The notes: generated from the letters alone by a model not told the origin. DNA of 62,998 nt, filler included, from Licmophora abbreviata (GCA_900291995.1; 24 parts of 24 records of this genome joined end to end with filler, not necessarily neighbours in it); one strand, 5' to 3'; counted from the first letter of the whole stretch, positions 1 through 62,998 are shown. Program-made: numbers and translations.

Positions 1-404
1 CCATAGGAATGGCCCAGAACCACGGGCCGCTCGATGCCGAGCTGGCGCGCGGCATCCGAGAGAAGCTCGGCCTGCTGGCGGATCGTGGCGCCGGTGCGGT
101 TGATGCGGGCGGTATATCCGAGGCCGGGGCGGTCGAACACGGTGACGCGGTAGCGCGCGGCAAGGCGTGGCGCGAGGCTGAAGGTCATGTCGCGCAGGTT
201 GCCGCTGGCGCCGTGGATCAGCACGACATCCGGCCCAGAGCCCATGGTGAGCGCATGGACGCGGTGGCCGTTCACATCGAGGATACGCCCCTGCGGCGGA
301 TAGGCCGCTTCGGCGCGGGCTTCGTGCTGGCGGGCGCGGTGCTGGGCATAGGCCCAGAGCACGACGAGGGCTGCAAGCGCGGCAAGGACGATCTTAGCGG
401 CCAA
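1..404 (-). CDS. Alpha/beta-fold hydrolase with N-terminal membrane anchor (3' end runs off the window)
   Basis: Not in the ORF track; manual minus-strand translation from TTG at 404 gives [17 protein letters not shown]...[10 protein letters not shown]...FDRPGLG...VLGHSYG (HG oxyanion motif, GxSxG nucleophile). Overlaps the metA stop. Confidence 0.85.
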
Positions 405-1317
405 TGGAATGCAGATCGAAGGGCGTTGTCTGATAAATCTGGTTGATCCAGTTGCCGTAAAGCAGATGCGCGTGGCTGCGCCAGCGGTTCTGCGGCGGGC
501 GCGAGGGATCGTCGCCGGGATAGTAGTTGCAGGGCACGGCGATGGGCGTGCCGCTGGCCACGTCGCGGTCGTATTCCTGTTTCAGCGTGTCGCTGTCATA
601 TTCGAGATGGTTGAAGATATAGAGCGCGCCATGGCCGGGATCCTCGACAAGGCAGGGGCCGACCTCGTCGCTGTCGAGCAGGATCTTGAGGCCGGGCACG
701 GCGTCGATCTCGGTGCGGCGCATTTCGGTCCAGCGGCTGACGGGGATCACGCAATCGTCGGAAAAGCCGCGCAGGTAAGGCGAGGCCGGGTCCATGTTGC
801 GGTGCCGGAAGCAGCCGAAGGCCTTGTGATCCAGCAGGTGTTTCTGCACGCCGTGGAAATGGTTGATCATCGCCATGCCGCCCCAGCAGACGCCGAAGGT
901 GGAATGCACATTGGTCTGCGTCCAGTCGAACAGCGCCTGCAGCTCGTCCCAATAGGTGACATCAGTGAAATCCAGATGTTCGATGGGCGCACCGGTGATG
1001 ATCAGGCCATCGAACCGCTCGCCGGTGTCGGCCACTTCGGAAAACGGGCGATAGAAGCTTTCCATATGGGCGGCGGCGGTGTTCTTGGTGCGGTGCTCGC
1101 TCATGCGAATGAGGCTGAGTTCGATCTGCAGGGGGGTGGCACCGATGAGCCGGGCAAACTGGTTCTCGGTCTGGATCTTCTTGGGCATCAGGTTCAGAAG
1201 GCCGATGCGCAGAGGGCGGATATCCTGTCGGGCGGCCTGATCCTCGGACATGACCATGACGCCTTCGCGCGTGAGCACGTCATAGGCGGGCAGGTCTTCG
1301 GGGATCTTGATGGGCAT
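394..1317 (-). CDS. metA: Homoserine O-acyltransferase, MetA family (probably acetyl-CoA specific)
   Basis: MPIKIP start, LNLMP, ITGAPIE, catalytic [19 protein letters not shown] motifs. Confidence 0.95.
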
Positions 1318-1357
1318 GGCGTCTCAGGCTTTCGTCGGGTCGTTTGTAGATAGGGCG

Positions 1358-2218
1358 TCAGGTGCTGCGCTCAAGCGCGGTGGCGACAAGCGCATCGAAG
1401 GCGTCGGCGTCGCGGGTCTCGGCCACTTCGTCAGCGGTGACGGTGATGCCCCATTTCGCCATCGCCTCGTAGCGCGGTGTGCGATGGGCCAGGGCGCGGG
1501 CATAGGTCCAGCGAATGAAGGTGTCAGGATCAACGTCGTCCGCTTCGCACTTGTTTTCGTTGAGATATTGCGCCCATGCCTGATCCAGGAACTCGGGCTG
1601 GTAGGCCATCGGCTTGGGGGCACGATCAAAGCGGCGGATGAGCGACTGGGTATGCGCCTCGGAGCCTTCGATATAAATCAGCAGGCAATGGCGCGAGAGC
1701 TCGGTCAACAAGGGATCGTCGGGATCGTCGCCATCGACCCATTCGCAGATCGACCCGCCGGTATCGCAGACGAAATTCGGATAGCCATAGAGCCGCTCGG
1801 CGCGGTCGATGAAATGCGCGGTGTCCATCAGGGCCGCGATCTCGGCGGTGCGGAATTGCTGCTGGCGGCGGCGGTATTCGTCGATCGGCAGGCCGCCCTT
1901 GGCCGGATCGCCCGGTTTGCCCAGATAGGTCGAGACGGGGGCGAGATTGTCGAACGTGATGTTCGAGCCGATATAGATCGAATCCGTCAGCAGCAGGTCG
2001 CGCAGGAACGGCACCTGCATGGCATGCGCCTTGGCGTTATCGGCGATCAACTCGCCCATGTAGCGGGTGCCGATGCGGTAATCGATGGAGTAATGGAACC
2101 AGTCGCCGGCATCGCGCAGCATGTTGGATAGATGCGTCTTGCCCAAGCCGGACATGCCATAGAACAGAACGCGCTTTTGCGCCGCGTCGCGCCAATCTTC
2201 GGCTGATGTGTAGATCAT
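1358..2218 (-). CDS. P-loop NTPase/kinase-like protein of unknown function
   Basis: Walker A GMSGLGKT near the N-terminus, DTGGS motif; start taken at MIYTSAEDW. Confidence 0.75.
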   Translation of the reverse strand: MIYTSAEDWRDAAQKRVLFYGMSGLGKTHLSNMLRDAGDWFHYSIDYRIGTRYMGELIADNAKAHAMQVPFLRDLLLTDSIYIGSNITFDNLAPVSTYLGKPGDPAKGGLPIDEYRRRQQQFRTAEIAALMDTAHFIDRAERLYGYPNFVCDTGGSICEWVDGDDPDDPLLTELSRHCLLIYIEGSEAHTQSLIRRFDRAPKPMAYQPEFLDQAWAQYLNENKCEADDVDPDTFIRWTYARALAHRTPRYEAMAKWGITVTADEVAETRDADAFDALVATALERST

Positions 2219-2286
2219 GGGGCGTCCTTTCTGCGCGCAAGTGGTAGCCAGCGGCGCGGGGCAGGTCAATGCCAAGCGATGCGCAG

Positions 2287-2319
2287 CAAAAACCCCGCCC
2301 GGTTGCCCGGACGGGGGTG
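2287..2319 (-). terminator. Intrinsic terminator of the outer-membrane transporter gene
   Basis: Hairpin ACCCCGCCCGG/CCGGACGGGGGT preceded by an A-run (U-tract on minus strand). Confidence 0.6.
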
Positions 2320-2342
2320 ATGAAGCCGCTTATGTCGGGGCG

Positions 2343-3503
2343 TCAGTAGTGCCAGCCCACCTTGACGCCGAAGCCGATGGCGGTGTTGTCGGAGAAGCTC
2401 GAGCGAAGTGTGCGGATATTTGTCGTTGCGTCGCCGATCCATGTGTAGTTCNNNNNNNNNNNNNNNNNNNNNNNNNNNNNNNNNNNNNNNNNNNNTTAAT
2501 TAATTAANNNNNNNNNNNNNNNNNNNNNNNNNNNNNNNNNNNNNNNNNNNNCGGTCTTGTAGCGGGCGCCGACGGTGACGCCGATCTTGCCGCTGGTCGG
2601 GCCGAGGTTGGAGACGGGTTTGTTGGAGTCGCCGTCCTCATAGGTCAGCGCGAGAGAGCCGCTCCAAGTATCGGTGATGCGGCGGCCGACACCAAGCGTG
2701 TAGGTGTAGGTATCGTCTTCATAGGACAGGAACGGCACGCGTGTCGCTGTGCGGTAAAGAAGCGGGTCGATCGTGAAATCGCTCCAGTCCACCCAACGCA
2801 CGCCGCCGAACAGGAGGGTATCTTTCGCGATGCCGGTCTGAAAATCGAGGTTGACCGATTGCGGGGTCTCGATCGTGGTCTGGGTGGTCAGCGATGTGGC
2901 GGCCTGGGCCAGGTTTTCGCTTGTGCGGTGCTCGGTCTTGATCTTGGAATTGTAGGTCAACGAGACGCGCAGCGCGATGTCGGGACGCTCATAGGACACG
3001 CCGGCGAGATATCCGGTGCCATAATCGGCCTTCCCGTCAACGCTGTAGCCAGCGACCGACGGAACGCTTGCGTTCGCCGTGACGCGCTGCACGCGCAGGC
3101 CGCCATGCACGCCGAACCCGTTATCCATGTTGTAGCGCAGAACGCCGGTGAGGGCGGTCGACTGAAGCTCTGCATAGGTGCCGCGCAGCGGATAGCCGGT
3201 GGAGGCGCTATAGGCGACATTGGCGCCGAAGGGCTGATCGAGGATGATCGCGTAGCTCAACCTGTCGTTGATCTGCTGCTTCATCGCGGCGCCGAACTGC
3301 CAATAGGTGTCCGCCATGTCGCCCGATTGAAGCCCAACGACCGAGCCGGATACCGAAGGTACGGCTGTGCCGAGGCTGATCTCGGCATAGTTGCCCTCCT
3401 GGAACAGGGGCGCGATGGATTGACCGGAGCGGTCGATACCGCCTGCCGATGCGCCGCCTGCGACGATGCAAAGGGCAAGTGCGGTGGTGGATGCGTTTCT
3501 CAT
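2343..3503 (-). CDS. OmpP1/FadL-family outer-membrane beta-barrel transporter (split by assembly gap)
   Basis: Signal peptide then GGIDRSGQS, DQPFGA; C-terminus beyond the gap reads ...FSDNTAIGFGVKVGWHY* with a terminal aromatic residue. Confidence 0.85.
2452..2551. other. Artificial contig linker (first of 23 in the window)
   Basis: 100-nt N-run/TTAATTAATTAA/N-run with stops in all six frames; repeated at 5712, 8830, 10770, 14945, 20618, 22180, 24130, 25495, 28966, 30150, 34865, 36964, 39710, 42654, 43960, 48068, 49601, 51317, 54742, 57178, 58815, 60595. Confidence 0.98.
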
Positions 3504-3615
3504 TCTGGTGCTCTCCTCCGAATTACGGCCATGCTATCGGCGACACGGTTGCGGTCAATCTTTGACGCCGCGTCAGTGACGTAACGGAATAATCGGTTGT
3601 AGTCGCGCCACACCT

Positions 3616-4542
3616 CTAACGGGTACGTGCGATGGGCTGACGGCCTTGCCGCGTTTCTGACCACATATTGAGGTAATTGGCGCCGAAGATCACCAGAGCG
3701 CCGGCGATGGTCAGGGTGTCGATCGGCTCGTCGTAGATCAGAAGGCCGATCACCGCGATCAGCGGCAGGCGCATGAAATCCACAGGGCTCACAAGCGTCG
3801 CGGGCGCCATCGCAAGGGCTGTTGTCAGGCAGAAATGCGCCATCAGCCCACCGCAGGCGATCACCGCGAGCCAAGGCAGGGATTGTGCCGAGGGCAGGGC
3901 GATATCGCCGTCGAAGCCCGCGCAGACCAGCCCGAAGACCGACTGGCTGAGGGTCATCCAGAAGAGGATGCAGGTCAGTGTCTCGGTGCGGGTCAGGCGT
4001 TTGGTCACGAGGATCGATCCGGCAAAGCCGATCGCGGCGCACATCGCGGCCAGCGTGCCGAAATTGATCGTGTCGGGGCTGGGGCGGGCGACGATCAGGA
4101 TGCCGGCAAAACCGATGCAGGCCGCAAGGATGCGCGCCCGCGTCAGATGCTCGCCCAGCACCAGCGGCGACAGGATCAGCACCCAGAGCGGAGAGGTGAA
4201 TTCCAGCGCGAAAACCTGCGCCAGCGGGATCACGGTGATTGCGTAGAACCACAGGTTCTGGCCACTGAAATGAAACACGTTGCGCAGCAGATGCAGGCCG
4301 GGCTTGCGGCCTGTGATGGTGCGATGCGCCCCGGTGGCCCATGCGACGAGGACCACGATCACCAGCCCGATCAGGCTGCGATACATCATGATTTCAAAGG
4401 TATCGAGCTCGAAACTGACCGACCGGCCGCCCACTGCCATCGCAGAGAACGACACCACCGCCCCCAGCATCCAGAGCGCCGCGCGAAGAATTTCAGCTGT
4501 GTCGGCGCGAGGGATATCTCCGGTCGGAGAGGTCACTCCCAC
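3616..4542 (-). CDS. DMT/EamA-family transporter
   Basis: About 10 hydrophobic helices, EFTSPLW and LGE motifs typical of EamA repeats. Confidence 0.85.
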
Positions 4543-6183
4543 TCAATGGTGCCGGGCGGCTTCGATGTCACGTCATAGGTGACGCGGTTGATACCCTTCA
4601 CCTCATTGATGATCCGTGTGGCGGTTTCGCCCAGGAATTCATGGCTGAACGGGTAGTAATCGGCGGTCATGCCATCGACCGAGGTGACCGCGCGCAGGGC
4701 ACAGGCGAAATCATAGGTCCGCCCGTCCCCCATCACACCGACAGTGCGCACCGGCAGGATCGCAACGAAGGCCTGCCAGATCTCGTCGTAAAGGCCATGC
4801 TTGCGGATCTGGTCGATATAGACGGCATCGGCCTTGCGAAGGATGTCGAGTTTTTCGCGGGTGATCTCGCCGGGGCAGCGGATGGCAAGGCCCGGACCGG
4901 GAAAGGGGTGGCGACCGATGAAAGAGGCGGGCAGGCCCAGTTCGTGACCAAGCGCACGGACCTCGTCCTTGAAGAGCTCGCGCAGCGGTTCCACCAGCTT
5001 GAGGCCCATTTTCTCGGGCAGGCCGCCGACATTGTGGTGGCTCTTGATCGTGACCGAGGGGCCGCCCGAGAAGCTGACCGATTCGATCACGTCGGGATAA
5101 AGCGTGCCCTGGGCCAGAAACTCGGCGCCATCGATCTGGCTGGCGTATTTCTGGAACACGTCGATGAACAGGCGGCCAATGGTTTTTCTTTTTGTTTCCG
5201 GGTCACTTACGCCCTCAAGCTCACCCAGGAACAGCTCCGCCTCATCGGCATGAATGAGGGGTATGTTGTAGTGGTCGCGGAACATGGTGACCACTTCATC
5301 GGCTTCGTTGTGGCGCAAAAGCCCGTGATCGACAAAGACGCAAGTCAGTTGATCGCCGATCGCCTCGTGGATCAGAACGGCTGCCACGGAACTGTCGACG
5401 CCCCCCGAGAGACCGCAGATCACCTGTTTGTCGCCGACCTGTTCGCGAATCAGGCGAATCGCCTCTTCGCGATAGGCGGCCATGGTCCAGTCGCCCTTGA
5501 ACCCGGCAAGGCGCACGAAATTTTCATAGAGCGTCTTGCCGTTCGGGGTGTGATGCACCTCGGGGTGGAACTGCACGGCAAAGAAATTGCGGCTCAGGTC
5601 GGCGGTGATGGCGAAGGGCGCGTTGGGCGAGGTGCCATAGACCTCGAAGCCCGGCGCGATACGGCTGACATGGTCGCCATGGCTCATCCAGACCTGTTCG
5701 CGCTCTTCGAGNNNNNNNNNNNNNNNNNNNNNNNNNNNNNNNNNNNNNNNNNNNNTTAATTAATTAANNNNNNNNNNNNNNNNNNNNNNNNNNNNNNNNN
5801 NNNNNNNNNNNGAGCAGGTCGATTCGATGCGCCGTCGGGCTGACATAGGCGCGGCCGAATTCGGCGGTGCCGTCGCCGCGTTCGACCTTGCCGCCCAGCA
5901 TCTCCATCATGACCTGCTGGCCATAGCAGATCCCAAGGATGGGCACGCCCAGATCGAACACCTTTTCAGGCGGGCGCGGCGAGCCTGCGTCGATCACGCT
6001 GGCGGGACCGCCCGAAAAGATCACCGCTTTCGGCGCGAACTCGGCGAGAAACGCCTCGGTCACGTTCTGGAACGGGTGGATTTCGCAATAGACGTTCAGT
6101 TCCCGCAGGCGGCGCGCGATCAGCTGCGTCACCTGGCTGCCGAAGTCTATGATGAGAAGGCGGTCATGCGATGTCTGGCTCAT
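4533..6183 (-). CDS. guaA: GMP synthase (glutamine-hydrolysing), split by gap
   Basis: IDFGSQ, GICYGQQ, QFHPEV, SGGVDSS, C-terminal KPPGTIEWE. Confidence 0.97.
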
Positions 6184-6393
6184 GATTGCCTAGTAGGACG
6201 CAGGCGCGCTTTGCGCAAGACCCAGACAGGATTCGTCCCGAAAGCGCCTGTGCGCGACGGATTGGCGGGCTGCATGTCGCTTTAGACCCCAAGAGGGCGC
6301 AAATCTCCGATGGCGGGGCGTTTTGCTGCGATATGGATGCGCGCAGCTGCCCCCGAGCCGGGGCGTTTCAACCAATGCAGGGGTCAGACAATC

Positions 6394-7938
6394 ATGGTCG
6401 AAGCAGAAACCCGCAGACGGGCACGGGGTGGTGGCGGCGCCGCACGCCGGGCCGAACGCACATCCGTCAGCATCGAGACCGCGCGCTATATCGAGCGCAA
6501 CATTCCGGTATACGACATCCTGACCGATGAGGCGCTGGAGGTCATCGAGACGAACGCGGAAACGATTCTCGAAGAGATCGGCGTCAATTTCGTCGAGAAC
6601 CCCAAAGCGTTGGAGCGCTGGCGCAATGCCGGCGCCAGCATCGAGGGCGAGCGGGTGCGCATTCCGCGCGGTCTGGCGCGGCAGCTTTGCGCGACGGCGC
6701 CCTCGCGCTATGTCCAGCATGCCCGCAACCCCGCCCGCAATGTCGAGATCGGCGGCAAGACACTGGTCTGCGCGCCGGTCTATGGCCCGCCCTTCGTGCG
6801 CGACATGGAAGGCGGACGCCGTTACGCGACGATGGCCGATTTCGAACGTTTCGTGAAACTGGGCTATATGTCGAAATGGCTGCATCATTCCGGCGGCACC
6901 GTCTGCGAGCCCACGGATGTTCCGGTGAACAAGCGCCATCTGGACATGCTTTATGCCCACATGACGCTGAGCGACAAGCCGTTCATGGGATCGGTCACCG
7001 AACCGAGCCGGGCGCGCGACAGTGTCGAGATGTGCGAGATCCTGTTCGGCAAGGAGTTCGTGCGCGACAATACGGTGATGACCTCGCTCATCAACATCAA
7101 CTCGCCGATGACCTTCGACGATGTGATGATGGGCGCGCTCGAAGTCTATGCGGAGCATAATCAGGCCTGCATCGTGTCGCCCTTCATCGTCGGCGGCGCG
7201 ATGGCGCCGGTGTCGGTCATGGGCACGCTCACGCAGGTTCTGGCCGAGGTGATGGCGGGCATCGCCTATAGCCAGCTGGTGCGCCCCGGCGCGCCGGTGA
7301 TCTTCGGCGCCTTCGTCACCTCGATCGACATGAACAGTGGCGCGCCCACTTTCGGCACGCCCGAGGCCAGCCAGATCCTTTATGGCGCGGGACAATTGGC
7401 GCGGCGCATGAACCTGCCGTTCCGGTCGGGCGGAAGCCTGTGCGGTTCAAAGTTGCCGGATGCGCAGGCCGCCTATGAGACCGCCAACACGCTCAATGCG
7501 GCGATGATGGGCGGGGTGAACTTCATGCTGCACAGCTGTGGCTGGCTGGAAGGCGGTCTGGTGGCGAGCTTCGAGAAATTCGTGATGGACGCCGATCAGC
7601 TTGGCGCGCTGCACAAATTCGCCGAAGGAATCACCACCGACGAGAACGGGCAGGCGATGGGCGCGATCCGCGAGGTCGGCCCCGGCGGCCATTACCTTGG
7701 GTGCGAACATACGCAGTCCAATTTCAAGAAGGCGTTCTGGCGCTCGGACGTGCTGGATTACAAGCCGTTCGAGACATGGCACGAGGAAGGCGGGCGCGAC
7801 ACGATGGTTCTGGCCAATGCCAAGATGCATCAGATGCTAACCAATTATCAGCAGCCGCCGCTTGATCCCGCCATCGCCGAGGCGCTGGCCGCCTATGTGG
7901 CGCACAAGAAAGCCTCAATGCCCGACGCGTTCTCCTGA
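6394..7938 (+). CDS. Trimethylamine methyltransferase (MttB) superfamily protein, non-pyrrolysine
   Basis: N-terminal RRRARGGG, PVYGPPFV, NINSP, GAPTFGTPE, GWLEGG; no in-frame amber codon. Confidence 0.9.
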   Translation: MVEAETRRRARGGGGAARRAERTSVSIETARYIERNIPVYDILTDEALEVIETNAETILEEIGVNFVENPKALERWRNAGASIEGERVRIPRGLARQLCATAPSRYVQHARNPARNVEIGGKTLVCAPVYGPPFVRDMEGGRRYATMADFERFVKLGYMSKWLHHSGGTVCEPTDVPVNKRHLDMLYAHMTLSDKPFMGSVTEPSRARDSVEMCEILFGKEFVRDNTVMTSLININSPMTFDDVMMGALEVYAEHNQACIVSPFIVGGAMAPVSVMGTLTQVLAEVMAGIAYSQLVRPGAPVIFGAFVTSIDMNSGAPTFGTPEASQILYGAGQLARRMNLPFRSGGSLCGSKLPDAQAAYETANTLNAAMMGGVNFMLHSCGWLEGGLVASFEKFVMDADQLGALHKFAEGITTDENGQAMGAIREVGPGGHYLGCEHTQSNFKKAFWRSDVLDYKPFETWHEEGGRDTMVLANAKMHQMLTNYQQPPLDPAIAEALAAYVAHKKASMPDAFS

Positions 7939-7947
7939 GCGCTGCGG

Positions 7948-8239
7948 TCAGGCCGATAGCGAGGCGCGCAACAGGCGCGCCTCGCCCATCATCGCGATCA
8001 GAAATCTCGACATGGCGTTCCACGGAATAGCCCGCGTCGCGATGCGTGCGCTGACTTTCGAGAATCAGTTCCATATCCATCAGCCGCATGAGAGCGGGGC
8101 CGCTGCGGGGCAGGGTGCCCATGCCCAGATGCCGGGGCAGATGCGTGTTGCGGCGATACTCCATCAGTCCGAAACGGGCCGCATGGATCAACAGGCGGGG
8201 CCGGCGCAGTGCTGCCATATGCGAGAGGATGTCGTTCAT
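7948..8239 (-). CDS. DUF6477-like protein, probable GafB (rcc01866-like); apparent +1 frameshift near 8002
   Basis: LRRPRLLIHAARFG...YRR...LPR...YSVERHVEI; removing one T restores LIAMMGEARLL*; divergent from the gafA-like gene. Confidence 0.7.
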
Positions 8240-8375
8240 GTCTGGTCTCCGGTCAGATCGTCTCCCCTCTTGGTGACACAACCTTAGCGGGTGTTGCGCA
8301 TCCGGCTGATGTGGCGCGCGCCGTGATATGTGCCTGTTCATAATTCGGAAACAATTGTTGCTGAAACGTTATCAG

Positions 8376-8391
8376 TTAACGAACTGGTAAC
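8376..8391. promoter_or_regulatory. CtrA-like binding site
   Basis: TTAA-cgaactg-GTAAC, one mismatch to TTAA-N7-TTAA(C). Confidence 0.55.
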
Positions 8392-8408
8392 GATTTACAC
8401 GCAAAGGT

Positions 8409-8429
8409 TGTGGATAACCCTGTGGATAA
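8409..8429. promoter_or_regulatory. Two tandem perfect DnaA boxes
   Basis: TGTGGATAA (reverse complement of TTATCCACA) at 8409-8417 and 8421-8429. Confidence 0.7.
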
Positions 8430-8470
8430 TTTTGCCGCGCCCTGCGTGGCCTGACCGATGGAGAGACGCT

Positions 8471-8829
8471 GTGGCTGCTGATCCAGAGACCATCGACCCG
8501 CTAGCTGCGCTGCCGGACTGGGTGCCGGAACCTGCGCGGCGCTACATCGCCCATACCGAGGCTGGCACATCCATCCGCGCCTTGGCGCGGCGGGCCGGCT
8601 GTCACGCCTCGACCGTTCTGCGCCAGATCAGGGCCTGTGAGGCCCGCCGCGACGATCCGCTGGTGGATGCCGCGCTCAGGCGCATTGGCCGACGAATGCC
8701 GCCACCTGTCAGACGGCATCCCGCCGAGGAGGAGACCGGAAAAATGGACAAGACTGTTCTTCAGGATACCGCTGCGCTGGCTGGCGGAGCCTTGCTGACC
8801 GAAGCCTGCCGCGTGCTCAAGCGGCTGTG
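8471..8829 (+). CDS. gafA: N-terminal part of an HTH/DUF6456-type regulator, probable GTA activator GafA (truncated by gap)
   Basis: LPDWVP...YIAHTEAGTSIRALARRAGCHASTVLRQIR..E.RRDDPLVDAAL HTH; GGAGAG RBS before GTG; lies between guaA and lipA as reported for Rhodobacterales gafA. Confidence 0.72.
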
Positions 8830-8929
8830 NNNNNNNNNNNNNNNNNNNNNNNNNNNNNNNNNNNNNNNNNNNNTTAATTAATTAANNNNNNNNNNNNNNN
8901 NNNNNNNNNNNNNNNNNNNNNNNNNNNNN

Positions 8930-9227
8930 CACCAAATCGGGCATCATGGTGGGGCTTGGCGAGGACCGCGTGCAGGTCCATCAGGTGATGGACGACATGC
9001 GCGCCGCAGGCATCGATTTCCTGACCATCGGTCAATATCTGCAGCCCACGCCCAAGCATCACGCGGTGGATCGGTTCGTGCATCCCGATGAATTTGCGGC
9101 CTATGAAAAGGTGGCCTATGGCAAGGGCTTCCTGATGGTGTCGGCGACGCCGCTCACGCGCTCGTCCTATCATGCGGGCGACGATTTCGAGCGGCTGCGC
9201 GCGGCGCGGCTGAAGAAAATCGGCTGA
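8930..9227 (+). CDS. lipA: Lipoyl synthase, C-terminal fragment
   Basis: [27 protein letters not shown]. Confidence 0.93.
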
Positions 9228-9256
9228 CGCGAGGGCCGCGATATCTGGCAGACATG

Positions 9257-9289
9257 AAAAAACCGGCCTCTGCTAAGGGCCGGTTTTTT
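9257..9289. terminator. Bidirectional intrinsic terminator
   Basis: AAAAAACCGGCC-loop-GGCCGGTTTTTT between convergent genes. Confidence 0.85.
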
Positions 9290-9319
9290 ATGTCCAACAG
9301 GGTGCGGGAGAGACCGTGC

Positions 9320-9889
9320 TCAGCCGCCCCATGTGCGCACAGGACCGCAATCCATATGCACGAAGTTGGACCCGGAATATTTGCCGACGCCACCGCCCCT
9401 GCAGGCCGAGGCCGCGCGGAACATCTGCCCGACAGAGCGGGAATTGAGCCGAAGATCCGCCGCTTCTCCCTGCAGATGCAGGGAGTTGCGCGCCACACCG
9501 CTCGAGCGGCTGCGCAGCATCGCGTTTGTCTTGGGGCTGCGATATCCCGACAAGAGCATGTAGGGTTCGTTCACATCCATGAGATTATGCGCCGCCGCCA
9601 TGATGTCGATCGTGCGCAGGTCGATGTTGTGCACGTCATTCGTGCGCCAGTCGCGCATGAAGAGTGAAACCTCGCGAACTGCGTCGCGGATATAGTCGCC
9701 CTCGATCCAGTAGATCGTGTTGATGCTTTCGCCCGTGCGCGGCGATGTCATCCGCAACCGCCTGATGTCGCCTGCTCCGCGAAGGAAGCCAGCGGCGTTC
9801 GAGTAGGTCGGTGCCGCCGCAACCGCGCTGGCTGCAAAAGCACCCAGCAACGCGCGACGCGTGATGCCCGAAGAGCTGTTGTCCGTCAT
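9320..9889 (-). CDS. YcbK/DUF882 (MepK-like) peptidase M15 with Tat signal
   Basis: ITRRALL twin-arginine signal, SGYRSPKTN, SLH...AAD, FVHMD. Confidence 0.9.
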   Translation of the reverse strand: MTDNSSSGITRRALLGAFAASAVAAAPTYSNAAGFLRGAGDIRRLRMTSPRTGESINTIYWIEGDYIRDAVREVSLFMRDWRTNDVHNIDLRTIDIMAAAHNLMDVNEPYMLLSGYRSPKTNAMLRSRSSGVARNSLHLQGEAADLRLNSRSVGQMFRAASACRGGGVGKYSGSNFVHMDCGPVRTWGG

Positions 9890-10212
9890 ATGCTTAGCGC
9901 CTGTCCCGTATCTTGCTCGTTCGGTCCGCTATCCAGCGAACTCGGTGTCTGTTCCCCAAGTGCGTGAAACATATCGCATAAAAAGAATCACGGACCAAGC
10001 CTGTTTTGATGCAAATTGAAACGATCAAGATTTTTCGGCAGTTTTTTGCGCAAACTGGAACCAGTGTCACCGTTTTACACTTAAGACGATGCGTTTTCGC
10101 CGCAGGCTTCGGGCCGTCTTGGGAGATCACACAGAATTTTATGGACAAGCGACAGGCGAGTACTGGAACACTCAAGCATGTGTTTACGCCACGAATTAGC
10201 TGAGGGAACGCG

Positions 10213-11934
10213 ATGCCGATGATTGCCACTGTCCTGCCAAGGGCGGTTCTGCTGAGTTCACTGATCTTTCTGGGCCAGCTTCTGCTGGGCACGGGCGCGC
10301 AGGCGCAGGTCACCGCCTTCAAACAGGCGGTTGCCGAAGCAGCCGCCAAGGACCGCGATCTGGCGGCGTTCTACCAGGACAATGAGTTCACCGGCATCTG
10401 GATCGGCGACAGCGCGGCCGACAAGGCCCGACGCGTGGCGCTGTTTGATGCGATCCGCAGCTCCGAGGATCACGGGCTTCCGGCGGCGCGCTATGACGCC
10501 GAGGCGCTTATGGCACAGCTGAAATCCGCCCGCAGCGCCCGCGATCTGGGCAAGGCCGAGGTGGCGCTCAGTCAGGTGTTCCTGCGGCTGTCGCGCGACC
10601 TGCAAACCGGCGTTCTGGTGCCGGGGCAGGTAGATGACGACATCAAGCGGCAAGTGCCCTATCGCGAGCGGCTGTCCTATCTGACCAGTTTCGTGCAATC
10701 GAGCCCGTCGGCCTTCTTCCGTGCCCTGCCGCCGCAATCCAACGAATATGCCCGTTTGATGAAGGAAAANNNNNNNNNNNNNNNNNNNNNNNNNNNNNNN
10801 NNNNNNNNNNNNNTTAATTAATTAANNNNNNNNNNNNNNNNNNNNNNNNNNNNNNNNNNNNNNNNNNNNATGAAGGAAAAGCTGCGTCTCGAGCGGCTGG
10901 CCGACAGGGGCGGATGGGGGCCGGCCGTTCCCGCCGAGGCGGTGAAGCCCGGCCAATCCGGGGCGGCGGTCACGGCGCTGCGCGACCGGCTCGTGGCGAT
11001 GGGGTTTCTCGATCGCTCGGCGACACAGGTTTATGACGAGGAGATGCTGCATGCGGTGCAGCGCTTCCAGCTGGCGCATGGGCTGACCCCCGATGGCGTG
11101 GCCGGTGCGGGCACCTTGGCCGAGATCAACGTCCCCGTGCACGAGCGGCTTAAATCGCTGATTGTCGCGATGGAGCGCGAACGCTGGATCAACATGCCCA
11201 TGGGCGAGCGGCATATCCTCGTGAACCTGACCGATTTTCATGCCCGCATCATCGACGATGGCGCGGTGAGTTTCGAAACCCGGGTGGTCATCGGCAAGAA
11301 TACCGGCGACCGGCGCAGCCCCGAGTTTTCCGACGAGATGGACCATATGGTCATCAATCCGACATGGCATGTGCCGCGCTCGATCGCCGTCGGGGAATAC
11401 CTGCCCAAGATGAAGCGCAACCCCAACGCGGTCAGCCACCTCAGGCTGTACAACAGTCGCGGCCAGCAGGTCAGCCGTGGTGCGGTGAATTTCGCGGCCT
11501 ACAATGCCTCGAATTTCCCGTTCTCGATCAAGCAGCCGCCCTCGCAGAGCAATGCTCTGGGGCTGGTCAAGTTCATGTTCCCCAACAAGTACAACATCTA
11601 TCTGCATGACACGCCGGCCAAGGACCTGTTCGGACGCGAAGTGCGGGCCTATAGCCACGGCTGTGTGCGCGTGCAAAAGCCGTTCGAGCTGGCTTATGAG
11701 CTGTTGTCCAAGCAAGAGACCGACCCCAAGCGAGCCTTCCATTCGATTCTCGATACGGGCCGCGAGAAGCGGGTGAACCTCGAGCAGATCGTGCCGGTGC
11801 ATATCATTTACCGCACCGCGTTCACGCAGGCGAAAGGCCCGGTGCAGTATCGTCGCGACATCTATGGGCGTGACGGGCGGATCTGGGATGCGCTCGACAA
11901 GGCGGGGGTTTCTCTGCGCGCGGTTCAGGGGTAA
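10213..11934 (+). CDS. L,D-transpeptidase, YcbB/LdtD-like, with peptidoglycan-binding domain (split by gap)
   Basis: AVQRFQ..HGL..DG PG-binding motif, NPTWHVP, IYLHDTP, SHGCVRV; ATGAAGGAAAA duplicated on both gap flanks, so the gap is probably zero-length. Confidence 0.92.
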
Positions 11935-11961
11935 ACCACACTCCGTATCGAGGGGAGTGTC

Positions 11962-13053
11962 ATGGCCTATACCGTCCAGCAGATTGCCGACTCTCTCGGG
12001 GCCAGTGCCCTGGGAGCGACCGATTTGGAAATCGACGCCGTCGCAGAACCGTCAGATGCCGGGCCGCGCGATCTCGCGTTGGCGATGAAGCCCGAATATG
12101 CCGAGAAGATCGGACAGGGGCGCGCGCGCGCCGCGATGCTGTGGCAGGGGGCCGACTGGGCCGCGCTCGGGCTTGAGGCCGCGATCATCGCGCCGCGCCC
12201 GCGTTTCGCTCTGGCGGGGCTCTCGGCGTTGATGGACCCGGGGCAGGGCCGGGACAGCGGCATTCATCCCACAGCGGTGGTCGATCCTCGGGCCGAGCTG
12301 GCGGAGGGCGTCAGCGTCGGGCCTTTGTGCGTGATCGGGGCGCGCGCCCGGATCGGCGCAGGCACGGTGATCGGCCCGCAATGTTTCATCGGCGCGGACA
12401 GCGTGATCGGGCAGGGCGGTTTCTTGCGCGAAGGGGTGCGGATCGGGCCGCGCGTGCGCATCGGTGACCGTTTCTTCGCGCAGCCCAACGCGGTCATCGG
12501 CAGCGACGGGTTTTCCTTTGTCACGCCCGAGCAATCCGGGGTGGAACGCGCCCGCGCCACGCTTGGCGATCAGGGCGAGGTCAAGAGCCAGTCCTATGCC
12601 CGCATCCACAGTCTGGGCGGCGTCACCATCGGCGATGATGTCGAAATCGGCTCGCATACCTGCATCGACCGGGGCACCATACGCGACACCCAGATCGGCA
12701 ACGGGACCAAGATCGACAACCTCGTGCAGATCGGACACAACGTCATCATTGGCCGTGACACGCTACTTTGTGGTCAGGTCGGCATCGGCGGATCGGCGGT
12801 GATCGGCGATAATGTGGTGATGGCCGGTCAAACCGGCATCGGCGACAATCTGTTCGTCGGCAACAATGTCATCTGCGGCGGGGCGACCAAGGCCTTGTCC
12901 AATATCCCGGCCGGGCGCGTGATGCTGGGATATCCGGCGATGAAGATGGACAGCCAGATGGAGGTCTACAAGGGATTGCGCCGCCTCAAACGGCTTTTCC
13001 AGGATGTCGCGGATCTCAAGAAAACTGTTTCAAACCTGAGGCAGAGTGACTAA
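11962..13053 (+). CDS. lpxD: UDP-3-O-acyl-glucosamine N-acyltransferase
   Basis: Hexapeptide repeats, IGSDGF, IDRGT, KIDNLVQIGHN. Confidence 0.93.
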   Translation: MAYTVQQIADSLGASALGATDLEIDAVAEPSDAGPRDLALAMKPEYAEKIGQGRARAAMLWQGADWAALGLEAAIIAPRPRFALAGLSALMDPGQGRDSGIHPTAVVDPRAELAEGVSVGPLCVIGARARIGAGTVIGPQCFIGADSVIGQGGFLREGVRIGPRVRIGDRFFAQPNAVIGSDGFSFVTPEQSGVERARATLGDQGEVKSQSYARIHSLGGVTIGDDVEIGSHTCIDRGTIRDTQIGNGTKIDNLVQIGHNVIIGRDTLLCGQVGIGGSAVIGDNVVMAGQTGIGDNLFVGNNVICGGATKALSNIPAGRVMLGYPAMKMDSQMEVYKGLRRLKRLFQDVADLKKTVSNLRQSD

Positions 13054-13095
13054 ATCCACGATGATTCTGGGGATGACTTCAGGAAGGTGACCGCA

Positions 13096-13356
13096 ATGAG
13101 CAGCATCAAGGACCGCGTGATCGACATCATCGCGCAGCAAGCCGTACTCGATCCTTCGGATGTGTCACCCGAAAGCACGCTCGAGGATCTGGGCATCGAC
13201 AGCCTCGGGCTGGTCGAAAGCATTTTCGCGATCGAGGAAGAATTCGACATTTCGGTGCCGTTCAACGCAAACGCGCCCCAAGAGAGCGAGTTCGACATCT
13301 CCTCGGTGGCCAGCATCATCGACGGCATCGAGGCGCTTGTGAAAGAGCAGTCGTGA
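13096..13356 (+). CDS. Acyl carrier protein (secondary copy)
   Basis: LGIDSLGLVE phosphopantetheine Ser motif, EEEFDI. Confidence 0.9.
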   Translation: MSSIKDRVIDIIAQQAVLDPSDVSPESTLEDLGIDSLGLVESIFAIEEEFDISVPFNANAPQESEFDISSVASIIDGIEALVKEQS

Positions 13357-14564
13357 AACGTGTCGTCATAACGGGCGCGGGCACGATCAACGCGCTTGGC
13401 CACAATGTGCCCGACACGCTCGAGGCGATGCGCGAAGGGCGCTGCGGGATCGGCGATCTGCAGTTTCGCGATGTCGACCGGCTGGCCATCCGCATCGGCG
13501 GGCAGGTGCGCGGCTACGAGCCGGAAACCCGCTTCAATCGCCAGCAGATGTCGCTTTATGACCGGTTCACCCAATTCACGCTGATCGCTGCCCGCGAGGC
13601 GATTGCCCAGTCGGGGCTCGAGTTTTCCGGCGAGCTGGCCGCAAGGGCCGGGGTCGTGCTGGGCAATTCCGGCGGCGGGATGACCACGCTCGACGAGAAT
13701 TACCGCTCGGTCTATGAGGACGGCAAGAACCGGGTGCATCCTTTCGTCGTGCCCAAGCTGATGAACAATGCCGCCGCCAGCCATGTGTCGATGGAGTTCA
13801 ATCTCAAGGGGGCGAGCTTTACCGTCTCGACCGCCTGCGCCTCGTCCAATCACGCGATGGCACAGGCCTTTCAGATGGTGCATGGCGGCATGACCCCGGT
13901 GATGGTCACGGGCGGGTCGGAATCCATGCTGTGCTTCGGTGGCGTCAAGGCTTGGGAAGGTCTGCGCGTGATGTCGAAGGATGGGTGTCGTCCGTTCTCG
14001 GCCAATCGCAACGGCATGGTGCAGGGCGAAGGCGCGGGGATCTTCGTCTTCGAGGAATACGAGCACGCCCGCGCCCGCGGCGCCGAGATCCTGGCCGAAG
14101 TGGCGGGCTATGCGATGTCGTCGGATGCCGCCGATATCGTGATGCCCTCCAAGCAGGGGGCGGCCCGCGCGATCAAGGGCGCGCTGGCCGATGCGCGGCT
14201 CAACCCGTCGGATGTGGGCTATATCAATGCGCATGGCACCGGCACGGCGGCCAATGACAAGACGGAAAGCGCGGCTGTGGCCGATGTGTTCGGCGCCCAT
14301 GCCGACCGGCTGATGATTTCCTCGACCAAGTCGATGCATGGCCACCTGATCGGCGGCACCGGCGCGGTCGAGCTGTTGGCCTGCATTCTGGCGGTTCGCG
14401 ATGGGGTGATCGCGCCCACCATCGGCTATGAGGAACCCGATCCCGAATGCGCGCTCGATGTCGTGCCCAACGAGGCGCGCGAGGCGGATGTCAGCGTGGC
14501 TCTTTCGAATGCCTTTGCCTTCGGCGGGCTGAACGCGGTTCTGGCCCTCAAGCGGTTCACCTGA
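13353..14564 (+). CDS. Beta-ketoacyl-ACP synthase, FabF-like
   Basis: TACASS (Cys), NAHGTGT and KSMHGH (His), FAFGG. Confidence 0.9.
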   Translation: MKRVVITGAGTINALGHNVPDTLEAMREGRCGIGDLQFRDVDRLAIRIGGQVRGYEPETRFNRQQMSLYDRFTQFTLIAAREAIAQSGLEFSGELAARAGVVLGNSGGGMTTLDENYRSVYEDGKNRVHPFVVPKLMNNAAASHVSMEFNLKGASFTVSTACASSNHAMAQAFQMVHGGMTPVMVTGGSESMLCFGGVKAWEGLRVMSKDGCRPFSANRNGMVQGEGAGIFVFEEYEHARARGAEILAEVAGYAMSSDAADIVMPSKQGAARAIKGALADARLNPSDVGYINAHGTGTAANDKTESAAVADVFGAHADRLMISSTKSMHGHLIGGTGAVELLACILAVRDGVIAPTIGYEEPDPECALDVVPNEAREADVSVALSNAFAFGGLNAVLALKRFT

Positions 14565-14596
14565 GCTTTCGCCTGCAACACATTGTCATGCAATGA

Positions 14597-14627
14597 AAAA
14601 GGCGCAGCGCTTGAAGCGCCGCGCCTT
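14597..14627. terminator. Intrinsic terminator between convergent fabF-like and ialB-like genes
   Basis: AAAAGGCGCAGCGC-ttgaa-GCGCCGCGCCTT. Confidence 0.65.
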
Positions 14628-14650
14628 GCAGTTTCGGACCATCCGGCGCG

Positions 14651-15210
14651 TCAGTTGTCGACGATGGTCACATTGTCATAGGCGGCGGTGAAGCCTGAAA
14701 GCGAGGCCTTGATGTCCACCACCTGATCGGGCGCCTGAGCCGGGACGATCTGCAGATTGGCCATGGCGCCCGCCTTGAATGCATCGATATCCGCCTGCGT
14801 GAAGCCGATCCGGGCATAACAGCCCACCATCGTGCAGAAGGAAAACGCATAGGTCTTCGCGCGGCCGCCATCGACCGACAGCTTCAGCTCTTCCGACAAA
14901 AGCGTGCCGAGCGGCACGATGATCGTGGCACCCGCCACGGCCTGNNNNNNNNNNNNNNNNNNNNNNNNNNNNNNNNNNNNNNNNNNNNTTAATTAATTAA
15001 NNNNNNNNNNNNNNNNNNNNNNNNNNNNNNNNNNNNNNNNNNNNCTGGTTCTGCCGCGGGTTGGTCCTGTGCGGTCTCGGGCGCGGTCTCAGGCTGCGTG
15101 GTCTGGGCCGGGTCCGTGGCGCTGTCGCCCGTCGCGGTGTCCTGTGCGGCAAGCGAGGTGCTCATGCCCAGAAGGGCGACCAAGGGAAGAAGGTGAAGAA
15201 GTCTGGGCAT
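14651..15210 (-). CDS. Invasion-associated locus B (IalB) family exported protein (split by gap)
   Basis: Signal peptide MPRLLHLL..., acidic linker, PLGTLL, FSFC...GCYA, SLSGFTAAY. Confidence 0.8.
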
Positions 15211-15347
15211 TGCGTCCCCGTTCATCTGACTAAGTTACATTTCATGCGCTCTAACATGGCGCTGCCGAGGTGTCAGGATCAAATTCCAGTCCGCGCCCCG
15301 CATCACGGCGACAAACTGCCGCTCGATCGGCGGTGCCGCATGTCGCG

Positions 15348-15416
15348 AAAAACAGAAAAGAGACCTTGCGGCCTCTTTCCTTTAGTCTCCCTGTCGGACT
15401 GGCCGACTTAGTGATT
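15348..15416 (-). ncRNA. Candidate ~70-nt sRNA B, complementary to sRNA A
   Basis: Minus-strand promoter TTGACG(15451-15446)-17 nt-TAGCGT(15428-15423); terminator GGAAAGAGGCC-gcaa-GGTCTCTTTTCTGTTTTT; no ORF. Confidence 0.55.
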
Positions 15417-15475
15417 GAGCGAACGCTAGGACAGTTACGGCAATCCGTCAACAGTCGAAAGAGCGCCATAAGTGC

Positions 15476-15555
15476 AAAAAAGGCCGCGTCCGTAGACGCG
15501 GCCAGTCTGACAGGGAGGAAGTCACCCCGAACCAGGAGGACATGAGATTCGGGGC
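15476..15555 (-). ncRNA. Candidate ~80-nt sRNA A with anti-Shine-Dalgarno loops
   Basis: Hairpin GCCCCGAAUC/GGUUCGGGGU with UCCUCCU loop, then UUCCUCCCU, terminator GGCCGCGUC-uacg-GACGCGGCC-UUUUUU; promoter-like CTTGCT-17-TATGAA upstream. Confidence 0.7.
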
Positions 15556-15628
15556 AAGATTCATACTGGCGGTCAAACGTTAAGCAAGTATGTTCGAAGC
15601 GTGAAAAAAACGGACGGGGGCGAGTGAC

Positions 15629-17188
15629 ATGGACAAACACATCTTCATCGGGGGCGGTGGCGCCGATTACGGCACCGCTCAGGGCCTGTCGCTGAAATAC
15701 GCCAACCGGCATGGGCTGATCGCGGGGGCCACCGGCACCGGCAAGACGGTCACGCTGCAAATCCTTGCCGAAGGGTTCTCGTCGGCGGGCGTGCCGGTGT
15801 TCCTGTCGGATGTGAAGGGTGATCTGTCGGGGCTGGCCGCCTCGGGCAGTGCCGAGTTCAAGCTGCACGAGGCCTTCACCAAACGCGCCACACAAATCGG
15901 CTTTGCCGATTATCGCTACGAGTCCTTCCCGGTCACCTTCTGGGATCTCTTCGGCGAGCAGGGCCATCCCGTCCGCACCACCGTGGCCGAGATGGGGCCG
16001 CTTCTGCTCAGCCGCCTGATGGGCCTCAGCGAGGCGCAGGAAGGCATCATGAACATCGCCTTCCGGGTCTCGGACGAAGAGGGAATGCCGCTCCTCGATC
16101 TCAAGGATCTGCAGGCGCTTCTGGTCTGGGTCGGGGAAAACCGCGATGCGCTGTCGCTGCGGTATGGCAATGTCTCGCCGCAATCGGTGGGCGCGATCCA
16201 GCGCCAGCTTCTGGTGCTGGAAAATCAGGGGGCCACGGAGTTTTTTGGCGAACCCGCTCTGGACCTCGCCGATCTGATGCAGACCGCGCCGGATGGGCGC
16301 GGGCGGATCAACATTCTTGCCGCCGACAAGCTGATGGGCTCTCCCCGGCTGTATGCCACCTTCCTTCTGTGGCTTTTGTCGGAACTCTTCGAGAGCCTGC
16401 CCGAAGTGGGCGATCCCGACAAACCCAAGCTGGTGTTCTTCTTCGACGAGGCGCATCTTCTGTTCGACGACGCGCCCGATGCGCTGGTGAAGAAGGTCGA
16501 ACAGGTCGCGCGCCTGATCCGCTCCAAGGGGGTCGGGGTCTATTTCATCACCCAGAACCCCGATGACGTGCCCGAAGATATCCTTGGCCAGCTTGGCAAC
16601 CGTGTGCAGCACGCGCTGCGCGCCTTTACCGCCCGCGACCAGAAGGCGTTGATGCGTGCGGCCGAAACCTATCGCCCGAACCCGCGTTTCGACACCGCCG
16701 ATGCGATCCGTGATGTCGGCACCGGCGAGGCGGTGACCTCGATGCTTGAGGCCAAGGGCGCGCCGGGCGTGGTGGAGCGCACCCTGATCCGCCCGCCCTC
16801 GTCGAAACTGGGTCCGGTGGATGCCATCACGCGCGCCGGTGTGATCGCCACCTCTCCGCTCGCCGGGAAATACGAGACGGTGATTGATCGCAGATCGGCC
16901 CATGAGATCCTCGCCGAACGCGCCGCAGAGGCGGCAAAAGCCGCAGCCGAGGCCGAGATGGCTGAAAACGCCCCGCTTGCGCCCGAGGCAGAAGAGCCGC
17001 GCGAATTCACCGCCGCGCGGCGCTATTCGGGCACACGCGTCAGCGGGTCCGGCGCCCACGACAAGGACGATTCGGGGCTTGGCGCCTTCGGCGAGGCCCT
17101 GACCGGCGCGGTACTCAAAGAGCTCAAGGGCACCACGGGCCGCCGGATCGTGCGCGGGATACTGGGCGGGCTTTTCAAGGGCCGCTAA
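15629..17188 (+). CDS. DUF853/YjgR HerA-FtsK-like ATPase
   Basis: [15 protein letters not shown]alker [19 protein letters not shown]alker [10 protein letters not shown]. Confidence 0.9.
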
Positions 17189-18147
17189 AGCCCGCTCATA
17201 TCCTCGATGAGCGCCTCGTACATCTCGCCTGCGCGCCGAATGCGCGATTTCGACAGCGCGCGCGTCTCGACCCTGAGCAGCGCGTCAACCCCCAGCATGA
17301 AGGGCAGGATGCACCGGCGTTCCGCTTCGGTCATCGCGAAAGCGTCGGTGAACGCATCCAGAAGGGCGCCATCCACCCCCAGCACCCGGCGCCCCGACGG
17401 GATCACGCCGCGCCGCCCCATATGCATGGCAAAGCGCGCGATATCCTTGTAGATCGGCATCCGCCCCGATCCGCCGGTATCGATGCCGGTCATCCGTTCA
17501 CCCGCGACGATCAGGTTGTTGGGATGAAAATCGCCATGGCTGATAGCGACACGCCACTCCAGCCCCTCGATCTGCTCGGCCAGACGGGTCATCTGCCCGA
17601 TCAGCTGCGTCTCGAGCCTGCGCAACCGTGCAAATGGCTGCGTCGCCGACGCGCGCTCGGCGCGCTTGAGCCACCCCACTGGCTTGGCCGGCACCCAGCT
17701 TTCGGTGCTTTCGGTATAGCGCCTCAACCAGTCCGCCGCCGGTGTCACCAGATCCGCGCGCACCGCCTCGGGCGCGGCGCGGACCAGCTCCAGCAAGGGC
17801 GTGCCCTCGACCTCCGCGATCGCCAGCAGCCGATGCCCGGCATTGTGACACAGCGGCTCGACCACGCGAAACCGCTTGCCCTGCATCTGAGGCCAGATGC
17901 GCTGCAATTCCTCCCATTCGCGGGACGAGACATCGTCCAGCGGGTCCATGAACATCCGCCAGACACAGGCCTGCCCGCCGATCCTTCCCCGGATCACCGC
18001 ACGCTTGCCCGGCACAAGACGGATGAGATCGCCCAGTTCAGCATCCGCAAGGCGCGGATCGGCCGAGCGGGCCGCTTCGAAGCGGCCGACAATCTCTTCC
18101 AGCGCATCCAGTTCCGGCATGGGATCACTTTGACGGGATTTGGTCAT
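17185..18147 (-). CDS. APH/choline-kinase-like phosphotransferase
   Basis: HGDFHPNN catalytic loop and GID motif; start uncertain. Confidence 0.7.
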
Positions 18148-18251
18148 GGGCTGACCATTTCCCAGCCATTTGCCTGCGTCAACCGAATTGAACCCGCCCG
18201 CCACCACCGGTAAGGTAAGCGCACAAAGGACAAGCACACAGGACATATCCC

Positions 18252-18494
18252 ATGACCGACACCCCCGTTTCCGAGATGTCTTTCGAAGACGCCATGAAAG
18301 AGCTCGAAGAGGTCGTGGGCAAGCTGGAACGCGGCGATGTCGCGCTTGACGCGTCGATCAAACTCTACGAGCGCGGCGCGCAGCTCAAGAAACGCTGCGA
18401 GACCAAGCTCAAGGAAGCCGAGGAAAAGGTCGCCGCGATCACGCTCGATGGCGATGGCACCCCCACCGGAACACAGCCTGTCGAAGGCCTGTGA
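18252..18494 (+). CDS. xseB: Exodeoxyribonuclease VII small subunit
   Basis: SFEDAMKELEEVV.KLE.G...L..S..LYERG; synteny xseB-ispA-dxs. Confidence 0.95.
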   Translation: MTDTPVSEMSFEDAMKELEEVVGKLERGDVALDASIKLYERGAQLKKRCETKLKEAEEKVAAITLDGDGTPTGTQPVEGL

Positions 18495-18498
18495 CCCG

Positions 18499-19395
18499 AT
18501 GGAGCACGGCGACAGGGCCGGTGCGCCGGTGAGCTTCGGTGAAAGCGGGCAGGTGGCGCGCGTTCAGGGTCATCTTGACCGGGTGCTGGAGCCCTTCGGC
18601 GATGGCGATGTGGCGCAGGCCATGCGCTATGCATGTTCGGGCGGCAAACGCATCCGCGCGCGGCTGGTTCTCGATGGCGCACGCCTGCATGGCGTTCCCG
18701 AGGCGCGCGCGCTTTGGCCCGCCTGCGCGATCGAGGCGATGCATGCCTATTCGCTGGTGCATGACGATCTGCCCTGCATGGACGATGACGATCTGCGCCG
18801 GGGCCAGCCCACCGTGCATATCCGCTGGAACGAGGCGACAGCCGTGCTGACCGGCGACGCGCTGCAGGCGCTCGCCTTCGAGCTGACCACACATCCTGAC
18901 GGCGCCGCCACGGCCGAGGCCCGCGCCGATCTGGCGCTCAGTCTTGCGCGTGCGGCGGGTGGGCAGGGGATGGTGCTGGGCCAGGCACTCGACATCGCCG
19001 CCGAAACCGCCGACCGCGCGCTGACCCTGGATGAGATCACCCATCTGCAAGCGGGCAAGACCGGCGCTCTGATCGAATGGGCCGCCTGTGCCGGGCCGCG
19101 CATGGCCGAGGCCGACACAGCGCCGCTTGCCGCCTATGCCGCAGCCCTCGGTCTGGCCTTCCAGATCCAGGACGATGTGATCGACGTGATCGGGGATGCC
19201 GCCGCCGCCGGCAAGGCCGTGGGCAAGGACGCCGCCGCTGGCAAGGCCACTTTCGTGTCGCTGCTGGGGCTGGACGCGGCGCGCGCCCGCGCCGCATCGC
19301 TGGTTGACCGTGCCTGTGATGCGCTATCTGGTTACGGCGATGACGCCGAAAGCTTGCGGGCGCTCGCTCGCTTCGTTATCTCGCGTCACAGCTGA
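18499..19395 (+). CDS. ispA: Farnesyl diphosphate synthase
   Basis: [36 protein letters not shown]. Confidence 0.93.
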
Positions 19396-19424
19396 GTTTT
19401 GCCCCAAGGAGGGCGCACGCCACC

Positions 19425-21180
19425 ATGTCCAACCGTCCCGATACCCCGCTTCTGGATCTTGTCCAAAGCCCCGCCGATATCAAGCGGTTCTCTGATCCGC
19501 AGCTTGTCGAGCTGGCCCATGACCTGCGCGCCGAGACGATTTCCTGCGTCTCCGAGACGGGCGGACATCTGGGCGCGGGGCTTGGCGTGGTGGAGTTGAC
19601 GGTGGCGCTGCATGCGGTGTTCGATGCGCCGCGCGACAAGATCATCTGGGATGTCAGCCACCAATCCTATCCGCACAAGATCCTCACCGGGCGCCGCGAC
19701 CGTATCCGCACCCTGCGTCAGAAGGGCGGGCTGTCGGGCTTCACCAAACGCTCCGAGTCGCCCTATGATCCATTCGGCGCGGCCCATAGCTCCACCTCGA
19801 TCAGCGCGGCACTCGGGTTTGCCGTGGCGCGCGATCTGGGCGGCGCCTCCGAGACGGGCCATGGTGACGCGATCGCGGTGATCGGCGACGGGGCGATGTC
19901 GGCGGGCATGGCCTTCGAGGCGATGAACCACGCAGGCCATCTCAAGAAACGCCTGATCGTCATTCTCAACGACAACGAGATGTCCATCGCGCCGCCCGTG
20001 GGGGCGCTGTCGTCCTATCTCTCGCGGCTCTATGCGGGCGAGCCGTTCCAGGAATTCAAGGCCGCCGCCAAAGGTGCCGTGTCGCTCCTGCCGCCGCCCT
20101 TTCAGGAAGGCGCGCGCCGCGCCAAGGACATGCTCAAGGGCCTGACCGTCGGCGGTACGCTCTTCGAAGAGCTTGGCTTCAGCTATATCGGCCCGATCGA
20201 CGGGCATGACATGGACCAGCTGCTGCCGGTGCTGCGCACCGTGCGCGCGCGGGCCACCGGCCCCACGCTCATCCATGTCATCACCCGCAAGGGCAAGGGC
20301 TACGGTCCCGCCGAGGCGCGCCGCGATGGCGGCCATGCGACAGCGAAATTCGACCTCGTGACCGGTGAGCAGAAAAAAGCGCCCTCCAACGCGCCCAGCT
20401 ACACCCGCGTCTTCGCCGATGCGCTGCTCGAGCATGCGGCGCAAGACGACAGGATCTGCGCCATCACCGCCGCCATGCCCGAAGGCACAGGGCTCGACCT
20501 TTTCGAGCAGCGCTACCCCTCGCGCTGCTTCGATGTGGGCATCGCCGAACAGCACGCCGTGACCTTCGCCGCAGGGCTTGCCGCAGGCGGGATGAAACCC
20601 TTCTGCGCGCTCTATTCNNNNNNNNNNNNNNNNNNNNNNNNNNNNNNNNNNNNNNNNNNNNTTAATTAATTAANNNNNNNNNNNNNNNNNNNNNNNNNNN
20701 NNNNNNNNNNNNNNNNNCGAGATGCCCGAACGCGGCGCGCCGCTCGAGATCGGCAAGGGCCGCATGATCCAGCAGGGCAGCCGCGTGGCGCTCCTGTCCT
20801 TCGGCACCCGGCTGGGCGAGGTGATGAAAGCCTCCGAGGCCCTGCGCGCGCGCGGCATCACCCCGAGTGTGGCCGATGCTCGCTTCGCCAAACCTCTGGA
20901 CCGCGATCTGATCCTCGATCTCGCCGCCCGCCACGAGGCGCTCATCACCATCGAAGAAGGTGCCGTCGGCGGCTTCGGCAGCCATGTGGCGCAGCTTCTG
21001 GCCGATCACGCCGTGTTCGATGACGGGCTGAAATTCCGCTCCATGGTGCTGCCCGATACCTTCATCGATCAGGCCAGCCCCGAAGACATGTACGCCACCG
21101 CCGGTCTCGACGCCGACCATATCGAGGCCAGGGTCCTCGACGTGCTCGGCATCGCCCGGATCGGCCATCAGCGCGCCTGA
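19425..21180 (+). CDS. dxs: 1-deoxy-D-xylulose-5-phosphate synthase (middle lost in gap)
   Basis: [21 protein letters not shown]...[22 protein letters not shown]. Confidence 0.96.
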
Positions 21181-21217
21181 TCCTCGCCGCGCGCCGGCCC
21201 CTCACGGGGTTCGCGCG

Positions 21218-21264
21218 TTTCTTCTGGCCGCAAATATCCCGGGGGTCCGGGGCAGGGCCCCCGG
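21218..21264. repeat. Short palindromic intergenic element (REP-like)
   Basis: TTTCTTCTGGCCGCAAATATCCCGGGGGTCCGGGGCAGGGCCCCCGG with stem CCGGGGG/CCCCCGG between convergent genes; single copy in this window. Confidence 0.45.
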
Positions 21265-21315
21265 TGCTTTGACCCAGTTGCTTTGCCCCCGGCGTTTTTC
21301 CCTGTCGCTCCCGCT

Positions 21316-22368
21316 TTATTTGCCGGGGATCAGCCCGCGGGGACTGAACCGCAGCACCAGCAGCAGGATCACCCCCATCGTCAAGAGCCGCATATGCGCC
21401 GCACTCTCCAGCAGATGCGCCTTGAGCGCGCTGCCCTCGGCCATGGGCGCTGTGATCACCTGCATCAGCCACAGGCCCATCGGCTCGACCTGCACCCACA
21501 GGAACCAAATCAGGAACCCGCCCAGAACCGCGCCGAAATTGTTGCCCGATCCGCCAACGATCACCATCACCCAGACAAGGAAGGTAAAGCGCAGCGGCTG
21601 ATACGAGGTCGGGATAAGTTGGCCGTCCAGCGTCGTCATCATCGCGCCCGCGATCCCGCAGACCGCACTGCCCAGAATGAACACCTGCAGGTGCCGCCGC
21701 GTGACATCCTTGCCCATCGCCTCGGCCGCCACCTCATTGTCGCGTATGGCGCGCATCATCCGCCCCCAAGGGCTGTTGAGCGCCAGTTGCGCCGCAACAA
21801 GGATCACCAGCAAGACACAGGCAAACAGCCCCGCATAGCCCAGCTTGACCGTGATCGACGAGGTCGTCACCGGATCGAAACCAAAGCCCTGCACCGTCTC
21901 AACGAAGCCCGGATCGTTCTGCAGATCCACCTCGTAGGGGACCGGGCGCGGCAGGCCGTTCACATTCTTGACCCCCCGGGACAGCCAATCCTCGTTCTTC
22001 AGGACCGCAAGGATGATCTCCGCGATCCCTAGCGTCGCGATCGCCAGGTAATCCGAGCGCAGCCCCAACGCCGCCTTGCCGATGATCCACGCCGCCCCCG
22101 CCGCCAGCAGCCCGCCCACCGGCCAGGCCAGCAGCACCGGCAGGCCCAGCCCGCCCAGATAGCCCGTGCCGGCCGGGTTNNNNNNNNNNNNNNNNNNNNN
22201 NNNNNNNNNNNNNNNNNNNNNNNTTAATTAATTAANNNNNNNNNNNNNNNNNNNNNNNNNNNNNNNNNNNNNNNNNNNNGCGCTGTTCCAGCTCTGCATG
22301 ATGCCGGTCAGCAGGATCAGCCCCGCCACGAGCCCGAAAAGGGCGGTGTTGCGCATCGTCTCGCTCAT
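21316..22368 (-). CDS. Branched-chain amino acid ABC permease, LivM-type (split by gap)
   Basis: LRSDYLAIATLG, SPWGRMMRAIRDNE, VGGSGN; ATGA overlap with the upstream permease. Confidence 0.88.
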
Positions 22369-23375
22369 ACCGATTTCCCCCGGAACAGCCCCGTGGGCCG
22401 GAACAAGAGCACGATGAGCAGGATCACGAAGCTGACCGCGAATTTGTAATCCGTGCTCAAAAGCTGCACCAAACCCTCAGGCTCAAACCCCTCGGGCATC
22501 ACATAGCCCAACACCTTTTTCCACGCATAGGTGATCGTGACCTCGCTGAAGGCGATGATGAACCCTCCGGCAATGGCCCCCAGCGGATTGCCGAGGCCCC
22601 CCACGATGGCGCTGGCAAAGACCGGCAGCAGCAGCTGGAAATAGGTGAAGGGCTTGAAGCTCTTGTCTAGCCCGTACAGCACCCCCGCCACCGTCGCGAG
22701 TGAGGCCACGATCAGCCATGTCACCATCACCACCCGATCCGGGTTGATCCCCGACAAGAGCGCCAGATCCTCGTTGTCGGAATAGGCGCGCATGGATTTG
22801 CCGGTGCGCGTGCGGTTGAGAAACCAGAACAGCAGCGCCACCACAATCACCGCCGTCACCACCGTGATGCCTTGCGTGGTGCGGATCGCCAGGCCTTCCT
22901 CGAGCCCGGTCATCTCCTTGAAGGTCCGCGCCGAGATGATGAACCGCTCGCCATCGGCAAAGCGCTGGTCATCGGGACCGATCACGAACCGCACCAGCCC
23001 GTTGAGAATGAACATCACCCCGATCGACACGATCACAAGGATCACGGGCTTTGCCTTCTGCACCCGGTAGAAGCGATAGACCACCCGGTCTGTGACCAGC
23101 ACCAGCGCCATGCAGCCCAGGATGCCGAAGGGCAGCGCCAGCAGCGCCGTGGGCAAAGGCCCAAGCCCGATGCCCGCCGCCTGCATGGCCCATGTGACAA
23201 GGATCGTGACCATCGTGCCGAAGGCCATCGTGTCGCCATGGGCGAAATTCGAAAACCGCAGGATCCCGTAGATCAGCGTCACCCCAAGCGCGCCAAGCGC
23301 CAGCTGGCTGCCATAGGCCAGCGCCGGAACCAGCACGAAATTCGACAGGGCGACCAGGGCATTGAGCATATCCAT
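22365..23375 (-). CDS. Branched-chain amino acid ABC permease, LivH-type
   Basis: ALGVTLIYGILRFSNFAHG, TGKSMRA, GGLG, RPTGL. Confidence 0.9.
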   Translation of the reverse strand: MDMLNALVALSNFVLVPALAYGSQLALGALGVTLIYGILRFSNFAHGDTMAFGTMVTILVTWAMQAAGIGLGPLPTALLALPFGILGCMALVLVTDRVVYRFYRVQKAKPVILVIVSIGVMFILNGLVRFVIGPDDQRFADGERFIISARTFKEMTGLEEGLAIRTTQGITVVTAVIVVALLFWFLNRTRTGKSMRAYSDNEDLALLSGINPDRVVMVTWLIVASLATVAGVLYGLDKSFKPFTYFQLLLPVFASAIVGGLGNPLGAIAGGFIIAFSEVTITYAWKKVLGYVMPEGFEPEGLVQLLSTDYKFAVSFVILLIVLLFRPTGLFRGKSV

Positions 23376-23448
23376 CACGCCGTCCTCCAACCGTCCAGGC
23401 TCCGGGGCCGGTCACGGTGCTTGCGCGCCCGATATGTCCAGACCCCGC

Positions 23449-24129
23449 TCATCCGCCCAGAAAACTCCGCCGCACATCCGCATCCGCCAACAGCTCCTTG
23501 CCGCTGCCGGTATGCGCATTGCGCCCCTGCACCAGCACATAGCCCTTGTCGGCGATCTCCAGCGCCTGGCGCGCGTTCTGCTCGACCATCAGCACCGGCA
23601 GCCCGGTGCGTGCGATCTCGAGAATGCGGTCGAAGAGCTCATCCATGACGATCGGGCTCACCCCCGCAGTCGGCTCATCGAGCATCAGCACCTTGGGTTT
23701 CGTCATCAGCGCGCGCCCCACGGCCACTTGCTGTCGCTGCCCGCCGCTCAATTCGCCCGCCGCCTGATGGCGCTTGTCGCGCAGGATCGGAAACAGGTCA
23801 TAGACCTGCTCCATCGTCTCCGAAATGTCGTCCTCCCGAATGAAGGCTCCCATTTCAAGGTTCTCCTCGACACTCATCGAGGTGAAGATATTTCCGGTCT
23901 GCGGCACAAATCCCATGCCGCGTCGCACGCGCTCTTGCGGCGTCAGACGCGTGATGTCCTCGCCATCCAGCCTGACCGCGCCTTGCCGCAGATCCAGCAT
24001 CCCGAACACCGCCTTCATCGCGGTGGATTTGCCCGCACCGTTGGGTCCCACGATCACGGCGATCTCGCCGCGATCCACCGCCACCGTGCAGCCATGCAGG
24101 ATATCCGGCCCGGTCTTGCCATAGCCGCC
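23449..24129 (-). CDS. ABC ATPase, LivF-type (5' end in gap)
   Basis: [25 protein letters not shown]. Confidence 0.9.
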   Translation of the reverse strand, partial: GGYGKTGPDILHGCTVAVDRGEIAVIVGPNGAGKSTAMKAVFGMLDLRQGAVRLDGEDITRLTPQERVRRGMGFVPQTGNIFTSMSVEENLEMGAFIREDDISETMEQVYDLFPILRDKRHQAAGELSGGQRQQVAVGRALMTKPKVLMLDEPTAGVSPIVMDELFDRILEIARTGLPVLMVEQNARQALEIADKGYVLVQGRNAHTGSGKELLADADVRRSFLGG

Positions 24130-24229
24130 NNNNNNNNNNNNNNNNNNNNNNNNNNNNNNNNNNNNNNNNNNNNTTAATTAATTAANNNNNNNNNNNNNNN
24201 NNNNNNNNNNNNNNNNNNNNNNNNNNNNN

Positions 24230-24941
24230 GGATAACGCCCGGCCCGCCCTGATCGACATAGCCCGCCACGACCAGCGCATCGCCGCCCGCCGAGGCCAGC
24301 GCGCCGACTTCCGCCGAATAATCGGCCTTGCCGTCCTCATGGGCGGCGGTGGTGGTCACGCTGCCGCCCGCGGCCTCATACGCGGCGGCAAAGCTGTCGG
24401 CCAGCCCCTTGCCATAGTCATTGTTGGTATAGGTCACGGCGACGCTTTCGATGCCGCGCTCCATCAGCACCGTGGCCAGAACCTCGCCCTGCCGCGCATC
24501 CGAGGGCGCGGTGCGGAAGAACAGGCCATTGTCATCGGCAGTCGTCAGCGCCGGCGACGTGGCCGAGGGTGAGATCATCACCATGCCGTTGGGCACCGCC
24601 ACATTCGACAGGATTGCGCCGGTCACGCCAGAGCAATCCGCACCCATGATGCCCTTGACGCCCTCGGCGGTGATCAGCCGTTCGGCGGCGGCGCTGGCGG
24701 CACCTGCGTCGGTGCAGGTGGAATCCGCGCGCACCGGCTCCACCGCCTTGCCACCCAGAAGCGCGCCGCTATCCGTGACCTCGGTCATGGCTAATTCCGC
24801 GCCGCCCGCCATATGCGGGGTCAGCGACTCGATCGGGCCGGTAAAGCCAAGGATGATGCCCAGCTTGACGGCGTGATCGTCCGCACTCGCGGCGCCCGCA
24901 CTCAGTGCTGCGGCAGCCGTGGCTATCAGTAGTATTTTCAT
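24230..24941 (-). CDS. Branched-chain amino acid ABC substrate-binding protein (3' end in gap)
   Basis: Signal peptide, ISPSATSP, FFRTAPSD, NNDYGKG. Confidence 0.9.
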
Positions 24942-25115
24942 GAGTGTGCTCCCTGATTGAAAATTCCTTGATAACCGACGTTATCTTTAGGCAGCCGAAA
25001 ATCAAGCGGAACCGGACTGCCGCATTGACGCGCCGCCATTGACCGGGCGGCAATCCGCCCCAAGATATCTGTGGGGATGCCCGTCTGTGCCCGATCTCAC
25101 CCAAAGGAGGTTTCG

Positions 25116-25742
25116 ATGATCCGCCATATTGCCGCTGCGCTGGTCTGCCTGGGCTTGATTGCCCCACCTGCCGCCGCTCTCGACAGTTCCGTGGGGCCAC
25201 TTGCCGTGACCGAAGTGGCAAACGGATTCGACGCGCCTTGGGCCATGGGATTTCTGCCGGGCGGCGGGTTGCTGGTCACCGAACGCGACGGGCGGCTCTG
25301 GCATCTGCAGGACGGCACCCGGCACGAGGTGACCGGGCTTGGTCCGATTGCGGCGGTCGGGCAGGGCGGGTTGCTCGATGTCCTCGTGCCGCGCGATTTT
25401 TCGCGCTCGCGCACGCTCTTTTTCACCCTCTCGACACCGCAAGGCTCCGACGCCGGCACCGCCGTTGCCCGCGCGCAGCTTTCGCCCGATGCCCNNNNNN
25501 NNNNNNNNNNNNNNNNNNNNNNNNNNNNNNNNNNNNNNTTAATTAATTAANNNNNNNNNNNNNNNNNNNNNNNNNNNNNNNNNNNNNNNNNNNNGCGGCT
25601 CACCGGCGATCCCCTGCAAGAGGTCGAACGCCTGGAAAGCCCCGACACCCTGCGTGTGCGCGACATTCGCGAAGGCCCGGACGGCGCGATCTGGTTCCTG
25701 TCGGTCGGGCAGGGCGCGCTCTACCGCATGACCCCCGGCTAG
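25116..25742 (+). CDS. PQQ-dependent sugar dehydrogenase, YliI/Asd-like (middle lost in gap)
   Basis: PWAMGFLP..LLVTER.G, GQGGLLDV, C-terminal RVRDIREGPDGAIWF. Confidence 0.85.
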
Positions 25743-25749
25743 GTGCGCA

Positions 25750-26766
25750 TCACACCGACAGCCGCGCCGCCTGTGCGCCGCGTTCGCGGTAGGGGGTGGT
25801 GTTGTAATGCGCCCGGTAGCATTTCGAGAAATGCGAGGGGCTGGCAAACCCGCAGGCCAGCGCCACGTTGATGACCGTCATATCGGTCTGCATCAGCAGG
25901 TTGCGCGCCTTCTGCAGGCGCAACTCCATGTAATAGCGCTTGGGACTGCGGTTGAGATACCGCCGGAACAGCCGCTCGAGCTGCCGGGTCGACATGCCCA
26001 CATCGCGCGCCAGAACCGATGGGCTGATCGGCTCTTCGATATTGGCCTCCATCATCTGAATGACCTGGCTCAGCTTGGGATGCCGCACCCCGATCCGGGT
26101 CGGCACGCTCAGGCGTTGGGTGTCCTGATCGGTGCGGATCGACGAATAGATCAACTGATCCGCCACCGCATTGGCCAGCTTCTCGCCATGCTCATCGGCG
26201 ATGATCTTCAAAAACAGATCGATCGACGAGGTGCCCCCCGCCGTGGTCATCCTCGCGCCATCGACCACGAAGACCGATTTGGTTAACTCGACCTCGTCGA
26301 ACTCCTCGATGAAACTATCGTGGTTTTCCCAATGGGTGGTGGCCCGCTTGCCATCCAGCAGCCCCGCGCGCGCCATCACATAGGCCGCGGTGCACAGCCC
26401 GCCGATCTTCAGCCCCCGTCGCGCCTCGCGGCGCAGCCAGTTGAGCAGCCGCTTGGTGGTCGCGCGCTGCACATCCGCACCGCCGCAGATCACCAGCGTG
26501 TCGTCGCGGTTGAGCTCATCAAGCCCCATATCCGTCTGAAACACCGCCCCCGCCGAACAGGCCACCCGCCCATCCTCGGGCTCGCCCGCAAGCTTCCATT
26601 CGTACAGCGTCAGCCCCGACATCCGGTTGGCGATCCGCAGGCTGTCCACCGCCGCCGAAAAACTCACCAGCGTGAAATTGTCGAGCAGCACGAAGACGAA
26701 CCTTCGCGGCGCCTTCGGTGCTTCGACAGGGACGGTCTTTGGGTTGGGCTGCATCGTCCTGGTCAT
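25750..26766 (-). CDS. GlxA-family (AraC + DJ-1/PfpI) transcriptional regulator
   Basis: GGLCTAA, ATTHWEN, C-terminal AraC HTH STRQLERLF...ACGFASPSHFSKCYR. Confidence 0.9.
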   Translation of the reverse strand: MTRTMQPNPKTVPVEAPKAPRRFVFVLLDNFTLVSFSAAVDSLRIANRMSGLTLYEWKLAGEPEDGRVACSAGAVFQTDMGLDELNRDDTLVICGGADVQRATTKRLLNWLRREARRGLKIGGLCTAAYVMARAGLLDGKRATTHWENHDSFIEEFDEVELTKSVFVVDGARMTTAGGTSSIDLFLKIIADEHGEKLANAVADQLIYSSIRTDQDTQRLSVPTRIGVRHPKLSQVIQMMEANIEEPISPSVLARDVGMSTRQLERLFRRYLNRSPKRYYMELRLQKARNLLMQTDMTVINVALACGFASPSHFSKCYRAHYNTTPYRERGAQAARLSV

Positions 26767-26938
26767 CCTAAAATATGCGTCGCGGTCCAGCGGCACACGG
26801 TCCAAGTGTGGCATTTTCCCGACCCGGGACACAAGCCACAGCCTGTCTTTTGCGTCAATGGGCCTAAATCGGATATGGTATCCCGATGGGGTGTTTTGTA
26901 TAGGAATGCCCTGAACGGCCTGCAAGCGGAGAATATCC

Positions 26939-28311
26939 ATGACCGATTGGCACAAATCAGACTGGCGCGCCAAGCCGCGCGTCCAGATGCCCGACTACAC
27001 CGACGCCGCCGCCCTGGCCGAGGTCGAGGCGCGCCTGTCGCACTATCCGCCGCTGGTTTTTGCCGGTGAGGCCCGCAAGCTCAAGCGCCATCTCGGCGCC
27101 GCATCGCGCGGCGAGGCGTTCTTGCTGCAGGGGGGCGATTGCGCCGAGGCGTTCGATCAATTCTCCGCCGACGCGATCCGCGACACCTTCAAGGTGATGC
27201 TGCAGATGGCGATGGTGCTGACCTATGGTGCCAAGGTGCCGGTGGTCAAGGTCGGGCGCATGGCCGGCCAATTCGCCAAACCCCGCAGCGCCCCACCGAG
27301 GTGCTCGATGGCGTCGAGCTGCCCAGCTACCGGGGCGATATCATCAACGATCTGGCCTTCACGCCCGAGTCGCGCATCCCCGATCCCACCCGCATGCTGC
27401 AGGCCTACACGCAGGCCGCAGCCACGCTGAACCTGCTGCGCGCCTTCTCCACGGGCGGCTTCGCCGATGTGAACCGCGTGCATTCCTGGACGCTTGGCTT
27501 CACCGACGACGCCAAGGCCGCCAAATACCGCGAGATGGCCAGCCGCATTCAGGACACGCTGGATTTCATGGCCGCCGCCGGCATGACCGCCGAAACCCAG
27601 CATGAGCTGGCCACCGTGGAATTCTACACCAGCCACGAGGCGCTGTTGCTGGAATACGAAGAGGCGCTGACCCGGCTCGATTCCACCTCCGGCAACTGGC
27701 TTGCCGGTTCGGGGCACATGATCTGGATCGGCGACCGCACCCGCCAGCCCGATGGCGCGCATGTCGAATTCGCGCGCGGCGTGCTCAACCCGATCGGCCT
27801 GAAATGTGGCCCCTCGATGGAATCGGACGATCTCAAGCGCCTGATGGCCACGCTCAACCCCGAAAACGAGGCGGGACGCCTCACGCTGATCGCGCGCTTT
27901 GGTGCGGGCAAGGTGGGCGATCACCTGCCGCGCCTCATCAAAACCGTGCGCGAAGAGGGGGCGAACGTGGTCTGGGTCTGCGATCCGATGCATGGCAACA
28001 CGATCAAATCCGCCACCGGCTACAAGACCCGGCCTTTCGAAAACGTGCTGCGCGAAGTGCAGGAGTTCTTCGCCGTTCATCGCGCCGAGGGCACCATCCC
28101 CGGCGGTGTGCATTTCGAGATGACCGGTCAGGACGTGACCGAATGCACCGGCGGCATGCGGGCACTCAGCGACGAGAACCTGTCGGACCGCTATCACACC
28201 GCATGCGATCCGCGCCTCAACGCAAGCCAATCGCTCGAACTGGCCTTCCTTGTAGCCGAGGAACTCGTCGCCATGCGCGAGGCCCGCTCCCCGGCAGCCA
28301 AGGCTGTCTGA
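26939..28311 (+). CDS. Class II DAHP synthase; apparent frameshift in a C-run near 27291
   Basis: [21 protein letters not shown], then shifted frame LPSYRGD, WIGDRTR, DPMHGN, CDPRLN. Confidence 0.92.
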
Positions 28312-28453
28312 CGGCGCATAGGAGGTGGCAAAAGGGGGGTGTCCTCCTTTTGCCTTACTTCTCGCAGCATGAGGTTTGCGTTGTAACGTCTTGTATTTAG
28401 TTGCATTTTCGGCGCTCTACATGCCTGCCTTATATGCCGGGCGCGCCGTCCGT

Positions 28454-28965
28454 CTAGGCCGCGCCATCCTGTCTGACCAGCCGCAGATAGGGGCGCTCCG
28501 AGCGTGCCAGTTTCAGCTCCGGGCCATGCTCTGCGTCTCGCGCCGTCTGCCGTGCCATGACAGCCGGCGTCGCGGGCAGGGGCATCTCGCCGATCGGCTG
28601 TATCCTGCAGGATTTGATGAAGAACCGCCGCGGCGTGCGTCCCGGCGCATCATCCGCCACCAGACAGCCCAACGCCCTCGAGATATCGCCCAGATCGCTG
28701 CGCAACGGCAACAGGATCAACCGCCCGTGCAGCTGCGACCGCCCCAGACCGCCCACCGATACCAGATCCAGATCCAGCGTCGCAGGCCGGTCGAACAGAT
28801 CCACCAGCAGATCGGCCAGCTGGTCGCGATCTCCCGGCTCGATCAGCGCGCTGATTGGCATACCGCGCACTTCCATACCCATCAGGTCGCTTAAATGCAG
28901 CCCGGCTACCCGCATGCGCGCCAGACCCGGCGCAATCCGCTCGGCGACAAACACATCCGGCAACA
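28454..28965 (-). CDS. PAS-domain (PAS_5-like) protein, 5' end in gap
   Basis: R.AG.HL..LMGMEVRGMP, LLPL, RALGC; typical position next to yicC-gmk. Confidence 0.7.
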
Positions 28966-29065
28966 NNNNNNNNNNNNNNNNNNNNNNNNNNNNNNNNNNN
29001 NNNNNNNNNTTAATTAATTAANNNNNNNNNNNNNNNNNNNNNNNNNNNNNNNNNNNNNNNNNNNN

Positions 29066-29674
29066 AGCTCGCCCTCGGGGGCTGGCAAATCCACCCTGTC
29101 GCGGCGCCTGCGCGATTGGGACCCCTCGATTTCCTTCTCGGTCTCCGCCACCACCCGCACCCCCCGCGAGGGCGAGGTGGACGGGCAGGATTACCACTTC
29201 CTGACCGAAGCACAGTTCCAGCGCGACGTGGCCAATGGCGACATGCTGGAACATGCCCATGTGTTCGGCAATTTCTACGGCTCGCCGCGCGGCGCGGTGC
29301 AGGCCGCCATCGATGCCGGGCGCGACGTGCTGTTCGACATCGACTGGCAGGGCGCCCAGCAGATCCAGAACTCGGCCCTCGGGCCTCACACCCTGTCGAT
29401 CTTCATCCTGCCGCCCTCGATCCGCGAATTGCACCGCCGCCTTGAAACCCGTGGGCAGGACAGCCCCGAGGTGATCGCCAAGCGGATGCGCAAAAGCTGG
29501 GACGAGATCAGCCATTGGGCCGAATATGACTATGTTCTGGTCAATGACGATCTGGACGAAACCGACCGCCGCCTGAAAACCATCATCGAGGCCGCGCGCC
29601 TCAAACGTATCCAGCAGCCGGGGCTGAACGCCCATGTCAAAGCCCTGCACAGCGAATTCGAGGACACCCGATGA
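29066..29674 (+). CDS. gmk: Guanylate kinase (5' end in gap)
   Basis: [39 protein letters not shown]. Confidence 0.95.
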
Positions 29675-30149
29675 CCCTTTATGCTCTTGACGGGCTTGCG
29701 CCCACCATCGCCGAGGACACATGGATCGCCCCCGATGCCAATGTGATCGGCCGTGTCATCCTGCAGGAGGCCGCCTCCATCTGGTTCGGCTGCACCCTGC
29801 GCGGCGACAACGAAGAAATCGTGATCGGCGCGGGCAGCAATGTGCAGGAAAACACCGTCATGCATACTGATCCGGGCTGTCCGCTGACCATCGGTGCCGG
29901 CTGCACCATCGGCCACAAGGCGATGCTGCATGGCTGCACCATCGGCGACAACACCCTTGTCGGCATGGGCGCCACCATCCTCAACCGCGCAGTCATCGGC
30001 CGCAACTGCCTGATCGGGGCAGGGGCGCTCATCACCGAAGGCAAGGAAATTCCCGACAATTCGCTGGTGGTCGGATCGCCCGGCCGCGTGATCCGCACAT
30101 TGGACGAGGACGCAATCGAAGGGTTGCGGAACTCCGCGCGCCATTATCA
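29671..30149 (+). CDS. Gamma carbonic anhydrase family protein (3' end in gap)
   Basis: LRGDNE, NVQE..V.H, IGH..MLHGC hexapeptide repeats. Confidence 0.9.
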
Positions 30150-30249
30150 NNNNNNNNNNNNNNNNNNNNNNNNNNNNNNNNNNNNNNNNNNNNTTAATTA
30201 ATTAANNNNNNNNNNNNNNNNNNNNNNNNNNNNNNNNNNNNNNNNNNNN

Positions 30250-30362
30250 TGGCCATCGTCAAGCATATCGTGAATCGTCATCGCGGCCGGCTTCGAATCG
30301 ACTCGGAACTGGGGCAGGGCACCGAATTCCGGGTGATTCTGCCCGCCTACCCACAAGCCTGA
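30250..30362 (+). CDS. phoR: Sensor histidine kinase C-terminus, probably PhoR
   Basis: Manual translation LAIVKHIVNRHRGRLRIDSELGQGTEFRVILP*; directly upstream of pstS. Confidence 0.8.
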
Positions 30363-30441
30363 CCGGCGTTTCGCGCTTTTTCGCGCTATGCGGCCCGGAT
30401 TTTCCGCCCGCTTTTGCTTGGATTCCGGCGCATCGCGGGGC

Positions 30442-30474
30442 GTGTCATGAAACCGTTACAAAAGTGTAACAAAA
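30442..30474 (+). promoter_or_regulatory. Pho box (three 11-bp repeats) upstream of pstS
   Basis: GTGTCATGAAA CCGTTACAAAA GTGTAACAAAA resembles (CTGTCAT-N4)n. Confidence 0.8.
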
Positions 30475-30550
30475 GCGTCGCTGCAGGCCACTAGCACGCT
30501 GGTAAGGGTCGCCCGGGGGCACCCCGAACCAAACCAATCAGGAGCTTTCC

Positions 30551-31591
30551 ATGTCCTACTTCAAGATGACCGCCTCGACGCTGGCGATCGCCGCAGTTTC
30601 GGCCACCGCCGCCGCCGCCCGTGACAACGTGCAGGTCGCAGGCTCGTCCACCGTTCTGCCCTACGCCTCGATCGTCGCCGAAGCTTTCGGCGAAAACTTC
30701 GACTTCCCGACACCGGTCGTGGAATCGGGCGGCTCGTCCTCGGGCCTCAAGCGCTTCTGCGAAGGCGTGGGTGAAAACACCATCGACATCGCCAACGCCT
30801 CGCGCGCCATCCGCGAAAAAGAGATCAAGGCCTGTGCCGAAGCTGGCGTGACCGACATCATCGAAGTCCGCATCGGCTATGACGGGATCGTCTTCGCCAG
30901 CCAGATCGACGGCCCCGCCTTCACCGCCTTCGAGCCTGCCGACTGGTACAACGCCCTGGCCCCCAAGGTGCTGAAAGACGGCGCGCTGGTCGACAACCCC
31001 TACACCATGTGGTCCGAATTCAACGCCGATCTGCCCGCCGTTGAAATCGCCGCCTTCATCCCCGGCACCAAGCACGGCACCCGTGAAGTGTTCGAGGAAA
31101 AGGTCCTCGCCCACGGCTGTGAAGCCACCGGCGCCATGAAGGCCATGGAAGAGGCCGGCATGGACGAAGACTCCATCGAAGACGCCTGCATCTCCGTGCG
31201 CACCGATGGCCGTTCGGTCGATATCGACGGTGACTACACCGAAACGCTGGCCCGTATCGACAGCAACGCCGAAGGCGTGGGCGTGTTCGGTCTGGCCTTC
31301 TACGAGAACAACACCGACAAGCTGAAAGTGGCCACCATGTCGGGCGTCGCACCCTCGACCGAAACCATCGCGTCTGGGGAATACCCGGTGTCGCGTCCGC
31401 TCTTCTTCTACGTCAAGAAAGCGCATATCGGCGTGATCCCCGGCCTCAAGGAATTCGCTGAATTCTTCGTGTCCGACGAAATCGCAGGCCCCGATGGCCC
31501 GCTGGCCAACTACGGCCTCGTCTCGGATCCGGAACTGGCCAAGACCCAGGCGAAGATCGCTGACGAAGTGACCATGGGCGAAGGCATGTAA
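30551..31591 (+). CDS. pstS: Phosphate ABC substrate-binding protein
   Basis: AGSSTV.P, GGSSSG, IANASR, YPVSRPLFFY. Confidence 0.95.
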   Translation: MSYFKMTASTLAIAAVSATAAAARDNVQVAGSSTVLPYASIVAEAFGENFDFPTPVVESGGSSSGLKRFCEGVGENTIDIANASRAIREKEIKACAEAGVTDIIEVRIGYDGIVFASQIDGPAFTAFEPADWYNALAPKVLKDGALVDNPYTMWSEFNADLPAVEIAAFIPGTKHGTREVFEEKVLAHGCEATGAMKAMEEAGMDEDSIEDACISVRTDGRSVDIDGDYTETLARIDSNAEGVGVFGLAFYENNTDKLKVATMSGVAPSTETIASGEYPVSRPLFFYVKKAHIGVIPGLKEFAEFFVSDEIAGPDGPLANYGLVSDPELAKTQAKIADEVTMGEGM

Positions 31592-31699
31592 GCCTTTCGC
31601 GGATCTTCGGGGGGCGGCGCAGCCTGTGCCGTCCCCCTTTTTCCCGTCCTGAACCTCTGCTACCCCCTCCCGCATTCCGACCAGACCCCCGAGGCCCCC

Positions 31700-33163
31700 A
31701 TGCCCGCAACATGGCTTGTCCTGATCGTTCTCGCACTGTCGGCCCTCGGATACGTCCTTGGCCGCCAACGCGCCCTCCAGAATGCTGGCGGCGATAGCCG
31801 CGCCCTGCATTCCCTGCCCAGTTATTACGGCTGGCATGTGGCGCTCATGGCGCTTGTGCCGGCAACAGGCCTTCTGGCCGTCTGGCTCATCCTGCAGCCG
31901 ATCCTTGTCGAAACCACCATCGCCGGGCAACTGCCCGACAGCGCCATCCCCGAAAGCTCGACCCGCAGCCTCGTAATGTCCGATGTGCGCCGTGTGGCCG
32001 ACGGGCTGGATCTGGCCGTATCGCAAGGCGCCATGACCACGGACGAGGCCGCAACCCTGCGCAGCGAAACCGGACAGGTGCGCGAACGCCTGGCCGAATT
32101 GGGCGTCGCCCTCGGCTCGGATGTCAGCGCCGCCGTGCTCAGCGCCGCTCAGGAGTACCGCGCCATGTCGCGCACCGGCAACCTGATGATGACCATTGCC
32201 GTGCTGGCCATCGCCGCGCTTGGCTTCGTCTATGCGCTCTCGCGCACCGACCGCGACTTTCGCGCCCGCAACGTGGTCGAACAGGGCATTCGCGCGCTTC
32301 TGGTCGCGGCCGCAAGTGTCGCGGTGCTGACCACGCTCGGCATCATCCTGTCGCTGATTTTCAACACGCTCGAGTTCTTCAAGCTCTACTCGGCATGGGA
32401 TTTCTTCTTCGGCACCACATGGGCACCCAGCTTCGGGGGCGGCTCCGAGCTTGGCGTTCTGCCGCTTCTGTGGGGCACCTTCTACATCTCGCTGATCGCC
32501 CTTCTGGTGGCGGTGCCGATCGGTCTCTTCTCGGCGGTCTACCTCTCCGAATACGCGCCCCGCAAGGTGCGCTCGGTCGCCAAACCCCTGCTCGAGGTTC
32601 TGGCCGGCATCCCCACCATCGTCTACGGCCTTTTCGCGCTGCTCACCGTCGGTCCGCTGCTGGTGCAGATCTTCGGCGATGACGGCGTCGGCATCATGCA
32701 GGCCAGCACCGCCGTCATGACAGCAGGTCTGGTGATGGGCATCATGCTCATCCCCTTCGTCAGCTCGCTCAGCGACGACATCATCAACGCCGTGCCGCAA
32801 GCGATGCGCGACGGCTCGTATGGTCTGGGCGCCACCAAGTCCGAAACCGTCCGTCAGGTGATCCTGCCAGCCGCACTTCCCGGCATCGTCGGTGCGATCC
32901 TTCTGGCGGCCAGCCGCGCCATCGGCGAGACGATGATCGTCGTGCTCGGGGCAGGGGCCGCGGCCCGACTCTCGATGAACCCGTTCGACGCGATGACCAC
33001 CGTCACCGCCAAGATCGTCAGCCAGCTGACCGGTGACGCCGATTTCGCCAGCGCCGAGGCGCTCGTGGCCTTCGCCTTGGGCATGACGCTCTTCGTGCTC
33101 ACCCTCGGGCTCAATGTCTTCGCCCTCTTCATCGTCCGCAAATACCGGGAGCAATACGAATGA
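31700..33163 (+). CDS. pstC: Phosphate ABC permease
   Basis: LAGIPTIVYG, SRAIGETM. Confidence 0.95.
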   Translation: MPATWLVLIVLALSALGYVLGRQRALQNAGGDSRALHSLPSYYGWHVALMALVPATGLLAVWLILQPILVETTIAGQLPDSAIPESSTRSLVMSDVRRVADGLDLAVSQGAMTTDEAATLRSETGQVRERLAELGVALGSDVSAAVLSAAQEYRAMSRTGNLMMTIAVLAIAALGFVYALSRTDRDFRARNVVEQGIRALLVAAASVAVLTTLGIILSLIFNTLEFFKLYSAWDFFFGTTWAPSFGGGSELGVLPLLWGTFYISLIALLVAVPIGLFSAVYLSEYAPRKVRSVAKPLLEVLAGIPTIVYGLFALLTVGPLLVQIFGDDGVGIMQASTAVMTAGLVMGIMLIPFVSSLSDDIINAVPQAMRDGSYGLGATKSETVRQVILPAALPGIVGAILLAASRAIGETMIVVLGAGAAARLSMNPFDAMTTVTAKIVSQLTGDADFASAEALVAFALGMTLFVLTLGLNVFALFIVRKYREQYE

Positions 33164-34518
33164 CCGACGCGAGTCTTCCCGAGAACAGCGCCGCCGCATC
33201 CGCGCATCGCTCGCTCAACACCGTTGACGCGCGCACCCGCCAGCGCAACCGCGCCGAGGCCCGCTTTCGCGCCTATGGCATCGCCGCCGTAGCCACCGGT
33301 CTTCTGTTCCTGGTGGTCCTGCTCGGCTCGATCCTCTTCAACGGGGTCGGCGCCTTCCAGCAGACCTTCATCAAGGTTCCGGTCTATCTCGATTCCGCCA
33401 AGCTCGACAAATCCGGCGAGCGCGACATCGAGGCGATCAAGAAGGTGTCCACCTTCGGCTACGCGCCGCTGATCCAGCAGGGGCTGTTCGATGTGGTGCA
33501 GGCCGCAGGCATCGAAACCCCGCTCGGCAAACCCGGCGATATGAAGCAGATGATCTCGCCCTCCGCCGCCGCCCAAGTGCGCGACACGGTGATCGACAAT
33601 CCCGACCTCATCGGCCAGACGGTCGAGTTCCGCATCCTCGCCTCGTCTCGCGTCGATGGCTATCTCAAGGACCGGGTGTTCCGCAAAGACGTGGTGCGCG
33701 ACAAGAATATCGATGTCGAACATCTCGATATCGTCGATGGGCTGGTCGCCGCCGGCATCGTGGCCAAGGAATTCAACCTCTCGTTCATCACCGGCGCCGA
33801 CGCCTCCGAAAGCCGCCCCGAACAGGCCGGTCTGGGCGTGTCGATCCTTGGGTCGTTCTTCATGATGCTGGTGGTTCTGGTCCTGTCGCTGCCGATCGGT
33901 GTGGCCGCCTCCATCTATCTCGAGGAATTCGCCCCGCAAAACCGCTTCACCGACCTGATCGAGGTGAACATCTCCAACCTCGCCGCGGTGCCCTCCATCG
34001 TGTTCGGTATCCTGGGTCTCGCGGTGTTCATCCAGTTCGCCCATCTGCCGCAATCCGCCCCTCTGGTGGGCGGCCTCACGCTCACGCTGATGACCCTGCC
34101 GACCATCGTGATCTCGACCCGCGCCTCGCTGAAATCCGTGCCGCCCTCGATCCGTGACGCGGCCCTCGGGGTCGGCGCGTCGAAGATGCAGGCGGTGTTC
34201 CACCATGTCCTGCCGATGGCCATGCCGGGCATCCTCACCGGCACGATCATCGGCCTCGCTCAGGCCCTCGGTGAAACCGCGCCGCTCTTGCTGATCGGGA
34301 TGGTGGGCTACATCGCCACCAACTATCCCGATGGCTTGGCCTCGGGCTTCATGGACCCCAACTCGGCCATGCCCGCGCAGATCTTCGAATGGGCCAAACG
34401 CGCCGATCCGGCCTATTACGAACGCGCCTGGGGCGGCATCATCATCCTTCTGGTCTTCCTGATGACCATGAATATCATTGCCATCATCCTGCGCCGCCGC
34501 TTCGAGCGCCGCTGGTAA
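33160..34518 (+). CDS. pstA: Phosphate ABC permease
   Basis: NLAAVPSIVFG, ALGETAP. Confidence 0.95.
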   Translation: MTDASLPENSAAASAHRSLNTVDARTRQRNRAEARFRAYGIAAVATGLLFLVVLLGSILFNGVGAFQQTFIKVPVYLDSAKLDKSGERDIEAIKKVSTFGYAPLIQQGLFDVVQAAGIETPLGKPGDMKQMISPSAAAQVRDTVIDNPDLIGQTVEFRILASSRVDGYLKDRVFRKDVVRDKNIDVEHLDIVDGLVAAGIVAKEFNLSFITGADASESRPEQAGLGVSILGSFFMMLVVLVLSLPIGVAASIYLEEFAPQNRFTDLIEVNISNLAAVPSIVFGILGLAVFIQFAHLPQSAPLVGGLTLTLMTLPTIVISTRASLKSVPPSIRDAALGVGASKMQAVFHHVLPMAMPGILTGTIIGLAQALGETAPLLLIGMVGYIATNYPDGLASGFMDPNSAMPAQIFEWAKRADPAYYERAWGGIIILLVFLMTMNIIAIILRRRFERRW

Positions 34519-34536
34519 ACGAGAGAGCAAAGCCCC

Positions 34537-35433
34537 ATGTACGACGCGCCCAGCCTGGAGAGAAACGTGGACCAAAAAGAAATCAAGTTCTCCGCCCGCA
34601 ATGTGCAGGTCTATTACGGAGACACCCACGCCATCAAGGACGTGACCGTTGAGATCGAGGACAACACCGTCACCGCCTTCATCGGCCCGTCGGGCTGCGG
34701 GAAGTCGACCTTCCTGCGCTGCCTGAACCGGATGAACGACACGATCGACATCTGCCGCGTCGAAGGCGATATCCGTCTTGATGGCGAGGATATCTACGAC
34801 AAGCGCGTCGATCCCGTGCAGCTGCGCGCCAAGGTCGGCATGGTCTTTCAGAAGCCCAACCCGTNNNNNNNNNNNNNNNNNNNNNNNNNNNNNNNNNNNN
34901 NNNNNNNNTTAATTAATTAANNNNNNNNNNNNNNNNNNNNNNNNNNNNNNNNNNNNNNNNNNNNCCCAAGTCGATCTACGACAACGTGGCCTACGGCCCC
35001 CGCATCCATGGTCTGGCCCGCTCCAAGGCCGAACTGGACGAGATCGTGGAAACCTGCCCTGCGCCGCGGCGCCATCTGGGACGAGGTCAAGGACCGGCTC
35101 GACGCCCCCGGCACCGGCCTTTCCGGTGGCCAGCAGCAGCGCCTGTGCATCGCCCGTGCCGTCGCCACCGCGCCCGAGGTGCTTTTGATGGACGAGCCGT
35201 GCTCGGCCCTCGATCCCATCGCCACCGCCCAGGTCGAGGAACTGATCGACGAATTGCGCCAGTCCTACTCGGTCATCATCGTCACCCACTCCATGCAGCA
35301 GGCCGCCCGCGTCAGCCAGAAGACCGCCTTCTTCCATCTCGGCCATCTCGTCGAATTCGGCGAAACCGGGCAGATCTTCACCAATCCCGAGGATGAGCGC
35401 ACCGAAAGCTACATCACCGGCCGTATCGGCTAA
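34537..35433 (+). CDS. pstB: Phosphate ABC ATPase (gap plus apparent frameshift near 35052)
   Basis: [42 protein letters not shown]. Confidence 0.93.
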
Positions 35434-35444
35434 GGAGCCCTCAG

Positions 35445-36164
35445 ATGTCCGACACCCATATCGCCTCGGCCTTCGATCGCGATCTCGAAACCATCCAGGC
35501 CCAGATCATGAAGATGGGCGGGCTGGTCGAACAGGCCATCCTCGACGCCGCCACCTCTCTGGAAACCCGCGACGAGGAACTGGCCGAAAAGGTCCGCCAG
35601 GGCGACCGCGCCATCGACGCCCTCGAAGAGCAGATCAACGAAGAGGCCGCCCGCACCATCGCCCTGCGTGCCCCCACCGCGATCGACCTGCGCCTGATCC
35701 TCACCGTCATGAAAATCGCCGGCAATCTCGAACGGATCGGCGATTATTCCAAGAACATGGCCAAGCGCACCACCGTTCTGGCCCAGATGGCGCCGATCAA
35801 CGGCTCCACCGTCGCCCTGCGCCGCATGGCCCGCGAAGTTGAAAAGATGCTGCGCGACGCGCTTGACGCCTATATCCAGCGCGACGCCGATCTCGCCCGC
35901 GACGTGGTCAATCGCGACCATGACATCGACCAGATGTATAACGCGCTCTTCCGCGAATTCCTGACCTTCATGATGGAAGACCCGCGCAACATCACACCCT
36001 GCATGCACCTGCATTTCATCGCCAAGAACACCGAGCGCATGGGCGACCACGTCACCTCCATCGCCGAACAGGTGATCTATCTCGTCACCGGCGACATGCC
36101 CGACGATGTGCGCCCGAAGCAGGACCGCACCTCGATCGACCCCAGCGTGGCACCCAAGGCCTGA
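35445..36164 (+). CDS. phoU: Phosphate signalling protein PhoU
   Basis: P.A.DLR, LERIGDY, ERMGDH repeats. Confidence 0.95.
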   Translation: MSDTHIASAFDRDLETIQAQIMKMGGLVEQAILDAATSLETRDEELAEKVRQGDRAIDALEEQINEEAARTIALRAPTAIDLRLILTVMKIAGNLERIGDYSKNMAKRTTVLAQMAPINGSTVALRRMAREVEKMLRDALDAYIQRDADLARDVVNRDHDIDQMYNALFREFLTFMMEDPRNITPCMHLHFIAKNTERMGDHVTSIAEQVIYLVTGDMPDDVRPKQDRTSIDPSVAPKA

Positions 36165-36181
36165 ACAAGGAACTTTGACCC

Positions 36182-36869
36182 ATGTCCATCGATCAGCCCT
36201 CCGTCCTTCTGGTCGAGGATGAGCCCGCGCAGCGCGAAGTGCTCAGCTACAACCTCGAAGCCGACGGGTTCCGCGTGACCACCGCCGAAAATGGCGAAGA
36301 GGCTCTGTTGCTCGTCGACGAGGCCGCCCCCGACATCATCGTGCTGGACTGGATGCTGCCCAATGTCTCGGGCATCGAGGTCTGCCGACAGCTCAAGACC
36401 CGCGCCGATACGCGCAACGTCCCGATCCTCATGCTCTCGGCCCGCTCCGAAGAGGTGGACCGGGTGCGCGGTCTGGAAACCGGCGCTGATGATTACGTCG
36501 TCAAACCCTATTCCGTGATCGAGCTAATGGCCCGCGTGCGCGCCCTCCTGCGCCGCTCGCGCCCTTCGGCGGTGGGCGAGCGTCTGGAATATGAAGACAT
36601 CGTGCTCGATGCCGAAACCCACCGCGTCACCCGCTCCGACAAGCCGCTAAAACTCGGCCCGACCGAATTTCGCCTGCTCTCGACCTTCATGGAAAAGCCG
36701 GGCCGCGTCTGGTCGCGCGAACAGTTGCTCGACCGGGTCTGGGGCCGCGACATCTATGTCGAACCCGCACGTCGATGTTCATATCGGACGGCTGCGCAAG
36801 GCGCTCTGTCAGCATGGCGGCGGCGATCCGCTACGCACCGTTCGTGGCGCGGGATACGCGCTCGGCTAA
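36182..36869 (+). CDS. phoB: Response regulator PhoB; apparent frameshift near 36762-36772
   Basis: LDWMLP, GADDYVVKPY, LGPTEFRLL; the C-terminus VDVHIGRLRKAL...RTVRGAGYALG* continues in another frame. Confidence 0.92.
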
Positions 36870-37063
36870 CGCGATTTGCGTACGGGATGGACACAAATCC
36901 GGGCGATAGCCCCGGATTTCGTCCTAAACCCGTGTAGGTTTCGTACGGGTCGTACCAAACTCGNNNNNNNNNNNNNNNNNNNNNNNNNNNNNNNNNNNNN
37001 NNNNNNNTTAATTAATTAANNNNNNNNNNNNNNNNNNNNNNNNNNNNNNNNNNNNNNNNNNNN

Positions 37064-37924
37064 AAACTTGATCAGCGCCGCATCGCGCGCCTTTTCCATA
37101 GGCCAAACAAGGTGATAGGCCCCCGGCGTCTCCGTCACATCGCCCCAGGCCCGCACGAGCCGCCCCGTCGCAAGGTCCTGTTCGGCCAGGTAATCGGGCA
37201 AAAGCGCCACGCCCAACCCGTGCAGCGCCGCCTGCGTAATCGTTGAAAACTGGTCATAAATCGTCCCCGTGACCTGTCCCGCCTCGATTCCATGCGCCCC
37301 AAACCATGCCCGCCACGCCTCGGGCCGGGTCTCGATATGCAAAAGCGGCAAGCCCAGCAAATCCCCCGGCCCGCTGAGCGCGCGCCCCGCCAGAAGCTCA
37401 GGCGCGCAGACCGCGATCACGGCTTCGGTCTTCAACCGCAAAGCCTGCGTTCCCGGCCAATCTGCGCGCCCGAAATGTAGCGCTGCATCAAAGGGTTCTG
37501 CGGCGAAGTTAAACGGCTTTATCCGGGTCGAAAGGTTGATCGTCACCTCCGGGTGCCGCCGCGCGAAATCCGCCAGTCGCGGCACCAGCCAGCGCATCCC
37601 GAAAGTGGGCAGGATGGCAAGGCTCAGACTGCCGCCCGCCGGATTCACCGTCACTTTCAACGTCGCTTGGCTGATCTTGTGCAGCGCCGCGCGGATCTCG
37701 GCGGCATAATTGGCGGCCTCCGGCGTCAACACCATCCGCCGCCCTTGCCTTATAATCAAGGTGATCCCCAATTGTTCTTCCAGCGTTTGCAGCTGTCGGC
37801 TCACCGCGCTCTGGCTCAACGACAGCTCCTCTGCCGCCGCCGTGGCACTCCCCATTCGGTCCAGCGCTTCCAGCGCCCGCAGGCTGGCGGTCGAGGGCAG
37901 AAATCGGCGGGGTAGGGTACTCAT
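37064..37924 (-). CDS. LysR-family regulator (GcvA-like, probable GcdR), 3' end in gap
   Basis: AAEELSLSQSAVSRQ HTH, WLVPRL..F...HP; divergent from gcdH. Confidence 0.85.
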
Positions 37925-38027
37925 ATGCGCAATCCTCATGGATAAATGCGGAATTCGCGTTTTTTCATACGCCACCGCTCGTGTATTGTCCAATTAACCC
38001 GATATTTCCTCATAAGGAGCAGCCCCC

Positions 38028-39252
38028 ATGAGCCTCGACACGCCCAGCATCCGCCAGAAAGACAAGCCCGATCTCGGATCTTTCGACTGGCAGGATCCTT
38101 TCATGCTGGAAAATCAACTGCTTGAAGAAGAGCGGATGATTTCCCAAAGCGCCAGAACCTTCGCACAAGAGGTGCTGCAGCCGCGTGTGATCCGCGCCTA
38201 TGCCAATGAAGAAACCGATCCCGGCATTTTCCGCGAGATGGGGCAAATGGGCCTTCTGGGCACCACGATTCCCGAAGAATATGGTGGATTGTCCGCAGGT
38301 TACGTGGCTTACGGGCTGGTTGCCCGCGAAATCGAGCGGGTCGATTCCGGCTACCGGTCGATGATGAGCGTGCAATCCTCGCTCGTGATGTATCCGATCT
38401 ATGCCTATGGCAGCGAAGACCAGCGCCTCAAATACCTGCCGGGATTGGCCAGCGGCGAGTTGATCGGCTGTTTCGGCCTGACCGAACCCGATGCCGGATC
38501 GGATCCCGCCGGCATGAAAACCCGCGTCGAAAAAACCGCGACGGGCTACCGCCTCACCGGCTCCAAGATGTGGATTTCCAATGCGCCCATCGCCGATGTC
38601 TTCGTCGTCTGGGCCAAGTCCGAAGCCCATGGTGGCAAGATCAAAGGCTTCATTCTGGACAAGGGCGCAAAGGGCCTCAGCGCCCCGAAAATCACCGGAA
38701 AACAAAGCCTTCGCGCCTCGGTCACCGGCGAGATCGTGATGGATGGCGTCGAAGTCGGCGAAGATGCGCTCTTGCCCCATGTCGAAGGGCTCAAGGGTCC
38801 GTTCGGCTGTCTCAACCGGGCGCGCTATGGCATCGCCTGGGGTGTCATGGGCTCGGCCGAGTTTTGCTGGCATGCCGCCCGTCAATATGGTCTCGACCGT
38901 CATCAGTTCCGCCGCCCTCTGGCCCAGACCCAGCTTTTCCAGAAAAAACTTGCCGATATGCAAACAGAGGTGACGTTGGGTCTGCAAGCCGCGCTGCGCG
39001 TTGGTCGCCTGATGGACGAAGCCAGCGCCGCACCCGAGATGATCAGCCTCATCAAGCGCAACAATTGCGGCAAGGCGCTCGACATCGCGCGCATGGCCCG
39101 CGACATGCATGGCGGCAACGGAATTTCCGAGGAATATCAAGTCATTCGCCACATGATGAACCTCGGAGACCGTGAACACCTATGAAGGCACGCATGACGT
39201 GCACGCGCTCATCCTCGGGCGGGCACAGACCGGCTTGCAGGCGTTCTTCTGA
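38028..39252 (+). CDS. gcdH: Glutaryl-CoA dehydrogenase; apparent extra G near 39166
   Basis: [40 protein letters not shown]; the tail [23 protein letters not shown] continues in a shifted frame. Confidence 0.9.
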
Positions 39253-39347
39253 TACCGCAGGTGCAGGGGCAGGGGGCAGGGCTTTCGCCTGTTGCGTCTG
39301 GCCCTGCACGCGCTACCGTGGCCCGTGCAACTCTCACGGTGACCACG

Positions 39348-40603
39348 ATGCGCGATCTCGGCTCCCTCTGGCGCGACAGCGCCGCCGAAACCTTCTCCGC
39401 CCCGCCTGTGTCGGGCGATCTGTCATGCGATCTGCTGGTGATCGGCGGCGGTTTCACCGGTTGCACCGCAGCCCTCACCGCGGCAGATTACGGATCGGAC
39501 GTGATCCTGCTCGAGGCTGATACGATCGGCCACGGCGGCTCCGGGCGGAATGTGGGGCTAGTCAATGCCGGTCTGTGGCTGCCCCCCGACACGGTCTGCG
39601 ACACGCTCGGCCCGGAGGCGGGCGAGCGGTTGAACACCCTTCTGGCGTCGGCCCCGGACTTGGTATTTGACCTTATTTCCCAATATGATATCGCCTGCGA
39701 GCCGCGTCGNNNNNNNNNNNNNNNNNNNNNNNNNNNNNNNNNNNNNNNNNNNNTTAATTAATTAANNNNNNNNNNNNNNNNNNNNNNNNNNNNNNNNNNN
39801 NNNNNNNNNAAACCGAGACGGCGGCCCGCACCGGCACATCTGGCTTTCACGGCGCGCTCCATGATGCAAGGGCAGGGACGGTTCAGCCCTTGGCCTATGT
39901 CCGGGGTCTCGCCCGCGCCGCCCAGTCCTTCGGTGCGCGTCTCTTCGAGCACAGTCCCGCCAGCTCGATCACCCGGCAGGGCGATCACTGGATCTTCCGC
40001 AGCAACGACGCGACCCTGCGCGCCAAGGCGTTACTGGTGGCCACCAACGCCTATCACCGGCCCGTCGCTCATATGACATTACCTCATGTACCCAAGGTCA
40101 ATTACTTCCAACTCGCCACCGCCCCCCTCGGAAACAACATTTCTCGAGACATTTTGCCCGGTGGGGAAGGGTGCTGGGATACCGGCCTCATCATGTCGTC
40201 CTTGCGCCGCGACGCGGCAGGCAGGGTGATCTTTGGCGGCATGGGCGACGACGCCGGCGTGCAGGCGGGATGGGCGCGACGCAAGCTGGCACAGCTTTTC
40301 CCGCAACTGGCCGATGCCGAGATCACCCATCAATGGGCCGGGCAGATCTCGATGACCTCGGACCATCTGCCGCGCATCCTGCGGGTTGGTCCCGATGCGC
40401 TGTCGATCTTCGGCTATTCGGGCCGTGGGATCGCCCCCGGCACCGCTTTTGGGCAGGCCGCGGCGCGCGCCTTGCTGACGGGGGATGACAGCCATTTGCC
40501 GCTTGAACCCGTAGGCGCGCATATCGAAAGGCTTCCGGGCCTCAAGACCGCATTCTACGAGACCGGCGCGCGCCTTGTGCACGCCGTATCGGCGCGCCGC
40601 TGA
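39348..40603 (+). CDS. FAD-dependent amine/amino-acid oxidase (DAO family), possibly L-pipecolate oxidase; split by gap
   Basis: GGGFTG Rossmann motif, GGSGRNVGLVNAGLW, GYSGRGIAPGT. Confidence 0.75.
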
Positions 40604-40611
40604 CCCGGGTG

Positions 40612-41043
40612 TCATCCCTTGCCGAGATCCGACAGCGCAGCCTGAGCCGCATATGTGGCCGGTCTATCCATCATGACCAACTGGCGCTGCATCTCGGCGT
40701 CCAGCATGGCCAGCGCCTCACGCTCGAGTGCGTCGGCATCCTCCGCATCGCGCCTTTCGGCCCTGATGCGGCGCGCGGCCTCGGCGGGGTCATCGCTCAA
40801 ATAGGCGTTGCTCGTCGTGACACTCACCACAGACCCTTTCTTGACAAGAATGCCCGTGGACAGCCCCACATGGCGCGGCGGCCCTCCCGGTGCCTGATAC
40901 CTCAGAACACCCGGCACCAGATCCGACAGGCAATCCATGTCACCAGCCCAAAGCCCGAAAGCTCCCTGACTGCCCAAGCCGAAAATCTGGCTGACCTCGG
41001 TGTCCAGAACAACGCGCGTTGGTGTGATGATCCTAAGCCGCAT
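40612..41043 (-). CDS. Orphan F1 ATPase epsilon-like subunit (resembles the N-ATPase/alternate type)
   Basis: MRLRIITP..V.....V......G..G.FGL....DC...LVPGVL.Y.......V....GILVK.G..V.V, helical C-terminus; GGAGG RBS. Confidence 0.7.
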   Translation of the reverse strand: MRLRIITPTRVVLDTEVSQIFGLGSQGAFGLWAGDMDCLSDLVPGVLRYQAPGGPPRHVGLSTGILVKKGSVVSVTTSNAYLSDDPAEAARRIRAERRDAEDADALEREALAMLDAEMQRQLVMMDRPATYAAQAALSDLGKG

Positions 41044-41566
41044 ATGTGATCGCCTCCGTGCTTGTGTCGCGCGCCCCGAACGCCATGACGCCGGTTGTAC
41101 CGGGCCTGCCAAACGGCGCGATATCGTTGACATATGTGTTGAGCGATCCCGACAGGGCGGGGCACAGAACACGGCACCAAAAGGCAACCTTCATCAGGCG
41201 CCGCTCTGTGCTCGATCGTTCCCCGAAAATCTGTCCCATGATGTCCGCCATACCGTGGCATCCTTGTCGCTCATACGCTCCGCATGTGCTGCGGTTCTTT
41301 AAGGCGTTTCGCGAAAAACCTGACTCACAGATTTTCGCGAAATGCAGTGCTTCGTTCATTCGTTGTACGCGTTCCGCCTTGAGCTGATGCCTCAGGTTAA
41401 AGGCGGAACGCTTTGATGATAGGTTGAGCAAAGCCGCGATGACATTATCATCCGTCAATGAGGCGCAGATTGAGACGATGACCGATCCGCAGGGGGGCGT
41501 GTTGCCGGTTGACGGAAAATCGGGTCGCAGGCATGTCCGGGTACCATGCGATATGGATTGTGATAT

Positions 41567-41594
41567 AAGGCGCATAATCAGTATTATGTAAATA
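41567..41594. other. dif-like XerC/XerD recombination site (replication terminus)
   Basis: AAGGCGCATAA-TCAGTA-TTATGTAAATA versus E. coli dif GGTGCGCATAA-TGTATA-TTATGTTAAAT; AT-rich intergenic context; KOPS polarity flips across it. Confidence 0.8.
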
Positions 41595-41809
41595 ATAAGC
41601 ATGATCGAGATATGAGCTCGACACCATTTATCCTGTTGAAAAACAAACCTTTGAAAGGCACAGTTTACGCAAAGCAGCTATTTGATGCGCGCCTGACCCT
41701 AGCGGCATCCATGTCGCAGATCACGCGCGAAACGCTATCGCCGCTTATCGCACTCTCGACACGGGCCGTGACAGCGCGCTAGAACAGCGGCCAACAAGGA
41801 AACGCTCCA

Positions 41810-42253
41810 ATGACCTCGATCCTGATCCTCAACGGGCCCAATCTGAACTTGCTCGGCACACGGCAACCCCATGTCTACGGCACCACCACGCTGGCCGATA
41901 TCGAAGCGATGTGCCGCACCCGTGCCAAGGCCCGGTCGGTCGATCTGGCGTTTCAGCAGGACAATTCCGAAGGTGCCCTGATCGACGCGATCCATGCGGC
42001 GCGCGGTACGCATCACGGGATCATTCTCAATGCGGGTGCGTACACCCACACCTCCATCGCGCTGATGGACGCGCTCAGCTCGGTCGAGATTCCCGCGATC
42101 GAACTGCACCTGTCCAACATCCACGCGCGTGAAGCGTTCCGTCATCAGTCTTATATGTCACGAGTCGCTATCGGTATAATCTGCGGCTTCGGCGCCCAGG
42201 GGTACGAACTGGCGCTCGACGCCATGGTCGGACACCTGGAGCGCGCTTCATGA
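41810..42253 (+). CDS. aroQ: Type II 3-dehydroquinate dehydratase
   Basis: [36 protein letters not shown]. Confidence 0.95.
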
Positions 42254-43073
42254 CGGTCAGCACCGCGGTCATCAACGAGATCATCAACGTCTCCAGCGTC
42301 GAGGAAGTCTGGAATATCCACACCCGGCGCATGGGCGATTACGGGTTCGACCGGATCATGTACGGCTACACCCGCTACCGCACCGAAACCTCGCTCGGGG
42401 ATCCCGACGATTTCGTCTTGCTGACCAATCATCACCGGGATTACTCGGATGTGTTCATTGGCGAAGGCCTCTATTTTCATGCGCCGATGGTCAAATGGGC
42501 GCTGGATAATGAAGGCGCGTGCTCATGGTCGGTGATGGCCAAACGGATGTCCTCGGGCGGCGTGAGCGATCAGGAACGCAAGGTGATCGATTTCAACCGC
42601 CGACATGGCGTGACCGCTGGCTATTCGATCAGCTTCAAATCCGTGACGCCCCGNNNNNNNNNNNNNNNNNNNNNNNNNNNNNNNNNNNNNNNNNNNNTTA
42701 ATTAATTAANNNNNNNNNNNNNNNNNNNNNNNNNNNNNNNNNNNNNNNNNNNNATCTGGATCAGGCGGCGGTGGATGCCATCTGGGAGCGGTATGGCCAT
42801 GAGATTCTCACGCTCAACAACGTGGTGCATCTGCGCATCCTCACCCTGCCCTACAGCGCCAAGGGTCGCGCCTTGACGCGGCGCCAGCGCGAAGTGCTCG
42901 CTTGGGTCGGCGACGGCAAGACCATCGCGGATATCGCTTTGTTGATGGGGCTCACGCCCACGACCGTCGAAAAGCACCTGCGCCTCGCGCGCCACGCGCT
43001 GAGCGTGGAAACCACCGCACAAGCGGTGCTCAAGGCGGCGTTTCAGAACCAGATGTATGTGCTCGACCCATAA
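42250..43073 (+). CDS. LuxR-family solo regulator with autoinducer-binding-type domain (split by gap)
   Basis: N-terminal ligand domain; C-terminal [17 protein letters not shown]......TVEKHL; no luxI adjacent. Confidence 0.85.
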
Positions 43074-43197
43074 TTCGAGACAACTTCTGAAAGCTTTTTT
43101 TATCCAATGGTAAGGAATACGTTACTTTTGCCGCATATCCGGTCGGTGCAAAATGAACGCGTTCCGTGAGTGGTGGCTTTTGGGCCTGGGAACAATG

Positions 43198-43407
43198 AGA
43201 CCGCGAATCCTCGCAAATTTCGAGGCTCTCCGGTCTTCCGGCTAACCGGACCCCGGCCGCCGGTTCTATTGTTCGTATCGGTGGCCGGATGTACCCGGTG
43301 GGTCCGTGAGTAACAGTAACCAGTTTGCTAGTGCCGTCCGTCTTCATTCCCCAAGTGACAGGCGTCGGAAATGTAAGATGCCGCCCCGAGTGATCGGGGC
43401 GGCATTG
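43198..43407. ncRNA. Candidate structured RNA downstream of luxR (strand not established)
   Basis: Nested stems GAGACCG/CGGTCTT and CCTCG/CGAGG; CGGACCC/GGGTCCG and CCGGCCGCCGGT/ATCGGTGGCCGG; final hairpin ATGCCGCCCCGA/TCGGGGCGGCAT. Confidence 0.4.
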
Positions 43408-43443
43408 AATTTTCCACATCGCGTGGCGAAAAGATCAGCGAGA

Positions 43444-44459
43444 TCAGCCTTGGGCGACCTTGGCCACCTCGGCCGCGAAATCCTCTTCCTTCTTCTCGAT
43501 GCCTTCGCCGACTTCAAGGCGCACATAGCCCAGAATCTCGGCGCCTGCTTCCTTCGCGGCGGCCTCGACCGTCAGGTCGGGATTGATGACGAATTGCTGA
43601 CCCAGCAGCGTGACCTCGGCCATGAACTTCTTCATGCGGCCGACGATCATCTTCTCGATCACTTCTTCCGGCTTGCCGGATTCGCGGGCGATGTCGATCT
43701 GGACCTGGCGTTCCTTCTCGACCACGGCGGGGTCAAGCTCGGCCTCGTTCAGCGCGGCGGGGTTGGTCGCGGCGATATGCATGGCGACCTGACGGCCAAA
43801 CGCCTCATCGCCGCCTTTCAGCGCGACCAGAACACCGATCTTACCCATGCCATCGGCCATGGCGTTATGGACATAGGACACCACGGTGTCACCTTCGATC
43901 GTGGCCATGCGGCGCAGCGACATGTTCTCGCCGATGGTGGCGATCTTGGCGGTGATGACNNNNNNNNNNNNNNNNNNNNNNNNNNNNNNNNNNNNNNNNN
44001 NNNTTAATTAATTAANNNNNNNNNNNNNNNNNNNNNNNNNNNNNNNNNNNNNNNNNNNNACATGTTCTCGCCGATGGTGGCGATCTTGGCGGTGATGACC
44101 TCTTCGACAGTCTTGCCATCCAGCGCGGCAGCCTTCAGCGCGTCGATATCCGACGTGCCGATGGCGACACCGGCGATCTTGCCGACCATGTCCTGGAAAT
44201 CGGCGTTCTTGGCGACGAAGTCGGTTTCGGCGTTCACCTCGACGGCGACGCCCTTGCCGCCTTCGACATTGACCGCGACAAGACCTTCGGCCGCGGTGCG
44301 GCCGGATTTCTTGGCCGCTTTGGCCAGACCCTTGGTGCGCAGCCAGTCGATTGCGGCTTCCATGTCACCATCGGTCTCGGTCAGCGCCTTCTTGGCGTCC
44401 ATCATGCCTGCGCCGGTCGTGTCGCGCAGCTCTTTCACCTGTGCAGCAGTGATAGCCAT
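43444..44459 (-). CDS. tsf: Elongation factor Ts (split by a zero-length gap)
   Basis: [36 protein letters not shown]; about 40 nt duplicated on both gap flanks. Confidence 0.97.
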
Positions 44460-44536
44460 CTGGGCTCTCCTTGGAATCGTCTGAATATGCAGGGGGCGGG
44501 ATAGCCCGGCCCCCATGTCGTTTTGATGAAAGCGGC

Positions 44537-45340
44537 TCAGCCTTCGGCAGCTTGCTCGGTCTTGGCCTCTTCGGCAGCCGGAGCTTCCTCGGCGGCGGCC
44601 TCTTCGGCAGGTGCCTCGATCATCTCGCCCAGATCGACGCCAGCGGCGCCAAGCTGCACGGCGGTGCCATCCAGAGCGGTGCGGCTCACCAGATCGCAAT
44701 AGAGCGAGATGGCGCGCGCGGCATCGTCATTGCCGGGGATGATGTAATCCACGCCGTCGGGCGAGCAGTTGGTGTCGACGATCGCGACGACCGGGATGCC
44801 CAGCTTGTTGGCTTCGGCAACGGCCAGCGCCTCTTTCTTGACGTCGATCACGAACAGCATGTCCGGCAGACCGCCCATTTCGCGGATGCCACCAAGGCTC
44901 GCCTGCAGTTTCTGCTGGTCGCGCTCGATGCCAAGACGCTCTTTCTTGGTCAGACCACCGGCACCGGCGCCCAGGATCTCGTCGATCTCGTTGAGGCGCT
45001 TGATCGACTGCGACACGGTCTGCCAGTTGGTCAGCGTGCCACCAAGCCAGCGGTGGTTCATGTAATACTGTGCGCAGCGGTCGGCGGCGTCCGCCACCGG
45101 CTGTGCGGCCTGACGCTTGGTGCCGACGAACAGGATGCGCCCGCCCTTCGAGACGACGTCGCGGATCGCGTTCAGCGCCGCGTCGAGCAGCGGAACCGTC
45201 TGTGTCAGGTCGATGATGTGAATGCCATTGCGCGCGCCATAGATGAACTCTCCCATACGGGGGTTCCAACGCTGCGTCTGGTGGCCGAAGTGAACGCCGG
45301 CTTCAAGCAGCTGACGCATGGTGAACTCGGGAAGAGCCAT
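44537..45340 (-). CDS. rpsB: 30S ribosomal protein S2
   Basis: [25 protein letters not shown]. Confidence 0.98.
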
Positions 45341-45450
45341 GTCCGTTTCCTTTCCGGTTTAAGCCTCGGCACGGGATGAGAAGCGTTTGCTTCAACCGGT
45401 GGACCGACAGGGATGTCTCCCCTGTGAGCCCGCCCATGCCTGCGGGTGTA
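45341..45450 (-). promoter_or_regulatory. Structured rpsB 5' leader (probable S2 autoregulatory element)
   Basis: Stems such as ACAGGG/CCCTGT in the leader; S2-responsive leaders are widespread. Confidence 0.4.
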
Positions 45451-45530
45451 AGTGCGGCGCATATAGACCAGCCCCCGGGCGGGCGCAACCCCCCTGCCCG
45501 CCTCGGCGGCTTTCGAGGCGCGGTTTTCGC

Positions 45531-45569
45531 ACCGACGTTATACCGACGCGATACCGATGTGATACCGAT
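45531..45569. repeat. 11-bp imperfect tandem repeat (about 3.5 units)
   Basis: ACCGACGTTAT ACCGACGCGAT ACCGATGTGAT ACCGAT. Confidence 0.75.
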
Positions 45570-45634
45570 CGGGTAATCTGAGCCTTCATAAGGGGCCAGT
45601 CCCCGATTCGACATCCCGCCCTCGGAGGCCCGCA

Positions 45635-46564
45635 ATGCCCCTTCTTCACCCCAGCCCCGAGATCCGCGATGCGCTGCAAACCGGCCTGCCGGTCGTGGCG
45701 TTGGAATCCACGATCATCACCCATGGCCTGCCCTTTCCGCGCAATGTCGACACCGCCTTGTCGGTCGAGCAGGCGGTCCGCGATGCCGGGGCGATCCCGG
45801 CCACCATCGCCGTGACCGATGGCAAGATCAGGGTGGGTCTCACCCGCCAAGAGATTGAAACCCTTGCACAAACCCCCAACGTGGCCAAGCTCAGCCGCGC
45901 CGATCTGGCCGCCTGCATGGCGATGGGGGGCACCGGCTCCACCACGGTGGCGGCGACCATGATCTGTGCCGCGCGCGCCGGGATCAGCGTCTTCGCCACC
46001 GGCGGGATCGGCGGCGTGCATCGCGGCGCTGCCGAGACATTCGATATATCGGCCGACCTTACCGAACTTTCGCAAACCCCCGTAACCGTGGTCTGCGCCG
46101 GGGCCAAAGCCATCCTCGATCTGCCCAAGACATTGGAAACACTGGAAACTCTGGGCGTTCCCGTGATCGCCTTCGGGCAGGATGCTTTTCCCGCCTTCTG
46201 GTCCGCCGACTCCGGCCTGCCCGCACCCTTGCGCATGGACTGCCCGGCCCGGATCGCCCTCGCCCATCGGATGCGCGCCGCGCTTGGCCTGCCCGGCGGG
46301 CAGCTTGTCGTGAACCCCATCCCGCAAGGTTCTGAAATCCCTCGCGAAACTCTCGAGCCCCTGATCGCCGCCGCACAATCCGAGGCCGATGCCCAAGGCA
46401 TCACCGGCAAGGCTGTGACACCGTTTCTTCTGCGCCGCATCTCGAAGATGACCGACGGCGCCTCGCTGAGCGCCAATGTCGCGCTGATCCATGCGAATGC
46501 CCGACTGGCCGCGCGCATCGCAATCGCCGCCGCCAGCGACGATGCTGAACTGCCTGAAATATAA
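45635..46564 (+). CDS. psuG: Pseudouridine-5'-phosphate glycosidase
   Basis: VALESTIITHG, TTVAATM, ATGGIGGVHRG, DISADL, GK.VTPFLL. Confidence 0.93.
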   Translation: MPLLHPSPEIRDALQTGLPVVALESTIITHGLPFPRNVDTALSVEQAVRDAGAIPATIAVTDGKIRVGLTRQEIETLAQTPNVAKLSRADLAACMAMGGTGSTTVAATMICAARAGISVFATGGIGGVHRGAAETFDISADLTELSQTPVTVVCAGAKAILDLPKTLETLETLGVPVIAFGQDAFPAFWSADSGLPAPLRMDCPARIALAHRMRAALGLPGGQLVVNPIPQGSEIPRETLEPLIAAAQSEADAQGITGKAVTPFLLRRISKMTDGASLSANVALIHANARLAARIAIAAASDDAELPEI

Positions 46565-46665
46565 GCATTTACCACGCTATTGCAGCACCCCGAGGCCAAG
46601 CCCATTGTAGCAGGCCGCGAAACATCCTAGATAGCCGATGGGCTTTTCCTGAGCAGACATATGTC

Positions 46666-47358
46666 ATGACAACGCCGTTCGACGACACTCCGCAACCACC
46701 CCGCAAACCCGGCATGTTCGCCGGCATCCGGGCCAGTTTCCTCACCGGGCTTGTCGTGATCTTGCCGGTGGCCATGACCATATGGCTGATCTGGACCCTG
46801 ATGGGCTGGGTCGACAGCTTCGTGCTTCCCCTGATCCCATCCAATCTGCGCCCCGAGCATTACATCGGCATCAACCTGCGCGGCGTCGGCGTCATCATCT
46901 TCCTTGCGTTCACCATCATCGTCGGATGGATCGCCAAAGGTTTGATCGGCAAGTCGTTGATCCGCTTCGCAGAATCGCTGGTGAACCGGATGCCGGTGGT
47001 CCGCTCGATCTATTCCGGCGTCAAGCAGATCGCCGAGACGGTCTTCGCCCAGTCCGAGCGCAGCTTCGAAAAGGCCTGCCTCGTACAATACCCCCGCAAG
47101 GGCATCTGGGCGATCGGCTTCATCTCGACCACAGCCAAGGGCGAAGTCGCGGGCAAGGTGGACACTGTCTCGGAACTTCTCAGCGTGTTCGTGCCCACGA
47201 CGCCCAACCCGACCAGTGGCTTTCTGCTCTACTTCCCCCGCGAGGATGTGGTCGAGCTGTCGATGAGCGTTGAAGACGCCGCCAAGCTGGTGATCTCGGC
47301 AGGGCTTGTCTACCCCGGGGAATCTATCTCAAAAGACAAGCACAAGCGCCTGAAATAG
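46666..47358 (+). CDS. DUF502 membrane protein
   Basis: FLTGL...LP, SIYSGVKQ, VFVPTTPNPTSGF. Confidence 0.9.
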   Translation: MTTPFDDTPQPPRKPGMFAGIRASFLTGLVVILPVAMTIWLIWTLMGWVDSFVLPLIPSNLRPEHYIGINLRGVGVIIFLAFTIIVGWIAKGLIGKSLIRFAESLVNRMPVVRSIYSGVKQIAETVFAQSERSFEKACLVQYPRKGIWAIGFISTTAKGEVAGKVDTVSELLSVFVPTTPNPTSGFLLYFPREDVVELSMSVEDAAKLVISAGLVYPGESISKDKHKRLK

Positions 47359-47379
47359 CTGCGCAAAAGGCAGTTCGCG

Positions 47380-48495
47380 TCAGTTGTACATCGCCGCCAG
47401 ATCAACGCTGCTGCGCTGGTTCAGATCGTCGCAATGGGTCTGTAGGAACGTCTCCGCAGCAGCATATCCCGCATCGCGCAACCTGTGCAGCAGATAGGGC
47501 GTGGGCATCAGCTTGCTGGCGACCGACAGATCGCGCATCAGCACGTCATCGGCAATCATATGCACATGCACCCGCTTCATCGTGCCCGGCGTCAGGCTGC
47601 CATCCTCCAGCAAGCGCTGGACAAACCCGATGGCCCGCAATTCGCGCAGCAGAGATGAGTTGAAGCTGATCTCGTTGATCCGGTTCTGGATCTCCTGCGG
47701 GCTTTTGGGGACATCCTCGCGCACCAGCGGGTTGATATGCACGATGAGGATATCCTCGGGCAGCTCCGGCGCAAAAAGCGGGAACAGCGCCGGATTGCCG
47801 GTATATCCCCCGTCCCAGTAATGCTCGCCGTCAATCTCGACCGCCTTGAACAGCGTCGGAAGGCACGCCGAGGCCAGCAGGCTGTCGGTCGAGATGTCAT
47901 CCCCTGTGAAAACCCGGATCTTGCCATTATGCACATTCGTCGCGCCTACGAAAAAGCGTGGCCCGGCGTCGGAACATACCTTGTCATAATGAAACTGCGC
48001 GGCGATCCGTTCCAGCGGGTTCACATAGAACGGCCCGTAGGCATAAGGCGTAACGGCCCGCGTCATCNNNNNNNNNNNNNNNNNNNNNNNNNNNNNNNNN
48101 NNNNNNNNNNNTTAATTAATTAANNNNNNNNNNNNNNNNNNNNNNNNNNNNNNNNNNNNNNNNNNNNCCATCGCAAACGGCACCGAGGCTTCCAGCGCGG
48201 CACTCACAGCCCCCGGCGCCGGCATCGCGCCCGCCATCCATGCAGGCATCCGGATATCGCGCACAGCCCCCATCTGCTCCCAGAGCCAGGACAGGTTCTC
48301 ACGCGCGCCCGCGTGCCCGCCTTCGAGCATCCCCGATTTCAACGCCGCGCCATTCAAGGCCCCCGCCGATGTGCCCGAGATACCGGCGATCTCGATCCCG
48401 TCATCCTCAAGCAGACGGTCCAGAACGCCCCAAGTGAACGCCCCATGCGCGCCCCCACCCTGCAAGGCCAGGTTGATCCGTTTCTTCTGGCTCAT
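47380..48495 (-). CDS. Patatin-like phospholipase/esterase (split by gap)
   Basis: GGGAHG, GTSAG nucleophile, WDGG. Confidence 0.9.
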
Positions 48496-48502
48496 GCGCG
48501 GC

Positions 48503-49276
48503 TCACAGCGCGGTCCAGCCGCCATCGACGCTGATCGTGGTGCCCGTCACCTGCGCCGCCGCATCCGAGCACAGATACATCGCCGTTCCGCCCAACTGTT
48601 TGATCGTGGCAAATTCCTTGGACGGTTGCCGTTCCAGCAGGACGTTGCGGATCACATCCTCGCGCGACATGTCGTATTGCTTCATCGTGTCGGGGATCTG
48701 CGCCTCGACCAGCGGCGTCAGCACATAGCCCGGGCAGATCGCATTGGCCGTGATCGGCTCCTGTGCCGTCTCCAGCGCGGTCACCTTGGTCAGTCCGATC
48801 ACCCCATGCTTTGCCGCGACATAAGCCGCCTTGTAAGGGCTCGCCGTCAGACCATGTGCCGAGGAAATATTGATGACCCGGCCCCAGCCCGCCTTGCGCA
48901 TCAGCGGCAGCGCCGCCGCTGTCGTATGAAAAGCCGAACTGAGGTTGATCGCGAGGATCATGTCCCATTTCTCGGTCGGGAACTGGTCGATGGGCGCCAC
49001 ATGCTGAACACCGGCATTGTTGACCAGAATCTCGCAGGCGCCCGCCTGCTCCACCAGCGCGCGGCAGGCTTCGGGGTTGGACATGTCGGCACGGATATAC
49101 CGCGCACTGATTCCATGATCGCGCGCCAGCCGATCGGCGATGGCATGATCTTCTTCGGTGTCGGTGAAGGAATTCAGGATCACGTTCGCGCCGTTACGGG
49201 CCAGCTCCTCGGCGATACCCAGCCCGATCCCCGAGGTCGATCCCGTCACGATTGCGGTCTTGCCTGAAATGCCCAT
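48503..49276 (-). CDS. bdhA: D-3-hydroxybutyrate dehydrogenase
   Basis: TGSTSGIG, NNAGVQH, SAHG, YVAAKHG, CPGYVLTPLV..QI, DGGWTA. Confidence 0.9.
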   Translation of the reverse strand: MGISGKTAIVTGSTSGIGLGIAEELARNGANVILNSFTDTEEDHAIADRLARDHGISARYIRADMSNPEACRALVEQAGACEILVNNAGVQHVAPIDQFPTEKWDMILAINLSSAFHTTAAALPLMRKAGWGRVINISSAHGLTASPYKAAYVAAKHGVIGLTKVTALETAQEPITANAICPGYVLTPLVEAQIPDTMKQYDMSREDVIRNVLLERQPSKEFATIKQLGGTAMYLCSDAAAQVTGTTISVDGGWTAL

Positions 49277-49395
49277 GTCTCGATCTCCTGTGGTTCGCGC
49301 CCGCCTTTCATGGCAGACCTATGCGACCGCAGCATAATTGCTGCGTGTGCGAATTGCACGGGAAAGCGGACAATGGATGACGGACCACCCGGACC

Positions 49396-49471
49396 AAAAA
49401 AAACGCCGGCACGAAGCCGGCGTTAAGTTATTGAGGCAGGTTTCATACAGGCAAGAAACCTATCGAGCAGT
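49396..49471 (-). ncRNA. Candidate ~76-nt sRNA
   Basis: Promoter TTGGAT(49506-49501)-17 nt-TATAAA(49483-49478); hairpin AGGUUUC/GAAACCU; terminator CGCCGGC-uucgu-GCCGGCG followed by U8. Confidence 0.65.
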
Positions 49472-49700
49472 GATCCCTTTATAAGCAATCTGGCGCCGCG
49501 ATCCAAGCTAAAAGTTTGAAAAGACGTGAATCCGGCTCTACGGTCCAAGCTCAAGCGGATAAGGACGAACAGGAATTGTTGCTGAAATGAGATCGGATTT
49601 NNNNNNNNNNNNNNNNNNNNNNNNNNNNNNNNNNNNNNNNNNNNTTAATTAATTAANNNNNNNNNNNNNNNNNNNNNNNNNNNNNNNNNNNNNNNNNNNN

Positions 49701-50577
49701 GTTCGTGATGAACACCCGCCGCCCGCCTCTGGATGACTGGCGCGTCCGCGAGGCGCTCCTTCAGGCGTTCAACTTCGAGTATATCAACGACACCCTGACC
49801 GGCGGTCTGCAGCCCCGGATCACCTCGTATTTCTCCAATTCCGAATTGGGGATGCAACCCGGCCCCGCCACGGGCCGCGTGCGCGATCTGCTCATGCCTT
49901 TCGCTAGCAGCCTGCCGCCCGGTGCGCTCGAAGGCTATACCCTGCCCGTCAGCGATGGATCGGCGCGCAACCGCGGAAATCTGCGCGTGGCGATCGGCCT
50001 GCTCGAAGAGGCGGGCTGGACCGTTCAGGACGGTGAATTGCGCGATGCCGATGGGCAGCCCTTCCGCCTCGAAGTGCTGTTGCAGCAGGATGCGCTGATC
50101 CAGCAAGCCACCGCGATCATGGATATCTATGCCCGCGCGCTGGAACGTCTGGGGATCGATCTGCAGGTGCAGTCCATCGACAAGGCGCAATTCGCCGAAC
50201 GCGAGCGGCTCTTTGACTTCGACATGACCTTCATGCGCCGGTCCCTGTCGCTCAGCCCGGGCAATGAACAGCGCTTCTATTGGGGGTCCGAGGCCGCCGA
50301 GCAGCCCGGCAGCCGCAACCTGATGGGCATGACATCGCCCGCCGCCGACGCGATGATCGACGCGTTGCTGACCTCTCGCACCCGCGAGGATTTCGTCGCG
50401 GCCACCCGCGCGCTCGACCGGGTCCTGACTGCGGGGCGCTATGTGATTCCGATCCACAACTACGCCGTGGGCAGGATTGCCCATCTCAAGGAATTGAAGT
50501 ATCCTGTGGATAACCTACCGATTTACGGGGACGGAATTCATTTCCTGCCCGAAGTCTGGTGGTTCGAAGAAAACTAA
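49701..50577 (+). CDS. Family 5 extracellular solute-binding protein, YejA-like (5' end in gap)
   Basis: NTRR..L.D.RVR.AL..AF.FE, SPGNEQ...WGS, RALDRVL. Confidence 0.85.
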
Positions 50578-50608
50578 AAACAGCAGTCCAAGATACTCAG
50601 GCAACACC

Positions 50609-50722
50609 ATGAAACATATGATCGCCCTTGGCCTTCTTGTGGCCCTGTCCGCCTGCGCCACGATTGATGGCGTCGGGCAGGATATCTCGGGCGCCGCGCG
50701 CGGCGTTCAAAGCTGGTTCTGA
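50609..50722 (+). CDS. Entericidin EcnA/B-like small lipoprotein (37 aa, below the ORF-track cutoff)
   Basis: MKHMIALGLLVALSAC-ATIDGVGQDISGAARGVQSWF: lipobox LSAC and the CxT..G.G.DI motif. Confidence 0.8.
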   Translation: MKHMIALGLLVALSACATIDGVGQDISGAARGVQSWF

Positions 50723-50801
50723 TCGGGCGCACGCGCCCCGTTCGCCACGCATGCAGGACCGGCCCTGCTGGCCAAGGCCAGCCGGGTCTTTCGTCCTGCC
50801 G

Positions 50802-51316
50802 CTACGCCAGTGAAGTCACCCAAAGGATCGTCGCATCCTCGTCGCTGACCGAGATCACATTATGCCCCATCGTGGCATCGTAATAGGCGCTGTCGCCCCG
50901 GCGCATCTCGATCGCCTCGTAGAATTCCGTATACAGCCGGATCACCCCGGTCAGCACGTATAGGAATTCCTCGCCGTCATGGCGCACCCAGCCATCGAAC
51001 TCGTCCATGTGCCGGGCCCGGATGCGGGCGCGATAGGGCAGCATCTTCTTCTTGGTCAGCGCCTCCCCCAGCAGGACATGCTCATAGGTGGTCGTGGCCT
51101 GATGCTGGCCCTCGCCGGACTTGGTCACCGACATACGCCCGCTGATCTTTTCGCGCTGCGGCGGCGTAAAAAGCTGCGGCACCGTAATCTCAAGACCCAC
51201 CGCCAGCTTCTTGAGCGCCTCATAGGTGGGCGACATCTGACCGTTCTCGATCTTGCTCAGGGTCGAGCGCGCCAGCCCCGCCTGACTGGCCGCCTGCTCC
51301 AGCGTCCAGCCGCGCG
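50802..51316 (-). CDS. XRE-family HTH regulator with cupin domain (5' end in gap)
   Basis: TLEQAA..AGL..STLSKIENG..SP, H.GEEF.YV..G, GDS.YYD....H. Confidence 0.85.
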
Positions 51317-51416
51317 NNNNNNNNNNNNNNNNNNNNNNNNNNNNNNNNNNNNNNNNNNNNTTAATTAATTAANNNNNNNNNNNNNNNNNNNNNNNNNNNN
51401 NNNNNNNNNNNNNNNN

Positions 51417-52436
51417 GGCACCTCGGGCGTGCCGCGCGCGGTGTGTCATGCGCATCGGGCGATCTGGGCGCGGGGCATGATGATGCAGGGCTGGTACGGT
51501 CTGCGGGCCGATGACCGCCTGCTCCATGCCGGTGCCTTCAACTGGACCTACACGCTCGGCACCGGGCTGATGGACCCCTGGACCATGGGCGCCACCGCCC
51601 TCATTCCCGAAGCCGGCACGGACCCTGCGCAACTGCCTCTGCTGCTCAAGCGCCATGACGCCACGATCTTCGCCGCCGCCCCCGGTGTCTACCGCAAGAT
51701 GCTGGGCGATGCGCCGATGCCGCCCCTGCCAAGGCTGCGCCATGGCCTTGCCGCGGGCGAAAAACTCTCGGAAAACATCCGCCAGCACTGGCAAGACGCC
51801 ACCGGCACCGCCATCCACGAGGCTTACGGGATGTCGGAATGCTCCACCTTCATCTCCGCCAGCCCCGATCATCCAGCCACCCCCGGCACTCTGGGTCGCC
51901 CGCAACCCGGTCGGCGTGTGGCGATCCTCGGTCCGGACGGTCCCGTGGCGCTTGGCGATGAAGGCACCATCGCCATTCACCGCAGTGATCCGGGCCTGAT
52001 GCTGGGCTATCTCGATGCGCCCGACGAAACGCAAGCCCGCTTTCAGGACGACTGGTTCCTGACCGGCGATCAGGGCGTGATGGACGCTGCGGGCGATATC
52101 ACCTATCTTGGCCGCTCGGACGACATGATGAACGCAGGCGGCATCCGCGTGTCGCCCATCGAGGTGGAAATGGTGCTCAATCATCATCCCGCCATCACCC
52201 AAAGCGCCGTCACCGATATCGAGGTGAAGCCCGATCTGCGTGTCATCATGGCCTTCTATACCGCGCCGCAAAGGGTGGACGACGCCGCCCTTGACGCCTA
52301 CGTCTTGGACAGTCTCGCCGCCTACAAGCGGCCCCGCGCCTATATTCATGTCGATGCTCTGCCGACCGGGGCCAATGGCAAACTCCTGCGCCGCAAGCTG
52401 CGGCCGATCTACGAGGCCCTCAATGGTCAAGCTTGA
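51417..52436 (+). CDS. AMP-forming acyl-CoA ligase (5' end in gap)
   Basis: GTSGVPR, YGMSE, TGD, GRSDD, TGANGK. Confidence 0.85.
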   Translation, partial: GTSGVPRAVCHAHRAIWARGMMMQGWYGLRADDRLLHAGAFNWTYTLGTGLMDPWTMGATALIPEAGTDPAQLPLLLKRHDATIFAAAPGVYRKMLGDAPMPPLPRLRHGLAAGEKLSENIRQHWQDATGTAIHEAYGMSECSTFISASPDHPATPGTLGRPQPGRRVAILGPDGPVALGDEGTIAIHRSDPGLMLGYLDAPDETQARFQDDWFLTGDQGVMDAAGDITYLGRSDDMMNAGGIRVSPIEVEMVLNHHPAITQSAVTDIEVKPDLRVIMAFYTAPQRVDDAALDAYVLDSLAAYKRPRAYIHVDALPTGANGKLLRRKLRPIYEALNGQA

Positions 52437-53088
52437 CATCATTTCCGACCCGATCTGCCCTTGGTGCTACATCGGCAAGACCTATCTGGATGCGGCCCTT
52501 GCCGCGCGTCCCGATCATCCGTTCACGCTGGAATGGCATCCCTTCCAGCTCAATCCCGACATGCCGCCCGCAGGCATGGACCGCCGCACCTATCTCGAGG
52601 GCAAGTTCGGCGGCAAGGAGGGCGCGGTCAAAGCCTATATGCCCGTGGTCCAAAAGGCGCAGGAGGCGGGGCTTTCGCTGAATTTCGAGGCGATCACCCG
52701 CACCCCCAACACCCTTGACGCGCACCGCCTGATCCATTGGGCCGGGATCGAGGACCGCCAGACACCGATGGCCATGGCGCTCTTTCGGGCCTATTTCGAA
52801 GAGGGCCGCGATATCGGTGACGCCGAAGTTCTGGCCGATCTGGCCGATGGGCTGGACATGGACGCCGCGATGATCCGCCGCCTGCTCGACAGCGATGCCA
52901 ACCGCGACGCGATCCGTGCCCGCGACACCCAGTTCCGCGAGATGGGCGTGACATCGGTGCCCACCTTCATCGTGGCAGGCCAGCACGCCGTGCCCGGCGC
53001 GCAACCCGCCGATCTGTGGCTCAAGGTGATCGACGAGATCACCGACCAGATCGCCCGCGGCGATGACCCGACAGGGGGCGCAGCCTGA
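52423..53088 (+). CDS. DsbA-family (FrnE-like) oxidoreductase
   Basis: SDPICPWCYIG, PFQLNP, GVTSVPTF. Confidence 0.9.
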   Translation: MVKLDIISDPICPWCYIGKTYLDAALAARPDHPFTLEWHPFQLNPDMPPAGMDRRTYLEGKFGGKEGAVKAYMPVVQKAQEAGLSLNFEAITRTPNTLDAHRLIHWAGIEDRQTPMAMALFRAYFEEGRDIGDAEVLADLADGLDMDAAMIRRLLDSDANRDAIRARDTQFREMGVTSVPTFIVAGQHAVPGAQPADLWLKVIDEITDQIARGDDPTGGAA

Positions 53089-53092
53089 TCCC

Positions 53093-53455
53093 ATGACCGG
53101 CGTCAAGATCCTCTCGCTGATCGCAATGGTGCTGATGATCATCGCTGGCGGCACTGTGTTCTTTCGCCTCGTCGAAGGGTGGAGCTGGCTTGACAGCTAT
53201 TTCTTTACCGTCGTGACCCTCTCGACCGTGGGCTACGGCGAACTGGTGCCCGCCACGCCCTTGGGCAAGATCGGGACCACGGTCTTTATCCTCGTGGGGC
53301 TTGGCATCTTTGCCGTGGCGATCCAGCAATTCGGCGCTTTTGCCGTGCGCAAACGCGAAGAACATACCGAATGGCTCATCGCGCGGCTTGGTCACCACCA
53401 CCGCCCCGAACAGGACCCGCCCGCCGCAAACGAACCCGAAAGCCCCGACAAATGA
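53093..53455 (+). CDS. Minimal two-TM potassium channel (KcsA-like)
   Basis: DSYFFTVVTLSTVGYGE selectivity filter between two TM helices. Confidence 0.85.
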   Translation: MTGVKILSLIAMVLMIIAGGTVFFRLVEGWSWLDSYFFTVVTLSTVGYGELVPATPLGKIGTTVFILVGLGIFAVAIQQFGAFAVRKREEHTEWLIARLGHHHRPEQDPPAANEPESPDK

Positions 53456-54663
53456 CCGGTCAACCCCGGCTCAGCCGGCTGGAATTCGTGGCGATGATGG
53501 CGATGCTGGTGGCCACGGTCGCCTTTTCGCTCGATTCCATGCTGCCCGCCCTGCCCCGCATCGGCGCCGAGTTGACGCCCGACGCGATCAACCGCGCGCA
53601 GCTTGTCGTGACTTCCTTCATCCTCGGGCTGGGGGTTGGCACGCTGTTCACCGGGCCTTTGTCGGACAGTTTCGGGCGCAAGCGGGTGATCCTGATCGGG
53701 TCGGGCGTCTATATCCTTGGCGCGGGACTTGCCTGGATTGCGCCCTCGCTCGAACTCATGATCGCCGCGCGCATCGTGCAGGGTCTTGGCGCGGCCGCAG
53801 CGCGCATCGTGGCACTGGCCATCGTGCGCGATCTCTATTCGGGCCGCGAGATGGCCCGGCTCATGAGCTTCGTGATGATGGTCTTCACACTGGTTCCCGC
53901 GGTCTCGCCGCTGGCGGGCAGCGTGGTGATTGACGTTTTCGGCTGGCGTGCGATTTTCCTGACCTTCATCGGCTTCGCTCTGGCCTGCTCTCTTTGGCTG
54001 GCCCTGCGTCTGGACGAGCCTTTGCCGCCTGAGAAACGCCGCCCCTTCCGGCGTGCCGCTCTCGTCGCCGCCATGCGCGAGGTTCTGGCCAATCCCACCG
54101 TCCGGCTGGCCATCGCGGTGCAGATGCTCTGCATGACCACGCTCTTTTGCTCGATCTCGATGATCCAGCAGATTTTCGCGGTGACCTTCGACCGCGCGCC
54201 CGAATTTCCCTTCTGGTTCTTCGTCATGGCGGTGATCGCCGGTGCGGTCAGCTTTCTCAACGCCTCCATCGTGGTCCGGCGCGGGATGCAGCGCATGGTC
54301 TCGGGCGCGCTCGGTCTGCAGATCGTGCTGTCGGGTGCGATGGTGCTGGCCTTTTCCTTTGGCCTGCCCCCGGCGCTGCAATTCCCGCTCTACATCGTCT
54401 GGCAGACCACCGTGTTCGCCAATGCCGCGCTGACGCTCGGCAATATCAATGCCCTCGGGATGGAGCCTTTGGGCCATATCGCCGGCATGGGGGCCAGCGT
54501 GATCGCCTGTTTCGCCACCGTGGGCGCCGTGCTATTGACCGTCCCGGTGGGGCTGATGTTCAACGGCACGCCGATGCCCCTTCTGCTGGCGGTGTTCTGT
54601 GTCGTGCTGCTCGCACGCCTCTTGATGCTGCGCCTGTCGCGGATGCAGGATCAGACCGCCTGA
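53452..54663 (+). CDS. Bcr/CflA-type MFS efflux transporter
   Basis: D.MLPALP, GPLSDSFGRK, RDLYSG. Confidence 0.88.
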   Translation: MTGQPRLSRLEFVAMMAMLVATVAFSLDSMLPALPRIGAELTPDAINRAQLVVTSFILGLGVGTLFTGPLSDSFGRKRVILIGSGVYILGAGLAWIAPSLELMIAARIVQGLGAAAARIVALAIVRDLYSGREMARLMSFVMMVFTLVPAVSPLAGSVVIDVFGWRAIFLTFIGFALACSLWLALRLDEPLPPEKRRPFRRAALVAAMREVLANPTVRLAIAVQMLCMTTLFCSISMIQQIFAVTFDRAPEFPFWFFVMAVIAGAVSFLNASIVVRRGMQRMVSGALGLQIVLSGAMVLAFSFGLPPALQFPLYIVWQTTVFANAALTLGNINALGMEPLGHIAGMGASVIACFATVGAVLLTVPVGLMFNGTPMPLLLAVFCVVLLARLLMLRLSRMQDQTA

Positions 54664-54905
54664 ACCGCTTTGAGCGCAAGAGCGGCCTGGCTTCGGAAAT
54701 TGCACCTTCCGGCCAAACCGCGTAGCACTGACCAAAGACACNNNNNNNNNNNNNNNNNNNNNNNNNNNNNNNNNNNNNNNNNNNNTTAATTAATTAANNN
54801 NNNNNNNNNNNNNNNNNNNNNNNNNNNNNNNNNNNNNNNNNAATTGCACCTTCCGGCCAAACCGCGTAGCACTGACCAAAGACACCTCCCCCGAAAGGCG
54901 CGCCC

Positions 54906-55241
54906 ATGCTCAAGGTCTATATCCTGCTGATTTTCGCCATCGCGGCCGAAACCGTGGGCACCAGCGCCCTGCAGGCCAGCCAGCAATTCACCCGCCTCGC
55001 ACCGACGCTTCTGGCCATCGTCGCCTATGCGATCGCGCTCTATCTTCTGGGGCTTACGCTGAAATACATCCCCGTCGGTGTCGCCTATGCGATCTGGTCG
55101 GGGCTGGGGATCGTGTTCATCGCGATCATCGGCTTCGTGGTGTTCGGCCAGCGCCTCGATCCGCCCGCCATCATCGGCACGTCCATGATCCTCGGCGGTA
55201 TCGTCGTGATTCAGCTGTTCTCCAAGACCGCGCCGCATTGA
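54906..55241 (+). CDS. SMR-family small multidrug transporter
   Basis: AIAAETVGT (conserved Glu), PVGVAYAIWSGLG. Confidence 0.9.
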   Translation: MLKVYILLIFAIAAETVGTSALQASQQFTRLAPTLLAIVAYAIALYLLGLTLKYIPVGVAYAIWSGLGIVFIAIIGFVVFGQRLDPPAIIGTSMILGGIVVIQLFSKTAPH

Positions 55242-55253
55242 CGACGCAGCCCG

Positions 55254-56531
55254 TCAGACCTGCTCGAACTGCGCCTGCTGCCGCAGGCTCCACCGCACGG
55301 TCAGATCGAACCCGTCCTCGGTCTGGCGTTCATCCTCGATCAATCCGCGCTCATAGAGCCAGGCGCGCTTGCGCCCTTCGTCGAACCTCAGATGCAGATG
55401 CGCCTCCTGGGTCGTGTCGGTCATCGCGCTGGTGATGACGCCCACCAGCTCGCTCATGCCCTCGCCCGTGACCGCCGACAACGCCTGCACATGCTCATGC
55501 CGCGCCGCCCGGGTCAGCACCGCCTGACGCGTCTCGTCATCCAGCTTGTCGATCTTGTTCCAGACCTCGATCTGCGGGGTGGTGTCGCGCACGCCCAGAC
55601 TTTCCAGAATGGTCCGCACGTCACGCGCCTGCGCCTCGCTCTCGGGATGCGAGATGTCGCGCACATGCACGATCAGATCGGCCGCCAGAACCTCTTCCAG
55701 CGTGGCGCGGAAGGCCGCGACCAACTCGGTCGGCAGATCGCTGATGAACCCCACCGTGTCCGACAGGATCACCTCGGGTCCGCCGCCGGGCAATTCGATC
55801 CGCCGCATGGTGGGATCCAGCGTCGCAAAGAGCATGTCCTTGGCCATCACATCGGCCCCGGTCATGCGGTTGAACAGCGTCGATTTGCCCGCGTTCGTAT
55901 AGCCCACCAGCGCCACGATCGGAAACGGCACCTTGGCGCGTGCGGCGCGGTGCAATTCGCGGGTGCGCACCACCTTCGACAATTGCCGTCTCAGGCGCAC
56001 CAACTGTTCGTCGATCGCACGCCGGTCGGCCTCGATCTGCGTCTCGCCCGGACCGCCCACAAAGCCAAGCCCGCCGCGCTGCCGCTCTAGGTGGGTCCAG
56101 GCCCGCACCAGCCTTGTGCGCTGATAGGACAGCGCCGCCATCTCCACCTGCAACACGCCCTCGCGGGTGGCCGCCCTGTCGCTGAAGATCTCCAGTATCA
56201 GCCCCGTGCGATCCAGCAGCTTCACGCCCCAGGCCTTTTCCAGATTGCGTTGCTGCACCGGCGTCACAGGCCCGTCGATCAACACAAGCTCGATCTCCTG
56301 CGCGTCGATCAACGCATGCAGCTCTTCGAGCTTGCCCTTGCCGAACAGCGTTCCGGGATGCGGCTGGCGCACACGCACCACCTGCGCGCCGACGACATCC
56401 AGCCCCGGCAGCGCGTGCCCCAAGGACACAGCCTCTTCAAGCGCCAGCTGCGGATCGCGGCCCGAAGCGGCGTTTGGAATGTCTGGATGCAACACCCATG
56501 CGCGGGTGTCTGCGCGCTCTGTCAGCGTCAA
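55254..56531 (-). CDS. hflX: Ribosome-splitting GTPase HflX
   Basis: [35 protein letters not shown]. Confidence 0.96.
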
Positions 56532-56767
56532 GTCGCCTCGTCGCCTTCATAAAGGCTGATCGGTTGCGACGGCATGATCGTGGACACCGCGTGCTTGTAG
56601 ACAAGCTGCGATTGCCCATCTCGCCGCAGCAAGATGCAGAAATTGTCGAACCAGGTGATAACACCCTGGAGCTTTACACCGTTGATGAGAAATATCGTGA
56701 CTGGAATCTTGGTCTTGCGGACCTGGTTCAGAAATGCGTCCTGCAGATTTTGTCTGTCTGATGCCAT
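56528..56767 (-). CDS. hfq: RNA chaperone Hfq
   Basis: [29 protein letters not shown]. Confidence 0.97.
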
Positions 56768-56915
56768 TTTGCCAAAAGCCTTTGTTCTTGCCTGCGCCGC
56801 GAACCGGCACGTTCACTCCCTCGCAATACAAGTATGGAGCGCGTTGACGTGACTTTCCAGCCCAAAAATCAAATCCTTGCATGTGATCGCTCCGCGCCGT
56901 CTCGCGGCCATTCCG

Positions 56916-58554
56916 TCACCGCCTCCACAGGCTCGGATTGAGCAGCGCAATGATCGCCAGCGTCTCGAGCCGACCCACAACCATCGCCGCGCACAGCACC
57001 AGCTTGATGGGCTGCGAGAGCACCAGAAGGTTGATCGGTGCCTCACCGGCCACGCTCACCAGTGGTCCGGTGGTGCTCAACATCGCGATGCTCAGGATGA
57101 TCGATTCCTCGAAATCCTGCCCAAGGCCCGCCAGCGTCAGGGTGACAAGCGCAAGCGAGAGCGCGAACAGCATGAAGNNNNNNNNNNNNNNNNNNNNNNN
57201 NNNNNNNNNNNNNNNNNNNNNTTAATTAATTAANNNNNNNNNNNNNNNNNNNNNNNNNNNNNNNNNNNNNNNNNNNNGAGCGCGAACAGCATGAAGAAGA
57301 TCCACGCCACGAACGCGCCCCGGCGCCGGATCCTTCGGCTGCCCGCCCCCGCGCGCCCCACCGACGAGGGATGCACCAGCCGCTCCATTTCCCGCTGGCC
57401 GTTGAGATAAAGCGCATAGACCCGCAAGAGCTTGACGCCCCCGGCGGTCGTGGCGACACCGCCCCCCACCATCGACAGCCCCATCAGGATCAATCCGGGC
57501 GTGCCCAGTCCCGACCAGCCCCTTGCCTCGTCCCATGACGCGCTTTCAAACCCGGTGGTGGACAGGAACGACAGCACCGTGAACATGCCCCCCAGAGCGC
57601 CGCGCCGGCCATCGCCAGATTTTCGGTCTCATCGACATCGAACGCCCCGACCCAGTGCCGCGCGAAAATCAAAAGCGGCACCCCCAGCACCAGCGCCGCG
57701 CCCAACCGGAATTCCGGGTCATTGTGCAGGCCGGGCCGCGCCACGGTCACCGTGTCCGAGGAAAACGTCAGCCGCGACAGCGCAAAGAGCATGAACAGGA
57801 ACACCACCGCCTCGCCCGCGAAGCCAGATTGCGCGTTCTGCACGCCTCCGATCGGGGAAATGCCGCTTGTCGCCATGGTCGACATGGCATGCATGATCGC
57901 CACGAGCGGCCGGTCGCCCCCGATCATCAGCATGAGCCAAAGCGCCGCCGTCAGCCCGGCATAAAGCGGTGCCAGCCTGAGCGTCACTTGCGCCAGCCGC
58001 TTGGCCGAGCTGGCCCTCTCGAACCGCTCCATCTGCCCGCCGCCCTGCCCCGGCTCGGCGCTCGCCGTCACCTCGAACCCGCCAAGGTTCAGCGGCGCCA
58101 GCACCGCCGCGGCGGCGATCCACATCAGCAGCCCCCCGAACCAGCCGACGATCCCGCGCCACAGATGCAGGCTGTCGGTCAGCCGTCCCGGCTCGGTGAA
58201 AATCGGCGCGCCGGTGGTGGTCAGTGATGACACCATCTCGAAATAGGCGTTGAGATAACTGGTCGTCTCCAGCCCCTCATAGAAGGGCAGCGCCAGAAAA
58301 AGCGGCAGCCCCGTCAAGGCCAGCAACAGCGAACCCAGATTTTCCAGATCGCTGTTATCGCTCCGCGCACGCCCGGACAGCGCCAGCCCCACCAGAAACA
58401 CCACCGTCATCCCCAGCACGCTGGAATAGGCAAAGGCCTGCGCCACGCTGTGATCGCGCTGCACCAGCGCGTGGGTCGCCGGGATCAGCATGGCCGCAGC
58501 CGCAATCCCGGCCAGAGTCAGGATCAGCGGGAATGTTAGAAGGCGCGCGATCAT
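56916..58554 (-). CDS. trkH: TrkH potassium uptake membrane protein (gap plus apparent frameshift near 57590)
   Basis: FE.VS.LTTTG, STTGF, TTAGGVK..R, GRLE. Confidence 0.88.
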
Positions 58555-58558
58555 CAGA

Positions 58559-60044
58559 TCAGAAGAAGTCGATGGAAACCTGAAGCAGCTGTTCCACCCG
58601 GGCCACATCGTCGGCCATGGCGAACAGGACGATCACGTCCCCTGCCTCGATCCTCAACCCGCCCGTGGGCTTGCGGATCTCGTCGCCCTTCTTCACCGCG
58701 CCCACCAGCACGCCTTCCGGGAAATCGATGTCGCGCACCGCCGATCCGGCAATCGACGAGGTCGACATGATCTCGGCCTCGATCACCTCGGCCTCCGCAT
58801 CGCCGATGGAATAGNNNNNNNNNNNNNNNNNNNNNNNNNNNNNNNNNNNNNNNNNNNNTTAATTAATTAANNNNNNNNNNNNNNNNNNNNNNNNNNNNNN
58901 NNNNNNNNNNNNNNATGGAATAGACCGAGCGCACCTTGCCGTGCCGGATATGTCGCAGGATGGAACTCACCGTGGTGGCGCGCGGGTTGATGAAGGCGTC
59001 GATCCCAAGGGGCTCCATCAGCGGCAACAGCGTCGGGTCATTGACCAGCGTGATCGCAAACGGGCACCCGGCGGCCTTGGCGCGCACGGCGGCCAGCATG
59101 TTGGTCTTGTCGTCATCCGTGACCGCCAGCACCGCATCCGCGCGCGAGATGCCCGCCTCGTTGAGCAACGAGGCATCCAGACCATCCCCGTAAAGCACGA
59201 TCGTGCGCTCCAGCGCATCCGCCGCGCGCTCGGCGCGGCCCCGGTCGCGCTCGATCACCTTGGTGCGGGTGCGCGTGCCGCGTGTCTCCATCGCCTGCGC
59301 CACCGCAAGCCCGATATTGCCGCCGCCCACGATCACCAGACGTTCCTGTTTCTTCTGCGACTTGCCGAACACCTCCAGCGACCGGGGAATGTCCTCGAGC
59401 GGCGCAAAGATATAGGCCTCGTCCCCCGCGAAAAGCTGATCTCCCGCCTCGGGCGCAAAAAGCCGCCCCTCGCGCCGGATCGCCAGCACCACGACCCGCA
59501 AGGTCGAGAACAGATCGCTCAATTGCCGCAGCGGCGTGTTCAGAACCGGGCAATCCTCTTCAAGCCGCAGCCCCATGAGCTGCGCCTTGCCGTCAAAGAA
59601 CAGCTCCGTATCGAAGGCCGCAGGTGAAAACAGCCGCCGCATCGCCGCCTCGGCCACTTCGCGCTCGGGGCTGATGACCACGTCGATCGGCATGTGATCG
59701 CGGCGGTAAAGATCGGAATAGATCGCGTTGAGATAGGACTGACTGCGCAGCCGTGCGATCTTGCGCCGAATGGAAAAGACCGAATGCGCCACCTGACAGG
59801 TCACCATATTGACCTCGTCCGAATAGGTGGCGGCGATGATCATGTCGGCGTCCCGCGCACCCGCGCGCTCCAGAACGTCGGGATAGCTGGCAAAGCCCGC
59901 AATCCCCTGCACATCAAGCGTATCCGTGGCCCGCCGCACCAGATCGGGATTGTTGTCCACGACCGTGACTTCGTTCTTTTCGCCCGAAAGATGACGGGCG
60001 ATCTGCCAGCCAACCTGACCTGCCCCGCAGATGATGACCTTCAT
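58559..60044 (-). CDS. trkA: Trk system NAD-binding subunit (split by gap)
   Basis: GAGQVG and GGGNIG RCK domains, VISPE. Confidence 0.93.
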
Positions 60045-60142
60045 GCCTCACGCCTCATCCTGTCTGGACACGCTGAATGACAGATGCCCCCGGCAGGGTC
60101 AATTCCTTTGTCCCGCCGTTGCGGCTGATGTATCCTCGCCTC

Positions 60143-60594
60143 ATGCAGATCGCGTCCCGCCTTTTTCCGCTGTGTCTTGTCGTCCTCGCAGGCTGCGCCA
60201 CGCCCGAGCTTTTCTACCGCGAAGGCGCCACCATCGACCGGCTGGACCTCGATCTGACCGCCTGCCGCGTCTCGGCCCTGCGCGATGTGCCGCCCGCCAT
60301 CGAAACCCGCTACACCCCGCCCGACACCATCCTGCAGCCGGTCTGCCATCCCGGCGGCGCCTGTGTCTGGACGCGGATCGTGCTGCGCCCCTCGAACTAT
60401 GAGCGCGTCGACACGAATGCGGCGCTGCGCGAGGATGTGACCCGCCTGTGCATGGCCGACAAGGGCTACGCCCGGATCTCGTTGCCCGCCTGCCCGTCGG
60501 GTGTCGCGGGCAAGATCACGCTGCGCTCCGACAGCCCTCAGCCGCCGCTCGGACCCGGCTCCTGTGCCTTGCGCACCGATGGCGGCAACTGGCG
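60143..60594 (+). CDS. Cys-rich hypothetical lipoprotein (3' end in gap)
   Basis: Lipobox LAGC, D...C and CM..KGY motifs. Confidence 0.6.
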
Positions 60595-60694
60595 NNNNNN
60601 NNNNNNNNNNNNNNNNNNNNNNNNNNNNNNNNNNNNNNTTAATTAATTAANNNNNNNNNNNNNNNNNNNNNNNNNNNNNNNNNNNNNNNNNNNN

Positions 60695-60731
60695 CTTGGC
60701 AGGACTTTCACATGGGGTCCTAATGCGTTGA
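60695..60731 (+). CDS. Probable C-terminus of phosphatidylglycerophosphatase A
   Basis: LAGLSHGVLMR* overlapping the cinA start; usual order is ispDF-pgpA-cinA. Confidence 0.45.
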
Positions 60732-61195
60732 TTGCAAAAACAGTTCTCGATCTCGCCAAGGCCCGGAACCTGAAGGTTGCAACCGCCGAATCCTGTACCG
60801 GCGGGATGGTTGTGGCGGCTTTGACCGATATTCCCGGTTCCTCCGCCGTGGTCGATCGCGGCTTTGTCACCTATTCGAACGAAGCCAAGATCGACATGCT
60901 CGGCGTCCGCCCCGATACGCTTGCTGCCTTTGGCGCCGTATCCGAAGAGGTGGCACGCGAAATGGCCGAAGGCGCCATCGCACAGTCCCTTGCCGATATC
61001 GCCGTGGCCATCACCGGGATCGCCGGCCCGGGCGGGTCCGAGCACAAGCCCGAAGGCCGGGTTTGTTTCGGATTGTGCCGCAAGGGATTGAAAGCACAGA
61101 CGGAAACCGTTGAGTTCGGCGCCGTCGGCCGCGATCGGGTGCGCCTTCTGTCACGCGATCACGCCCTGGAGATGCTGGCCCGCGCCTTGGCGTGA
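60728..61195 (+). CDS. cinA: CinA C-terminal domain protein (NMN deamidase PncC)
   Basis: TAESCTGG, GSSA, YSN.AK, GAVS, TGIAGP. Confidence 0.9.
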   Translation: MIAKTVLDLAKARNLKVATAESCTGGMVVAALTDIPGSSAVVDRGFVTYSNEAKIDMLGVRPDTLAAFGAVSEEVAREMAEGAIAQSLADIAVAITGIAGPGGSEHKPEGRVCFGLCRKGLKAQTETVEFGAVGRDRVRLLSRDHALEMLARALA

Positions 61196-61201
61196 CCAGC
61201 C

Positions 61202-62485
61202 TTAGTCCGCCAATTCATGCGCAAGGCTCGATGGGGCGCCCCGCTCCTCCACAAGCCGCGCAACACGTTCAGCGCGCGCAGGGCCCATCAATGCAGTGGC
61301 CTTCGCCATGATCTTCGCGCGGCGCGTCTCGACGGTCATCGGCGCCAAAAGATCATGCGCGACGCGTTTCTCCGAACCGTCATTCATCCGTAAAACAAGG
61401 CGCGTTCCGGTCTCCGACACGCTTTCGTCGCCCATCACCTGAACCCTGTCACGCAGCGCGACAAGCTCGGGGGCCTGGGCAAACCCGTCCGAGAACGTAT
61501 CGACCCGTGACGTGTCATGACCAGCCATCGCCATCGCCAGCACCGCCCGATAGCTGAATTTGCAGCCCAGTCCCGTTTGCGGGTCAGGCTGGTTGCACAC
61601 GCTCAGCCAGCGGGGATGGGTATGCACCGTGATCGCCGCGATGTCCTGGCGCTCCGGGGCCACCTCTGCAAAGGCTTCAAGGGCGGCGTGTAGCCCGTGA
61701 CAGCAGGCATGGAACTTGTGGCTGACGTCTTCGAAAATCCATTTATTGCCAATTCCTTCCAATGCGCAGCTCATGTTGGAGCCGGCATGTGACGCGCCGA
61801 AATCCTCGAGCGCAGCGGGATTGGGCACCAGTCCGTTGGCAACCAGCAAGGCCGCCTCGACCCCGTTGCTGGCGGCGATCCCGGCATTGAAGGGCTTGCC
61901 CATCGTGCCGAACTGCGCCTTGAGCCCCGATGCCCGCGTCGCCACCAGCCCCAAGGCAGCAGCCATCTGATCAGCATCGAACCCCAGCAACCTGCCCGCG
62001 GCCGCCGCCGCGCCAAAGGCGCCCGCCGTTGCGGTTTGATGAAATCCGGCCTCGTAATGGCCGCGTCCGAGCCAAAGACCGACACGCACCGAAAGCTCGG
62101 CCCCGATCAATGCAGCGTCCTGCAAGGCCGCGCCATCGGCACCGCAACGTTCGGCAATCGCAAGAGCACTCGGCACGACCGCAACCGAAGGATGCCCGAT
62201 ATGCGCGAAATGCGTGTCGTCATAATCCAGCGCATGGCTGATTGTCCCGTTGACCAGCGCCGCCATCCGCGCCGGGGCCTGCCCGCCGCCCACAAGATGC
62301 GCCTGCGGTGCACCGCCCTCGTCCTGAGCAAGACGTCGCACCACATGGGACACCGGTTCATCGCGCCCGGCAATGGCGCATCCCATCCAGTCGATCAGCG
62401 ACAAGGCCATGATCCTTTTCGCACTTTCCGGCAGGTGCCGGGGATCGGTCAGAGCGAACTGGGCCAGGCGATCGGTCAGTGACAT
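61202..62485 (-). CDS. MmgE/PrpD family protein
   Basis: HALDYDDTH, HPS, GFHQT, K.H.CC...H. Confidence 0.88.
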   Translation of the reverse strand: MSLTDRLAQFALTDPRHLPESAKRIMALSLIDWMGCAIAGRDEPVSHVVRRLAQDEGGAPQAHLVGGGQAPARMAALVNGTISHALDYDDTHFAHIGHPSVAVVPSALAIAERCGADGAALQDAALIGAELSVRVGLWLGRGHYEAGFHQTATAGAFGAAAAAGRLLGFDADQMAAALGLVATRASGLKAQFGTMGKPFNAGIAASNGVEAALLVANGLVPNPAALEDFGASHAGSNMSCALEGIGNKWIFEDVSHKFHACCHGLHAALEAFAEVAPERQDIAAITVHTHPRWLSVCNQPDPQTGLGCKFSYRAVLAMAMAGHDTSRVDTFSDGFAQAPELVALRDRVQVMGDESVSETGTRLVLRMNDGSEKRVAHDLLAPMTVETRRAKIMAKATALMGPARAERVARLVEERGAPSSLAHELAD

Positions 62486-62500
62486 GAAGTTCCCTTCCAA

Positions 62501-62947
62501 TCAGCCGTAAAGCTGCTGCGCGCGTCCTTCGAAAGCCTTCACGATCCGCTGCATCGCCTCGTAGAAAAAGAGACCGGCCGCTTTTTGCAGGATAATGTTC
62601 TTGAACTCGAAATCCACATCGAAATGAACCATGCATCCTTCGCCATGGTCCTCGAATTGCCAGTTCGATCTCATATGGCGGAAGGGGCCATCGAGATATT
62701 CGGTTTCGATTCTCCGACTCTCGGGCCACAGCAAAACCCGGCTGCCGAAGCGTTCGCGAAATACCTTGAAGCTGATGACGAGATCCGCCTCCATCACTTG
62801 CGATCCATCGTCCTGCGGAGTGACCGAGCGTACACGCGCCGCGGCTGTCCATGGCAGAAACTTCGGATAATCGCCTACATCCGCAACAAGATCGTACATT
62901 TGTTGCGCAGAATAGGGCAGCTGGCGTGTTTCGGCATGTGACGGCAT
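62501..62947 (-). CDS. RatA/COQ10 START-domain protein
   Basis: LVADV..YP.FLPW, GPF......W.F, AF..RA. Confidence 0.9.
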   Translation of the reverse strand: MPSHAETRQLPYSAQQMYDLVADVGDYPKFLPWTAAARVRSVTPQDDGSQVMEADLVISFKVFRERFGSRVLLWPESRRIETEYLDGPFRHMRSNWQFEDHGEGCMVHFDVDFEFKNIILQKAAGLFFYEAMQRIVKAFEGRAQQLYG

Positions 62948-62998
62948 TCAGTCGTGCCCCGTTTTTTCGTGACAGTGGCGCGCTTTTTCATAGACTGG

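Follow-up and report, generated by a model that had tools for sequence, protein, structure and literature searches.

What do the two small-RNA-like units between ialB and a herA-like gene do, and for which RNAs, if any, does the second act as a decoy? The question is raised by the minus strand of one spacer in the window (the whole stretch of DNA analysed, 62,998 nucleotides), in which an earlier note had seen a tandem of two RNAs, the second, unit B, being antisense to the seed of the first, unit A. Rhodobacteraceae, among them the roseobacters and Rhodobacter/Cereibacter, are important as heterotrophs in the sea and as model phototrophs, and of the stress sRNAs in this family SorX and SorY have been studied best.

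Organization of the herA–ialB spacer

The spacer is bordered by a gene for a herA-like ATPase of the DUF853 type (15629..17188, plus strand; Pfam HerA_C, PF05872, E 4e-217), divergent from A, and by ialB (14651..15210, minus strand), which encodes a signal-peptide protein and is located 3' of B. The Pfam match to IalB (PF06776, E 5.6e-25, at 14651-14938) represents the C-terminal part of ialB; the gene, which begins on the minus strand at 15210, is broken in the window by an assembly gap, with runs of N at about 14944-15044. In all 26 loci with long flanks, ialB follows B in the same orientation, and in 24 of these 26 herA is upstream of A and divergent. A gene other than herA precedes A in the loci L010 and L030, where the B–ialB neighbourhood is still kept.

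All sequence features on which the earlier note relied were found where it had placed them. Two consecutive minus-strand units, each with an intrinsic terminator, are present; the terminator scan gave two minus-strand sites against 0.7 expected from shuffled sequences. The inverted repeat was recovered by a repeat finder as two 19-nt arms, 15387-15405 and 15499-15517, complementary at 18 of 19 positions (95%), as had been claimed. By hand arithmetic, from about 1e5 position pairs in 451 nt multiplied by 58/4^19, about 2e-5 such repeats are expected by chance. The complementarity of A and B was seen again in further genera when homologous loci were compared.

Unit A, a sibling of known anti-Shine–Dalgarno sRNAs

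Unit A (15476..15556, minus strand), recognized from the Rfam scan, the terminator scan, the predicted fold and BLAST, represents a predicted anti-Shine–Dalgarno (anti-SD) sRNA of about 80 nt. Its predicted fold contains a 5' hairpin of 10 bp (15555-15524) and the single-stranded stretch CUUCCUCCCUGUCAGACU between this hairpin and the terminator; the terminator scan placed a stem of nine GC-rich pairs at 15503-15482 and a U6 tract at 15481-15476. The two anti-SD motifs that had drawn attention to A are both there: the 5' hairpin has UCCUCCU in its loop, and UUCCUCCCU belongs to the single-stranded stretch. The arm complementary to B, CUCCCUGUCAGACUGGCCG (15499..15517, minus strand; 18/19 in the inverted repeat), comprises the seed and the linker of A and extends 5 nt into its terminator stem.

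Upstream of A, the motif CATAC-N3-CTTAAC-N8-10-GCCAGTAT (15563..15592, minus strand), aligned by eye across 26 genera, is conserved and is taken to be either the promoter of A or its operator. The motif overlaps the upstream region of the divergent herA, is kept also in the genome G187, where A sits elsewhere, and is unlike the RpoH-type motif CTTGAT-N16-CCTAAT of SorY-like loci. A BLAST search with the 291-nt spacer gave matches in 162 of 201 genomes of the window's family, taken as one genome per genus, often as two matches about 130 nt apart that cover A and B separately.

Both units were compared with Rfam. At gathering thresholds, no match was found anywhere in the 63-kb window; the scores given here for A and B come from a scan with an E-value threshold, in which the best match of A was SorX. 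The score of A with the SorX model (RF02784) was 39.9 bits, below the cut-off of 46.6, and the gene upstream is herA on the opposite strand, so A was rejected as SorX. The score with SorY (RF02651) was 22.7 bits against a cut-off of 111, and CTTGAT-N16-CCTAAT is absent upstream of A, which was rejected as SorY on these grounds. The score with suhB/mmgR, that is, alphaR8 (RF00519), was 22.8 bits (E 0.02 on 551 nt) against a cut-off of 41, and the neighbours are herA_C/DUF853 and ialB, with no gene for N-formylglutamate amidohydrolase, which adjoins most single-copy alphaR8 genes, although siblings may be placed differently; alphaR8/MmgR proper was rejected as well.

In G001, the nearest genome, the equivalent of A scores 36.8 bits with the SorX model, and another locus, the true SorX orthologue, scores 80.1 bits. 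The same genome holds a SorY-like RNA behind the CTTGAT-N16-CCTAAT motif, as well as further copies, and several RNAs of the A type were found in each genome examined. The architecture of A is that of alphaR8, namely, a 5' hairpin, the single-stranded CUUCCUCCCU and a terminator, and CUUCCUCCCU is identical to the alphaR8 core UUUCCUCCCU at 9 of 10 positions. Similar to SorX and SorY of Rhodobacter sphaeroides, A has the CCUCCCUGU seed, a single-stranded linker and the terminator architecture. SorX is described as derived from a 3' UTR (PMC13501541), whereas A lies in a divergent intergenic region; SorY is described as having an RpoHI/HII promoter (PMC4615379), whereas the RpoH-type motif of SorY-like loci is absent from A. 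Judged by architecture, model scores and neighbourhood, A is a distinct new sibling of the SorX/SorY/alphaR8 anti-SD sRNAs, neither SorX nor SorY.

Structure and conservation of unit B

Unit B (15348..15416, minus strand) represents a predicted RNA of about 69 nt, recognized from the terminator scan, the folds, the alignment A1 and the covariance model R1. It is preceded by the promoter that the earlier note had pointed out (15423..15451, minus strand), with the -35 element TTGACG at 15451-15446, a 17-nt spacer and the -10 element TAGCGT at 15428-15423; the 5' end of B was set from the position of the -10 element. From this end follow an AU-rich leader of about 9 nt, hairpin 1 (GUCGG-CCAGU-CCGAC, 15407-15393, from folds of homologues), the single-stranded AGGGAG (15392-15387, from the predicted fold), an A-rich linker, the terminator with a stem of 12 pairs (15381-15354, from the terminator scan), lengthened by A:U pairs, and a U-rich tail to 15348. 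The same architecture was predicted for 107 distinct homologues. The arm that pairs with A and its siblings, CGGCCAGUCCGACAGGGAG (15387..15405, minus strand; one side of the inverted repeat), has a core that is nearly invariant in the family.

A strict sigma-70 scanner called no sites, the promoter of B included, so the promoter calls rest on conservation. TTGAC-N16-18-TAnnnT was found within 75 nt upstream in 169 of 177 distinct terminator-bearing B loci; the -10 element is TAGCGT in 92 of these 169, and the distance from the -10 element to hairpin 1 in B loci is 9–18 nt. In the terminator helix, six of seven pairs are changed on both sides, and none of 500 shuffles reaches the observed score. 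Hairpin 1 is 100% paired in alignment A1 and is backed by U-A to C-G changes in L003, L274, L227, L271, L300 and L303. With promoter and terminator each kept, B looks like a gene of its own, separately conserved.

Rfam contains no family for B; the sole match at E up to 10 was STnc50 (17.3 bits, E 4), taken as a chance match. No conserved start codon or open reading frame after GGGAG was found in 101 aligned B sequences. The rreR/rreB small mRNA is described as having a stretch of 16–17 nt that can pair with the 3' end of 16S rRNA and whose last three nucleotides are the GTG of a conserved sORF of 18 codons (PMC5711450). B was rejected as a mini-mRNA of this type, its linker being variable in length and sequence, its purine stretch 6 nt long, and a conserved start codon or reading frame absent. 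Genes for CsrA (PF02599) were found in none of 31 genomes, including none of 19 of the window's genus, and the control was found in E. coli, B. subtilis and T. maritima; a CsrA-sequestering sRNA of the CsrB/RsmZ type was rejected on this account.

Distribution of B and its linkage to A

Model R1, a covariance model of B built from the 101 sequences of alignment A1, has matches in 141 of 145 genomes of Rhodobacteraceae, mostly in single copy, and in none of six genomes of the sister family. Good scores in a class-wide sample of 151 genomes were found only in its two members of the family, and nine others gave 20.7–34.7 bits. The highest of these scores, 34.7 bits, belongs to a bidirectional terminator that lacks GGGAG and was rejected as B. 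A pattern scan of GTDB representatives gave at least 120 matches, and among those listed were hosts from all over Rhodobacteraceae/Paracoccaceae, for instance Roseovarius, Ruegeria, Marivita, Tritonibacter, Jannaschia, Gemmobacter, Tabrizicola, Rhodovulum and Rhodobacter; also among the matches listed were chance matches in other phyla, without promoter and terminator.

In a comparison with four runs, all of them contigs, the conserved cores of A and B also match contigs of many relatives in one metagenome, these contigs being strandless and giving no transcript ends.

Linkage was assessed in the 144 loci, among the 177 distinct terminator-bearing B cores, that have at least 330 nt of upstream sequence. 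CUCCCUG, representing A, is located 40–330 nt upstream of B in 123 of them, while 21 have B without A upstream. The spacer between A and B ranges from about 20 to more than 200 nt and is unconserved. In G187, A and B are about 275 kb apart. The core of B is unchanged where A is absent (Jannaschia L075 and L076; L045, L094, L107, L164 and others), and is likewise unchanged where the seed of A is altered (L163, L165, L108 and L299).

Complementarity of B to A and its siblings

The reverse complement of the B core is CUCCCUGUCGGACUGGCCGAC, from which A deviates centrally, at a single position. In G001, the SorX orthologue (CUCCCUGUUGGACUGGCC) can form 18 contiguous bp with B, including one G-U pair; with SorY-like RNAs (CUCCCUGUUGGACUUCGGCCGA), a helix of 14 bp is followed by a 2-nt bulge and another 6 bp. 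Unrestricted RNAduplex energies proved uninformative (shuffled B, -37 kcal/mol, sd 4; real B, -50.9 kcal/mol), and net cofold energies were therefore used instead. The predicted net energies with B in G001 are -14.2 kcal/mol for A, -13.7 for SorX, -13.8 for the SorY-like RNA and -15.7 for p3.

In the window, the net energy of A and B is -15.2 kcal/mol; it is -3.7 (sd 2.3) when the 5' part of B is shuffled, and none of 200 shuffles reaches the real value. Among 3926 window tiles of 75 nt, the tile of B (-15.0 kcal/mol) ranks about tenth; of the tiles above it, four are the antisense strand of A and five, at -15.5 to -17.9 kcal/mol, are unrelated. Energy alone is thus insufficient to single out B, whereas conservation of the complement does identify it. 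The 12-mer TCYRRCRGGGAG is not unique to B and occurs in 8–12 copies per genome; about half of the sites listed are antisense strands of siblings, and two of nine others inspected lie at ribosome-binding sites.

The loop residues C, G and U of CCNGU in B and the GGG are invariant. In 62 B sequences found with the model and not with the search pattern, the G residues opposite C and the U opposite A never change, and five of the six variable core positions show transitions that keep a wobble pair (A/G opposite U, C/U opposite G), a pattern that is partly accounted for by hairpin 1 of B as well. The sixth is a terminal G-to-A change in two sequences, which breaks the pair. The sequence of B thus appears to be constrained beyond the need of its own fold. 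Taken together with the family-wide matches to R1, B is, as far as sequence comparison goes, an undescribed RNA found across Rhodobacteraceae, the core of which is antisense to the seeds of siblings of the SorX/SorY/alphaR8 type.

Covariation between A and B

The earlier note had proposed looking for compensatory changes between the two arms. The complement is conserved in relatives, and A and B covary to some extent. The base pair that follows ACU is G-C in about 103 of 141 unique A/B pairs, U-A in 17 and discordant in 12. A second type of B, with an extra A in the loop (CCAAGU), tends to accompany the A variants ACUUGCCG or ACUUGGCCG. A clean double substitution from G-C to U-A between A and B was found in G110, and matching one-base insertions were found in G323 and G278, where B fits A better than it fits siblings of the same genome. 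Cognate A–B pairs have a mean of -34.77 kcal/mol and re-paired ones -34.14; none of 5000 permutations, which ignore relatedness, reaches the cognate mean. For a given A, a median of 46 of 140 non-cognate B sequences outpair its own B.

On a HerA tree with 94 rows, the state changes at least 11 times in A and at least 6 times in B. Independent contrasts on this tree include about three co-changes in the same direction, none in the opposite direction and about five without change (sign test, p 0.25). The linker variants CAGA, CGA, UGA, UGGA and UGAA of A occur with B unchanged; A reads ACUGACC in 6 of the 141 unique pairs, in none of which B has changed to match; and of six loop insertions in B within the window's genus, compensation was found in one of the five loci that also hold A. 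Since the permutation ignores relatedness, the tree-based test gives p 0.25 and these changes are uncompensated, the covariation is suggestive and no proof, being not significant when phylogeny is considered.

Comparison with known systems

The closest precedent is CrfA of Caulobacter crescentus, which the earlier note had cited. CrfA is described as a sponge of SisA-D, four alphaR8 siblings, whose core UUUCCUCCCU is matched by a complementary G/A-rich site in CrfA, so the precedent is real; the CrfA–SisA interaction is Hfq-dependent, each partner lowers the level of the other, and an alphaR8 RNA consists of a weak hairpin, the single-stranded UUUCCUCCCU and a Rho-independent terminator (PMC12559287). 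Similar to CrfA as described there, B would be a stand-alone RNA of the same bacterial class with a purine-rich site against the anti-SD core of several siblings, and one sponge would face a whole sibling family with different promoters. The differences are several. No similarity to B was detectable outside Rhodobacteraceae in the class-wide sample of genomes searched with R1. The complement of B, 14–19 nt, is longer than the footprint G49-C63 reported for CrfA. Only part of the site in B lies in a stem, and B stands in tandem with one sibling. The promoter of B looks constitutive, whereas CrfA is described as induced by carbon starvation.

QrrX, which sponges Qrr1-4 in Vibrio cholerae, is analogous to B but belongs to another phylum-level lineage and has another sequence; it is described as activated by the LysR-type regulator QrrT, whereas no regulator gene is evident beside B (PMC9732341). 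RosA of Bacillus subtilis, a sponge of RoxS and FsrA, is independently transcribed and directed against more than one sRNA, as B is read here; unlike B, it is Gram-positive, CcpA-controlled and unrelated in sequence, and its host species is described by the authors as having no known RNA hub protein (PMC8216469). The pair StsR–UpsM of R. sphaeroides is, like the one proposed for A and B, an sRNA–sRNA interaction in the same bacterial family. When StsR binds, UpsM and the dcw leader are processed by RNase E, an effect that the authors set apart from sponging; in that description, the loci and sequences differ from those of A and B, and StsR may still overlap unit A (PMC8266604).

Neither B nor the tandem was found described in the literature searched, nor was any sponge or partner reported for SorX/SorY, and an earlier listing in the R. 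sphaeroides StsR or SorX data is possible. A literature search for either 15–17-nt core as text gave no match, a 2026 review names SorX and SorY without any sponge in its available text, and neither the A nor the B motif was found in the supplements of the Paracoccus and Ruegeria pomeroyi sRNA surveys.

Proposed role of B and alternative explanations

B is antisense to the working end of A and of the sibling stress RNAs and is therefore probably their decoy. The preferred reading, to which a probability of about 0.55 is given, is that B has a transcript of its own, about 70 nt long, which would act in trans, as a decoy or sponge mimicking a ribosome-binding site, on A, the SorX orthologue, the SorY-like RNA and the further copies. 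The earlier proposal that B mimics a ribosome-binding site and titrates A holds in so far as A and B are separate conserved genes, RGGGAG lies inside the long complement to the seed of A, and the tandem is present in 123 of 144 loci. The idea of B as a built-in private partner of A was not borne out: B is invariant without A or with a mutated seed of A and is unlinked in G187, and its predicted pairing with the SorX orthologue and SorY-like siblings encoded elsewhere is about equal.

In the proposed mechanism, the single-stranded RGGGAG of B would nucleate on the single-stranded CUCCCU of the siblings, and the duplex would grow into the 3' arm and the loop of hairpin 1, to about 14 bp with RNAs of the SorX and SorY types and to 18–19 bp, up to the foot of the terminator, with A. 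The duplex would block the sibling seeds, and one or both partners would be destabilised; Hfq and RNase E would probably take part in this, similar to the cases of CrfA and QrrX. Because the promoter of B is near-consensus and of the housekeeping type, B may fix a level above which the stress-induced siblings have to rise. The sequence features, their conservation, the synteny and the complementarity are seen directly, whereas we infer that B is transcribed and pairs in vivo, which way the interaction runs and with what effect, and that Hfq or an RNase has a role. A more far-reaching version, put forward tentatively and at somewhat less than even odds, is that A and B form a linked, co-evolving cassette of an sRNA and its anti-sRNA. 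B would then be a constitutive master sponge, conserved throughout Rhodobacteraceae, that sets the activation threshold of the whole SorX/SorY/alphaR8 family, its longest pairing being that with the neighbouring A (18–19 nt, into the terminator of A); it would be the second independently evolved sponge of alphaR8 siblings in Alphaproteobacteria and the first in tandem with a target.

The main alternative, though an unlikely one, is that B is the regulated party: an RNA with its own function, for example exerted by a protein or RNA bound via the invariant hairpin and GGGAG, which the siblings switch off, or the decay of which they trigger, under stress. Consistent with this, B is conserved more strongly than A, the seed of which decays in several lineages, and hairpin 1 varies less in sequence than the formation of a hairpin alone would require. 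The antagonism of CrfA and SisA in Caulobacter is, moreover, mutual, and the direction of regulation between A and B is therefore unreadable from sequence. However, no other partner of B emerged, the sibling seed being the only long complement found for its core; CsrA was found in none of the 31 genomes searched, and B matches no Rfam family.

It is improbable that the complementarity of A and B has no RNA–RNA role and is a relic of an inverted duplication or results from SD-like and anti-SD motifs together with palindromic GGCC stems, A and B each being conserved on independent grounds. GGCC is indeed self-complementary, GGGAG and CUCCC are generic SD and anti-SD motifs, and the covariation, as stated, is not significant on the tree, with many changes in A uncompensated. 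Yet the complement extends over 18–19 nt in A and 14–20 nt in siblings encoded elsewhere, and it takes in loop residues of B and the GGACU linker of the siblings, which are needed for neither an SD sequence nor a stem. The independent co-changes, about three, all run in the same direction, and such pairing is described as experimentally established for the related CrfA/alphaR8 (PMC12559287).

B could also be a cis-acting leader or attenuator of ialB, with A binding modulating read-through from the B promoter. The same-strand adjacency of B and ialB in 26 of 26 loci, L010 and L030 included, speaks for this reading, which is nevertheless very improbable. A long GC-rich terminator of B is present in 177 loci, and the site that binds A is clear of it. 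A separate promoter of ialB lies downstream of this terminator (15248..15276, minus strand), with CTGACA at 15276-15271, N14 and then TG-T-TAGAGC; CTGACA-N14-TGnTAnnn recurs in the B–ialB spacer, otherwise unconserved, in most of 28 loci (by eye, uncounted). With its own recurring promoter 3' of B, ialB is therefore independent of the B promoter. That A and B are one read-through transcript folding back on the seed of A in self-sequestration, the second option of the earlier note, is scarcely credible: the units share a strand with A upstream and their arms could form a long hairpin, but A ends in a strong terminator with a 9-bp GC-rich stem and U6, the A–B spacer is variable in length and sequence while the B promoter is conserved, and there are B loci without A (21/144) and a genome, G187, with the two about 275 kb apart.

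Significance for Rhodobacteraceae

If B antagonises all siblings with the CCUCCCUGU seed, as the sponge reading proposes, a missing layer of control would be added to their regulon. B could then set thresholds, buffer noise or speed shut-off, and its action could help to explain the strong conservation of the linker beyond the anti-SD core in these sRNAs. What sets B apart is that it stands in tandem with one of its proposed targets and that its complement is long. Model R1 provides a ready means to annotate B in genomes and metatranscriptomes, and the prediction is directly testable in Cereibacter sphaeroides, Dinoroseobacter shibae or Ruegeria pomeroyi. Together with CrfA, B would suggest that sponging of alphaR8 siblings is a recurrent solution in Alphaproteobacteria, reached via different RNAs.

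Genomic context of the pair

The gene ialB is broken up in the window by two runs of N with the linker TTAATTAATTAA between them, at positions 14944-15044; these runs are an assembly or scaffolding gap and not a biological break, and because the gap lies inside the gene, the mechanical ORF list gives ialB as two pieces. The promoter of ialB, of the extended -10 type (CTGACA-N14-TGnTAnnn), is located at positions 15248-15276 on the minus strand and recurs in the spacers between ialB and the candidate sponge RNA, unit B, being conserved in the majority of the family loci compared (L001-L030).

Upstream of the anti-Shine-Dalgarno sRNA, unit A, the conserved motif CATAC-N3-CTTAAC(C)-N8-10-GCCAGTAT was found at positions 15563-15592 on the minus strand, as well as in loci L002-L030 and L014. 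The motif does not match the sigma-70 pattern, nor does it match the RpoH-type one seen at SorY-like loci; its TTAAC presumably resembles a CtrA half-site.

Sibling RNAs and possible targets

About six RNAs with a seed of the CCUCCCUG type are present in the genome nearest to the window, G001, namely, the SorX orthologue, a SorY-like RNA, unit A and three others. Loci of such RNAs in this genome include C2:88439-88512, C2:366347-366422, C14:7931-7999, C10:80712-80779 and C3:405639-405698; for the last two, filtering the sequences for the motif failed to detect the seed. Within the window, five 75-nt tiles, all on the minus strand (23954-24028, 29384-29458, 31634-31708, 34094-34168 and 58634-58708), are predicted to pair with unit A at net energies between -15.5 and -17.9 kcal/mol, and may represent its mRNA targets or else chance pairing.

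Separation of the pair and decay of the unit A seed

In genome G187, units A and B are separated by approximately 275 kb (L232, G187:C1:2128176-2128604; L014, G187:C1:~1853200), and tblastn gave no match to herA or IalB at either locus. Unit A keeps its CATAC/CTTAAC upstream motif there even without herA as a neighbour, and the hairpin of unit B begins with the nucleotide A in place of G.

In close relatives belonging to the same genus as the window (L299 in G512, L320 in G505 and L321 in G497), the seed of unit A occurs in a mutated form (CCUCAUUGU) or an altered one (CUUCCCUGU), or looks truncated, while unit B is intact. Judging from these sequences, unit A seems to be the more dispensable of the two.
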